A stretch of DNA of 50,739 nucleotides from positions 1-50,739 of IMG/VR virus record IMGVR_UViG_3300034065_000046. The stretch is one strand, 5' to 3'. This DNA is from a virus. Lineage: Duplodnaviria; Caudoviricetes. Shown piece by piece: positions 1 through 50,739 of this stretch. A model generated the notes under the pieces. That model worked only from the letters and a program-made list of their open reading frames with translations. It did not search any database and was not told the DNA's origin. The position numbers were made by a program, and so were the translations under genes. Position 1 is the first letter of the stretch. Each line of letters begins with the position of its first letter.

Positions 1-127
1 TCCATTCAAGGAAGTTACAGAGGGATTTAATCGGGGAGCGCAAGATGCCGGTTATAGCTTAAAGCGAGATTTTGACGAGATTGGCAAGAATATAAGTAGT
101 ACCATTGGTACAGCAATTGCTGCATCG
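1..127. repeat. 127-nt terminal direct repeat (copy 1); circular-assembly overlap
   Basis: 1-127 is identical to 50613-50739; the ORF continues in frame across the join. Confidence 0.95.
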
Positions 128-1570
128 GTAGGAGTATCAGCCCTACGCTATTTTAATAACCAAGCTAATGCAATTATGGGACAAGCCAGCGCAGCCGGAC
201 ATTTTACCTCAGAAGCAATACAGGGTAATGCCAATACTGCATTTGGTGGATTTACCAGCCAGCTATTTGATGTAGAACGGCAACGGCAGGAAGCTAATAC
301 TAATGCACTTTATGAGGGTGTAGGTGGTGCAGTCGGTGGTGTCGGCGGTGCGGTACTTGGTGGAGTAGCGGAATTTCTATCAGAGGGCAAAATAGGCAGT
401 GTCGGCAAATGGGGCGCAGCAGGAGCATCGTTAGGTGTGGGTGTGGGCGATTATGAAGCGGCTAATCTTAAGAATCAATATACCGAGCAATTATTACTAG
501 CTGGTGCTGGACTGTCAAAACGTAAAGCGGAAGCGTCTGTAAGTGAATGGCAAACTGGATTTGGGCGTTGGGGTATGAAAATGACTGACTCCGTAATTGT
601 ACCCAAAGTTATTGCAGGCGACCACGCTATAACTGCACCGCTCCAGAAAGAATTTGAAACCAGATATGGCGGCAGTCAAAACTATAATGCTATCCTGAAT
701 CACATTGTACCTTATCTTAATAACAGCCCGTTAGATAGTAAGAATGGCGACCTTAACCAAGTATCACAGCAGTTTATGCGAGCCGGATTTTCGGTGCAGG
801 AGTTTGGTACATTAACCAGACAATCGGCGCAATATACGGCTTTAACCGGCAAGCAATTGCAGGATTTTAGCACTGATATATACCAATCTAGGCAAAAGTT
901 TGGTAATAGTTATGGTGTTGAGCAAGTGCAGCAATCTTTGAATTTGCAAATGATGGGGTTTGATAAAGACCAGTCTGAGCATTTAGCTAATCAGGCTATA
1001 TATAATCCTAGTATATTATCTGGAGCGCAGCAATTAACTAACCAATCATATAGCGATTACTATAGAGGTAAAGCCATGGCTAATATAATTGGATTTGACC
1101 CTAACTTAGCCAAAGCTACAGGTGGGGCTTCAATATCTGAAAGTGTCAAAGCATTATATAGAAAAGATATTGCAGCAGTAGCTAGAGGTGAATCTCCTAG
1201 TCAAAGATTATTATTATTAGACCAGTCCGGTCAAAATGCTAGGTCAAATATGATTTCATATTTACAAAAACAAGTAAAAGAATTACATGGCGAGGGCGAC
1301 AAAGATTTTGTAGGTGCGCCAACTCCAACCGGATTAATTACCAAGAATAACGCAGCACAGGAAAATGCAGAATCAGCCGGTACATTACAAAACTTATTAG
1401 CTAAAGTTGAAAGTATGACTATTACGGCTACAAATGTAACCTTGATTAACCAGAATGGTTTAGGTAAAGAAATGCACCCAAAACTAAATGAAGCAGGGCA
1501 ACATTTTAATAATTCAGGGTATTACCCACCAAGTCCGGTCGCTACTGGAAAATCACCAGCAAAGCATTAG
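2..1570 (+). CDS. Tail tape measure protein, 3' part (full ORF 50269..50612 + 1..1570, 637 aa)
   Basis: Frame is open from ATG 50269 across the junction into the 176..1570 ORF; Gly/Ala-rich helical content; follows tube and chaperone genes. Confidence 0.8.
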   Translation, partial: PFKEVTEGFNRGAQDAGYSLKRDFDEIGKNISSTIGTAIAASVGVSALRYFNNQANAIMGQASAAGHFTSEAIQGNANTAFGGFTSQLFDVERQRQEANTNALYEGVGGAVGGVGGAVLGGVAEFLSEGKIGSVGKWGAAGASLGVGVGDYEAANLKNQYTEQLLLAGAGLSKRKAEASVSEWQTGFGRWGMKMTDSVIVPKVIAGDHAITAPLQKEFETRYGGSQNYNAILNHIVPYLNNSPLDSKNGDLNQVSQQFMRAGFSVQEFGTLTRQSAQYTALTGKQLQDFSTDIYQSRQKFGNSYGVEQVQQSLNLQMMGFDKDQSEHLANQAIYNPSILSGAQQLTNQSYSDYYRGKAMANIIGFDPNLAKATGGASISESVKALYRKDIAAVARGESPSQRLLLLDQSGQNARSNMISYLQKQVKELHGEGDKDFVGAPTPTGLITKNNAAQENAESAGTLQNLLAKVESMTITATNVTLINQNGLGKEMHPKLNEAGQHFNNSGYYPPSPVATGKSPAKH

Positions 1571-1611
1571 GCGGTAAAAATGCCGCACTGGTTGAACCAG
1601 CAATAACAAGA

Positions 1612-1977
1612 GTGGCATCACAGGTAGGTGTTGATAGAAACGTTTTAGAGCGATTAGTATATAATGAATCGCGTGGTAATCCGGCAATAGGTTGGAACAA
1701 GGGCGGCAAACATTATAGCGCAGGGATAGCACAAGTTAGTGCAGGGGTTTGGAGAACATATAGTCGGCAGCCTTACGCTGAAGCATTAGACCCAAAATAT
1801 TTTGAAGAGAATTTAACAGTGGCAGCGCAATATTTAAAACATAATTATCAATTATATGGTACATGGCGTTTAGCGTTAGCGGCATATAACGAGGGCGAAA
1901 CTGTTATGAATAAAGTTTTAGCTGGTAAACGTCAATTAAGCCCTATTACCCAACGATATATAGCTGGTGTGCAATGA
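1612..1977 (+). CDS. Lytic transglycosylase (SLT/GH23) domain; frame open from 1513, possibly fused to the tape measure by -1 frameshift
   Basis: Catalytic YNES, AGIAQV and LAAYNEG motifs; first SLT helix (EPAITRVASQVGVD) begins upstream of the GTG. Confidence 0.85.
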   Translation: MASQVGVDRNVLERLVYNESRGNPAIGWNKGGKHYSAGIAQVSAGVWRTYSRQPYAEALDPKYFEENLTVAAQYLKHNYQLYGTWRLALAAYNEGETVMNKVLAGKRQLSPITQRYIAGVQ

Positions 1978-3338
1978 GAAAATTAGTAATTAATATATCA
2001 GCCAGACCGGAAACAGACGATAATAGTTACGGGTTTAGTTCAATTGATGTATTAGTACCGAGTATTTATCAATTCCTTAATCTGGTATTAAACTATAGTG
2101 TTACCAGTTCTAGTATTACATCTATGCTAATTCTTGGTATGTCCTCACCTATATCATCGGATAATGTATTACGTAGCGGACAGCCGGTAGTTATTACCGA
2201 TAATGGCGTTACAGTATTTCAAGGTGTGATACTTACCCCAAGTTATAAAATGTTACCAATTGACGAGAGCGGGCAAGGTGGTTTATATTTATTTGCTACA
2301 CTAGCACCGAGTATTTATCAATTTACCATTACCCCACTTATTTTTGATTCAGCGCAAGCAAAGCAAATTTCGACTGTAACAGGGCTAGATGTATCAGCTA
2401 TACTTGTGGGTGGAGTAACGCAGTCTATCGCTACGCAATCCATGCTAGATTACATGGTAACTAATATGGACTATAATGCTATTTATGGTAAAAGTATAAG
2501 TGCATCAAATCTAGGTGATAATATATATGTTATGACCGCTGCGGGTGAGTATCGAGATACTACAATCCGGTCATCTATTGATTATTATAACTGTGTATTT
2601 TATCAGCAAGAAGATGGTACAATTATTATCCGACAATTAGACCCTAGTATAGAAAGCCCATTTGATATAGACCTACAAAACTCATACTTAGGCACATTAG
2701 CCGGTAGTGATGTAACTCCAGTAGCTCCATTACTAGCCTACGAATATTGCGAGAATGGTTATAGTACCCCATCAGTAGTCAGTAACTACGCTATGTTATC
2801 ACCAGATACCGGTATTGGTGCAGTAGCACAGCAATGCGTTTTATCCTATGCTCCTAACCCTGAGTTTTATCCAAGAATAGGTCAATTACTCAAAAGCGGT
2901 TGGTTTACCGGACAGATAGGCGTTACACAGATTAATGATAATATTGTAAAGAATCCAACTACAGCGCAAGCGTTAAAGACATTTCAGAGCGAGCAAGACC
3001 AGTACATGATTACTACGCAGGCTACAGGAGTCAAAGACCAATTTTATGCAGCCTATCAAGCTCTATTGACTGCCAAACAACTAGGTGCGGCACTTACCGG
3101 ATACTCAAGTATTGATGGTACTATAAGTTTAGATGATGTAAACTTAGCCGGAGTAGATTTAAGTAGTGTTGTAGGTACTTGTCTACAGATACAAAATTGC
3201 GATATGACTGCCGGACTGATTGCAACTTGCAGCCGGAATTATAGTATTAATGGTAGTTTCTTAACCTTTAGTATAGTAGCATTGGGTAGTTATACGGGAC
3301 TATGGGCTAATTCTAATTTTACACCGGAGTCAGCATGA
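1974..3338 (+). CDS. Baseplate hub protein (Mu gp44/P2 gpD-like)
   Basis: Position after tape measure, 454 aa, beta-rich, FYQQEDGTIII segment. Confidence 0.6.
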   Translation: MRKLVINISARPETDDNSYGFSSIDVLVPSIYQFLNLVLNYSVTSSSITSMLILGMSSPISSDNVLRSGQPVVITDNGVTVFQGVILTPSYKMLPIDESGQGGLYLFATLAPSIYQFTITPLIFDSAQAKQISTVTGLDVSAILVGGVTQSIATQSMLDYMVTNMDYNAIYGKSISASNLGDNIYVMTAAGEYRDTTIRSSIDYYNCVFYQQEDGTIIIRQLDPSIESPFDIDLQNSYLGTLAGSDVTPVAPLLAYEYCENGYSTPSVVSNYAMLSPDTGIGAVAQQCVLSYAPNPEFYPRIGQLLKSGWFTGQIGVTQINDNIVKNPTTAQALKTFQSEQDQYMITTQATGVKDQFYAAYQALLTAKQLGAALTGYSSIDGTISLDDVNLAGVDLSSVVGTCLQIQNCDMTAGLIATCSRNYSINGSFLTFSIVALGSYTGLWANSNFTPESA

Positions 3339-3697
3339 TAGTATCTAATTCACCTCTTATTAAGAATGGCAGTTTGGCATTAAATGCGAATGGTGATTTA
3401 CTAGCTGCGCCAGATATTGAAACACAGATGACAGTAGCCGTAAGCGGGTATAATTGCTTATATGATGTAAACCTGAATAGTTTATTAATACCATATTTAG
3501 AGGGTATCCCTGTAGGTGGTTTGAATCGTGGAGCGATAATAAACATTGTAAAACAGGCATATACGTACATGGTGAGTCAAAAGATTATCAGTAATTTACA
3601 AATCTCTATTGGAGCGAGTACGATTTCAGCAGTACAGATTAACATAAATGCTACCGATATAAACGGCAATGAAATATTTTTAAACTGGATTAATTAA
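3335..3697 (+). CDS. Baseplate wedge/sheath initiator (gp25/Mu gp46-like)
   Basis: 120 aa, LALNANGDL N-terminus, directly upstream of baseplate J. Confidence 0.6.
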   Translation: MIVSNSPLIKNGSLALNANGDLLAAPDIETQMTVAVSGYNCLYDVNLNSLLIPYLEGIPVGGLNRGAIINIVKQAYTYMVSQKIISNLQISIGASTISAVQININATDINGNEIFLNWIN

Positions 3698-4947
3698 TGC
3701 AAACTATAACATCATTACAACAAAGTTATTTATCTTATTTGCAAGCGCAAAATTCAGCTATTAATGCTTATGCGCCTAATACTTATTGGGATATTATTAG
3801 TGGTGCTGAAGCATCTTCATTTTTAGATTTATACTACAACTTGCAAATCGTTACTAATTCTATCTATCCACAAAATGCAGTAGGTAATCAGGTAGATTTA
3901 TGGTTATATCGTTTAGGATTACCGGCACGGGGTGGTATGACATTCGGCACTATTGTAGCGGTAGTATCTTCCTCGACGCCTGTAACAATACCGATTAATA
4001 CCGTATTTACCGATTCAGTTACAAGTAATTCATACCAAACATTACAAGCATTTACAGTAGCAAATGGTAGCTCACCGATTACACTATATGCTACAGTAGC
4101 CGGTAATAACTATATTGAGCCAGCCGGTAATTCATTAACTGGGGGTATATATACAATAGAGGTAGTATCATCGACCAATGGACAGCTTGCAGAATCAGAC
4201 CAGTCATGTATTAACCGTATTTTAATAGCTACACAAGCACCAATTGCCGGAGCTAGACAGACAGACTATTTTGTATATGCACAACAGGCAAGCTCACAAG
4301 TAACATGGGTAATTCCTATACCATCATTTGTAACTACAAATGGTGTAGGTATTTTAGGGGTATTCCCATTGGTTGGTACTCTTATTACTGAGTATCAACT
4401 TAATCAAGGTTTATTACCAGCCACGACATTTATTGGATATAGTAGGCAAGCAGATACATCAGTATTAACCGCAGTAACAAATTATATTCAATCATTGAAA
4501 CTGGTGGGATTATCGGTAATTGTAGGTAATTGCCTGACGTACCTAGCAACCACATCAATGTCTACCTTAACTGTTACAGTATCATTAGTAAGTGGTTATA
4601 GTCTATCAACGGTATTAAATGTAGAATCCCAAGATATAAATAATAACCCGATAACTGTGCAATTGACAATTTCTCAATTAGTGCAGCGTGAAGTACGCAG
4701 GGCTATTTGTAATCAAAACTACGGAGCTACATTAATTGGTTCACAGAATACCATAACCCTTGATAGTATTATATATGAGTTGAATATACAACTATCTGCG
4801 GTAAACGGGCAAATAGCTCAAGTATTAACTAATATAGCTTTATCCGGTAGTGATATAGCCGTACCAAATTATAATAATTCTTCGGTGCAAGTTGATTATG
4901 TTTATGATATAACTGCCTATAGTAATATAATTGTAGCATTACCATGA
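3697..4947 (+). CDS. Baseplate J-like wedge protein
   Basis: PQNAVGNQVDLW...GLPAR, GQLAESD...RI and GARQTDY patterns typical of Baseplate_J. Confidence 0.85.
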   Translation: MQTITSLQQSYLSYLQAQNSAINAYAPNTYWDIISGAEASSFLDLYYNLQIVTNSIYPQNAVGNQVDLWLYRLGLPARGGMTFGTIVAVVSSSTPVTIPINTVFTDSVTSNSYQTLQAFTVANGSSPITLYATVAGNNYIEPAGNSLTGGIYTIEVVSSTNGQLAESDQSCINRILIATQAPIAGARQTDYFVYAQQASSQVTWVIPIPSFVTTNGVGILGVFPLVGTLITEYQLNQGLLPATTFIGYSRQADTSVLTAVTNYIQSLKLVGLSVIVGNCLTYLATTSMSTLTVTVSLVSGYSLSTVLNVESQDINNNPITVQLTISQLVQREVRRAICNQNYGATLIGSQNTITLDSIIYELNIQLSAVNGQIAQVLTNIALSGSDIAVPNYNNSSVQVDYVYDITAYSNIIVALP

Positions 4948-4960
4948 TAAGGAAAGCATA

Positions 4961-6058
4961 ATGCCTATTATAAATGTGTTACCTACAGTAAGTAGTTTAA
5001 CGCAAATATATTTTACAGTAATATTAAGTAATTATTCTTTGAATCAAGCTACGATTACTAATATACAGGCACTATATGGCAACGTAGGTATAGTAGGTAC
5101 TGGATTTACAGCTTATGATGATACTCCAATAGCATTAGCGGTAACAGCAGAATTAAGCGGTGTAGAATATTTAGGCATACTTTACACTAAGGCGGTTTAT
5201 GGTAATATTTTACCGGATAATTTTAGTAGATTAGTACAGAAAATACCATTAGGTATATTCTCCGGTGGAATAGTACCCGCTACATTTGTTAATGGGGTGC
5301 GTACTAATACTGGTACAATAATTGGTAATGATTTTAAAGCTCGTTCACAAATGATGGATGATTACTATACTCAATACTTTTTTACAGTTAATCAGGTATG
5401 GAGTAATGCATACTCACCAGCATTGGAATTTGAGTATAACGGTACGGTAGGATTATTAAGTACCTCAACATATGTAAATGAGTTATTTCAATTAATAGCG
5501 ACCTTACCGACAGTTTATCTAAACGTTTATGATTTAGAGTTATATATAAGTAAGTACATTTATTATAGATTAGGTACTGTATCGGCGGTATATATAAATG
5601 ACCATGTAGAAGATATAGAATTACTTTGGAATCTTGGGATAGCGGGATATACGGAATTAGGCAGTACAACGGTATTAGGTGAGGGCGATACTCCAGTAGT
5701 TAGTAATTTAGATTGGACTGTATTCAACGCCAGTGCATTTACTGCACAATTTAAAACCGAAATAACAAATTTAATAATTAGGATTAGTCGTGCAGACATT
5801 GGTAATACGGTTACATTTTCTAACCAAGTAACACCCACGAGCTTGCCAAGTGTAGGCGAATGGAATTTAGGGATAGCCGGATATACTGAATTAGATACTA
5901 CCACAATATTAGGTGATACACCTCCCGCACCAGATACGTTTATACTTATTGGAGCTACTTACTTTTCAGACCCACGGTTACTATATGATAAATGCTTAGA
6001 ATACATCGGGGATTCAGAATTCCCCTTAAATGTAATCGGCTACCAAAAAATATTTTAG
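4961..6058 (+). CDS. Baseplate wedge protein (gpI/Mu gp48 position)
   Basis: Between baseplate J and tail fibre; duplicated WNLGIAGYTEL motif. Confidence 0.55.
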   Translation: MPIINVLPTVSSLTQIYFTVILSNYSLNQATITNIQALYGNVGIVGTGFTAYDDTPIALAVTAELSGVEYLGILYTKAVYGNILPDNFSRLVQKIPLGIFSGGIVPATFVNGVRTNTGTIIGNDFKARSQMMDDYYTQYFFTVNQVWSNAYSPALEFEYNGTVGLLSTSTYVNELFQLIATLPTVYLNVYDLELYISKYIYYRLGTVSAVYINDHVEDIELLWNLGIAGYTELGSTTVLGEGDTPVVSNLDWTVFNASAFTAQFKTEITNLIIRISRADIGNTVTFSNQVTPTSLPSVGEWNLGIAGYTELDTTTILGDTPPAPDTFILIGATYFSDPRLLYDKCLEYIGDSEFPLNVIGYQKIF

Positions 6059-6068
6059 GAGAATATAA

Positions 6069-8096
6069 ATGGCAAATTTTGACGTACAGACATTTTATAC
6101 AGGACAGGTAGTATCAGAGCAAAACATGAATGCTACCTATAACGGTAAAGACCAGAATCTAACAGCTTACTTCCCGACTAATCCATGTATTTGTAATGGT
6201 ATTACTATATCACAAGCAACTACTACCAATGTAATAACGTTTGGTGCTGGCGTATTTAGGTTTAAAGACCAAGTAAATGCTAACTCAGGAGCGCAGACAC
6301 AAGCTACATTTGGTAATTATGCTGGTGGAGTAGTTACGGTTACGGCAGCAAGCGGTTCAGGTTCACAGCTTTACATCGTAGCTATTTTGACACAGACCGT
6401 AGTAGATTCAAACAACATTACTAATACAGTAGCAATATCACCCACATCACTTACACTAGCGCAGATAGCAGCAGAGTCAAACCCTAATGCATATTTGATA
6501 ATCAGTGCTATAACTAATACTGCCGGAGTATATACTTTATTTTATGATTCCAACTGCGTATTAAATTACGACACCTCAGCAGTAACGGCTACGGCGATAA
6601 CCGTAACTAATACAGCTTCAGGTACTTATGATATACCTCTTATTACAGGTTCATCTACGGGTAATTATAGTTTATATGTAGCGTCTGGAATGACATTCAA
6701 TACTGCTACATCGGCTTTATCAGCTACAACATTTATAGGCGCACTCACTGGTGCATCAACACAAGTAGGTACAACAAATAATACGTCTAATGCATTTTTT
6801 TATATGCCATTTGTTGCTGCGAGTACAACCGGCAATCAAGCATTACAAGTGAGTGTTGCATTTAGACACGACCCAAATATAGGGTATAGTGATATTACTG
6901 GTTCTGCCGGTGGATTTGCAGTTATAAATAATAACGCTACACCCGCAGCAGGCTATTTATCAGTTATAAGTAATCCGGCAAAGGCTTTAATTAGCACAAA
7001 TCAGTTAGGAATAATTAACTTTGAGGGCGCATATAATAATGCCAATGGCTTAAATATAGGGGCTAGAATAATTGCATCAGCTACTCAGACATATTCCATT
7101 ACCGCTGCTGGTACTAATCTACAGTTCTATACCACACCTAATAATAGCATTACCAATACGCTTGCATTAACTCTAGGTCAAGACCAATCAGCTACTTTTG
7201 CTAACAATGTAACGGCAACTGCCTATTATGGAGATGGTTCAAATTTAACCGGAATTAGCGGAATAGCCTTTACTCAGCAAGGTAGATTAACCGATACTAC
7301 TGCTACGCCTAATGGCGGTAATAGCTCTAGCGGTTCAACTACTTTATATTTTACGCCAAGCTATAATGGTAATCAAATCACACTGTATAATGGTACAGCA
7401 TGGGTAACGCAAACATTTGCCGAGATAAATCTAGCTGTAAATACATTAACCTCAGGTGATGTTTATGATGTCTATATCACTTCTGCAAGTTCTACGACTG
7501 TAACAATGTCCGTAGTTGCTTGGTCAGGTAATACACCGCCAACACGTGATACCCAAAATGGTAGATTAGTCAAACACAGTACGCCGACAGCATTATTGGT
7601 AGGTACGATTTATACTCCAGATGGCACTCATGTATATAGCTGGAATGGGCAAAGATATATTAATAATTTTTATAATCAAATTGAATTACCTTTATTTGCG
7701 AATGATACTACGGCATCATGGACTTATGCGAGTACATCACAAAGGGCGGCAAACGGTAATACAACATATGGGCAAGGTAGATTTGGTGCTTTATTTGACC
7801 CATCAAGTTGTAATAGTGTTAATTTAACAAATTTTCAATCCGCAGGTACAGGCACTGGTACAAATCAGTATTACTTTATTCTGGGAATAGATAGCACTAC
7901 CGCATTAACTGCGGCCAGCGTTTTACAAATGTCGTCTACTGGATATACAAGTAGTTCATTTACTTATAATGCTACAGCATTGGTAGGATTTCATTATTTC
8001 CAAAGGTGTGAAACATCCAATACTGGAGGTGGTCAATTCTTTGGTTCTAATTCTGGCGGGGTATGGTCAGGTTTATTTGCAACAATTTTAGGATAA
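6069..8096 (+). CDS. Tail fibre protein 1
   Basis: 675 aa, Thr/Ser/Gly/Asn-rich; after baseplate, before fibre chaperone. Confidence 0.8.
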   Translation: MANFDVQTFYTGQVVSEQNMNATYNGKDQNLTAYFPTNPCICNGITISQATTTNVITFGAGVFRFKDQVNANSGAQTQATFGNYAGGVVTVTAASGSGSQLYIVAILTQTVVDSNNITNTVAISPTSLTLAQIAAESNPNAYLIISAITNTAGVYTLFYDSNCVLNYDTSAVTATAITVTNTASGTYDIPLITGSSTGNYSLYVASGMTFNTATSALSATTFIGALTGASTQVGTTNNTSNAFFYMPFVAASTTGNQALQVSVAFRHDPNIGYSDITGSAGGFAVINNNATPAAGYLSVISNPAKALISTNQLGIINFEGAYNNANGLNIGARIIASATQTYSITAAGTNLQFYTTPNNSITNTLALTLGQDQSATFANNVTATAYYGDGSNLTGISGIAFTQQGRLTDTTATPNGGNSSSGSTTLYFTPSYNGNQITLYNGTAWVTQTFAEINLAVNTLTSGDVYDVYITSASSTTVTMSVVAWSGNTPPTRDTQNGRLVKHSTPTALLVGTIYTPDGTHVYSWNGQRYINNFYNQIELPLFANDTTASWTYASTSQRAANGNTTYGQGRFGALFDPSSCNSVNLTNFQSAGTGTGTNQYYFILGIDSTTALTAASVLQMSSTGYTSSSFTYNATALVGFHYFQRCETSNTGGGQFFGSNSGGVWSGLFATILG

Positions 8097-8102
8097 TATA
8101 TT

Positions 8103-8558
8103 ATGAATGAATTATTTTGGTACGATAGCGCAGCAACAGGCGCAGCACAATTTTATACAAATGCAACCACACAAACAACTACCAGCGTGCAAATATCACA
8201 GGATACATCAATAAATTTACAAGCTGGAATAGCTTTAGGTCAAATTGTTTACATAGACCCAAGCGAGCCAGTAAATTGGCGTGGTGGTCAATTTAAACTA
8301 CATTTGGCAGACCAAGTGAGTAATGATGGTGGTATAACTTGGGTATATAATGCAGATACATTGGCAGCGCAAGCTACAGAGGTATTAAAATCCCAAGCCC
8401 AAGCCTTATTATCCGCTAGTGATTATAGGGTGTTACCTGATAAATTCTCACAATATGATAGCGGTAATCAAACGCTTATAACAGCTTACCGTGAATCATT
8501 ACGTGATGTAATACGAGGTACTAGCGCAGTAATACCGACTTTAACATTAGGAGCATAA
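8103..8558 (+). CDS. Tail fibre assembly chaperone
   Basis: C-terminal LSASDYRVLPD...YRESLRD motif of fibre chaperones; adjacent to the fibre gene. Confidence 0.7.
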   Translation: MNELFWYDSAATGAAQFYTNATTQTTTSVQISQDTSINLQAGIALGQIVYIDPSEPVNWRGGQFKLHLADQVSNDGGITWVYNADTLAAQATEVLKSQAQALLSASDYRVLPDKFSQYDSGNQTLITAYRESLRDVIRGTSAVIPTLTLGA

Positions 8559-8559
8559 A

Positions 8560-8961
8560 ATGTCAGTCGTATGGGTGTATTATATTTTACCTGCATTTAT
8601 CTTTAGAGTAAAGAAAATACCGTTTATGAGTAGTTTAATATTAGGTTTTACGCCATGTAATATAGTGTTTTTATTAGATGGGGATACTCCTGATATTTTG
8701 GTACATGAATTAGTACACGTTCGGCAGTTCTATAGGTATTTAATATTCTATTGGATTGGCTATGCTATACCTTATTTTAGGCTTAAAATTGAAGTTGCTG
8801 CATACGTAACGCAAGCTAATTGGCTAATGGCAAATACTAAAAATCCAAATATAAGTAATATTTTAACTAGCTTTGCTCATGACCTACTAGCTGATTATGG
8901 ATTATCTTACTCATTAATATATATTTCAACTGCACTGCAAGCCCAATATAATAAAGGTTAA
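8560..8961 (+). CDS. Putative HEXXH zinc metallopeptidase-like protein
   Basis: LVHELVHVRQ plus downstream EVAAY. Confidence 0.6.
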   Translation: MSVVWVYYILPAFIFRVKKIPFMSSLILGFTPCNIVFLLDGDTPDILVHELVHVRQFYRYLIFYWIGYAIPYFRLKIEVAAYVTQANWLMANTKNPNISNILTSFAHDLLADYGLSYSLIYISTALQAQYNKG

Positions 8962-8964
8962 ATT

Positions 8965-9693
8965 ATGGCTACCCTAAGCGGTATTGTAAGCACAGCTAAT
9001 TCACTCGCCCAATTAGCCGGTTTATTCAATGTGCAGATGGTCAATGGTAGTTATACACCTCCAAACGGTGTAACTCCAGTGAGCTTTCATGTTATCACTG
9101 CACTACAAATACCGCTGGAGCAGTATGTATCTGGTGCAATAGCTGGCTTTAATTTACTGAGCGGAGCGGGAACAGACCCTAATACCGGACTGTTCAACAC
9201 TAATTTAATTGCCGATGGAATAGATGAAACAATTAATCGTAAATACTCCAATAATCGAGTACCATTAGCTAACTATGACCAATTAGCTAGTTTAGGTACT
9301 GGAGGGCAGCGTATAGTGCTTCGGTTGGCATTTGCTGGTACAATGTATCAAACAGCGATGAATAATCTCGTACAGGCTTTATTTGATGATTCTCTAGCTA
9401 CTCCAGATACACCGCTAGGTAGTATGGTACACCCATTCTACAATACTATTAATAATGTACTGCCTATTTCATTTAGAACAGTTTATGATTATACCAAGTT
9501 AAATTTTATGATATGTGAAGTAGTGTTTTTAACTTCGGACATTACACACCTATATCCTAATCAGGTAGCAAACATTGGCGCAGATATTAGTAAATGGTAT
9601 ATTGGAGTACAAAATAGCATTACAAGTATTGGAGGTACTATATCAGCAGCGCAAAATATAGGTACAAATACTATAGCGGGGCTAGGTTTATAA
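8965..9693 (+). CDS. Mu gpN-like (DNA circularisation N-terminal domain) tail protein
   Basis: LGTGGQRIVL and LGSMVHPFY resemble DNA_circ_N motifs. Confidence 0.6.
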   Translation: MATLSGIVSTANSLAQLAGLFNVQMVNGSYTPPNGVTPVSFHVITALQIPLEQYVSGAIAGFNLLSGAGTDPNTGLFNTNLIADGIDETINRKYSNNRVPLANYDQLASLGTGGQRIVLRLAFAGTMYQTAMNNLVQALFDDSLATPDTPLGSMVHPFYNTINNVLPISFRTVYDYTKLNFMICEVVFLTSDITHLYPNQVANIGADISKWYIGVQNSITSIGGTISAAQNIGTNTIAGLGL

Positions 9694-9694
9694 A

Positions 9695-10216
9695 ATGAAT
9701 AATGAGATTATCATACTCTTACAAAATATACAAGCTACATACCAATCAATAATTGCTTACTTTTATGACCGGATACTGCAAACAGCTTATACGAATAACA
9801 CATTAGCTACTTATCCGGTTAATTATACTTTATTGCTACCTTCATCGAAGTATATTATCAACCTTAATCCTGCACAGTGTAATGCTCAGGTACAGGCGTA
9901 TATTGCTTTATGTGATGAATTGATAGTATTTATTGATACAACCGTAGGAACGCAGACAAACTTATTTTACGAGCAGATACAAAACGTATTGAATAGCAGC
10001 ATAGCGCAATTAAACGGGTTTACAAATAGTTTACTTCAAGCTCAGTATAACCAATTATTTTCTTATTTGATACCGTATAATATGTCTTTAACTACAGCTA
10101 TGTATGAAAATACATTGAGTTTTAGTACGTATGCATTACAAGCAAGTTTAAACTATAATTTGCAAGACTTTGCAAACTTAAGACAAGGTAGTACAATTAC
10201 ACTTAGCAGAACATAA
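9695..10216 (+). CDS. Tail/baseplate protein, possibly the C-terminal half of the gpN-like protein
   Basis: Helical protein ending in LysM-like LRQGSTITL; adjacent to the gpN-like gene. Confidence 0.45.
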   Translation: MNNEIIILLQNIQATYQSIIAYFYDRILQTAYTNNTLATYPVNYTLLLPSSKYIINLNPAQCNAQVQAYIALCDELIVFIDTTVGTQTNLFYEQIQNVLNSSIAQLNGFTNSLLQAQYNQLFSYLIPYNMSLTTAMYENTLSFSTYALQASLNYNLQDFANLRQGSTITLSRT

Positions 10217-10227
10217 ATGATATAATA
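10214..10227 (+). promoter_or_regulatory. Extended -10 promoter motif TAAATGATATAATA
   Basis: TGn-TATAAT; same motif at 15057 and 39736. Confidence 0.55.
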
Positions 10228-10269
10228 TCGTAACATTTTAAATCGTTGTGATAACGATTCGGAGGAACA

Positions 10270-10659
10270 ATGAGAACAAGTATTTTAATCAACGCAGCCG
10301 GAGCAATATTAAACGCCAAGCAAAATATCCTAATAAATGCCAGCCCTGTAAATGGTCAAGCTGCATCAAGTCTATTCCAAAATCAAATAACCTTAGAATT
10401 TTACAATGCAGTAGTCCAAGATTCCGCTGGTAATTATCAGCCATCAGGTGCAGCTGTAACCGCCGGATTAACCGGTACTATATCATTTACGGTATATAGT
10501 AGTGCTAATTCACCTTATCCGGTAACTTTACAAAATGCATCTATTGATATTTCAGTAGCAAATATATTACAGTATTATGGAATTACTGAAGCGTTAGTAC
10601 CTACGGCTACAAGTGTTGTAGGTGCTGCTTATTGCAACATTCTTTTAGATAGAGGTTAA
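10270..10659 (+). CDS. Putative virion structural protein
   Basis: GGAGG RBS; beta-rich; directly upstream of the large fibre gene. Confidence 0.55.
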   Translation: MRTSILINAAGAILNAKQNILINASPVNGQAASSLFQNQITLEFYNAVVQDSAGNYQPSGAAVTAGLTGTISFTVYSSANSPYPVTLQNASIDISVANILQYYGITEALVPTATSVVGAAYCNILLDRG

Positions 10660-10661
10660 TC

Positions 10662-13600
10662 ATGAGTAATCAATATAATAGTATAGCTGGTGTTTATCCT
10701 CCTTATCTTGGTAATTCTGGAGGAACGAGTACATCGGGATTTCAAGGTACTTATAATGCAACCACAAATACTCCAACACTGGTAAATGGAACGGGTACTA
10801 ATGGATTTTACTATTTAGTAACCGTTGCTGGTTCTAATAATCCTACTGGTGTAAATATTGCAGTCAATCACAATATTATTTACAATGGTGCAGAATGGGA
10901 AGATGGCGGCATAGCTAATAATAGCGATGAAATATCGGTAGCTACTACGTATGTATCATCATCCGGTACTGTAGCTATAGGTCAATCACTAACAACAGCT
11001 CTAGGCTACCTTGCATACCCATTAAATAGCGCAACCGAACTTAACACTGCATCTACTTTAGTTAAAAGAGATAGCTCAGGTAATTTTGCGGCAGGAGTAA
11101 TTACCGCTTCTTTAGTTGGTACAGCTAGTGGTATGGCAGCGTATAACACCGAAGTTACCTATCAACTCGGTTATTTGATAGCGGGTGACGGCACGAATGG
11201 TGCATTAGGTCAAATTCTAACTTGTAACACAGCAAATACTACTGGAGCATTTTCGTCATCTAAGTGGAATAATTTCGCATCTACTGGAACATCAACCAAC
11301 ACGCCTATTTCGATGGGATACGGTACGATGCCTGTAGTTACTGGAGTTAATAATACAGGTTTTGGATTTACTGTTTTACATTTTTTGACAAATGGTACAG
11401 ATAATACAGGTATGGGTATATTCGCTTTAAGTAGCGTTGTGAGTGGTAGTTTAAATAGTGCTTTCGGTAGTAACGCGTTAAAAAACGCAACCTCAAGCAA
11501 TAATAGTGCTTTTGGTCTTGGAGCATTATTGACATTGGCATCGAATGGAAATTCATCTGCTTTCGGGTGTAATGCTGGTCGAAATGCCACCGGAGTAGGC
11601 AATCAGCTATTTGGTTATCAGGCTGGGATGTCAATAACTACGGGCAGCAATAATACTTTGGTTGGTGGATACTTGGGAACTACCACATTAGCCAATATGG
11701 TAGTATTATCGGATGGTGCAGCCAACGTAGTTGCTCAATGGAGCGGTACAACACAAACCCAGAATTTTGTATTGGCTAGTCCAAATGGTTCAAGCGGTGC
11801 GGCAGGAATGAGAGCCTTAGTTCTAGCAGATTTACCAGCCGGAATTTCAAGTACAGGTATATCACCTTATATTGCTACTGTTACTTATAATATTGGCTAC
11901 ATAATACGTGGAGATGGTACAAACGGTAAATTAGGTCAATTACTCGAATGTAATACTAATAGTACAACTGGTGCGTTTAGTAGTAGCGATTGGAATAACG
12001 TAATTGATGTTAGCTCAACACTATCTGGGGTATATATAGGGCTTAATGCCGCACCAAATGATGCCAATGGTCAGACCGTTGCTGTAGGTGTTAATGCGTT
12101 ACAATCAATGTCTACTGGCTATGGCTGTACTGCTGTAGGTTTTACATCAGGATATAGTGCAGCAGCATCTACATATAGCTCATTCTTTGGTTGGGAATCA
12201 GGCGGTGTATTTAATGGTACTCAAGGTACATTTATTGGATACAATTCTGGTAGTGCTGTAACGGCTAATTATTCAGTTTATGTAGGTTCATATATAGGTG
12301 CTGGAGCAGATATTACTACTCCTAATCAAGTGGTACTTGGCGATGGTCAGGGTAATAAAGTAGCATCATGGTCAGGTACAACGCAAACTGCCAACTTCGG
12401 TATGTTTAGCCCTAACGGTACTACTGGTGCAGCTAGTATGCGGGCTATGGTAGCCAATGACTTACCAGCAACATTAAATGCTACAGCATTTAGCAGTGCG
12501 ACAAATCCGGTATTACGAGCTATTAATACTGGAGCATTAAGCACTACTGGCGGTGCGGCAACACAAAACGTATGTGATAGCGGAGCGGCTATTACAAATA
12601 CAAGTAGATTAGGTTCGTTCTCATTTGCAGCAGCATATGATACTTCGCATACCTACAATGTAGGAGCAGCCTTAAGAGCATTTGCAACAGAAAATTGGTC
12701 AAGTACAGCTAATGGTACGCAATTACAATTATTAGTTACCGCTAACACTACATTAATTCAAACTGCTGCTTTAACCCTTAATCAAGATGCATCGGCAACA
12801 TTTAATAATACAGTAACCGCTACAACATTTATAGGTGCTTTAACAGGCGCATCAACGCAGATAGGTACAACCACTCAGGCAGCATCATCTAGTACGTTTC
12901 GGATGCTTATGGTTCCACTTAACTCCACTGCCAATCAGGTAGTATCTGTTAGTGCGCCTAGTTACGTACCATCAACTGGTATATTTACAGTACCCACATT
13001 ATCAGCTACTGGTAGAATTACTTGCGTAACTAATATGACCGTAGAAAATAATACAGGAGTACCACAAATATTTACCTCACAAGATACGGCTTCACCAATA
13101 ACAAGCGGTAATTCTTTAGGGCAGTGGCTTGCAAAATCTTATTCAGGTTCGATTGGTACATTTACCGGAGCAATGATTAATAGTAATGCAACTGGTACAT
13201 GGAGCGGTACATCATCACCGGCTAACTGGCAATTCTTTACTTGTCCGGTAGGTTCTACTACTGCGCTAATTTCATTAACACTTAATTCAGACCAAACAGC
13301 TAGTTTTGCTGCTGCAATTACATCAGCAGGCAATCCTGTACCTACGCAAACAAGCGGTACATTTACACCGGTATTAGCTGGGTGGACAAACGTAGGTTCT
13401 GCAACTGTAACTGGTGATTGGATAAAAACAGGTAATTCAATGCTTGTCAATATTACGATTGTGCCAGCAACCTCAGTATCAAGTACAGCTATTACTTCAA
13501 CGATTACAGGATTACCACAAACGGTATCTACTAACTTCTCTTGGAATCTAAGCGTATTAGATACAACTACACTTGTGGGATTAGGTACTGCGTCAGCTTT

Positions 13601-13685
13601 AAAAAATACAACTACTATACAAATGCCAGCTATAGGAGTTACAGCGGACACAATAGTAATATCCGGCAGTTATAGTTTGGTATAA
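10662..13685 (+). CDS. Tail fibre/spike protein 2 (1007 aa) with internal tandem duplication
   Basis: N-S/T-A-F/V-G beta-roll-like repeats; duplicated GDGTNGxLGQxLxCN modules; segments shared with fibre 1. Confidence 0.75.
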   Translation: MSNQYNSIAGVYPPYLGNSGGTSTSGFQGTYNATTNTPTLVNGTGTNGFYYLVTVAGSNNPTGVNIAVNHNIIYNGAEWEDGGIANNSDEISVATTYVSSSGTVAIGQSLTTALGYLAYPLNSATELNTASTLVKRDSSGNFAAGVITASLVGTASGMAAYNTEVTYQLGYLIAGDGTNGALGQILTCNTANTTGAFSSSKWNNFASTGTSTNTPISMGYGTMPVVTGVNNTGFGFTVLHFLTNGTDNTGMGIFALSSVVSGSLNSAFGSNALKNATSSNNSAFGLGALLTLASNGNSSAFGCNAGRNATGVGNQLFGYQAGMSITTGSNNTLVGGYLGTTTLANMVVLSDGAANVVAQWSGTTQTQNFVLASPNGSSGAAGMRALVLADLPAGISSTGISPYIATVTYNIGYIIRGDGTNGKLGQLLECNTNSTTGAFSSSDWNNVIDVSSTLSGVYIGLNAAPNDANGQTVAVGVNALQSMSTGYGCTAVGFTSGYSAAASTYSSFFGWESGGVFNGTQGTFIGYNSGSAVTANYSVYVGSYIGAGADITTPNQVVLGDGQGNKVASWSGTTQTANFGMFSPNGTTGAASMRAMVANDLPATLNATAFSSATNPVLRAINTGALSTTGGAATQNVCDSGAAITNTSRLGSFSFAAAYDTSHTYNVGAALRAFATENWSSTANGTQLQLLVTANTTLIQTAALTLNQDASATFNNTVTATTFIGALTGASTQIGTTTQAASSSTFRMLMVPLNSTANQVVSVSAPSYVPSTGIFTVPTLSATGRITCVTNMTVENNTGVPQIFTSQDTASPITSGNSLGQWLAKSYSGSIGTFTGAMINSNATGTWSGTSSPANWQFFTCPVGSTTALISLTLNSDQTASFAAAITSAGNPVPTQTSGTFTPVLAGWTNVGSATVTGDWIKTGNSMLVNITIVPATSVSSTAITSTITGLPQTVSTNFSWNLSVLDTTTLVGLGTASALKNTTTIQMPAIGVTADTIVISGSYSLV

Positions 13686-13689
13686 AATA

Positions 13690-13989
13690 ATGGAAGAACA
13701 ATTAAATAAAATTTATCAGCAAATTAGACACCATTCAGAAGCAATGGAGAATAAAATGCAAGTACTTAATGGCAAAATAGTAGCTATGGAATCCAAATTA
13801 ATAGGTGCTATGTGGATAAGCGGGTTATTAATGCCTTGTTTATTAGCTTTAGTAATATATGTATGGTCAGATGCAGTTTCTAAAACAGAAAAAAACGATA
13901 CGAATTTAATTACTTTACAGCAGAATTTTGCGGTACTGCGTGAAGATTTTGATGTAAATTCTATTTTACGGGATAAGAAACATGATTAA
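13690..13989 (+). CDS. Single-TM lysis-cassette protein (holin/antiholin-like)
   Basis: Coiled coil plus one hydrophobic segment; first gene of the lysis cassette. Confidence 0.45.
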   Translation: MEEQLNKIYQQIRHHSEAMENKMQVLNGKIVAMESKLIGAMWISGLLMPCLLALVIYVWSDAVSKTEKNDTNLITLQQNFAVLREDFDVNSILRDKKHD

Positions 13990-14167
13990 GAAATATTTAA
14001 CACAATGGTTAGATACTACACTAGATTTGTTATTTAATCACGTACTTACACTTACATCTTTAATCGCTGCATTTGATGTTTTCGGTAAAATGGCTTTACC
14101 GCTCCATGCTACAGAAATACATAGTATAACTATCGGTATGTTGGCAGCCATGCGAAAAGGTATGTAG
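13982..14167 (+). CDS. Putative holin
   Basis: 61 aa, two hydrophobic stretches, basic C-terminus, upstream of spanins. Confidence 0.45.
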   Translation: MIKKYLTQWLDTTLDLLFNHVLTLTSLIAAFDVFGKMALPLHATEIHSITIGMLAAMRKGM

Positions 14168-14698
14168 ATGTTAGATACTAATTTAATCAAGATATTAGCC
14201 TTATTAGTAACTATTGGTACTTATACGCTCATGGTCTATGAGAAAGGGTGTAGAGATACAGAGAATACCGAGCAATTAAAAGCTAAAACACTACAACTTG
14301 CCAATGATGAAAAAATCATGGAGATGCAATCAGATGCAATCACTCAATTAAATTATGCACTTAGTTTATCAGAATCAACTAATCAATCAGTAATGGAGGA
14401 ACGCGATGCAGTTACGAAAGAATATAATTACCAAAATGATGTTATCACGATGTATCAAAAAAAACTTAATACTACTTGCAATCCTGCCACTATGGAGTTG
14501 CGCCTTATTCAAAAGCTCACCGAGCCAACCAGTAGTGCAACAATGCTCCAAGCCAGTACCACTACCAGCAGCATTACAAATACGGATAGAGTCGCCACCA
14601 ATGCCGGAATATTACGTTATATCTTCGCTCTCCGAGAGTGGGGTATAAATTGTATGAATGAACATAATACAACTATTGATTATATGGGAAAAAGATAA
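14168..14698 (+). CDS. Inner-membrane spanin (Rz-like)
   Basis: N-terminal TM, coiled coil, C-terminal Cys; contains an embedded lipoprotein gene. Confidence 0.8.
   Translation: MLDTNLIKILALLVTIGTYTLMVYEKGCRDTENTEQLKAKTLQLANDEKIMEMQSDAITQLNYALSLSESTNQSVMEERDAVTKEYNYQNDVITMYQKKLNTTCNPATMELRLIQKLTEPTSSATMLQASTTTSSITNTDRVATNAGILRYIFALREWGINCMNEHNTTIDYMGKR
14436..14648 (+). CDS. Outer-membrane spanin (Rz1-like lipoprotein), embedded in Rz in the +1 frame
   Basis: KKNLILLAILPLWSC lipobox followed by a Pro-rich mature region. Confidence 0.8.
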   Translation: MMLSRCIKKNLILLAILPLWSCALFKSSPSQPVVQQCSKPVPLPAALQIRIESPPMPEYYVISSLSESGV

Positions 14699-14937
14699 TG
14701 AAAACATTAAAAGAACACAACGAGGAATTATTAAGAAAAGATAGAGCTGACGTAGCTTGTGATAAATGTGGCGAGGAAATGTATTATAGTAATTCAAATA
14801 TTCATATTCAGCATATTATGGATAAAACAGTAAAAGTTATGTGTCATAAGTGTAACTACACTGGATTAAAAATAAAGCCACCATTTTTATCATTAGCTTC
14901 GGATTCAAAAAGTATTGCAGAAAGTATCACATGCTAG
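14698..14937 (+). CDS. Zinc-ribbon protein
   Basis: CDKC...CHKC. Confidence 0.6.
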   Translation: MKTLKEHNEELLRKDRADVACDKCGEEMYYSNSNIHIQHIMDKTVKVMCHKCNYTGLKIKPPFLSLASDSKSIAESITC

Positions 14938-14947
14938 GATATTACAT

Positions 14948-15040
14948 ATGAAGAAGTTTTGGAAAATATTACATGCTGTAGTTATGTTATCTGCGTTAGC
15001 ATTTATGATACATGTGATGCTTACATTCGGGCAATTATAA
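14948..15040 (+). CDS. Small membrane peptide (30 aa)
   Basis: AGGA RBS; MKKFWKILHAVVMLSALAFMIHVMLTFGQL. Confidence 0.45.
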   Translation: MKKFWKILHAVVMLSALAFMIHVMLTFGQL

Positions 15041-15056
15041 AATATCACACTTCATT

Positions 15057-15074
15057 ATATAAAATGATATAATA
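15057..15074 (+). promoter_or_regulatory. Extended -10 promoter ATATAAAATGATATAATA
   Basis: 18 nt identical to 39736-39753. Confidence 0.6.
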
Positions 15075-15125
15075 CGTCTATGCATCGCACCTATTTAATT
15101 ATAATTAACTTTTAAGGACTTACAA

Positions 15126-15398
15126 ATGAAAAAACTTTTAGCAATTGTTCTATTTTGTTCTATGGCAATCGCTTTTGCCGTTACTTATCCGGTAGCTGGA
15201 TTGGGTAATTTAGTACAATACAATGGAGCTTGGAGCAGAACCACTCAATATAATATCAAGGCTATTAAAGGTACATACTATAATGCAACTCCAGTAGTTG
15301 AAAGCGGTAATATATCTTATGTATTGAATAATGAATCTACTCCGGTACTTGGCGAATCCCCTGCGGCTAATCCGCAAGCGTGGGATGTATTGAATTAA
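15126..15398 (+). CDS. Secreted small protein with CBM5/12-like module
   Basis: Signal peptide MKKLLAIVLFCSMAIAFA; W-x5-Y...P...W pattern; own promoter and terminator. Confidence 0.6.
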   Translation: MKKLLAIVLFCSMAIAFAVTYPVAGLGNLVQYNGAWSRTTQYNIKAIKGTYYNATPVVESGNISYVLNNESTPVLGESPAANPQAWDVLN

Positions 15399-15416
15399 TT
15401 TCCTTAGCACACAACT

Positions 15417-15442
15417 AGCCCACTTTAAAAGTGGGTTTTTTT
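15417..15442 (+). terminator. Intrinsic terminator
   Basis: AGCCCACTT/AAGTGGGTT stem followed by a T tract. Confidence 0.75.
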
Positions 15443-15455
15443 ATAGGGTTTTAAA

Positions 15456-15917
15456 ATGGCAATTAATCAAGTAAATAAATCAGGTGAAGATTTAATAATA
15501 GGCAATGAGGGAGTAAAGTACTTATACTATAAAGATGATAAGGGATATGGCACTATAGGAATTGGTCATTTAGTTTTGCCTAATGAATATTATTTAAAGA
15601 CAGCTCACCTTAATGAGCGACAAGTAATGGACTTATTCTATACTGATTTAAAACCTCGTGAAGAATGGTTAGTTACCAATACTGCTAAGTGGATAACACC
15701 AATTACACAAGGGGAATTTAATGGTTTATGTTCATTTTTATTTCAATATGATATTTATAAATACCCACAAACTAAAAATATAATAATATCTGGGAATAGG
15801 CAAGAAATAATTAATCATATAAAAATGTTTGAGAGCGAAAGCCCTGAGAATCACGATATGAAATTAGTGCCACGCAGGGATAGAGAAATAGCAATGTTTC
15901 TAAGTCAAGAGCCGTGA
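15456..15917 (+). CDS. Endolysin, GH24 phage lysozyme
   Basis: EG-x6-D-x5-TIGIGH catalytic motif; C-terminal LVPRRDRE. Confidence 0.9.
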   Translation: MAINQVNKSGEDLIIGNEGVKYLYYKDDKGYGTIGIGHLVLPNEYYLKTAHLNERQVMDLFYTDLKPREEWLVTNTAKWITPITQGEFNGLCSFLFQYDIYKYPQTKNIIISGNRQEIINHIKMFESESPENHDMKLVPRRDREIAMFLSQEP

Positions 15918-16018
15918 TTCTCATGGAATCCATAATCTATTTCAGCTTGTTTACGTGCTGCGATTGCATCATCTAAATTAGCAATTACCAGTATCCGATA
16001 TGGCTTTGAATCTACTAA
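15905..16018 (-). pseudogene. Remnant of an AP2-domain (HNH-AP2) endonuclease C-terminus
   Basis: Reads LDDAIAARKQAEIDYGFHENHGS*; no start codon, in-frame TGA directly upstream. Confidence 0.6.
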
Positions 16019-16181
16019 TCAGGTTGTGGGATTTTTAGCAATGAAAAAAGCCAGACTGAGGTTCAAAATCAAAATCTGGCTTCTAGTAAAAACGAAGAAG
16101 TCCCGCAGCAAGCACCTTAAATAATTGCTGCTGGTACCCTGTTCGCGCAGGGTATCTTCACCCAATATTATACCAGAATTA

Positions 16182-16532
16182 TTAAACCGGACTCGGTTCT
16201 TTAGCTTTGGTATTTTCTGCTTCATTGGCTATATCAGCCGCTACCTGTGCAGCAACCGCAATAGCTCTGTCTGAATACCATTTCTCAGCGAATAATACAG
16301 CATCGGCACTTGTTTGTTTGCCAGTAGCTATAATCTCCTTGCCAAATTTAATAGTAAACGTTGGAGGATATATTGCCTGTCCGGTAATATTTATTAATAA
16401 TGGTGCGCCAATCCATAACGTACCAAATGGTGTTTCGGCAGTCTGAATTGATACCCTGATAGCTTGTTCACCTGTAGGCAAGACCTTTTCTTCTTCCTGA
16501 GGTTGCGCTTTCCAATTTTGTTTTATACTCAT
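16182..16532 (-). CDS. Hypothetical protein, paralog of 16824..17264
   Basis: Shared NW...TPFG...FAEK pattern. Confidence 0.75.
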   Translation of the reverse strand: MSIKQNWKAQPQEEEKVLPTGEQAIRVSIQTAETPFGTLWIGAPLLINITGQAIYPPTFTIKFGKEIIATGKQTSADAVLFAEKWYSDRAIAVAAQVAADIANEAENTKAKEPSPV

Positions 16533-16612
16533 GTTTTATACCTTTAAAATGTTAAGAATGCCAAAGCCAAAGCCCAAAAACCTTGAATTCAGCTTTTAGT
16601 AAACTATACCAA

Positions 16613-16822
16613 TTAGGGCGTAGGCGTAGCTACCACCGGAGCTACTTCTGTAACTGGAGTAGGAATTATCGCTACAGGAGTTGGGGTTTTAAAAAGAGCG
16701 TGTAAATTTGATATTAAAAGTATATCTTCTTCCTTAAGTTCTACCTCCAAAGATAAGAAATACGCCTTTAATTCTGCATACTTGGCTTTAACCTCAGTTA
16801 AATCAGTTGTTATATTCAACAT
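16613..16822 (-). CDS. Hypothetical protein with Pro/Thr-rich tail
   Basis: ATG 16822 after GGAGG RBS, next to the upstream stop. Confidence 0.6.
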   Translation of the reverse strand: MLNITTDLTEVKAKYAELKAYFLSLEVELKEEDILLISNLHALFKTPTPVAIIPTPVTEVAPVVATPTP

Positions 16823-16823
16823 A

Positions 16824-17264
16824 TTAACTACCTCCATCTGTAGCTGGAGCGTTATCAACTGGCGTGGGCTGTTCATCTGTAGTAGCAGGAGTTGATTCAG
16901 CAGGCGGCACGGCATCACTATTAGGCGTTGCGGCATCAGCGGTAGCAGCTTCAGCATCTTTTATTCCCTGTAATAACGCTTGTGTACGTTGGTTATTTAC
17001 TTTTTCAGCAAATGCTTGGGCTTCTTCTTGGGATTTTTGTTGAGCAGTAATACAATTACCCTCCCAAAGCACACTGAATGGTAAATCGAATTTCTCACCA
17101 GTTTGAGCGGTAACGGTGGTTTGACTAATAAAAAACATACCAAATGGTGTGATAGCTATTTTACATCCTACGTGTGAGATAACTTCTTTGGTGCTTGGTA
17201 GTGTATCGTTAATGTCTGGGCGTGATTGCCAATTAAGTTTAGGTGCTACGGTGTTTTGTTCCAT
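16824..17264 (-). CDS. Hypothetical protein, paralog of 16182..16532
   Basis: GAGG RBS; LNW...TPFG...FAEK; acidic Pro/Ala/Thr tail. Confidence 0.75.
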   Translation of the reverse strand: MEQNTVAPKLNWQSRPDINDTLPSTKEVISHVGCKIAITPFGMFFISQTTVTAQTGEKFDLPFSVLWEGNCITAQQKSQEEAQAFAEKVNNQRTQALLQGIKDAEAATADAATPNSDAVPPAESTPATTDEQPTPVDNAPATDGGS

Positions 17265-17370
17265 TTTTAAATTCCTCTTGTTAGTTAAAGTTTAGTAATT
17301 TAATGACCGGATTGCGTGTATATAATATGGTTATTTTATACTCCGGTCACATTGTGAGAGTTTTATTATA

Positions 17371-17601
17371 CTACTTCATAATGGTTCTCCAATAAAAATT
17401 GTTAATATCTTCTTCACCACTTGCCAATAGTTTTTGTATTTGATAAGCAGTAAATCCAGTATCCTTAATGGCTTCTGCAATACTCCGGTACGATATTGTT
17501 ACATCATCTTTGGTGCGAGAACACGCTTTTATACCTCTTGGGATTTTTTGCGTTTGGGTATCCCTAGCACTTTCTATTGCTGCCGCAAGTATGTGGTTCA
17601 T
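17371..17601 (-). CDS. Stand-alone NUMOD1-like HTH protein
   Basis: YRSIAEAIKDTG...IQKLL...FYW. Confidence 0.55.
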   Translation of the reverse strand: MNHILAAAIESARDTQTQKIPRGIKACSRTKDDVTISYRSIAEAIKDTGFTAYQIQKLLASGEEDINNFYWRTIMK

Positions 17602-17676
17602 AGGTATATACTACCATTGATTAGATAAACCACTACAGCTATTAAGCTAACACAAAATATTATAAATATACATTCC

Positions 17677-18117
17677 TCAAATGCGTTCATCAGTTTGGTT
17701 GCTTTCATAATGTGTTTGACATTCAGCCTGAATTCGCTCTAATTTAATAAAATTGGTATTTGGGAATAGTTCTTTATCGTCATAATAAGCAATCCATTTA
17801 TTATAAGATAGATAAACAATTTTATATTCTTTTAAACCATCATCATATGCCGCAAAAGTTAATAATCCTGCATTATCTAATTGCGCCCAATATAATTTTC
17901 TAGGCGTTACACTTAAATCTAATTCAACCCTGAATCGATTGGGAGGGCAATAGGTAAATTTACCGCACTCATCACACAGTAACAATGAACCATCTTCTGC
18001 AATAGCGAATGACTCCATATCGCAGTACATTAAATCCTTAGCCCATTCTTCATTTAAAGCTATTTCACTCATATCGGCTAATAACTTGGTTTCTTTATCG
18101 TAAACATTAAATTTCAT
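17677..18117 (-). CDS. Hypothetical phage protein
   Basis: ORF overlaps neighbours in an operon; C-terminal LYW...CQTHYE module. Confidence 0.65.
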   Translation of the reverse strand: MKFNVYDKETKLLADMSEIALNEEWAKDLMYCDMESFAIAEDGSLLLCDECGKFTYCPPNRFRVELDLSVTPRKLYWAQLDNAGLLTFAAYDDGLKEYKIVYLSYNKWIAYYDDKELFPNTNFIKLERIQAECQTHYESNQTDERI

Positions 18118-18265
18118 TCATAACCTCATCAACATCTTTTATCATTGGATTGTGGGTAATTGGGTTTTGCCGTTGCTCTAAAACTTCTAATCTATTAAAT
18201 ATTTCAAGTAGTGCAACATTTATATCCACGCCATCATATTTTTTTAAATATTCTTCTCTTGTCAT
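18107..18265 (-). CDS. Small hypothetical protein
   Basis: GGAG RBS; ATGA overlap with the upstream stop. Confidence 0.5.
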   Translation of the reverse strand: MTREEYLKKYDGVDINVALLEIFNRLEVLEQRQNPITHNPMIKDVDEVMNEI

Positions 18266-18447
18266 TTTATAACTCCATAAAGTAAAATTCCTAAGCAAAA
18301 TAAGCTCAATATACCCCATGTAATTGTTTGCTGTTTCATGTAAAATTCATTCTTCCAGCCACGAGGTAATGCTATAAATATTGCAATGCAGCAAAATAAT
18401 ACAGATAGCAAAATAACAAATAGGATTGTTTGTAATAGTAGTATCAT
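18262..18447 (-). CDS. Small two-TM membrane protein
   Basis: Two hydrophobic segments; ATGA coupling. Confidence 0.6.
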   Translation of the reverse strand: MILLLQTILFVILLSVLFCCIAIFIALPRGWKNEFYMKQQTITWGILSLFCLGILLYGVIK

Positions 18448-18809
18448 ATTCTTTCCAATCTACAAATACAACGTGGATTAAGTTTGTCTTTAAAACGCTT
18501 ATCTACCGTTACTATAACTATCTGACTATCGTCTATACCGATGGCACGGCAAATACCGTCTTGTAGGGCTTTATATGCAGCTAATATATTATCGCAATCC
18601 CTAGACTTCTTATCACCATATATAACTTGTAAAGTCATGTGTAATAAATCATTCTTACTAAGTGGAAAGTAATTCATCATAACCTCTTTAGTTGCATAAA
18701 ATCCGTACTCTTGGTCTGACTTTTTAACCGCTAATGTTTTACTCCAATGTAAGCCATTTTTTTTGTTAGGGAATAATTCTGGTGCAGGAAGTTTAGTAAC
18801 TATAATCAT
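18444..18809 (-). CDS. rusA: RusA-like Holliday junction resolvase
   Basis: RDCDN...KALQDG...IDDSQI motifs. Confidence 0.85.
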   Translation of the reverse strand: MIIVTKLPAPELFPNKKNGLHWSKTLAVKKSDQEYGFYATKEVMMNYFPLSKNDLLHMTLQVIYGDKKSRDCDNILAAYKALQDGICRAIGIDDSQIVIVTVDKRFKDKLNPRCICRLERI

Positions 18810-19297
18810 TTTATAAAATTCCTTATAAATAATTCAAAATGTTGCTGTGCTGCCTGTTTGGCAGATTCTAATGTGGTAAATGTATCTGGAATACCTCTTA
18901 TTGATTCCTCCATTCCACGCCCGCTAATAGATAATTCATATTTACCATTATAACATCGTATAAAGTAAGATAAGCATACCCCACACCCGATTACCTTATA
19001 TATTTCACACTTTAATGTACGACTACCATCTAATCTTCTCCACTCTAACTGCTTTATCTCAACCTCTGGCTTGAGATTATATAACAGAGTTATAGCTTCG
19101 GCAAATTCGTATGCATATTCAGCAGCCTTACCTCTTACTAAATTATCACCCTTATAAGCCAATATTCCAGTCAATGCACTTATTGCTATTTCATCAAGTA
19201 AGGTTTTCTCTGGTACAGATACTAATGGTATCTCTTTGGCGTAACATTCTATACAATACGTGTGCGTACATTCATCATTACATCTACAGCATTTCAT
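18806..19297 (-). CDS. Hypothetical protein with N-terminal zinc finger
   Basis: CCRC...CIEC; LLDEIAISALTG; C-terminal LEW...FTTLESAKQAAQQH. Confidence 0.7.
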   Translation of the reverse strand: MKCCRCNDECTHTYCIECYAKEIPLVSVPEKTLLDEIAISALTGILAYKGDNLVRGKAAEYAYEFAEAITLLYNLKPEVEIKQLEWRRLDGSRTLKCEIYKVIGCGVCLSYFIRCYNGKYELSISGRGMEESIRGIPDTFTTLESAKQAAQQHFELFIRNFIK

Positions 19298-19437
19298 TTA
19301 TTATACCCCTCACACTGTTTACAGTATATGCCACTACCGGTAAAGGTGCGACCGCATCCATGACACGTGCCGAACGGTGCGTGGAAGTCTATTAATAATA
19401 TACCAACTCTCTCAATTCTTTTGGGTTCAATCACCAT
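19294..19437 (-). CDS. Small zinc-finger protein (47 aa)
   Basis: CHGC...CKQC; AAGGAG RBS; ATGA overlap. Confidence 0.55.
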   Translation of the reverse strand: MVIEPKRIERVGILLIDFHAPFGTCHGCGRTFTGSGIYCKQCEGYNK

Positions 19438-19441
19438 TTCT

Positions 19442-19588
19442 TTACTCCTTAATAATCTTCATACATGCATTTACATCTGCTGACTTTTCACACGTATAAG
19501 ATTGACTTTGATTTATTGCACAGCGTGTCATCATTCCTAAGCAGGTAAGAAATGCCAATGTAAGTATTGCTAATTTTTCAGTATTCAT
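19442..19588 (-). CDS. Small membrane-anchored protein (48 aa)
   Basis: N-terminal hydrophobic helix; ATGA overlap. Confidence 0.5.
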   Translation of the reverse strand: MNTEKLAILTLAFLTCLGMMTRCAINQSQSYTCEKSADVNACMKIIKE

Positions 19589-19848
19589 ACTTTCACCTTT
19601 GGGAATTTACTGTGGATACTTTGTAATTTATGATAATGCTCATTAGCCGTATCTATTAAATATTCCTCATCACCACACTTATCAAATCCATCAACTACAA
19701 TATCTTTCACGCCATATTTCATCGAATTTGGAATAAACATTAATCCTCCCATATCTCCTGACCCAAGCCAGTACCGGTATATTCCAAATTCACACTGACA
19801 CTCCCACTTATCAAACCCGCTTAAATCACTAAGATAATTATCACTCAT
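19585..19848 (-). CDS. Hypothetical protein
   Basis: ATG 19848 overlaps the upstream stop. Confidence 0.55.
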   Translation of the reverse strand: MSDNYLSDLSGFDKWECQCEFGIYRYWLGSGDMGGLMFIPNSMKYGVKDIVVDGFDKCGDEEYLIDTANEHYHKLQSIHSKFPKVKV

Positions 19849-20629
19849 GCCAAATTGCCTTAATAACGCTGTTATTCCAATCAAGTACAGTAAAGTTACA
19901 TTCTTTACCCTTATACTGCTTTGGTAGATATACGGGTAATTCATAGCCAATTCTGCCGATGTTAGGTTTTAATAATACCGGTAATAATTTATAGCGTGTA
20001 GATGTTAGAATTACATCCGCAGCAAATATCTTCTCACCTGTATCAAGCTCCCAATAACCACCTAATGGCAGTGGCTTGAGTGTAATGCGCTTTTGGATAA
20101 AGGCTAGAAATTCATCGAAGTCTTTAGTATAAATATCCTCATATAGATATCTAAATTTATAATAAGAATCAGAGCTAAGATTAAAAAATACTTCCATGAC
20201 TCTTATGTTGCGATATACATCTGCATGAGATTGTTCAGGTAAAAATCCGTTATGAATTAATACCTCCTTAAGATTATCTTTAGTTATCGGATGAATAACT
20301 ACATGACCTTGAAAGCCTATTGACCCCTCAAAGTCTACGTCTTTAACATCATGTGCGGATTCGCTCCATGGTGTACCATTTGGCGTAGTGTGAAACTTTA
20401 ATTTACTATCGCTAATATCTGGTACAGCAAAATTGGATTCAAAGATTGGTTCAAATTTATCTATTAAGTTTACCAAGAAACCCTCAGTCCCATCGTCAGT
20501 TGTAGTTGTAAATGAAGCACTTTCAATCCTATGCAACGGGTATATTTTGCCAAGCGTAAAATTATCGTTCCAAGTACCAGTTATACACTTAACCTTACTC
20601 GCACCCTCGAAGTCTTTAATTGTTCTCAT
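19841..20629 (-). CDS. Hypothetical phage protein
   Basis: 262 aa; N-terminal VKCI...FTLGKIY module. Confidence 0.7.
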   Translation of the reverse strand: MRTIKDFEGASKVKCITGTWNDNFTLGKIYPLHRIESASFTTTTDDGTEGFLVNLIDKFEPIFESNFAVPDISDSKLKFHTTPNGTPWSESAHDVKDVDFEGSIGFQGHVVIHPITKDNLKEVLIHNGFLPEQSHADVYRNIRVMEVFFNLSSDSYYKFRYLYEDIYTKDFDEFLAFIQKRITLKPLPLGGYWELDTGEKIFAADVILTSTRYKLLPVLLKPNIGRIGYELPVYLPKQYKGKECNFTVLDWNNSVIKAIWHE

Positions 20630-20765
20630 TATTTACTACTCCATTAAAATATAAATGTATCAAATCTTCTACGGTATCCATAACCATAACTTCGTTATAT
20701 GGATTAGGAATTACTCTAGCATCTTCGAATTTAACTACATCATCAGTTAGGTATTGTATTGGCAT
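20616..20765 (-). CDS. Small hypothetical protein (49 aa)
   Basis: AAGGAG RBS; fills the gap between SSB and the next gene. Confidence 0.45.
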   Translation of the reverse strand: MPIQYLTDDVVKFEDARVIPNPYNEVMVMDTVEDLIHLYFNGVVNNENN

Positions 20766-20780
20766 AATTTATCTCCTTAT

Positions 20781-21197
20781 TTAGAACGGAATCGTATCTG
20801 AAGTTAATTCAGTTACCGGAGTATCGGGTAATGTCATCGTTTCAGATACACCATCATCCTGCACTCCCTCAGCTAAGTCTTTTTTTCCTGACACTAACTC
20901 TACTGCATTGCACCATACCTCTAATGATGCAGCCGGTTCACCACTTTTGGTAGAGTAAACATTAAGCGTAGGATTACCCGAGATATAAACTTTACTGCCT
21001 TTTATCATAAAGTCGGCAATCTTAGCTCCATACTCCTGCGACATTGTGCAGTTTACCCAGAATGTAGGTTTATAGTTTCCTGCCTTATCCTTGCCCGTAG
21101 ATACACCTACACTGAATTTATACAGTGCTGTACCCATCTTAGTAGTTTGTAGTGATATATTGTGTCCTAGTACCCCAATTGCAGTTAGTGATTTCAT
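20781..21197 (-). CDS. ssb: Single-stranded DNA-binding protein
   Basis: OB fold (KGSKVYISG) and acidic C-terminus ending DTIPF. Confidence 0.93.
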   Translation of the reverse strand: MKSLTAIGVLGHNISLQTTKMGTALYKFSVGVSTGKDKAGNYKPTFWVNCTMSQEYGAKIADFMIKGSKVYISGNPTLNVYSTKSGEPAASLEVWCNAVELVSGKKDLAEGVQDDGVSETMTLPDTPVTELTSDTIPF

Positions 21198-21880
21198 AGT
21201 GTTAATCCTTTAATCGTTAAGTTATGTTTCTTAGCAGTATCAATTATTTGCGGAGCTAAATTATTAAGCAAATCCCAATAGCCAAGTACACACTCCGTTA
21301 CTTCATTCTCCATATTTGCATACCGGTATAATACAAATGCGTTATAACTCTCCAAAGTTATACAGCAATTATTCTCGTCTTTGTCTATTTGAAATATATC
21401 ATACTGGAATTGGTCAAGTCCGGTCATCATTAAATACGCCTTATATTGCATACTATTCATGTAATTATCTACATCAAACTTGCCAGTAGTTTTTGTATCA
21501 TAGACTTTTATTGCATCTATGCCATCGACTCTGCCGTATATTTTAATACCTCCAATAATGCCAGATACCTTGACCTCCCTACATGCCGGTAGTGATATTT
21601 CAATATTCACATCAGGCGGGCATATAATAGACCAGTCATTCACTGTAGCACTGTCCGGCAATTTACCACTTGGCGCAAGCTCCAGCCATTTATGAAATGC
21701 AGTACCAGCAGTTAAATGGTAAGATACTGGTTCAAGCCTTAATAATCTATTAATAAATAATTCCACCGTATATTCTGGAGGATTATCCCCATAGTTATAA
21801 ACTACTCCAGTTAGGAATTGTTTATAATTATCTAATTGACTTGGGCTTATCCATTTGGTTAGCCATTTATTATTTAACAT
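21194..21880 (-). CDS. PD-(D/E)XK exonuclease
   Basis: GTAFH, GRVD, YDTKT and QYKAY motifs; between the Sak4-like gene and SSB. Confidence 0.8.
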   Translation of the reverse strand: MLNNKWLTKWISPSQLDNYKQFLTGVVYNYGDNPPEYTVELFINRLLRLEPVSYHLTAGTAFHKWLELAPSGKLPDSATVNDWSIICPPDVNIEISLPACREVKVSGIIGGIKIYGRVDGIDAIKVYDTKTTGKFDVDNYMNSMQYKAYLMMTGLDQFQYDIFQIDKDENNCCITLESYNAFVLYRYANMENEVTECVLGYWDLLNNLAPQIIDTAKKHNLTIKGLTL

Positions 21881-22820
21881 TTTCTACTTCCGCAAAATAA
21901 TCATCGGCAGCATTTTCTATATTTTCAACTACCGGAGCGATAAACATTTTATCTTCTTTGGAGTAGGTGTATCCAAGTTCTGTAGCTCTTTTCATTAATT
22001 GTTGCTTAAGTGCTATGTTTGCACCTATTACCTTATTGGTAGTAAGATTTGTACACTCAATAGGCGTAGCAGCCTTGTCTATGGCTTCTAATGCAGCGTT
22101 AAAATCTTTTTCTAACTGCACCTGTGCATCACTCTTGTTATTTAATGTTTCTTTAGCAGTTTTGATAATATCAGCTAGGTAGTTCCCGCTATCTTTAATG
22201 TCCGGTATTGTAATAGCTGGTAGCCCTGCACAGTTTTTACCCAAGTATGAATCCGTAGGGTTAAAACACAAGGTACGTTTATTGTTTACCATATACAGGT
22301 AGCCGAGTAAGTCGCTAATTTTGGTAATCTCTTGTTTGGCAGAACCCATTGCATCTATCCGGTAAATAGTAGTATCACCATCTGCTGACTCTTTTGCATG
22401 AGCTAGTAAAATAATATCCTTACCAAAACCACGTAGTTTAGTAATGAATGTTTTAAACGTAGTAGCGAGTGCGCCAAATCCTTGAAGTGATAGACTACCA
22501 TCAGATTTACCATACTTAGGGTTAGTTTTAATTAAATGGTCTGACATTACCTCAAGTAATCTACCCGCCACATCAATTACGATTGTATTATACGGGGTTA
22601 ATTCTTCTTCGGCTAATCCTGATACATCGCCCCACTTGGTAATTTGCACTGCATCTCCACGTTTAGCAGCTCTGATAATACCGTTATCGAAGTCTAACAA
22701 AAGCGGTTTGTCTGCGGTAAATGCGGCGGTTGTCTTACCAATGCCGGGGTTTGAATAAATAGTTACAATTAGATTTTTAACCGTAACTGCCTGAGTAGCT
22801 TTAACTATAGTTATACTCAT
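21870..22820 (-). CDS. Sak4-like AAA ATPase/recombinase
   Basis: Walker A PGIGKTT, LLDFDNG, TIVID, LAHAKE. Confidence 0.85.
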   Translation of the reverse strand: MSITIVKATQAVTVKNLIVTIYSNPGIGKTTAAFTADKPLLLDFDNGIIRAAKRGDAVQITKWGDVSGLAEEELTPYNTIVIDVAGRLLEVMSDHLIKTNPKYGKSDGSLSLQGFGALATTFKTFITKLRGFGKDIILLAHAKESADGDTTIYRIDAMGSAKQEITKISDLLGYLYMVNNKRTLCFNPTDSYLGKNCAGLPAITIPDIKDSGNYLADIIKTAKETLNNKSDAQVQLEKDFNAALEAIDKAATPIECTNLTTNKVIGANIALKQQLMKRATELGYTYSKEDKMFIAPVVENIENAADDYFAEVENVK

Positions 22821-23788
22821 TATTTACAATCCTTAATAAGTTGAATTAATTTGTCTGCATATTTATCAAATGCTGCTGACCTTGCTGACCATGCTGACTC
22901 TGCTGACCTTGCTGCTGACTCTGCTGACCTTGCTGCTAACGCTGCTGCTGACCTTGCTGCTGACCTTGCTGCTGACCTTGCTGCTGACTCTGCTGACCAT
23001 GCTGCTGACTCTGCTGACCTTGCTGCTAACGCTGCTGCTGACCTTGCTGCTGACTCTGCTGACCTTGCTGCTAACGCTGCTGCTGACCTTGCTGCTGACT
23101 CTGCTGACCATGCTGCTGACTCTGCTGACCTTGCTGCTGACCATGCTGCTGACTCTGCTGACCTTGCTGCTGACTCTGCTGCTGACCATGCTGCTGACTC
23201 TGCTGACCATGCTGACTCTGCTGACCTTGCTGCTAACGCTGCTGCTGACCTTGCTGACCTTGCTGCTGACCTTGCTGCTGACCTTGCTGCTGACCATGCT
23301 GCTGACTCTGCTGACCTTGCTGCTGACTCTGCTGCTGACCTTGCTGCTGACTCTGCTGACTCATCATCCTTAAAATCTGTATTATGGTAAATAATTACAT
23401 CATCAATACATTTTTTAACATCGGGAAACTTCTCATGGTCAAATGTAGTCAATGCCTGTTCCAGAATATATATTATAAACGGGTTTTTAATAGTTTCTAA
23501 ATCTGCACCAACTGTTATGGATTGCAAAAACTCTAGTGGAAATGTTTTAGATTTTTCTAAACTCATACCTTCAAATAATGAGTCTTCGACTCTAGCTAAC
23601 CATTCCGGTACACCAAGCTCAGTTTCATAATCTTTATGTGAGTAGTGGTTTAAAGTGCATCCAACAGCACATCGTTGCGAATCACCTTTTTCAAGATTAT
23701 CCATTGCTACGTGTTGCTCCATACGGGTTACGTACTTGTCTTTTACTTCCTGTAGATTATGATAGGCTATTAATTTATTTTGTTCCAT
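22820..23788 (-). CDS. Hypothetical protein with SAA(R/W/E) low-complexity array
   Basis: Globular N-terminus (CAVGCT) plus about 160 aa of SAAR/SAAW/SAE/ALA repeats; AGGAG RBS. Confidence 0.8.
   Translation of the reverse strand: MEQNKLIAYHNLQEVKDKYVTRMEQHVAMDNLEKGDSQRCAVGCTLNHYSHKDYETELGVPEWLARVEDSLFEGMSLEKSKTFPLEFLQSITVGADLETIKNPFIIYILEQALTTFDHEKFPDVKKCIDDVIIYHNTDFKDDESAESAARSAAESAARSAESAAWSAARSAARSAARSARSAAALAARSAESAWSAESAAWSAAESAARSAESAAWSAARSAESAAWSAESAARSAAALAARSAESAARSAAALAARSAESAAWSAESAARSAARSAARSAAALAARSAESAARSAESAWSARSAAFDKYADKLIQLIKDCK
22870..23362. repeat. Modular tandem repeat of 9/12-nt units (GCT)n-GAC-CTT/CAT/TCT
   Basis: Seen directly; almost no synonymous variation. Confidence 0.95.
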
Positions 23789-23861
23789 TTATACTCTCCT
23801 TGAGTGATTGTTTATTGTTCAGTATATATATTAGCATATATGCAAGTATTATAGCAAGTAA

Positions 23862-25229
23862 TTATTGCATTATTTTAACATCATACCCTTTTACGGATTG
23901 CGCTTGAATCATCTTTATAAATGTATTTAATTTAGTTTCGTCTTTGCATGAAATCATCAATTTAACACAGAAGTTTTCTGGCGCAGTAATGTTAGTAGTC
24001 GGTACTGTTTCAGGTATTACCGGAGTTGCGGTTTTAGGGTAAACGTTTTCTGCCACCTGTTTGACTTCTTTATTTTTAAGGTCAAAGTTTATAAATGCAT
24101 TTTCTACCTGTTCATCGGTAAATTTATCAATAGGCATTAAGCTATAAGCTACGGTCATATTGTATTTATTATTTAACTGTTGCAGTAACCGTGTCCTGCT
24201 TTCTATTTTGACATTTTCAAGCTCCTTAGCTATTCTCACGCTGTCTTGAGCTTGGAATAAGGTTTCAGCCCGTTTATTTATATCATCGGCAATAGCCTTA
24301 ATTTTCCATTTAGCCAAGTAGTAATCTTCAAGTATTGAAAGCATTGTACCGTGTACCTGATTAAGTCCATGTTTCTCAATAGCTGCATGAATAAGTACCT
24401 CTATTTCTGCTCTCTTATCAGCCTTAGCTTTAGCTTTTACTTCTGCCTGACGTTTGGCAATATCAGCAAATTGCGTTTCAGCGTAGGTTATAGCATAATC
24501 AACATCGGCTTTAAGCTGTTTTAATGCTTCCTGTATCGGCTTGGTGAGGGTTATCCGGTGAGTATCTAGCTCCTTAATCCAATCTTTGACAATCTTTACT
24601 TTTGTTAATTGTTCGGATTCTTCAAGCTCATTTATACCGCTGAAGTTATTATCAATAAAGCTGATTGCATCTGTTTTGTTAAATGTAATAGCTCCATTAT
24701 TAATTTGCAATAATTGAGTTACTGGTATTATTTGGTTATTTGATTTTACTGGTTTATTAAATGTTTCAAGACTAAGACCTTTATATTCTGGCATTTCTGT
24801 ATGTCTAGCATTGAGCCAGCAAGCGGCAGTTTGTCCATACTTAGTAACTATATAATTCATAACAGTTTCATTTTGCTGTAGCATCACTACATTTTTAATA
24901 TATTTGTCAAATGACTCTGGATTAATGGGGGTTTGAAAATTAATTACATCAATATGGCTAATAAATGCCACTTCTTCATATGGTATATCTGGGAAGTAAT
25001 GTTTAAAATCAGTCTTAAATTTATTTAAGATAATGGTTTGTATTGTTTTAGTTGTTTTCATTGTATCCTCATCTATAAAAGTTAAATTATCTCTTGTTAC
25101 TATGTGCTTTTGACCATTGATTGTAAAATGCCCCATTCTTTCGCCTAGTTTACCATCATCGACAGGTATGTATTCACCCTCTATTTCTTTAGGAATACAA
25201 ACATCTCTGCCAATATATTTTGCTCTCAC
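23862..25229 (-). CDS. DUF1351-like coiled-coil protein; possible internal start at 25061
   Basis: KELDTHRITLTKPI coiled-coil region; GAGGA RBS before ATG 25061. Confidence 0.6.
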   Translation of the reverse strand: MRAKYIGRDVCIPKEIEGEYIPVDDGKLGERMGHFTINGQKHIVTRDNLTFIDEDTMKTTKTIQTIILNKFKTDFKHYFPDIPYEEVAFISHIDVINFQTPINPESFDKYIKNVVMLQQNETVMNYIVTKYGQTAACWLNARHTEMPEYKGLSLETFNKPVKSNNQIIPVTQLLQINNGAITFNKTDAISFIDNNFSGINELEESEQLTKVKIVKDWIKELDTHRITLTKPIQEALKQLKADVDYAITYAETQFADIAKRQAEVKAKAKADKRAEIEVLIHAAIEKHGLNQVHGTMLSILEDYYLAKWKIKAIADDINKRAETLFQAQDSVRIAKELENVKIESRTRLLQQLNNKYNMTVAYSLMPIDKFTDEQVENAFINFDLKNKEVKQVAENVYPKTATPVIPETVPTTNITAPENFCVKLMISCKDETKLNTFIKMIQAQSVKGYDVKIMQ

Positions 25230-25447
25230 TTCGGTTCTCCGGTTAAATAATATCTAGCGTAGTTAGTACTAGTTATTCTGTTATATTCTCGCTCTGTCCT
25301 AAAGGTACAGCCTTGTTTTTTTAGTAGGTAGATAACGGCACTCAAGCGAGTTACTTTATATTTGACAAAAGATTCATAACTGGTAATATTACCCTTAAGT
25401 TGCAAGTGCGCCAGTATCAGCGCAGTTTGTGTTTTTAATTCACTCAT
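25226..25447 (-). CDS. Winged-HTH protein
   Basis: ILAHLQ..GNITSYE...TRLSAVIYLLKKQG. Confidence 0.75.
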   Translation of the reverse strand: MSELKTQTALILAHLQLKGNITSYESFVKYKVTRLSAVIYLLKKQGCTFRTEREYNRITSTNYARYYLTGEPK

Positions 25448-25653
25448 TATTTATCCTCCTGCGTAGTATTACAATACGGACATACAAGGTGGGAATCACC
25501 AAAGCTGTCAAGTTGATTATTCTCCGGTTCTTCAAAGCTGAATGTTTTTTCGCAATGACTGCATTCTGTCAATCCATGTTCTTCTGGAGTATCGGAATCA
25601 TTATCACATTCAGTTCTCCATTGGTCGTAGGCGTTACCTCCAAAGTTACTCAT
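25447..25653 (-). CDS. Small zinc-finger protein
   Basis: YDQWRT, CSHC...CPYC. Confidence 0.6.
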   Translation of the reverse strand: MSNFGGNAYDQWRTECDNDSDTPEEHGLTECSHCEKTFSFEEPENNQLDSFGDSHLVCPYCNTTQEDK

Positions 25654-25838
25654 TTTACTTCTCCGCAAAACTTATTAATAAAATCATGAGTATATTTAGC
25701 AACTTTTAAGCTAACATCACGTTTACTAAGTAGAAATTCATGCGCTGTAGCGTTGTCAAGACCTATACAGCTTACTACTAGCGAGGTGCTATCCATGCTA
25801 TCCTGAGCCTGTTTAATTTGTTTGTTATCTAGTTTCAT
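25650..25838 (-). CDS. First gene of the leftward operon, hypothetical
   Basis: AAGGT RBS downstream of the leftward promoter. Confidence 0.55.
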   Translation of the reverse strand: MKLDNKQIKQAQDSMDSTSLVVSCIGLDNATAHEFLLSKRDVSLKVAKYTHDFINKFCGEVK

Positions 25839-25878
25839 TTTGATTACCTTATGATGGTTATTTTTTAATTCCAACGAT

Positions 25879-25907
25879 AGTATAAACTATCTGATTAAAT
25901 AATGCAA
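25879..25907 (-). promoter_or_regulatory. Leftward sigma70-type promoter
   Basis: TTGCAT-N17-TATACT on the minus strand. Confidence 0.7.
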
Positions 25908-25965
25908 GTATTTATTGCAACAAAGTGAAACTAATTTAATCCGATTCATGCAAATTACACTTGCA
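25903..25965. promoter_or_regulatory. Two TGCAA-N7-TTGCA operator-like palindromes
   Basis: At 25903-25919 and 25949-25965, each overlapping a -35 box. Confidence 0.6.
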
Positions 25966-25989
25966 ATTAATAAAAATATATGTTATATT
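25961..25989 (+). promoter_or_regulatory. Rightward sigma70-type promoter
   Basis: TTGCAA-N17-TATATT with TGn. Confidence 0.7.
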
Positions 25990-26018
25990 ACAGTATAAAA
26001 TGCGTTAAGGGGGGCATA

Positions 26019-26249
26019 ATGAATAAGCAAAAAAGGCACTTATCACCTATATTGTATGTGAGAAATAAACTAGAAATTCCTAAAAAGCAATTAGCTATTA
26101 TATTGGGTATTAATGAATGTACTATATATCGCTGGATGGCTAATAGTGGCAAGATACCTGTAAAATATCACAAATCTATTATTGACTATGCAGTTAGTGA
26201 AAATATCAAAATTAATGAGAAGTTTTTATTACATGGTAGTACATTATAA
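26019..26249 (+). CDS. Cro-like HTH transcriptional regulator
   Basis: KQLAIILGINECTIYRW...GKIP; first gene of the rightward operon. Confidence 0.8.
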   Translation: MNKQKRHLSPILYVRNKLEIPKKQLAIILGINECTIYRWMANSGKIPVKYHKSIIDYAVSENIKINEKFLLHGSTL

Positions 26250-26278
26250 TTGCATTTTTATTATAATGTTGTTATAAT
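26250..26278 (+). promoter_or_regulatory. Sigma70-type promoter
   Basis: TTGCAT-N17-TATAAT with TGn. Confidence 0.75.
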
Positions 26279-26281
26279 TAC

Positions 26282-26388
26282 GACTTGGAAATTTGTATAT
26301 CGTGCATTGTAGGCATTAAATCCAAGTTTCTTGATAAATTAGGCTCGATTATCCATTACTACAATTAATGGAATATTGGGCTTTTTTT
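26282..26388 (+). ncRNA. Kissing-loop leader/terminator element A
   Basis: Hairpin loop ATTGTAG (26306-12) is complementary to terminator loop CTACAAT (26359-65); T tract follows. Confidence 0.65.
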
Positions 26389-26402
26389 ATTTGGAGTTCA
26401 AA

Positions 26403-26516
26403 ATGTGTCCATATTTTCAATATGAATTACTCAAAGCTAAAATCCAAGCTCAAAACTATTCTCCACAGGTATATCAACAAAAACTAAAACAAATTGCTGA
26501 AAGATTAGGAATATAG
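26403..26516 (+). CDS. Small phage protein (37 aa)
   Basis: GGAG RBS; YELLKAKI...YQQKLKQIAERLGI. Confidence 0.6.
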   Translation: MCPYFQYELLKAKIQAQNYSPQVYQQKLKQIAERLGI

Positions 26517-26566
26517 TTATCTTTATCTTTATCTTATGCTATAATATTATCTTTAAAGGAAAAGCA

Positions 26567-26800
26567 ATGCAACAACCAGTGACAATTAATGCACTCGAAC
26601 AAAGAATATTAGACTTTTTACCTTCATATTGTGAAACAACAGCGCAAGAAATAGGTGATGGAATAGGGGTAGCTAGGGTGACTATTAATAAATATTTAAA
26701 AATATTATCTGAAAAAAAGCTAATTACCCGCGAAATTATAACTTTGATTGGAGGAACTACTAAAGACCGCAGATGGATATCTTTGATTACTAAATTATAG
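26567..26800 (+). CDS. Winged-HTH DNA-binding protein
   Basis: TAQEIGDGIGVARVTINKYLKIL..KKLI; TGcTATAAT upstream. Confidence 0.75.
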   Translation: MQQPVTINALEQRILDFLPSYCETTAQEIGDGIGVARVTINKYLKILSEKKLITREIITLIGGTTKDRRWISLITKL

Positions 26801-26809
26801 GAAAATAAT

Positions 26810-27646
26810 ATGAATTCAAAAAGATTTTATCTTTTTAAAGACTCTTTATCATTATTAGATAAAATGACTAATGAACAAGCAGGGATATTTATCAAATCTA
26901 TATATCAATATCAAATTACAGGTAAATTACCTATACTAGATTTTGGTTTAGATATGGCAATCACACCATTTATTAATCAATTTATACGAGATGATGAAGC
27001 ATATAAAAAGGTTTGTGAACGCAATAAACACAATGGATTACATGGTGGTAGACCCACAACCCAAGATAACCCAGATAACCCAGTCGGTTATTTACTAACC
27101 CAAGATAACCCAGATAACCCAGTCGGTTATTTACTAACCCAAGATAACCCAGATAAACCCTATAAGGATAAGGATACGGATACGGATACTAATAAGATAA
27201 GAAAAGATAATATAAAATCAGTAAAAAAAGATAAACTATTAATTTCTGAAACCGCTAAAGCAATTTCAGAGGTGTTTGACTTTTGGAAATTAACAATGAA
27301 TAGTCCAGATTCTAAACTGGATAAAAAACGTTCTAAACTTATAGAATTACGTTTATCTGAATTTACTATTGAAGTATTAAAAGAAGCAATCATCGGATGT
27401 AGTAATTCTACATTTCATATGGGTGATAATGACAGAAACACAAAATATAACAGTATTGAATTTATTTGTAGAGATGTATCTAATGTTGAAAAGTTTATTA
27501 ATAAACCTAATTCAACATATCAATTTGACCCCAACAAACCGCCACCTGAAACATCTCCATTGTACTTTATATGGGAAACTGAAATGCTTGAGCGTAATGG
27601 TATGTTTGTTTCATCAGAAAATCACGGTGGTGTATCATGCAACTAA
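26810..27646 (+). CDS. Replication initiator (DUF6291-like N-terminus, lambda O analogue)
   Basis: MTNEQAG..IKSIYQY, NGLHGGRP, internal iterons; upstream of the helicase. Confidence 0.8.
   Translation: MNSKRFYLFKDSLSLLDKMTNEQAGIFIKSIYQYQITGKLPILDFGLDMAITPFINQFIRDDEAYKKVCERNKHNGLHGGRPTTQDNPDNPVGYLLTQDNPDNPVGYLLTQDNPDKPYKDKDTDTDTNKIRKDNIKSVKKDKLLISETAKAISEVFDFWKLTMNSPDSKLDKKRSKLIELRLSEFTIEVLKEAIIGCSNSTFHMGDNDRNTKYNSIEFICRDVSNVEKFINKPNSTYQFDPNKPPPETSPLYFIWETEMLERNGMFVSSENHGGVSCN
27058..27190. repeat. Iteron-like repeats; probable replication origin
   Basis: 39-bp unit x2.5 built from AACCCA(A)GAT cores, followed by GGATA(A/C) repeats. Confidence 0.75.
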
Positions 27647-28467
27647 TGAATCAGGAAAATTTTAATACCAGTAAAAATTTAGTTATTGAAGCACTGGAAT
27701 GTGGTATTTGGGAATTTGATACACGCAACGGTATAGGTAAGGATGATTTTCTAGTTATTAGCGGGGGTACAGGCAGCGGTAAATCAACTTTGTCGTTGTT
27801 CATGGCATGTAATATAGCCAAGAGTGGGAAACGTGTGCTATACTTCAATACGGAAAATTCCATGCAAGTTATGTCAAAAAAAATAGAGTTCTTAGGATTT
27901 GAGTTTGATAAAGACTTTGGAGAACCAAACCAAAAAGGTAATCCAGAACGGTTAATTATATGGAATGCAACTGAATTAACTTTTGAACAAGTGAATAATG
28001 CTGTGTTAGCTTATAAGCCGGATGTTTTGATTTTAGATTTATTTAGTTCTATTTTGGAGAAGTTTCAAAATTGGGAGTTTATCAATAAAACCCGTGATTA
28101 TGCGAAAGATTTTAGTTTTTATCCAGACAAATATAAATGTGCTGTTATTGTAACTGAGCAATTAACTAAAGACCCATCCAGATGTAAAAGACCTACTGAA
28201 AACGATATTGCAGGCGGTAAGGGATTGGGAAATAAGGCTACAAAAATAATAACTATTTATCGACATGCAAAAGAAAACATGGAAAAGCTAATGGAAGATA
28301 CCAGTCAATTAAATATTTCCCATATAGTAAGCGAGTTAGTAGTTCGTAAGGATAGGCATGGTAGAATACCTACAAAAATTTATCCGGTTAAACTTGAATT
28401 TGGTGGTTTTAAATCACTGATGACTTATGAATTAGCTCAATATTTGGAATCTTTGAAAGGTAAATAA
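27637..28467 (+). CDS. DnaB-like (SF4) replicative helicase, ATPase domain only
   Basis: GGTGSGKST, FNTE, LILD, EQL, KDRHG. Confidence 0.8.
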   Translation: MQLMNQENFNTSKNLVIEALECGIWEFDTRNGIGKDDFLVISGGTGSGKSTLSLFMACNIAKSGKRVLYFNTENSMQVMSKKIEFLGFEFDKDFGEPNQKGNPERLIIWNATELTFEQVNNAVLAYKPDVLILDLFSSILEKFQNWEFINKTRDYAKDFSFYPDKYKCAVIVTEQLTKDPSRCKRPTENDIAGGKGLGNKATKIITIYRHAKENMEKLMEDTSQLNISHIVSELVVRKDRHGRIPTKIYPVKLEFGGFKSLMTYELAQYLESLKGK

Positions 28468-29354
28468 TGATTGACATAGTAGCAAAATTAAATGACTTTG
28501 GGTTAAAAGTAAATAGCTTAAGACAAACTGGTAAATGGGTTAGAGTAGCAACAGTTGATAAACCTAGCAAACGAAATGGTGCATATGTATGTAATGATAA
28601 AATTTGTAGTTGGCGCAATTGGGCTACTTCTGATGCTGGTTGGTTTTTTTTAGAGGATTCAAAGCCATTAACTGATGCAGAAAAAGCTGATTATGTATCT
28701 AAACGTGTTGCAGCAGAAGAATTACATAAAAAATATCAGATTGAAGATTATCGCAATCGGTTAGCGATAATTGATAAAACATATCGAGAGCTTGCACCTA
28801 TAGCGACTACACATGAATATTTAAAACGAAAACAATCTATATTGCAGAATGATTTTAAAATTGATTTTCAGGGTAGGTTAGTAATTCCAATGTATAACAT
28901 CATGAATATGTTGGTAGGTTATCAATATATTGCTACTGATGGTAGTAAATTATTCAAAACCGGAACAATCGCTAAAGGTGCATTTTATGCAATTAAACCC
29001 GTAAATTGTGATATTAAAGACCTTGACTTAATATTTTTAGCTGAGGGGTATTGCACATCAAGTAGTATCTATCAATCTTTAAATGAAGAATATGATAGCA
29101 TTAATTATGGAGTATTAGCTTGCTTTAGTGCTGGGAATATAGAATCAGTTGAAAGTGCTATTAATACGAAAATAGGTAGAAAATCAATTATTGCTATTAA
29201 AGACCAAGACAAAGCAGGTATTGAAGTCAAAACCAAAGGATTTACTGTAGGGTTTAATTCAGGTCAAGACGCTAACGATATTTATTGTGAATTTGGGACA
29301 AATACATTACGTGATATTTTAATTGACAAAATAAGAGGATTTAAAAATGTTTAA
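28467..29354 (+). CDS. DNA primase (TOPRIM)
   Basis: HEYLKRK, LVIPM, QYI..DGSK.F, AEGY, DQD. Confidence 0.8.
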   Translation: MIDIVAKLNDFGLKVNSLRQTGKWVRVATVDKPSKRNGAYVCNDKICSWRNWATSDAGWFFLEDSKPLTDAEKADYVSKRVAAEELHKKYQIEDYRNRLAIIDKTYRELAPIATTHEYLKRKQSILQNDFKIDFQGRLVIPMYNIMNMLVGYQYIATDGSKLFKTGTIAKGAFYAIKPVNCDIKDLDLIFLAEGYCTSSSIYQSLNEEYDSINYGVLACFSAGNIESVESAINTKIGRKSIIAIKDQDKAGIEVKTKGFTVGFNSGQDANDIYCEFGTNTLRDILIDKIRGFKNV

Positions 29355-29871
29355 AATTCGTAAATTATCAGAGCTTAATAAATTACCCAACAATCCACGT
29401 ACAATACAAACCGAAGATTTTAAAAGATTATGCACCTCAATCAAAGATAATCCAGATTATTTCAAGGCTAGACCCTTAATTCTCAGCAATAGAACAGGTC
29501 AGTTAGTAATTATAGCTGGTAATCAACGTTACGAAGCCGCTAAGAGCTTGAAACTACCCAGCGTACCCACTTACCTATTAGAGGGGTTAAATGAGGACAG
29601 AGAGCGTGAAATCGTTATTCGAGATAATATTTCTAATGGTGAATGGGATTATGAGTTATTAGCCAATGAATGGGATACTGAATTGCTAACTGAATGGGGT
29701 ATGGAATTACCTAAAACAGATTGGCAACCGGAAGTTGAGGAAAATACAAATACTGACAATGTTAAATCAAAAATAACTATAACATGCTCACCATTGGATT
29801 TACAAGATATATTAGATTTTATTCAGGTTCAGATTAAAAGTCGTGGATATATAGGTGTAGAAATAAAATAA
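29347..29871 (+). CDS. ParB/Sulfiredoxin-like domain protein
   Basis: NNPR, IIAGNQRYEA, DN..GEWD. Confidence 0.8.
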   Translation: MFKIRKLSELNKLPNNPRTIQTEDFKRLCTSIKDNPDYFKARPLILSNRTGQLVIIAGNQRYEAAKSLKLPSVPTYLLEGLNEDREREIVIRDNISNGEWDYELLANEWDTELLTEWGMELPKTDWQPEVEENTNTDNVKSKITITCSPLDLQDILDFIQVQIKSRGYIGVEIK

Positions 29872-29884
29872 ATGCAAATAAATG

Positions 29885-29913
29885 TTGCAAATAATAATTA
29901 GATAAGATACAAT
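29885..29913 (+). promoter_or_regulatory. Sigma70-type promoter overlapped by a TGCAA-N7-TTGCA operator (29873-29889)
   Basis: TTGCAA-N17-TACAAT. Confidence 0.7.
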
Positions 29914-29916
29914 ACT

Positions 29917-30018
29917 GGAAGTTGAACCGAGTGTGCGCACGTGAATGCCTAAACTCGGGGTTACTCCGACTAAGCTCTTAACAAACTATTTCACGGTAGA
30001 ATGTTTAAGAGCTTTTTT
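29917..30018 (+). ncRNA. Kissing-loop leader/terminator element B
   Basis: Loop CGTGAA (29940-45) is complementary to terminator loop TTCACG (29990-95); 10-bp perfect terminator stem plus T tract. Confidence 0.65.
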
Positions 30019-30031
30019 ATTTGGTGATACA

Positions 30032-31399
30032 ATGGAATATACAGATTTTATTAAAAGTAAGCAACATAGCCTAGGTGAGTGTGGTTTTAAAGCAACATAT
30101 TACCCTGAATTTGCTTTTGATTTTCAAAAACATATAATTGAAAAATCAGTTGCAAAAGGTAGAATAGGTATATTTGCAGATACAGGATTAGGTAAAACGC
30201 TTATTCAATTATCAATTGCTTACAACATTATCAAACAAACAAATAAACGGGTTCTAATCTTAACTCCTTTAGCTGTAGCATTTCAGTTTATATTAGAAGC
30301 TGAAAATATAGGTATTGATGATATTGAATATTCCAAAGAGGGTAATTTTACAAAAAACATAGTGATATGTAATTACGAAAGGTTACATTATTTTAATCCT
30401 GTTGATTTTGTTGGTGTAATACTTGATGAGTCTAGCATTTTAAAAAACTTCAATGGTCAGATTAAAAGTCAGATAACTACATTTGTTAAGAAAATACCTT
30501 ATAGGTTTTTATCTAGTGCTACCCCATCACCAAATGACTTTATTGAGCTAGGAACAAGCTCAGAAGCTCTTGGGTATATGGGTTATATGGATATGCTTAC
30601 CAAGTTTTTTAAAAGCACTCAAAACAGTGTTGATAGCAATAATCGTAATATTGGAGAAAAGTTTTATCTAAAACCACATGCAGAAAATGATTTTTTTGCT
30701 TGGGTTAATCAATGGTCAATAATGATTAAAAATCCGTCTGATTTGGGTTTTTGTGATGATGCATATATATTGCCGGAATTAATAATAAATAAACACACTG
30801 TGATTAATAATGATTTATTAGAGATTAATGGTCAATTTAATTTATTTGCATTGCCAGCTAAAAGTATGACAGAGGTTAGGGATGAGCAAGCTAAAACAGT
30901 TGGTGCAAGATGTGAACAAGCTATTAAATTAGCAAATAAGCAAACTTCGGTATATTGGTGTAATTTGAATGATGAAAGTTCACTACTCGCTGAATTAGAT
31001 AATGATGCAGTAGAAATTAGAGGTAGTATGTCAATTGAAAAAAAAGAGGACATATTAGTAAATTTTGCACAAGGTAATATCAAGAGAATTATAACTAAAG
31101 CACGTATGACTGGAATGGGGTTAAATTGGCAACATTGTAATCATTCAGTATTTTTCCCAACTTGGAGCTATGAGCAATATTACCAAGCTATTCGTAGATT
31201 CTGGAGGTTTGGTCAAAAAAGTAATGTAACTATTGATATGGTAATTTCAGAGGGTCAAACAAGGGTAATAGAAGCATTAGAGCAAAAAACCCAAAAAGCA
31301 ATAGAGCTATACGAAAATCTAGTTTTAAATGTTAATCGGCGAGTGGATTTAAGCACTAAAGAATTTAATCAACCTATGCAATTACCTAATTTTATTTAA
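30032..31399 (+). CDS. SF2 (SNF2-like) helicase
   Basis: DTGLGKT, LDES, SATP, GMGLNWQ, QAIRRFWRFGQ; GGTGA RBS before ATG 30032. Confidence 0.88.
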   Translation: MEYTDFIKSKQHSLGECGFKATYYPEFAFDFQKHIIEKSVAKGRIGIFADTGLGKTLIQLSIAYNIIKQTNKRVLILTPLAVAFQFILEAENIGIDDIEYSKEGNFTKNIVICNYERLHYFNPVDFVGVILDESSILKNFNGQIKSQITTFVKKIPYRFLSSATPSPNDFIELGTSSEALGYMGYMDMLTKFFKSTQNSVDSNNRNIGEKFYLKPHAENDFFAWVNQWSIMIKNPSDLGFCDDAYILPELIINKHTVINNDLLEINGQFNLFALPAKSMTEVRDEQAKTVGARCEQAIKLANKQTSVYWCNLNDESSLLAELDNDAVEIRGSMSIEKKEDILVNFAQGNIKRIITKARMTGMGLNWQHCNHSVFFPTWSYEQYYQAIRRFWRFGQKSNVTIDMVISEGQTRVIEALEQKTQKAIELYENLVLNVNRRVDLSTKEFNQPMQLPNFI

Positions 31400-31409
31400 G
31401 GAAAATATA

Positions 31410-32435
31410 ATGATAAAAGAACAAGTTATAACAGACAAGTATAGTATTTACAATGCTGATTGCTTTGATGTGGTTACACACTTACCAGACGAATCAATTG
31501 ATTTGGTTATTTATTCCCCACCTTTTGCGGGATTGTTTAATTACAGTTCATCACCTAAAGATATGTCAAATTGTGAAACTAAGGAGCAATTTTTAGAACA
31601 TTATGATTATTTGGTTAAGCAATTAGCTAGAGTTACAAAGTCCGGTCGCATTAATGCAGTACATTGTACCGATGTATTTGATAATACTTGCCGATTATGG
31701 GATTTTCCACATGAGATTATACAGATACATTTGAAGTATGGATTTGAATACCGGAATCGGATTACAATTTGGAAAGAACCGCTTAAAGTTCGTATGCGTA
31801 CAATGGTGCAATCATTAATGCATAAATTCATAGTTGAGGATAGCACTAAGTGTTTTACAGCGATGCCGGATTATATTTTAATCTTTACTAAAAAAGGTGA
31901 AAACGCTGTTCCTGTAACACATGAACATGGATTTAAGCGATATGCTGGGGATACTCCAATTTTACCAAATATATTACGGGCGTTTAATAATGCCAATGAA
32001 ACTAATTTTGGTGAAGATGAATTGTGGGAATATTTACAAAATAACTTTTACGATAGCACCGACCCACGAAGTAATAAGCTAAGTCATTATATATGGCAGC
32101 GGTATGCTAGTTCTGTATGGGATGACATTAGAATTGATAATGTATTACCATTTAGAGATAGCAAAGAGGAAGATGATGAAAAACACGTACACCCTCTACA
32201 GTTAGACGTAATAGACCGCTTAGTTGATTTATATAGCAATCCTAATGAAGTTGTGCTAACCCCATTTATGGGAGTGGGTAGCGAGGTTTATAGTCCTGTA
32301 TCAATGGGTCGTAAGGGTATCGGTATTGAATTGAAAGACAGCTATTTTAAACAATCAAAAATTAACTTATCTATGGTAGAATCCAGATTTACGGATGAGT
32401 TGGTACAAAATAAATTGTTTACGGATATAGAATAA
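31410..32435 (+). CDS. Amino DNA methyltransferase (N4-C/N6-A, beta-class motif order)
   Basis: Catalytic SPPF precedes SAM-binding TPFMGVGS; GIGIELK. Confidence 0.9.
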   Translation: MIKEQVITDKYSIYNADCFDVVTHLPDESIDLVIYSPPFAGLFNYSSSPKDMSNCETKEQFLEHYDYLVKQLARVTKSGRINAVHCTDVFDNTCRLWDFPHEIIQIHLKYGFEYRNRITIWKEPLKVRMRTMVQSLMHKFIVEDSTKCFTAMPDYILIFTKKGENAVPVTHEHGFKRYAGDTPILPNILRAFNNANETNFGEDELWEYLQNNFYDSTDPRSNKLSHYIWQRYASSVWDDIRIDNVLPFRDSKEEDDEKHVHPLQLDVIDRLVDLYSNPNEVVLTPFMGVGSEVYSPVSMGRKGIGIELKDSYFKQSKINLSMVESRFTDELVQNKLFTDIE

Positions 32436-32683
32436 TGGATAAATTGTTTATTAATCAGTTGATTGACTCTCATTTGGATGTTGTAACCAAGACTAGGAGT
32501 TATGAGAATTGTGCTAATCCTAAAGCTGTATTGCAAATTCGTAATGGGCTTATTGTAGGTGAGTATCCAAGTTTAAGCAAAGCAGCAAAAGAAACGGGAA
32601 TATGTATTTCCTCAATATCAAAATGCATAAGAAAATATACATTTTACAAGAATACAGGCGATTGTAGCTGGAAACTAAAGTAA
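32435..32683 (+). CDS. Stand-alone NUMOD1-domain protein
   Basis: KAVLQ...EYPSLSKAAKETGI..SSISKC. Confidence 0.7.
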   Translation: MDKLFINQLIDSHLDVVTKTRSYENCANPKAVLQIRNGLIVGEYPSLSKAAKETGICISSISKCIRKYTFYKNTGDCSWKLK

Positions 32684-32686
32684 ATG

Positions 32687-32715
32687 TTGCAATAATATAT
32701 TGCATATGCTACAAT
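32687..32715 (+). promoter_or_regulatory. Sigma70-type promoter overlapped by a TGCAA-N7-TTGCA operator (32688-32704)
   Basis: TTGCAA-N17-TACAAT with TGn. Confidence 0.7.
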
Positions 32716-32754
32716 AGCGCAGGAACATAAAACTAACCATTTCAAGGAAATACC

Positions 32755-33060
32755 ATGTCAGACCATAAAGCGCACATTCAAGAAGTAACACAAAACACCG
32801 TGCCACCACAAAATAAAGACTACTCCAGAGAAAAAGAGGGTAAGAAAGCCGAAGTATTACGAAATATGAAAACATTTTTAGAGTGTAATCTATTAGTAGC
32901 TAATTTTAATCAGATATTAGCTGCTCAAAATTTACAGTTTGCAGTAAACCATTCATTACTACCGGAGGGGTTTGTAATTATGACCATGCAGCCACCAGTT
33001 GTCCCAGTGGCGCAAGATACAACTGCACCAGAAGTTGATGCACAAACGGTAACTGCGTAG
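32755..33060 (+). CDS. Hypothetical protein
   Basis: AAGGA RBS downstream of the promoter. Confidence 0.65.
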   Translation: MSDHKAHIQEVTQNTVPPQNKDYSREKEGKKAEVLRNMKTFLECNLLVANFNQILAAQNLQFAVNHSLLPEGFVIMTMQPPVVPVAQDTTAPEVDAQTVTA

Positions 33061-33062
33061 TT

Positions 33063-33320
33063 ATGCAACCTCACATAAAAGCATACTTCAAGTATTACAA
33101 TTATAAATTGCAGTCTGATATATTATGTGAGGTATGTAACTCCCCTGCTGTCGATATCCACCATATAGAGGGTAGAATGAAACACAACCCAGAGCTTAAT
33201 AAGGTAGAGAACCTTATCGGCTTATGTAGAGCCTGCCATTCAGCCGCACACGCTAGTAAACTCACGAAAGAGTATCTCCAAGATATACACGAAACAAATA
33301 TGGATGCATATAATGGATAA
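33063..33320 (+). CDS. Small HNH endonuclease (packaging-associated type)
   Basis: CEVC...DIHHI...NLIGLCRACH. Confidence 0.85.
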   Translation: MQPHIKAYFKYYNYKLQSDILCEVCNSPAVDIHHIEGRMKHNPELNKVENLIGLCRACHSAAHASKLTKEYLQDIHETNMDAYNG

Positions 33321-33492
33321 AAATGTAAAGCGTATCATAATGAGTCCATATGATTTAAAGGTATGGTTAAAGTTAGGTTATGCCGAAGAATATGAACGTG
33401 GAAAGTTTAGAATAGTGTCGATGAATAAAACAACCGGCAAGTTAGAAACTACTGATATAAAATACGTAGGTAAACTTAAGGATTTAAAATAA
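33313..33492 (+). CDS. Small hypothetical protein
   Basis: Overlaps the HNH stop. Confidence 0.5.
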   Translation: MDKNVKRIIMSPYDLKVWLKLGYAEEYERGKFRIVSMNKTTGKLETTDIKYVGKLKDLK

Positions 33493-33504
33493 TGGCAGCG
33501 CATA

Positions 33505-33675
33505 ATGGATAATAAGGAATTAGGACAAATGGTAGCACATCATCGTATTATGTTAAGACAAGCCATAGAGCTATTACTGAGCCTTAAACGACATGAACAG
33601 CTTAGATGGTTTAAGACAAACATCTTTATACCTGATTTTATGAAGCGTATATTATGGCGTGAGATAAATGGCTAA
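33505..33675 (+). CDS. Small hypothetical protein (56 aa)
   Basis: Fills the gap and overlaps the terS start. Confidence 0.4.
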   Translation: MDNKELGQMVAHHRIMLRQAIELLLSLKRHEQLRWFKTNIFIPDFMKRILWREING

Positions 33676-34162
33676 ACATCTAAACAGTGAGCAATGGAAA
33701 ACTATACAGGTAAAATATGAAGCGTCAAATCTTAGTAATTGTGAATTAGCTACAGAATTTGGTATATCTGAGGGTGCTATACGAAAACGTGCAAAGTACG
33801 AGCAATGGGATAAGAAAGTACGAACCGATGTAGAGCAAACCATTACAGCTCTAACGAATCTTGGTACGAGTACAAAAAAATACGAGCCGCAACAGACGAC
33901 TGTGCTAAAATCCATTATATCAGAGCGATTAGATGACCTACGGTTATTCAGTGAAACAACCAGTATGGTACTTAAGGCACAGCGTAACTTAGCGGTAAAT
34001 ACGATTAATAAGCTGGCAAAGGGTGAATTACTGGAACATCAAGGCGCAGCGATATTTAAAATGCAGGGTATGACAGTACCGGAATTAGCCAAACTTAAGG
34101 GCGTAGAGAGTACAGCAGGCGAAACACAGGATAATATGGTAACCATTGTATTCGAGGATTAA
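33668..34162 (+). CDS. terS: Terminase small subunit
   Basis: W..I..KYE...ELA..FGISEGAIRKRAK...W HTH; C-terminal beta strand VTIVFED. Confidence 0.7.
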   Translation: MAKHLNSEQWKTIQVKYEASNLSNCELATEFGISEGAIRKRAKYEQWDKKVRTDVEQTITALTNLGTSTKKYEPQQTTVLKSIISERLDDLRLFSETTSMVLKAQRNLAVNTINKLAKGELLEHQGAAIFKMQGMTVPELAKLKGVESTAGETQDNMVTIVFED

Positions 34163-34609
34163 ATGATAACCAAACTACCAAATATACTATTGATGTCGCA
34201 CTTCGAGATGGATAAACTCAAGGGTAACGGATTTATCGTTATGACATTTGAGGGTAGACCGAATGAGCCGGTAACGGTCAATAATATAGTTGAGATAGAC
34301 TTTATGGATTCAGGCGGTAGTTTTTACTCCGTAAGACAGCAGATACCGATAGTCAATAAGATTGGCACGATTATAAACAAGCACAGGATTATAGAGCAAT
34401 ACCAGTTTAACTTAACTGGATTAGCCAAGCAGGGATTTAAGGTAGTCTTGCGTAAAAACCAGTCTGGTAATAAGCGCAAGAGATTAAAACGAAACAATGG
34501 AGCACCGTGTTCTGACTCTTCGATGAGCAACGGTTTAAAACGTGAACAGGCGCACCACCAATCTATAATGGCATTATCAGGGATTATTTCAGGAGAGCTA
34601 TGCTTATGA
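34163..34609 (+). CDS. Hypothetical protein
   Basis: Operon-coupled ORF. Confidence 0.55.
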   Translation: MITKLPNILLMSHFEMDKLKGNGFIVMTFEGRPNEPVTVNNIVEIDFMDSGGSFYSVRQQIPIVNKIGTIINKHRIIEQYQFNLTGLAKQGFKVVLRKNQSGNKRKRLKRNNGAPCSDSSMSNGLKREQAHHQSIMALSGIISGELCL

Positions 34610-34806
34610 AAAACTTATTCATTATTGATGACAATGGTGTATTTGATATGGATGATATCAGGAGTGTAACAATTCATGAAGATACTATTGTAATAAGGTA
34701 TAATGACGAAGAATCCGAAACTGATTTTGTACGTTATAGTTCAAATGAAGCTGCGGAAAAATCGATGAAAGATATAATTAAACTATTTTTAAAGGGAACA
34801 AAATGA
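34600..34806 (+). CDS. Hypothetical protein
   Basis: AGGAG RBS. Confidence 0.6.
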   Translation: MLMKNLFIIDDNGVFDMDDIRSVTIHEDTIVIRYNDEESETDFVRYSSNEAAEKSMKDIIKLFLKGTK

Positions 34807-35090
34807 TACTATTTAATGATAAAACTACTATTGCCGGTACAACCATTGCAAATGCATTGGCATTTATTGGTAACACTGATATTGATGGCTCACGTACATT
34901 AATGAGCGGCAGAATCAATGTCAGCTTAGAAAGTAATCTACCGGATTATACGCGTTATGGTTTTATGGACTTCGTAAACGTACCGTATGACCCCACATTG
35001 ACCACTTCACCAGCAGCGCAGGCTTATGCATGGCTAATGGCTAATGATACCCGATTCACTGGCGGCACTCAATACCCAGTACCAGCTTAA
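34803..35090 (+). CDS. Hypothetical, possibly virion-associated protein
   Basis: AQAYAWL...F.GG C-terminus; composition like the structural genes. Confidence 0.5.
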   Translation: MILFNDKTTIAGTTIANALAFIGNTDIDGSRTLMSGRINVSLESNLPDYTRYGFMDFVNVPYDPTLTTSPAAQAYAWLMANDTRFTGGTQYPVPA

Positions 35091-35110
35091 TAATTTTTAG
35101 GAGAATTAAA

Positions 35111-35539
35111 ATGGCTAAGAAAGTGAAATTTAATTGCACAACATCAGTGTTGCAAATCCCAGATAATAAGTATGAAGCATATATTGCTAGTATGGCTAAG
35201 TTAGAAGAAGAAAATTACGAAGCGTTTATTCTTAAACTTAAAGCCGGTACTAAGTTTAAATTCCAGAGCGTAAAAGCTGGGGATATTATCGAAGTACCAG
35301 ACCATTACTATGAAGCTAACAAGAATCGAGTAATTAAACAGGGCGTATCATTTGACAAGTACACAGATAGGCATGGTAAACGCATACCGTTTAACACCGC
35401 TGAAGCTGTAAAGCATGGCGATATGAAAGACCCGTTGGCAGTAATGCAATCGGTTATGCTTTTTGATTTAATCGAAGGTTTAACAATCAAACCGGAAGTT
35501 AAACCAAAATCACAACAACCAGTAATGGATAGAATGTAA
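35111..35539 (+). CDS. Hypothetical protein
   Basis: AGGAG RBS, 142 aa. Confidence 0.7.
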   Translation: MAKKVKFNCTTSVLQIPDNKYEAYIASMAKLEEENYEAFILKLKAGTKFKFQSVKAGDIIEVPDHYYEANKNRVIKQGVSFDKYTDRHGKRIPFNTAEAVKHGDMKDPLAVMQSVMLFDLIEGLTIKPEVKPKSQQPVMDRM

Positions 35540-35757
35540 TGAAAAGTATATACCATGAAGAACGTAATGGTGATATAACTCCACAAAGGCTTGCGTTAAA
35601 TCTTAATAGTAAATACCCTAATAAAATTATAATTAACAGTGAAAGTCCATTGTTAGTTATAGAAAAGAAAAAGATAAGGTTAAATACTAAAACTGATTTT
35701 ATCAGGATTAAAGATGGCGTTCTTCATTTAAGGTTATCTCTACCATGCGTCAGTTAA
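35539..35757 (+). CDS. Hypothetical protein
   Basis: TAATG coupling. Confidence 0.5.
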   Translation: MKSIYHEERNGDITPQRLALNLNSKYPNKIIINSESPLLVIEKKKIRLNTKTDFIRIKDGVLHLRLSLPCVS

Positions 35758-36266
35758 TAATTGACACTGAAACTACCGGATTCAGTCGCAGTGCGGGTGA
35801 TAGAATGGTAGAATTTTGCGCTTTGGAGATGATAGATAGGCGGCTTACTGGCAATAAGCTGCATTTGTATTTTAATCCAGAGCGTGAAATATCCCCAGAA
35901 GTTACAGCAATACATGGCTTGACCCTAGCCGAGTTAATCGACAAACCCAAGTTTAGCGAATGTATCGAGCAAATCAATGCATTTTGCTTTGGTTATCAAT
36001 GGGTAATACATAATGCTCCATTTGATATGCGATTTCTAAAACATGAGTATAGTTTATCAGGACATGAGCTAGTAATACCTGAAGATTATATTATAGATAC
36101 ACTACCTATAGCTAGAGCGCAGTTAAAGGGTATTAAACACGGCTTAGATGCTCTTATAGAGTATTACGGGCTTACTCCACGCCCTGCACCACATAACGCA
36201 CTGATAGACTGCGAAAGTCTTGCAGAAATATATTTAAGGCTAACCGATTGTGGAAGTCAGACGTAA
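35745..36266 (+). CDS. dnaQ: DnaQ-like DEDDh 3'-5' exonuclease (Pol III epsilon-like)
   Basis: IDTETTG, HNAPFD, IDTL, HNALID. Confidence 0.9.
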   Translation: MRQLIIDTETTGFSRSAGDRMVEFCALEMIDRRLTGNKLHLYFNPEREISPEVTAIHGLTLAELIDKPKFSECIEQINAFCFGYQWVIHNAPFDMRFLKHEYSLSGHELVIPEDYIIDTLPIARAQLKGIKHGLDALIEYYGLTPRPAPHNALIDCESLAEIYLRLTDCGSQT

Positions 36267-37842
36267 GCGGATACTTAAGCTAAAGCCTATTTATACTGCA
36301 CTGCAACGCTACATTGTATTATGGGGCGGTCGTGGTGGCGGTAAGAGTTTTGAAGTAGCCCGATGCATTATCATACGTTTAATCCAATCAGACAGACCTT
36401 TACGGGTACTATGCTGCCGAGAAATACAAAAATCAATTAAAGAATCAGTACATGCCCTACTTGTAGCGGTAATCTATGACCTCAATGTTCAAGCCTATTT
36501 CGATATTACCAATAATGCCATCAAGACTAAAAAGCGATATAACGGTAAGCACCCATCAGAGATATTTTTCGAGGGCTTACACAATAACATTTATGAAATC
36601 AAATCATTAGCGTTTATAAACTTATGCTGGGTAGAGGAAGCTGGAAATGTCAGTCAAGAGAGTTGGGATATTTTACTGCCGACTATTCGTGAAGAGTGTA
36701 GCCAAGTAATAATCACATTTAACCCTACTGAAGAAACTGCGCCTACATATCAAATGTTTGTAATTGCCGATATGCCGGAAGAAGAACGGTTACTAATAAA
36801 TGTAAACTTCTGGGATAATCCATATATGAGCCAGACCCTATATAGGGAGATGGAGCGTATGAAACGGACTGACTATGAGCGTTATCTGCATTATTGGGAG
36901 GGTAAACCACTCCGGTTATCAAATGCGGCTATCTTTAAAGATAAGTTTGTAGTCAGACCTATAGAGATAACCAGCTTATGTAATATTGACTATATTGATA
37001 ATATGAGAATTGATTATCACTATGGTATGGATTTTGGATTTAGTACCGACCCATTTGCTTGCCTAGAAACATTTATACATAAAGGTAAGATATATATTAC
37101 CAAAGAATTGTATCATCATGGCTTAGAAAATACAGATATAGTACCATCGCTAAAACTTATCATGCCTGATATGGTAGATAAAAGGCGTAAAGTATATGCC
37201 GATGGTAGTAGTCCATCTACGATTAGCCAATTAGCCAAACCACAATTACACCCCAGTGGTTACAAAATAGAATCACTTAATATTATGCCAGCGGTAAAAG
37301 GTGCTGGAAGTGTAGAGGAAGGGATTAACTGGTTACGCAGCTTTACCGAGATAGTGGTATCACCGGAATGTACTAATACTATTTGGGAGTTAAATAACTA
37401 TAAATACGTAGTTGATAAAGTTACGGGTGTTATAATACCGAAACCAGAGGACAAGAATAATCACGCTTGTATAACAGGCGATACACTGATACATACCGAG
37501 TATGGATTAGAGCCAATAAGAGATTTAATGTACACTATTGGTAAGGCGTGGAGCTATAATATACAAACAAATAAGCGTGAATTAAACTATTACGGCAATG
37601 TAACCATTACTAATAATCATGCTCAGATATATGAAATATTACTGATAGATGGCAGAACGATAAAAGCTACCGCAGACCACCCGATTTTAACTGATAAAGG
37701 ATGGAAGCCAGTCATTGAATTGACAGAAGATGATAGTATAATACAAATTAATTGCCCTAATGCTATGGGGTATGGTAAAGTAAGGCTTTGGGGGGAATTA
37801 TGGAAAATTATCAAACGTTTAACGGTAAGAAATTCAGGCTAG
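36250..37842 (+). CDS. terL: Terminase large subunit N-extein (406 aa) fused to split intein N-fragment
   Basis: GGRGGGKS, WVEEA, FNP and GMDFG motifs, then KNNHA|CITGDTLI intein start. Confidence 0.92.
   Translation: MEVRRKRILKLKPIYTALQRYIVLWGGRGGGKSFEVARCIIIRLIQSDRPLRVLCCREIQKSIKESVHALLVAVIYDLNVQAYFDITNNAIKTKKRYNGKHPSEIFFEGLHNNIYEIKSLAFINLCWVEEAGNVSQESWDILLPTIREECSQVIITFNPTEETAPTYQMFVIADMPEEERLLINVNFWDNPYMSQTLYREMERMKRTDYERYLHYWEGKPLRLSNAAIFKDKFVVRPIEITSLCNIDYIDNMRIDYHYGMDFGFSTDPFACLETFIHKGKIYITKELYHHGLENTDIVPSLKLIMPDMVDKRRKVYADGSSPSTISQLAKPQLHPSGYKIESLNIMPAVKGAGSVEEGINWLRSFTEIVVSPECTNTIWELNNYKYVVDKVTGVIIPKPEDKNNHACITGDTLIHTEYGLEPIRDLMYTIGKAWSYNIQTNKRELNYYGNVTITNNHAQIYEILLIDGRTIKATADHPILTDKGWKPVIELTEDDSIIQINCPNAMGYGKVRLWGELWKIIKRLTVRNSG
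37468..37839 (+). mobile_element. Split intein N-fragment (IntN, 124 aa)
   Basis: Block A CITGDTLIHT; block B IKATADHPILT; GWKPV.EL. Confidence 0.9.
37752..37781 (+). promoter_or_regulatory. Candidate internal promoter for the HNH gene
   Basis: TTGCCC-N18-TAAAGT with TGn, about 18 nt before ATG 37800. Confidence 0.4.
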
Positions 37843-46446: not shown

Positions 46447-47042
46447 TGACATCTAAAACAGTAGCACTACCATTATTTTCAGGTCTGGATAATTTAATTT
46501 GCTTCTTGCTTATGCAGTATTTCGCTACTAATGTATGGATGTCGCAAGTATTCCAAACTGCTACATATCCATACGTTAAAGATGATTTAGCCAGTATTCA
46601 AAGACCGGCAGTTTTATGCTATCCGCTAGAGAGTAGCAAAAACTCATTTGGATATAGCCAGAATGGTTATATCGTTATGGAATTGCATTTTAGCCTGCAA
46701 GAGCAGCGTGTATCATTAGCACAAAATGTAATACAGATAGCAAACTTAATACAGTTGATTAATTTGAATCAGAAGTTTACCCAATATTTACAAGAATATA
46801 TGGCGGGATTATTTTGGTTTGGCAAGTCGGTAAAAACAGACTATAGGCAAGTTTATCAAGAAGAATCAGTGGTAAAGCTGGTATTCGATTATAATATAGA
46901 CTTATTAGCCTATCAAAAAGAATTACAAAATCAGGGTTACGATATTACAAGTCCTGATGAACAGATTTATGTAGCGGCACAAGCACTATTGGAAACAATA
47001 GCGGTACTTAACCCAGACCAAACAGTGGCATTTGAAGTATAA
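46446..47042 (+). CDS. Tail terminator/neck protein
   Basis: Directly before the sheath gene; RPAVLCYP. Confidence 0.55.
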   Translation: MTSKTVALPLFSGLDNLICFLLMQYFATNVWMSQVFQTATYPYVKDDLASIQRPAVLCYPLESSKNSFGYSQNGYIVMELHFSLQEQRVSLAQNVIQIANLIQLINLNQKFTQYLQEYMAGLFWFGKSVKTDYRQVYQEESVVKLVFDYNIDLLAYQKELQNQGYDITSPDEQIYVAAQALLETIAVLNPDQTVAFEV

Positions 47043-47056
47043 TAAGGAGAATATAA

Positions 47057-48919
47057 ATGACAAGTTTCGTGAGATTTTTAGATATTAACGTTGAGCTTAC
47101 CCCAAATAGCACAACCGGAAATACGACTAAACAGGTATTATTACTCGGTCAGCGATTGACAGATAGTGGTACATTTTACCCAACTACAAACGGGTTTACA
47201 CAGCCAAATTTCTATGAGCCTATACAGTTACCATCATTCCCAAGCGGAGGTGCTGCATTGCAGTATTTAGGTAACTACGGATTGAAATATACTTTAGGTA
47301 TTAATTTTACTGAAACATACCCCGCACCAACTGCGGTAGTATCAGTTAATGGCTTAACTACACTTACATGGTCAAGCGTACCTAATAACTTTAGCCAATT
47401 AACCGATTTTAACTTAACCGGTTCATTAGCGCAAACCTCTCCTAGTTCTGTGAGTGGTAATGTATATTCAGCAGCTATTATCGCTGGTGTAGCTACTATG
47501 GTACTATATGGAATTGTAGCAATAGCTACTGCCGGTAGTTCTGGTGGTACACTAACTCTTACAGGTTTGAATAATGTTGATTATCCAGACCCCGTAGCGA
47601 CTGACCCTATTTGCTTGATGGCTTGGGATTTCTACCAAAGTGCATTATCTGCTTTTGCTTCACCATTTGGTGCGCCAAGTGCATTTATATCTATCCTAGA
47701 TGATAGAACATCAACTATAAATCCAGTAGATACAGCAATTGTATTAGGCGACCCATCAGCGGTAACTACAGGTACAACCTCTACATTGACATTTGCTTCA
47801 GATACCGCCGGTGTAGGCTACTTACCTACTACCACACTTGGAAACTCGATTGTAACGCAGGCTACAAGTGATGCAACAGGCGTTTATGCTGGATATGTGA
47901 TAAGCGGTAGTAATATCATAATTACAGTTACTGGAGTTACAGGCGGTACATTTGTAACTGGTGATAGCGTAAGTATAGCCCTTGATGATGCAGTAAATGC
48001 ATTTGATTACTTGGTAGGTACAAATCTCTATGCTTCAGTGCTGCAATTCCCTATTGCTACATCAGGTAATATTACCAGTCAAGATTCATTCTTTAATGCA
48101 ATAACTGCATATAACGAAGCTAATACAGTATTGAATAACTGGTATTTGAATTATGGTATTGCCGGAAATATAACTGTTCTACCAAATGCGGCAAGTGGTT
48201 TACCTACACCTAATACCCAAGAAAATATCTTAGTTACTTATCCATATATTGCCAAATTCGGTGATATACCATACGATAATGCAGCAGGAACGGTGGGCGG
48301 CGGTAGAGTAGCTTCTGCGGTAGCATATATGTTAGCTAATGGCGATACTCCATTCCCGCCTTTAATGACTGCTACAATTAACCATTTACCGGTATCCAGT
48401 GTGGCATCAACTACAAGTTATTCAGCGGCACAGAATGGTACTGGAGATATAGCAGTAAATCAAGGTTGGCTACCTCTAGCACCAAACAATTTAGGTGTTG
48501 TTACGTTCTTGGAGTCAAATACTACTTTGATAACTATACCTAATACCACTACTCCAGATATAGAGTTTAGATATACTCATATTTGGGATTGTGTACGTTG
48601 GGTTAAATATCAAGTAGCACAACTTTATAATACTATTTCAGTATTGCCATTCAATCAAGGTAGTGCGCTTATATCACCAGCATTTACCAGACAGTTTACA
48701 CAGGGTATTATCGGTATATTGAATCAAGGGCAATTACTCGGTGTGGTACAGAATGTAGCATTGTATGAAAATCTGGTAAGTGTAGTAGAAGATACGCAGA
48801 ATCCTAATCAGGTTGATGCTTATATACCTTGCCAAATGATACCTCAGCTTAATGGTGCAAATGTTTTAATCAACGTATTCAGTGCGCTTTATACGTTCCC
48901 TAATAGTCAAGGAGCTTAA
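47057..48919 (+). CDS. Contractile tail sheath protein
   Basis: 620 aa; VLLLGQ N-terminus, QGWLPL, NPNQVDAYIP C-terminus; followed by the tube gene. Confidence 0.85.
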   Translation: MTSFVRFLDINVELTPNSTTGNTTKQVLLLGQRLTDSGTFYPTTNGFTQPNFYEPIQLPSFPSGGAALQYLGNYGLKYTLGINFTETYPAPTAVVSVNGLTTLTWSSVPNNFSQLTDFNLTGSLAQTSPSSVSGNVYSAAIIAGVATMVLYGIVAIATAGSSGGTLTLTGLNNVDYPDPVATDPICLMAWDFYQSALSAFASPFGAPSAFISILDDRTSTINPVDTAIVLGDPSAVTTGTTSTLTFASDTAGVGYLPTTTLGNSIVTQATSDATGVYAGYVISGSNIIITVTGVTGGTFVTGDSVSIALDDAVNAFDYLVGTNLYASVLQFPIATSGNITSQDSFFNAITAYNEANTVLNNWYLNYGIAGNITVLPNAASGLPTPNTQENILVTYPYIAKFGDIPYDNAAGTVGGGRVASAVAYMLANGDTPFPPLMTATINHLPVSSVASTTSYSAAQNGTGDIAVNQGWLPLAPNNLGVVTFLESNTTLITIPNTTTPDIEFRYTHIWDCVRWVKYQVAQLYNTISVLPFNQGSALISPAFTRQFTQGIIGILNQGQLLGVVQNVALYENLVSVVEDTQNPNQVDAYIPCQMIPQLNGANVLINVFSALYTFPNSQGA

Positions 48920-48924
48920 TAATC

Positions 48925-49350
48925 ATGGCAGCAACTCAATTTTTCTATGACCGCGTGGAAATATATGTAGATGGCGTACAATATTTACCTAATGGGCAAA
49001 TACGTAATTTCAGAATGACCGGTGTTTATACCAGTACACAACAAATGGGCTTCACGCCTACTGGCGCATCTGCCGGTAGTATTGTGGGTGGTAGTAAAGT
49101 AGACCCTGTATCATGGGGCGAGTATTTACCTACAGCAGCCGAATATCAGAATTGGCGCACATTCCTTATTGCTAATCCAAATGTAACGGTAGTAGTTATT
49201 CCAATATCTTTAGCTACAGGCGTACAAGTAGCTCCGAGCTTTAGCATTACTGGACTTAACTGTACTAGCCAAGAGGTTACTGCACCCGGCGAATCTGAAG
49301 CCTGTGGGCGTATTTGCACATTTAATGCACAATTATCAAGCAATATGTAA
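48925..49350 (+). CDS. Tail tube protein
   Basis: 141 aa, beta-rich, directly after the sheath gene. Confidence 0.75.
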   Translation: MAATQFFYDRVEIYVDGVQYLPNGQIRNFRMTGVYTSTQQMGFTPTGASAGSIVGGSKVDPVSWGEYLPTAAEYQNWRTFLIANPNVTVVVIPISLATGVQVAPSFSITGLNCTSQEVTAPGESEACGRICTFNAQLSSNM

Positions 49351-49361
49351 GGAGAATTACA

Positions 49362-49604
49362 ATGTCAAATCAAAGTTATAATAACGTATTGACCCCAATG
49401 GGTACATGGTCAGGTACAACAACCTATAAATCACAAGTAGTATATGGTGGAGTAGCAAACTCTCCTATGTATATATCATGCCCGACTGTTACCTATTCTG
49501 GTCATGTATATTACGCTACTGGCTTTACATCATCAGGAACGGCAAAGCAACCTACATATGGCACTACTCCAGATATGGATACCGGTTGGCAGGAGCTAAT
49601 TTAA
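49362..49604 (+). CDS. Small CBM5/12-like protein
   Basis: GTWSGTTTY...VTYSGHVYY...TP...W. Confidence 0.55.
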   Translation: MSNQSYNNVLTPMGTWSGTTTYKSQVVYGGVANSPMYISCPTVTYSGHVYYATGFTSSGTAKQPTYGTTPDMDTGWQELI

Positions 49605-49605
49605 T

Positions 49606-50229
49606 ATGAGTAAGAGAGATATTATCGAAGCAGCTAATGCAATTCATAAAGAACCATTAGCCAAATTAAAAGCAGATACATTAAACAATGCCAGCGGTAC
49701 AAACCATAGGGCATTAATGCAATATAATGCTATGCTAGATAATATTACAATGGGTGCTGGTACTATCACTACTATAGACTGTGCCGGTATCGATTGGAAG
49801 CTCCGAATATTGACCAGTGATGAATATATCGCTATTAGACTTGATGTGGTGAAAATAGCTAAAGAAAAAGAATGTTTTGATGATTGGTACTTGTATTACC
49901 TCGAAGCATTAAAAACTTTAACTATGGCATGTACGCCATCACCATTCAAGACTGAGGGCGAAACGCTATTTGTCGAAGAAGATTTAAAACTCTTGGCATA
50001 TGATATATTAATAGAGTTATTCAAGCGTTATGTTTTCTTTGTTCATATGGCTACTAAAAAAGCTGAAGAATTTAGCGAAGAAGAATTACAGGCATTAATG
50101 AGTATCGTAAGAAAAAAGCCAGAAGTATTGATGGAATTAGACAGAAGACAATCTGTCTATCTGAACCGATACTTACTAAGCTACTGTGTGAATCTGGAGA
50201 AGATGCTAAAACCAGAGCAAACCAGTTAA
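49606..50229 (+). CDS. Tail assembly chaperone; candidate -1 frameshift at 50112-50118
   Basis: Between tube and tape measure; A_AAA_AAG slippery site; -1 frame open to 50267. Confidence 0.75.
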   Translation: MSKRDIIEAANAIHKEPLAKLKADTLNNASGTNHRALMQYNAMLDNITMGAGTITTIDCAGIDWKLRILTSDEYIAIRLDVVKIAKEKECFDDWYLYYLEALKTLTMACTPSPFKTEGETLFVEEDLKLLAYDILIELFKRYVFFVHMATKKAEEFSEEELQALMSIVRKKPEVLMELDRRQSVYLNRYLLSYCVNLEKMLKPEQTS

Positions 50230-50268
50230 TCTTATTAAGAGCAATTTGTAATAGTGTAGAGGGATGAA

Positions 50269-50739
50269 ATGTCAGATATTAATATTAAGTTTAGCGATGA
50301 TGAAACTGGTAATATTGATAATACATCCGGTCAGCATTTATCAGATATTTTAAACAAACTCACTAATGCAGTTGATAATCTAGCCAAAGCTAGTAAGAGT
50401 GCATCTACTGACTCAACAGCCAAACCAAAACCTACGACAGAAGCCGCAAAAGATAAAGCCGTAGCATTGCCTACGTTTACCAAGTTAAACACTGAATTAG
50501 ATAAAATGGCTATATCAGCCAAAAAACTTAATACAGCATTTGATAAATTAGTAAAATCTAGCGACAAACCCCGTGATACCGAACCATTATTTAATTCAGA
50601 ACGCTCCAGTAATCCATTCAAGGAAGTTACAGAGGGATTTAATCGGGGAGCGCAAGATGCCGGTTATAGCTTAAAGCGAGATTTTGACGAGATTGGCAAG
50701 AATATAAGTAGTACCATTGGTACAGCAATTGCTGCATCG
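50269..50739 (+). CDS. Tail tape measure protein, 5' part (continues across the junction)
   Basis: ATG 50269 with GAGGG RBS; no stop before the window end. Confidence 0.8.
   Translation, partial: MSDINIKFSDDETGNIDNTSGQHLSDILNKLTNAVDNLAKASKSASTDSTAKPKPTTEAAKDKAVALPTFTKLNTELDKMAISAKKLNTAFDKLVKSSDKPRDTEPLFNSERSSNPFKEVTEGFNRGAQDAGYSLKRDFDEIGKNISSTIGTAIAAS
50613..50739. repeat. 127-nt terminal direct repeat (copy 2)
   Basis: Identical to 1-127. Confidence 0.95.

Follow-up and report, generated by a model that had tools for sequence, protein, structure and literature searches.

How does this phage translate a lytic transglycosylase (SLT) domain that lies directly behind its tape measure gene, in another reading frame, and whose first start-type codon falls within its first helix? 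The window, by which we mean the whole stretch of 50,739 nucleotides that was analysed (IMG/VR record IMGVR_UViG_3300034065_000046), is a complete 50.7 kb phage genome from peat metagenomes that encodes a contractile tail; the record is classed as 100% complete, with direct terminal repeats. From sequence comparisons, we consider it likely that a programmed -1 frameshift close to the stop codon of the tape measure gene generates two products, a 637 aa form and a 773 aa form in which the tape measure protein is joined to the SLT domain. This reading, which the initial annotation had put forward, is supported by the frame geometry, the slip motif, the downstream hairpin, the conservation of these elements, the coding constraint on the linker in the -1 frame and the fact that most relatives have no usable start codon.

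The genes of this region are arranged in the order sheath, 141 aa, 80 aa, 207 aa, tape measure, SLT, 454 aa, 120 aa and Baseplate_J. The sheath gene (47057..48919) was recognized by the sheath fold of its Atlas structure, and the Baseplate_J gene (3697..4947) by Pfam. By gene order, the 207 aa product is a candidate chaperone, encoded upstream of the tape measure gene and hence of the slip site. No family of tape measure, tube, chaperone or hub proteins was matched with the Pfam and PHROG profiles, and a sequence search of the sheath and tube sequences against the PDB returned nothing useful. The gene that follows the SLT domain (1974..3338, + strand; 454 aa) is conserved in the relatives; its product, which matches no Pfam or PHROG family, is probably a baseplate or hub protein, judging from its position. 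The ATG of this gene overlaps the SLT stop codon as ATGA (1974), and overlaps of stop and start codons are frequent in this genome.

The tape measure gene is divided between the two ends of the window. Its 5' part in the ORF list (50269..50739, + strand) starts at ATG 50269 and runs into the terminal repeat; the gene resumes at position 2, and the rest, placed by gene order, is read in the zero frame (2..1570, + strand) up to the TAG stop codon at 1568-1570. The last 42 residues of the ORF 50269..50739 are the first 42 residues of the ORF 2..1570, and the complete protein of 637 aa consists of 115 aa from the window end and 522 aa from the window start. The gene lies between the tube/chaperone genes and the baseplate genes, as expected of a tape measure gene in the long-tail order. 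Tape measure clusters are among the language-model look-alikes of the 637 aa product, with scores of 0.89-0.90, and we regard them as a lead only; neither Pfam nor PHROG assigned the product to a tape measure family. Gene order and these weak look-alikes suggest that the 637 aa protein is the tape measure protein. Its six homologues are 563-589 aa in length and all lack an SLT domain. The C-terminal half of the protein, used as the sole query, recovered no viral locus.

The -1 frame ORF (1513..1977, + strand) encodes a predicted complete SLT lytic transglycosylase domain, according to both profile matching and structure modelling. Pfam PF01464 matches it with 45.7 bits (curated cut-off 21.3; E 5.5e-12), beginning at profile position 5 of 117 and one residue before GTG 1612. 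The AlphaFold model (pLDDT 83.5) has the lysozyme-like, all-helical fold, and its top Foldseek matches are MltF, Slt70, MltE, phi6 P5, the T7 core protein and phiKZ gp144 (TMq 0.6-0.71, probability 1.00, E 1e-3 to 4e-2). The second helix of the model (residues 26-37) terminates at an N-E-S motif, and the residues N35, E36 and S37 are invariant in all seven aligned sequences. The glutamate of this motif, encoded at 1666..1668 (+ strand), is predicted from the alignment to be the catalytic residue, the role that it has in the family 1 lytic transglycosylases.

The two ORFs occupy different frames, frame 2 for the tape measure and frame 1, which is -1 to it, for SLT. Because the tape measure gene terminates with GCA AAG CAT TAG, it contains an A_AAG site at 1561..1564 (+ strand); the same columns hold A_AAG or a full heptamer in the relatives, and the AAA at 1561-1563 is invariant in a DNA alignment of nine sequences. 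Reading after the shift would proceed from codon 1564 to the TGA stop codon at 1975-1977, over 137 codons, and the coordinates give a fusion of 636 + 137 = 773 aa. The initial annotation had proposed this slip site, an SLT frame at -1 to the tape measure and open from 1513, and lengths of 637 aa and about 773 aa for two predicted isoforms, and the ORF frames and coordinates agree with it on the site, the frame and the lengths. Of the 68 ORFs of the window, 3, the tape measure gene among them, have a slippery motif in one of their two final sense codons; counted over 18975 positions, the background is 0.72% of in-frame codons for X_XXY_YYZ, where Y is A or T, and 0.33% of them for A_AAG. Passages of PMC5009743 describe A_AAG, A_AAA_AAG, G_GGA_AAG and the close variant C_CCA_AAG as shift-prone in E. 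coli, a rating that may not carry over to the tRNA-Lys of the phage host. The same passages attribute relatively low-level shifting to the tetranucleotide A_AAG alone. This tetranucleotide, with no full heptamer, is found in the window and in the relatives L001 and L002.

Folding recovered both of the hairpins that had been claimed to follow the slip site. Hairpin 1, GCGGUA-AAAA-UGCCGC (1571..1586, + strand), consists of a 6 bp stem and a 4 nt loop, begins after a 6 nt spacer from A_AAG and is part of an in-frame insertion of 12 nt that only the window has. Hairpin 2, CUGGU-UGA-ACCAG (1588..1600, + strand), has a 5 bp stem and a 3 nt loop. The segment 1565-1624 folds with an MFE of -15.3 kcal/mol (z = -2.13; 5 of 200 shuffles are as good), and an equally good fold is reached by 0.9% of 1708 45-nt segments, all drawn from the window's first 12 kb. 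We rejected the hairpin as a transcription terminator, a T run being absent after it. An upstream SD-like stimulator was also set aside, as it is not conserved by eye across the relatives, and so was the zero-frame ATG 1580 with an upstream AGGCGG, which opens an ORF of 8 codons only.

The relatives are ten contigs (L001-L003, L007-L009 and L014-L017) with SLT identities of 45-70%; L004-L006, L012, L013, L018 and L020-L027 duplicate contigs that the count already includes. A tape measure profile found eight IMG/VR contigs, every one of which is among these ten. In all ten relatives, the SLT frame is at -1 to the tape measure ORF, the two overlap by 4-20 codons, and the 3' end of the tape measure ORF carries a shift-prone motif with a hairpin after it; conservation in relatives was one of the checks named in the initial annotation. 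The motifs themselves vary. The window, L001 and L002 have GCA_AAG followed by one codon and the stop, and four heptamers directly adjoin a TAA stop codon: C_CCA_AAC in L003, C_CCA_AAA in L007, A_AAA_AAG in L008 and L009, and G_GGA_AAG in L014-L017. The motif lies within the ORF overlap and in the zero frame in all 11 loci, even in L008 and L009, where the whole overlap, heptamer included, amounts to 4 and 5 codons. The ten relatives share ancestry, and therefore do not represent ten independent trials.

A 3' stimulatory structure is expected about 5-9 nt after the motif, and a hairpin starts 3-8 nt after it in every locus. The fraction of local 45-nt segments that fold as well is 0.009 for the window, 0.10 for L001, 0.087 for L002, 0.013 for L003, 0.001 for L007, 0.028 for L008, 0.034 for L009, 0.017 for L014 and 0.034 for L016. 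A homologous 9-pair stem is common to L003, L007, L014 and L016, with three pairs kept in this one clade through compensatory, two-sided changes. The hairpins of three loci, L001, L002 and L009, are no better than shuffles (z -0.51, +0.76 and -0.15, respectively).

Beyond these contigs, a DNA search of positions 1-4000 of the window against the phage collection gave no match, queries P0002 and P0003 recovered no viral locus, and query A1 had no match in the genome collection. A tblastn search with the SLT product against cultured phages gave four distant matches only (33-35% identity), which fall in coliphage DNA transfer or transglycosylase genes. A look-up of RNA runs listed none that contains this locus. 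Two loci were dropped as unrelated: L019, a Spirochaetales MAG found with query A3 in the genome collection, has one 33-residue match and an SLT-like frame at +1 to its neighbour, and L010, on a GC-rich contig, encodes an in-frame 647 aa SLT protein with 31% identity. No in-frame tape measure-SLT fusion was found among relatives: of 496 long candidates, 0 scored, and the three closest representatives are 129, 103 and 54 aa long.

The region between the tape measure stop and the SLT domain retains a coding signal. The peptide V-E-x-A-I-S-x-V-A comprises 9 codons past the tape measure stop, seven of which precede the GTG 1612 codon, and its differing codon pairs are 94 synonymous to 143 non-synonymous in the -1 frame, compared with 6 to 206 and 5 to 203 in the other two frames. 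On this codon evidence, selection at the protein level acts on the stretch from the tape measure stop to GTG 1612 solely in the -1 frame. The overlapping -1 ORF carries conserved coding upstream of any start codon, the exceptions being L007 and L009 with an ATG at the junction.

The leading alternative, which we consider unlikely, is that the SLT domain is a separate small protein made with no frameshift, its translation either initiating independently at GTG 1612 or being coupled to the tape measure stop by termination and reinitiation. GTG is among the legal start codons, stop and start codons often overlap in this genome, and GTG 1612 (1612..1614, + strand) is the first start-type codon (ATG, GTG or TTG) of the -1 frame; we read it as an internal Val codon of helix 1. 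The initial annotation was right that this codon has no RBS: positions -18 to -4 contain no SD-like core, an element present before 33 of the 68 ORFs of the window. Its placement of the first helix upstream of 1612 is mostly right. Helix 1 of the AlphaFold model spans residues 8-22, counted from codon 1561, with GTG 1612 as residue 18; ten of its 15 residues lie upstream and would be deleted by a start at this codon, and the remaining ones lie from 1612 on. Moreover, the matching codon is GTA, GTT or ATT in nine of the ten relatives and GTG only in L009 (aligned codons: GTA, GTT, GTT, ATT, GTA, GTG, ATT and ATT). Judged by this variation, GTG 1612 acts like a normal sense codon for Val or Ile. 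Separate initiation would also leave unexplained the four different canonical heptamers at the stop codon, and the peptide conserved in the -1 frame upstream of GTG 1612 argues against it as well.

The distribution of start codons in the relatives bears on the same question. In eight of the ten, the whole SLT domain is unreachable from any start codon: the first ATG, GTG or TTG of the SLT frame is located 3 codons before the catalytic Glu in L001, after this residue in L003 and L008, and, in L002 and L014-L017, where helix 1 ends or beyond it. On the other hand, L007 and L009, alone in having the first start upstream of helix 1, carry an ATG that overlaps the tape measure stop (TAATG) and would yield a complete free SLT protein. 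Database homologues of the SLT domain are likewise called at two lengths, 125-142 aa in 22 of 45 cases and 92-109 aa in 13 of 45, the latter with little or nothing upstream of the catalytic Glu. The 125-142 aa calls, which favour a separate SLT protein, imply a start at or before helix 1, so that roughly half of the family may initiate translation of the SLT protein independently or by coupling, perhaps alongside frameshifting.

Another possibility would be that RNA polymerase slips on an A run, producing mRNAs with one A more or fewer in which the frames are fused. We regard this as very improbable. A six-A run is present at the site in L008 and L009, but the run is no longer than AAA in the window, L001 and L002, and the sequence is CCCAAA or GGGAAA in L003, L007 and L014-L017; productive transcriptional slippage usually needs runs of about nine. 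A hairpin 6-7 nt downstream would also be unnecessary for such slippage. There is only the slightest chance that the two frames are a single tape measure-SLT gene interrupted by an error in sequencing or assembly, or by a recent mutation that disabled it. A single indel would produce the 1 nt frame difference, and the comparison used assembled contigs at depth 2-11, with a low depth of 2-3 for the independent ones. However, the same frame offset occurs in all 11 loci, which come from different samples and differ in their junction sequences, and the in-frame version is absent from the protein collections searched. Contigs of two other samples and studies, spanning 1487-1658 and 1319-1633, have 0 differences and 0 gaps (the contigs of X6 do not cover 1552-1740); these independent assemblies show no indel at the site of the kind that the 1-nt assembly error named in the initial annotation would require.

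Under programmed -1 frameshifting, most ribosomes would stop at TAG 1568 and release the 637 aa tape measure protein. A fraction of them would be held up by the hairpin beginning 6 nt further on, with tRNA-Lys on AAG 1562-1564; the tRNA-Lys would re-pair with AAA 1561-1563, and the ribosome would then read the -1 frame from GCA 1564 to generate the 773 aa protein, the last 137 residues of which would be the linker and the complete SLT domain. We infer that this long form is sub-stoichiometric and that it is incorporated in virions. It may be built into the tail within the tape measure bundle, the enzyme lying at the end near the baseplate, and the SLT domain would cut peptidoglycan upon expulsion of the tape measure at infection. 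A fixed ratio of long to short chains would be set by frameshifting instead of by in-frame fusion.

Tentatively, and without calling it probable, we propose that the frameshift is a dosing device, which places a fixed small number of SLT domains in the tail tip, such as one per tape measure bundle, where several globular domains would not fit. As part of this proposal, the same shifted ribosomes may help to set the output of the 454 aa gene, because its ATG overlaps the SLT stop, and the site would represent another class of programmed frameshift in phage tail gene blocks, the second and one not recognised before, whose target is a virion enzyme and not an assembly chaperone. If confirmed, the locus would provide a clean natural case of recoding that sets the stoichiometry of a virion enzyme. 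It would also account for the inconsistent or truncated SLT starts chosen by gene callers, and would give annotators a rule to join such gene pairs.

Frameshifting in phage tail chaperone genes is textbook knowledge, and muralytic domains on tape measure proteins are known. T7 gene 10A/10B and the capsid and tail proteins of Listeria phage PSA reportedly also provide a minor, longer virion protein by recoding; unlike the present case, their extensions are not enzymes and are not on a tape measure protein. Passages of the large recoding review PMC5009743 mention T7 gene 10, and the PSA paper is among the references of PMC9024508. A frameshift that conditionally adds an enzyme to a tape measure protein was found neither in these passages nor in our full-text literature searches.

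The chaperone frameshift of the G/GT type in long-tailed phages (lambda G/GT, P2 E/E+E') yields, at a set ratio, one short protein and one that is extended at its C terminus, as is proposed here. The use of G_GGA_AAG in L014-L017 adds to this likeness, and the part of PMC5313236 that deals with phage Loki describes a chaperone that also has its heptamer directly at the stop. However, the site described here is not in the chaperone gene but a gene farther downstream, where the tape measure gene itself ends. Its extension would be an enzyme domain, and both proteins are predicted to be part of the virion, unlike gpG and gpGT, which virions lack according to passages of PMC5009743.

At the level of the signal, the locus resembles the IS3-family/IS1222-type A_AAG and the dnaX A_AAA_AAG frameshifting, both described in passages of PMC5009743 with a 3' stem-loop stimulator. 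As in IS3/IS1222, a catalytic domain in the -1 frame would be joined to the upstream ORF, with the same motifs and a 3' stem-loop; there is, however, no transposase, and no conserved upstream SD-like stimulator was seen. At the level of the product, the comparison is with tape measure proteins that carry an in-frame muralytic domain, such as P1 Sit, with an SLT domain at about residues 750-900 of 1140. Passages of PMC9024508 state that some tape measure proteins feature SLT domains, and our protein library contains distant in-frame examples (P0146, 812 aa; P0093, 657 aa). P1 Sit and the present system would share an SLT lytic transglycosylase on the tape measure protein of a contractile-tailed phage. 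In the P1 Sit type, however, the in-frame domain is present on every chain, whereas here recoding would be needed in most members of the family.

The tape measure gene of this phage very probably ends in a programmed −1 frameshift, a reading that the initial annotation had proposed from the sequence alone and that is now supported by the conserved arrangement in related contigs and by the coding constraint on the −1 frame. The gene, which encodes 637 aa from 50269 to the record end and on through 2..1570, terminates in GCA AAG CAT TAG (stop 1568–1570), and the ORF carrying the lytic transglycosylase (SLT) domain is open in the −1 frame relative to it from 1513 to 1977. The terminus, the A_AAG at 1561–1564 and the open frame are all present as first described. 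Folding of 1565–1624 also recovered the two hairpins expected 3′ of the motif, at 1571–1586, after a spacer of 6 nt, and at 1588–1600. The MFE of this fold is −15.3 kcal/mol (z −2.13; 5 of 200 shuffles equal or better), and equally good folds occur in 0.9% of 1708 local 45-nt windows.

The 50739-base window has direct terminal repeats, a completeness rating of 100% and a G+C content of 36.5%, and its DNA is contained in peat metagenomes of several studies. The tail gene block spans both record ends. It includes a predicted tail sheath protein of 620 aa (47057..48919; Atlas model against tail sheath clusters, TM by target 0.85–0.88), three ORFs of 141, 80 and 207 aa, the tape measure ORF, placed by gene order, the SLT ORF 3′ of it, ORFs of 454 and 120 aa, and a Baseplate_J protein (3697..4947, Pfam). 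Neither Pfam nor PHROG matches the 637 aa protein; its identity as a tape measure therefore rests on gene order, on the richness in glycine of its central part and on language-model look-alikes, tape measure clusters among them (0.89–0.90, a lead only). Almost every tail or baseplate protein encoded in 47057–50229 and 1974–8096 lacks a Pfam or PHROG match, and the sheath is identifiable solely via its predicted structure. The phage is a contractile-tailed member of a poorly charted lineage from peat.

The frame offset is not an error. A 1-nt assembly fault, against which the initial annotation had cautioned, is dismissed by contigs of two other samples from two other studies, which cover 1487–1658 and 1319–1633 with 0 differences and 0 gaps at a depth of 2–3; the run that is probably the source spans the junction stretch in full. 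A search for longer, fused proteins found none among 496 candidates, and none of six tape measure homologues (563–589 aa) contains an SLT domain. Of the 1605 SLT proteins that an exhaustive profile search returned with E no higher than 0.001, only 8 had E no higher than 1e-10, and the closest three are 129, 103 and 54 aa long. In-frame C-terminal SLT domains are found in two distant tape-measure-like proteins, P0146 (812 aa) and P0093 (657 aa), and passages of PMC9024508 describe an in-frame case in P1 Sit, with the SLT domain at about residues 750–900 of 1140.

The arrangement was compared in ten related contigs (L001–L003, L007–L009 and L014–L017), of which L007 is also an IMG/VR record and L014–L017 are near-identical to each other; their SLT identity to the window is 45–70%. 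Two further matches, L010 and L019, were excluded as unrelated SLT proteins in other contexts. The conservation that the initial annotation had named as a check was found throughout: in all ten, the SLT domain is encoded in the −1 frame relative to the tape measure ORF before it, with an overlap of 4–20 codons, a slip motif and a downstream hairpin. All eight IMG/VR contigs found by an independent tape measure profile search belong to the ten, so no relative searched has the tape measure gene without the −1 SLT arrangement.

The tape measure genes of the window, L001 and L002 end in GCA_AAG, one more codon and the stop; the others have a heptamer followed by TAA, namely C_CCA_AAC in L003, C_CCA_AAA in L007, A_AAA_AAG in L008 and L009, and G_GGA_AAG in L014–L017. 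The AAA of every motif occupies the same three, invariant columns of the DNA alignment, and in L008 and L009, where the frames overlap by just 4 and 5 codons, the heptamer lies inside the overlap. What the loci conserve is thus the function of the slip site rather than its sequence. The in-frame background in the long ORFs of these phages is 0.72% for X_XXY_YYZ (Y = A or T) and 0.33% for A_AAG (18975 codon positions), and in 3 of 68 window ORFs, the tape measure gene among them, a motif of this kind occupies the last two sense codons. For E. coli, passages of PMC5009743 describe A_AAG as the minimal −1 motif and A_AAA_AAG, G_GGA_AAG and C_CCA_AAG as highly shift-prone, with shifting raised by C, above all CC, 3′ of the motif; CC follows it in L001 and L002, and C in the window.

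In every locus, the hairpin starts 3–8 nt past the motif. It ranks in the top 0.1–3.4% of the local background in the window, L003, L007, L008, L009, L014 and L016, and in the top 9–10% in L001 and L002; in the shuffle test the hairpins of L001, L002 and L009 were not significant (z −0.51, +0.76 and −0.15). A homologous stem of 9 pairs, closed by a loop of 17–21 nt, is common to L003, L007, L014 and L016; three of its pairs are preserved by two-sided changes that also alter the encoded residues.

Several other features of these genomes are recorded here. Compared with all relatives, 1571–1582 is a 12 nt insertion whose four codons read G-G-K-N in the −1 frame; it generates the first hairpin and leaves that frame open. 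Within 1569–1606, an SD-like AGGCGG, 5 nt before ATG 1580, precedes an ORF of just 8 codons in the tape measure frame past its stop; the spacing from ATG to the V-E codons is 8 nt, versus 9 nt in relatives with a junction ATG, and ATG 1580 is therefore out of the SLT frame. The SLT and 454 aa genes overlap as ATGA in the window and L003, and a small conserved ORF with a strong SD, starting M-P-(S/N)-(N/A)-F-I-K, lies between them in L001 (3374–3540), L002 (same place) and L009 (1075–1290). Elsewhere in the window, an 82 aa ORF (32435–32683) has A_AAG in its last sense codon, and a 176 aa ORF (14168..14698) ends in ATG GGA AAA AGA TAA, so that a single codon separates G_GGA_AAA from the stop. 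A 79 aa ORF in its −1 frame (14698..14937) has an ATG that overlaps this stop as TAATG. Apart from a weak match to a PHROG of unknown function, the two ORFs have no family match; they could form another frameshift pair or simply be coupled.

The strongest alternative is independent initiation of the SLT protein. The earliest ATG, GTG or TTG in its frame is GTG 1612, and the lack of a ribosome-binding site noted there was borne out: no SD-like core precedes it, versus 33 of 68 window ORFs with one. The Pfam SLT match covers residues 33–140 of the translation from 1513 and so begins, with position 5 of the 117 in the profile, practically at GTG 1612. In an AlphaFold model numbered from codon 1561 (46 sequences; pLDDT 83.5), helix 1 spans residues 8–22 and GTG 1612 is residue 18, so that initiation there would cost two thirds of the helix. 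The initial annotation had placed the first helix upstream of this codon; two thirds lie there and the remainder, from residue 18 on, does not. The model has full-length structural matches to family 1 lytic transglycosylases (MltF, Slt70, MltE, phi6 P5, T7 core protein and phiKZ gp144; TMq 0.6–0.71).

Past the tape measure stop sit nine codons, V-E-x-A-I-S-x-V-A, the eighth being the GTG 1612 position. Among the pairs of differing codons that nine loci provide in this stretch, 94 are synonymous and 143 non-synonymous when read in the −1 frame, versus 6 and 206, and 5 and 203, in the other two frames; the Ser alternates between AGY and TCN codons, and the eighth codon reads GTG, GTA, GTT, GTT, ATT, GTA, GTG, ATT and ATT. 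This substitution pattern indicates that the stretch upstream of GTG 1612 is translated and that the GTG 1612 position behaves as a Val/Ile sense codon. In the SLT frame, the earliest codon that could serve as a start lies three codons before the catalytic Glu in L001, after helix 1 in L002, after the catalytic Glu in L003 and L008, and at the end of helix 1 in L014–L017. Only in L007 and L009 is it upstream of helix 1, where an ATG shares bases with the tape measure stop (TAATG), and these two could make a free SLT protein. The called lengths of 45 database homologues (E up to 1e-15; half of the rows examined as an alignment) are 125–142 aa (n = 22), 114–121 (n = 10, one being the window's own), 104–109 (n = 6) and 92–94 (n = 7); by these protein calls, roughly half of the family would have its start codon no later than helix 1, although contig ends could account for some of the short calls. 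Phages with such a start may make both free and fused forms, or start codons may just come and go at V/I/M positions.

Under programmed frameshifting, a ribosome whose tRNA-Lys decodes AAG 1562–1564 would be slowed by the hairpin, which then lies at its mRNA entry channel; the tRNA would re-pair one base back on AAA 1561–1563, and decoding would resume at GCA 1564, to yield a fusion of 636 + 137 = 773 aa. In relatives with a heptamer, the P- and A-site tRNAs would instead both be on the heptamer. In the eight loci where it abuts the stop, slow termination may contribute, an idea reportedly advanced by Weiss et al. in 1987 as the 'shifty stop'. By analogy with other phages, the C-terminal enzyme would be located where the tape measure meets the baseplate and act on peptidoglycan at infection, and frameshifting would hold it sub-stoichiometric.

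No precedent for a tape measure–SLT frameshift was found in the full-text literature searched, and one may exist elsewhere. A heptamer directly at the stop is reported for the chaperone of phage Loki (PMC5313236), and in passages of PMC10274946 tape measure genes appear only among the presumed false positives of a tool. The window site would work like the A_AAG of IS3/IS1222-type elements and the A_AAA_AAG of dnaX, and it shares its logic with the chaperone frameshift of lambda G/GT. It nevertheless falls outside that class, since the gene in whose end it is situated encodes the tape measure and the part that it adds is an enzyme.
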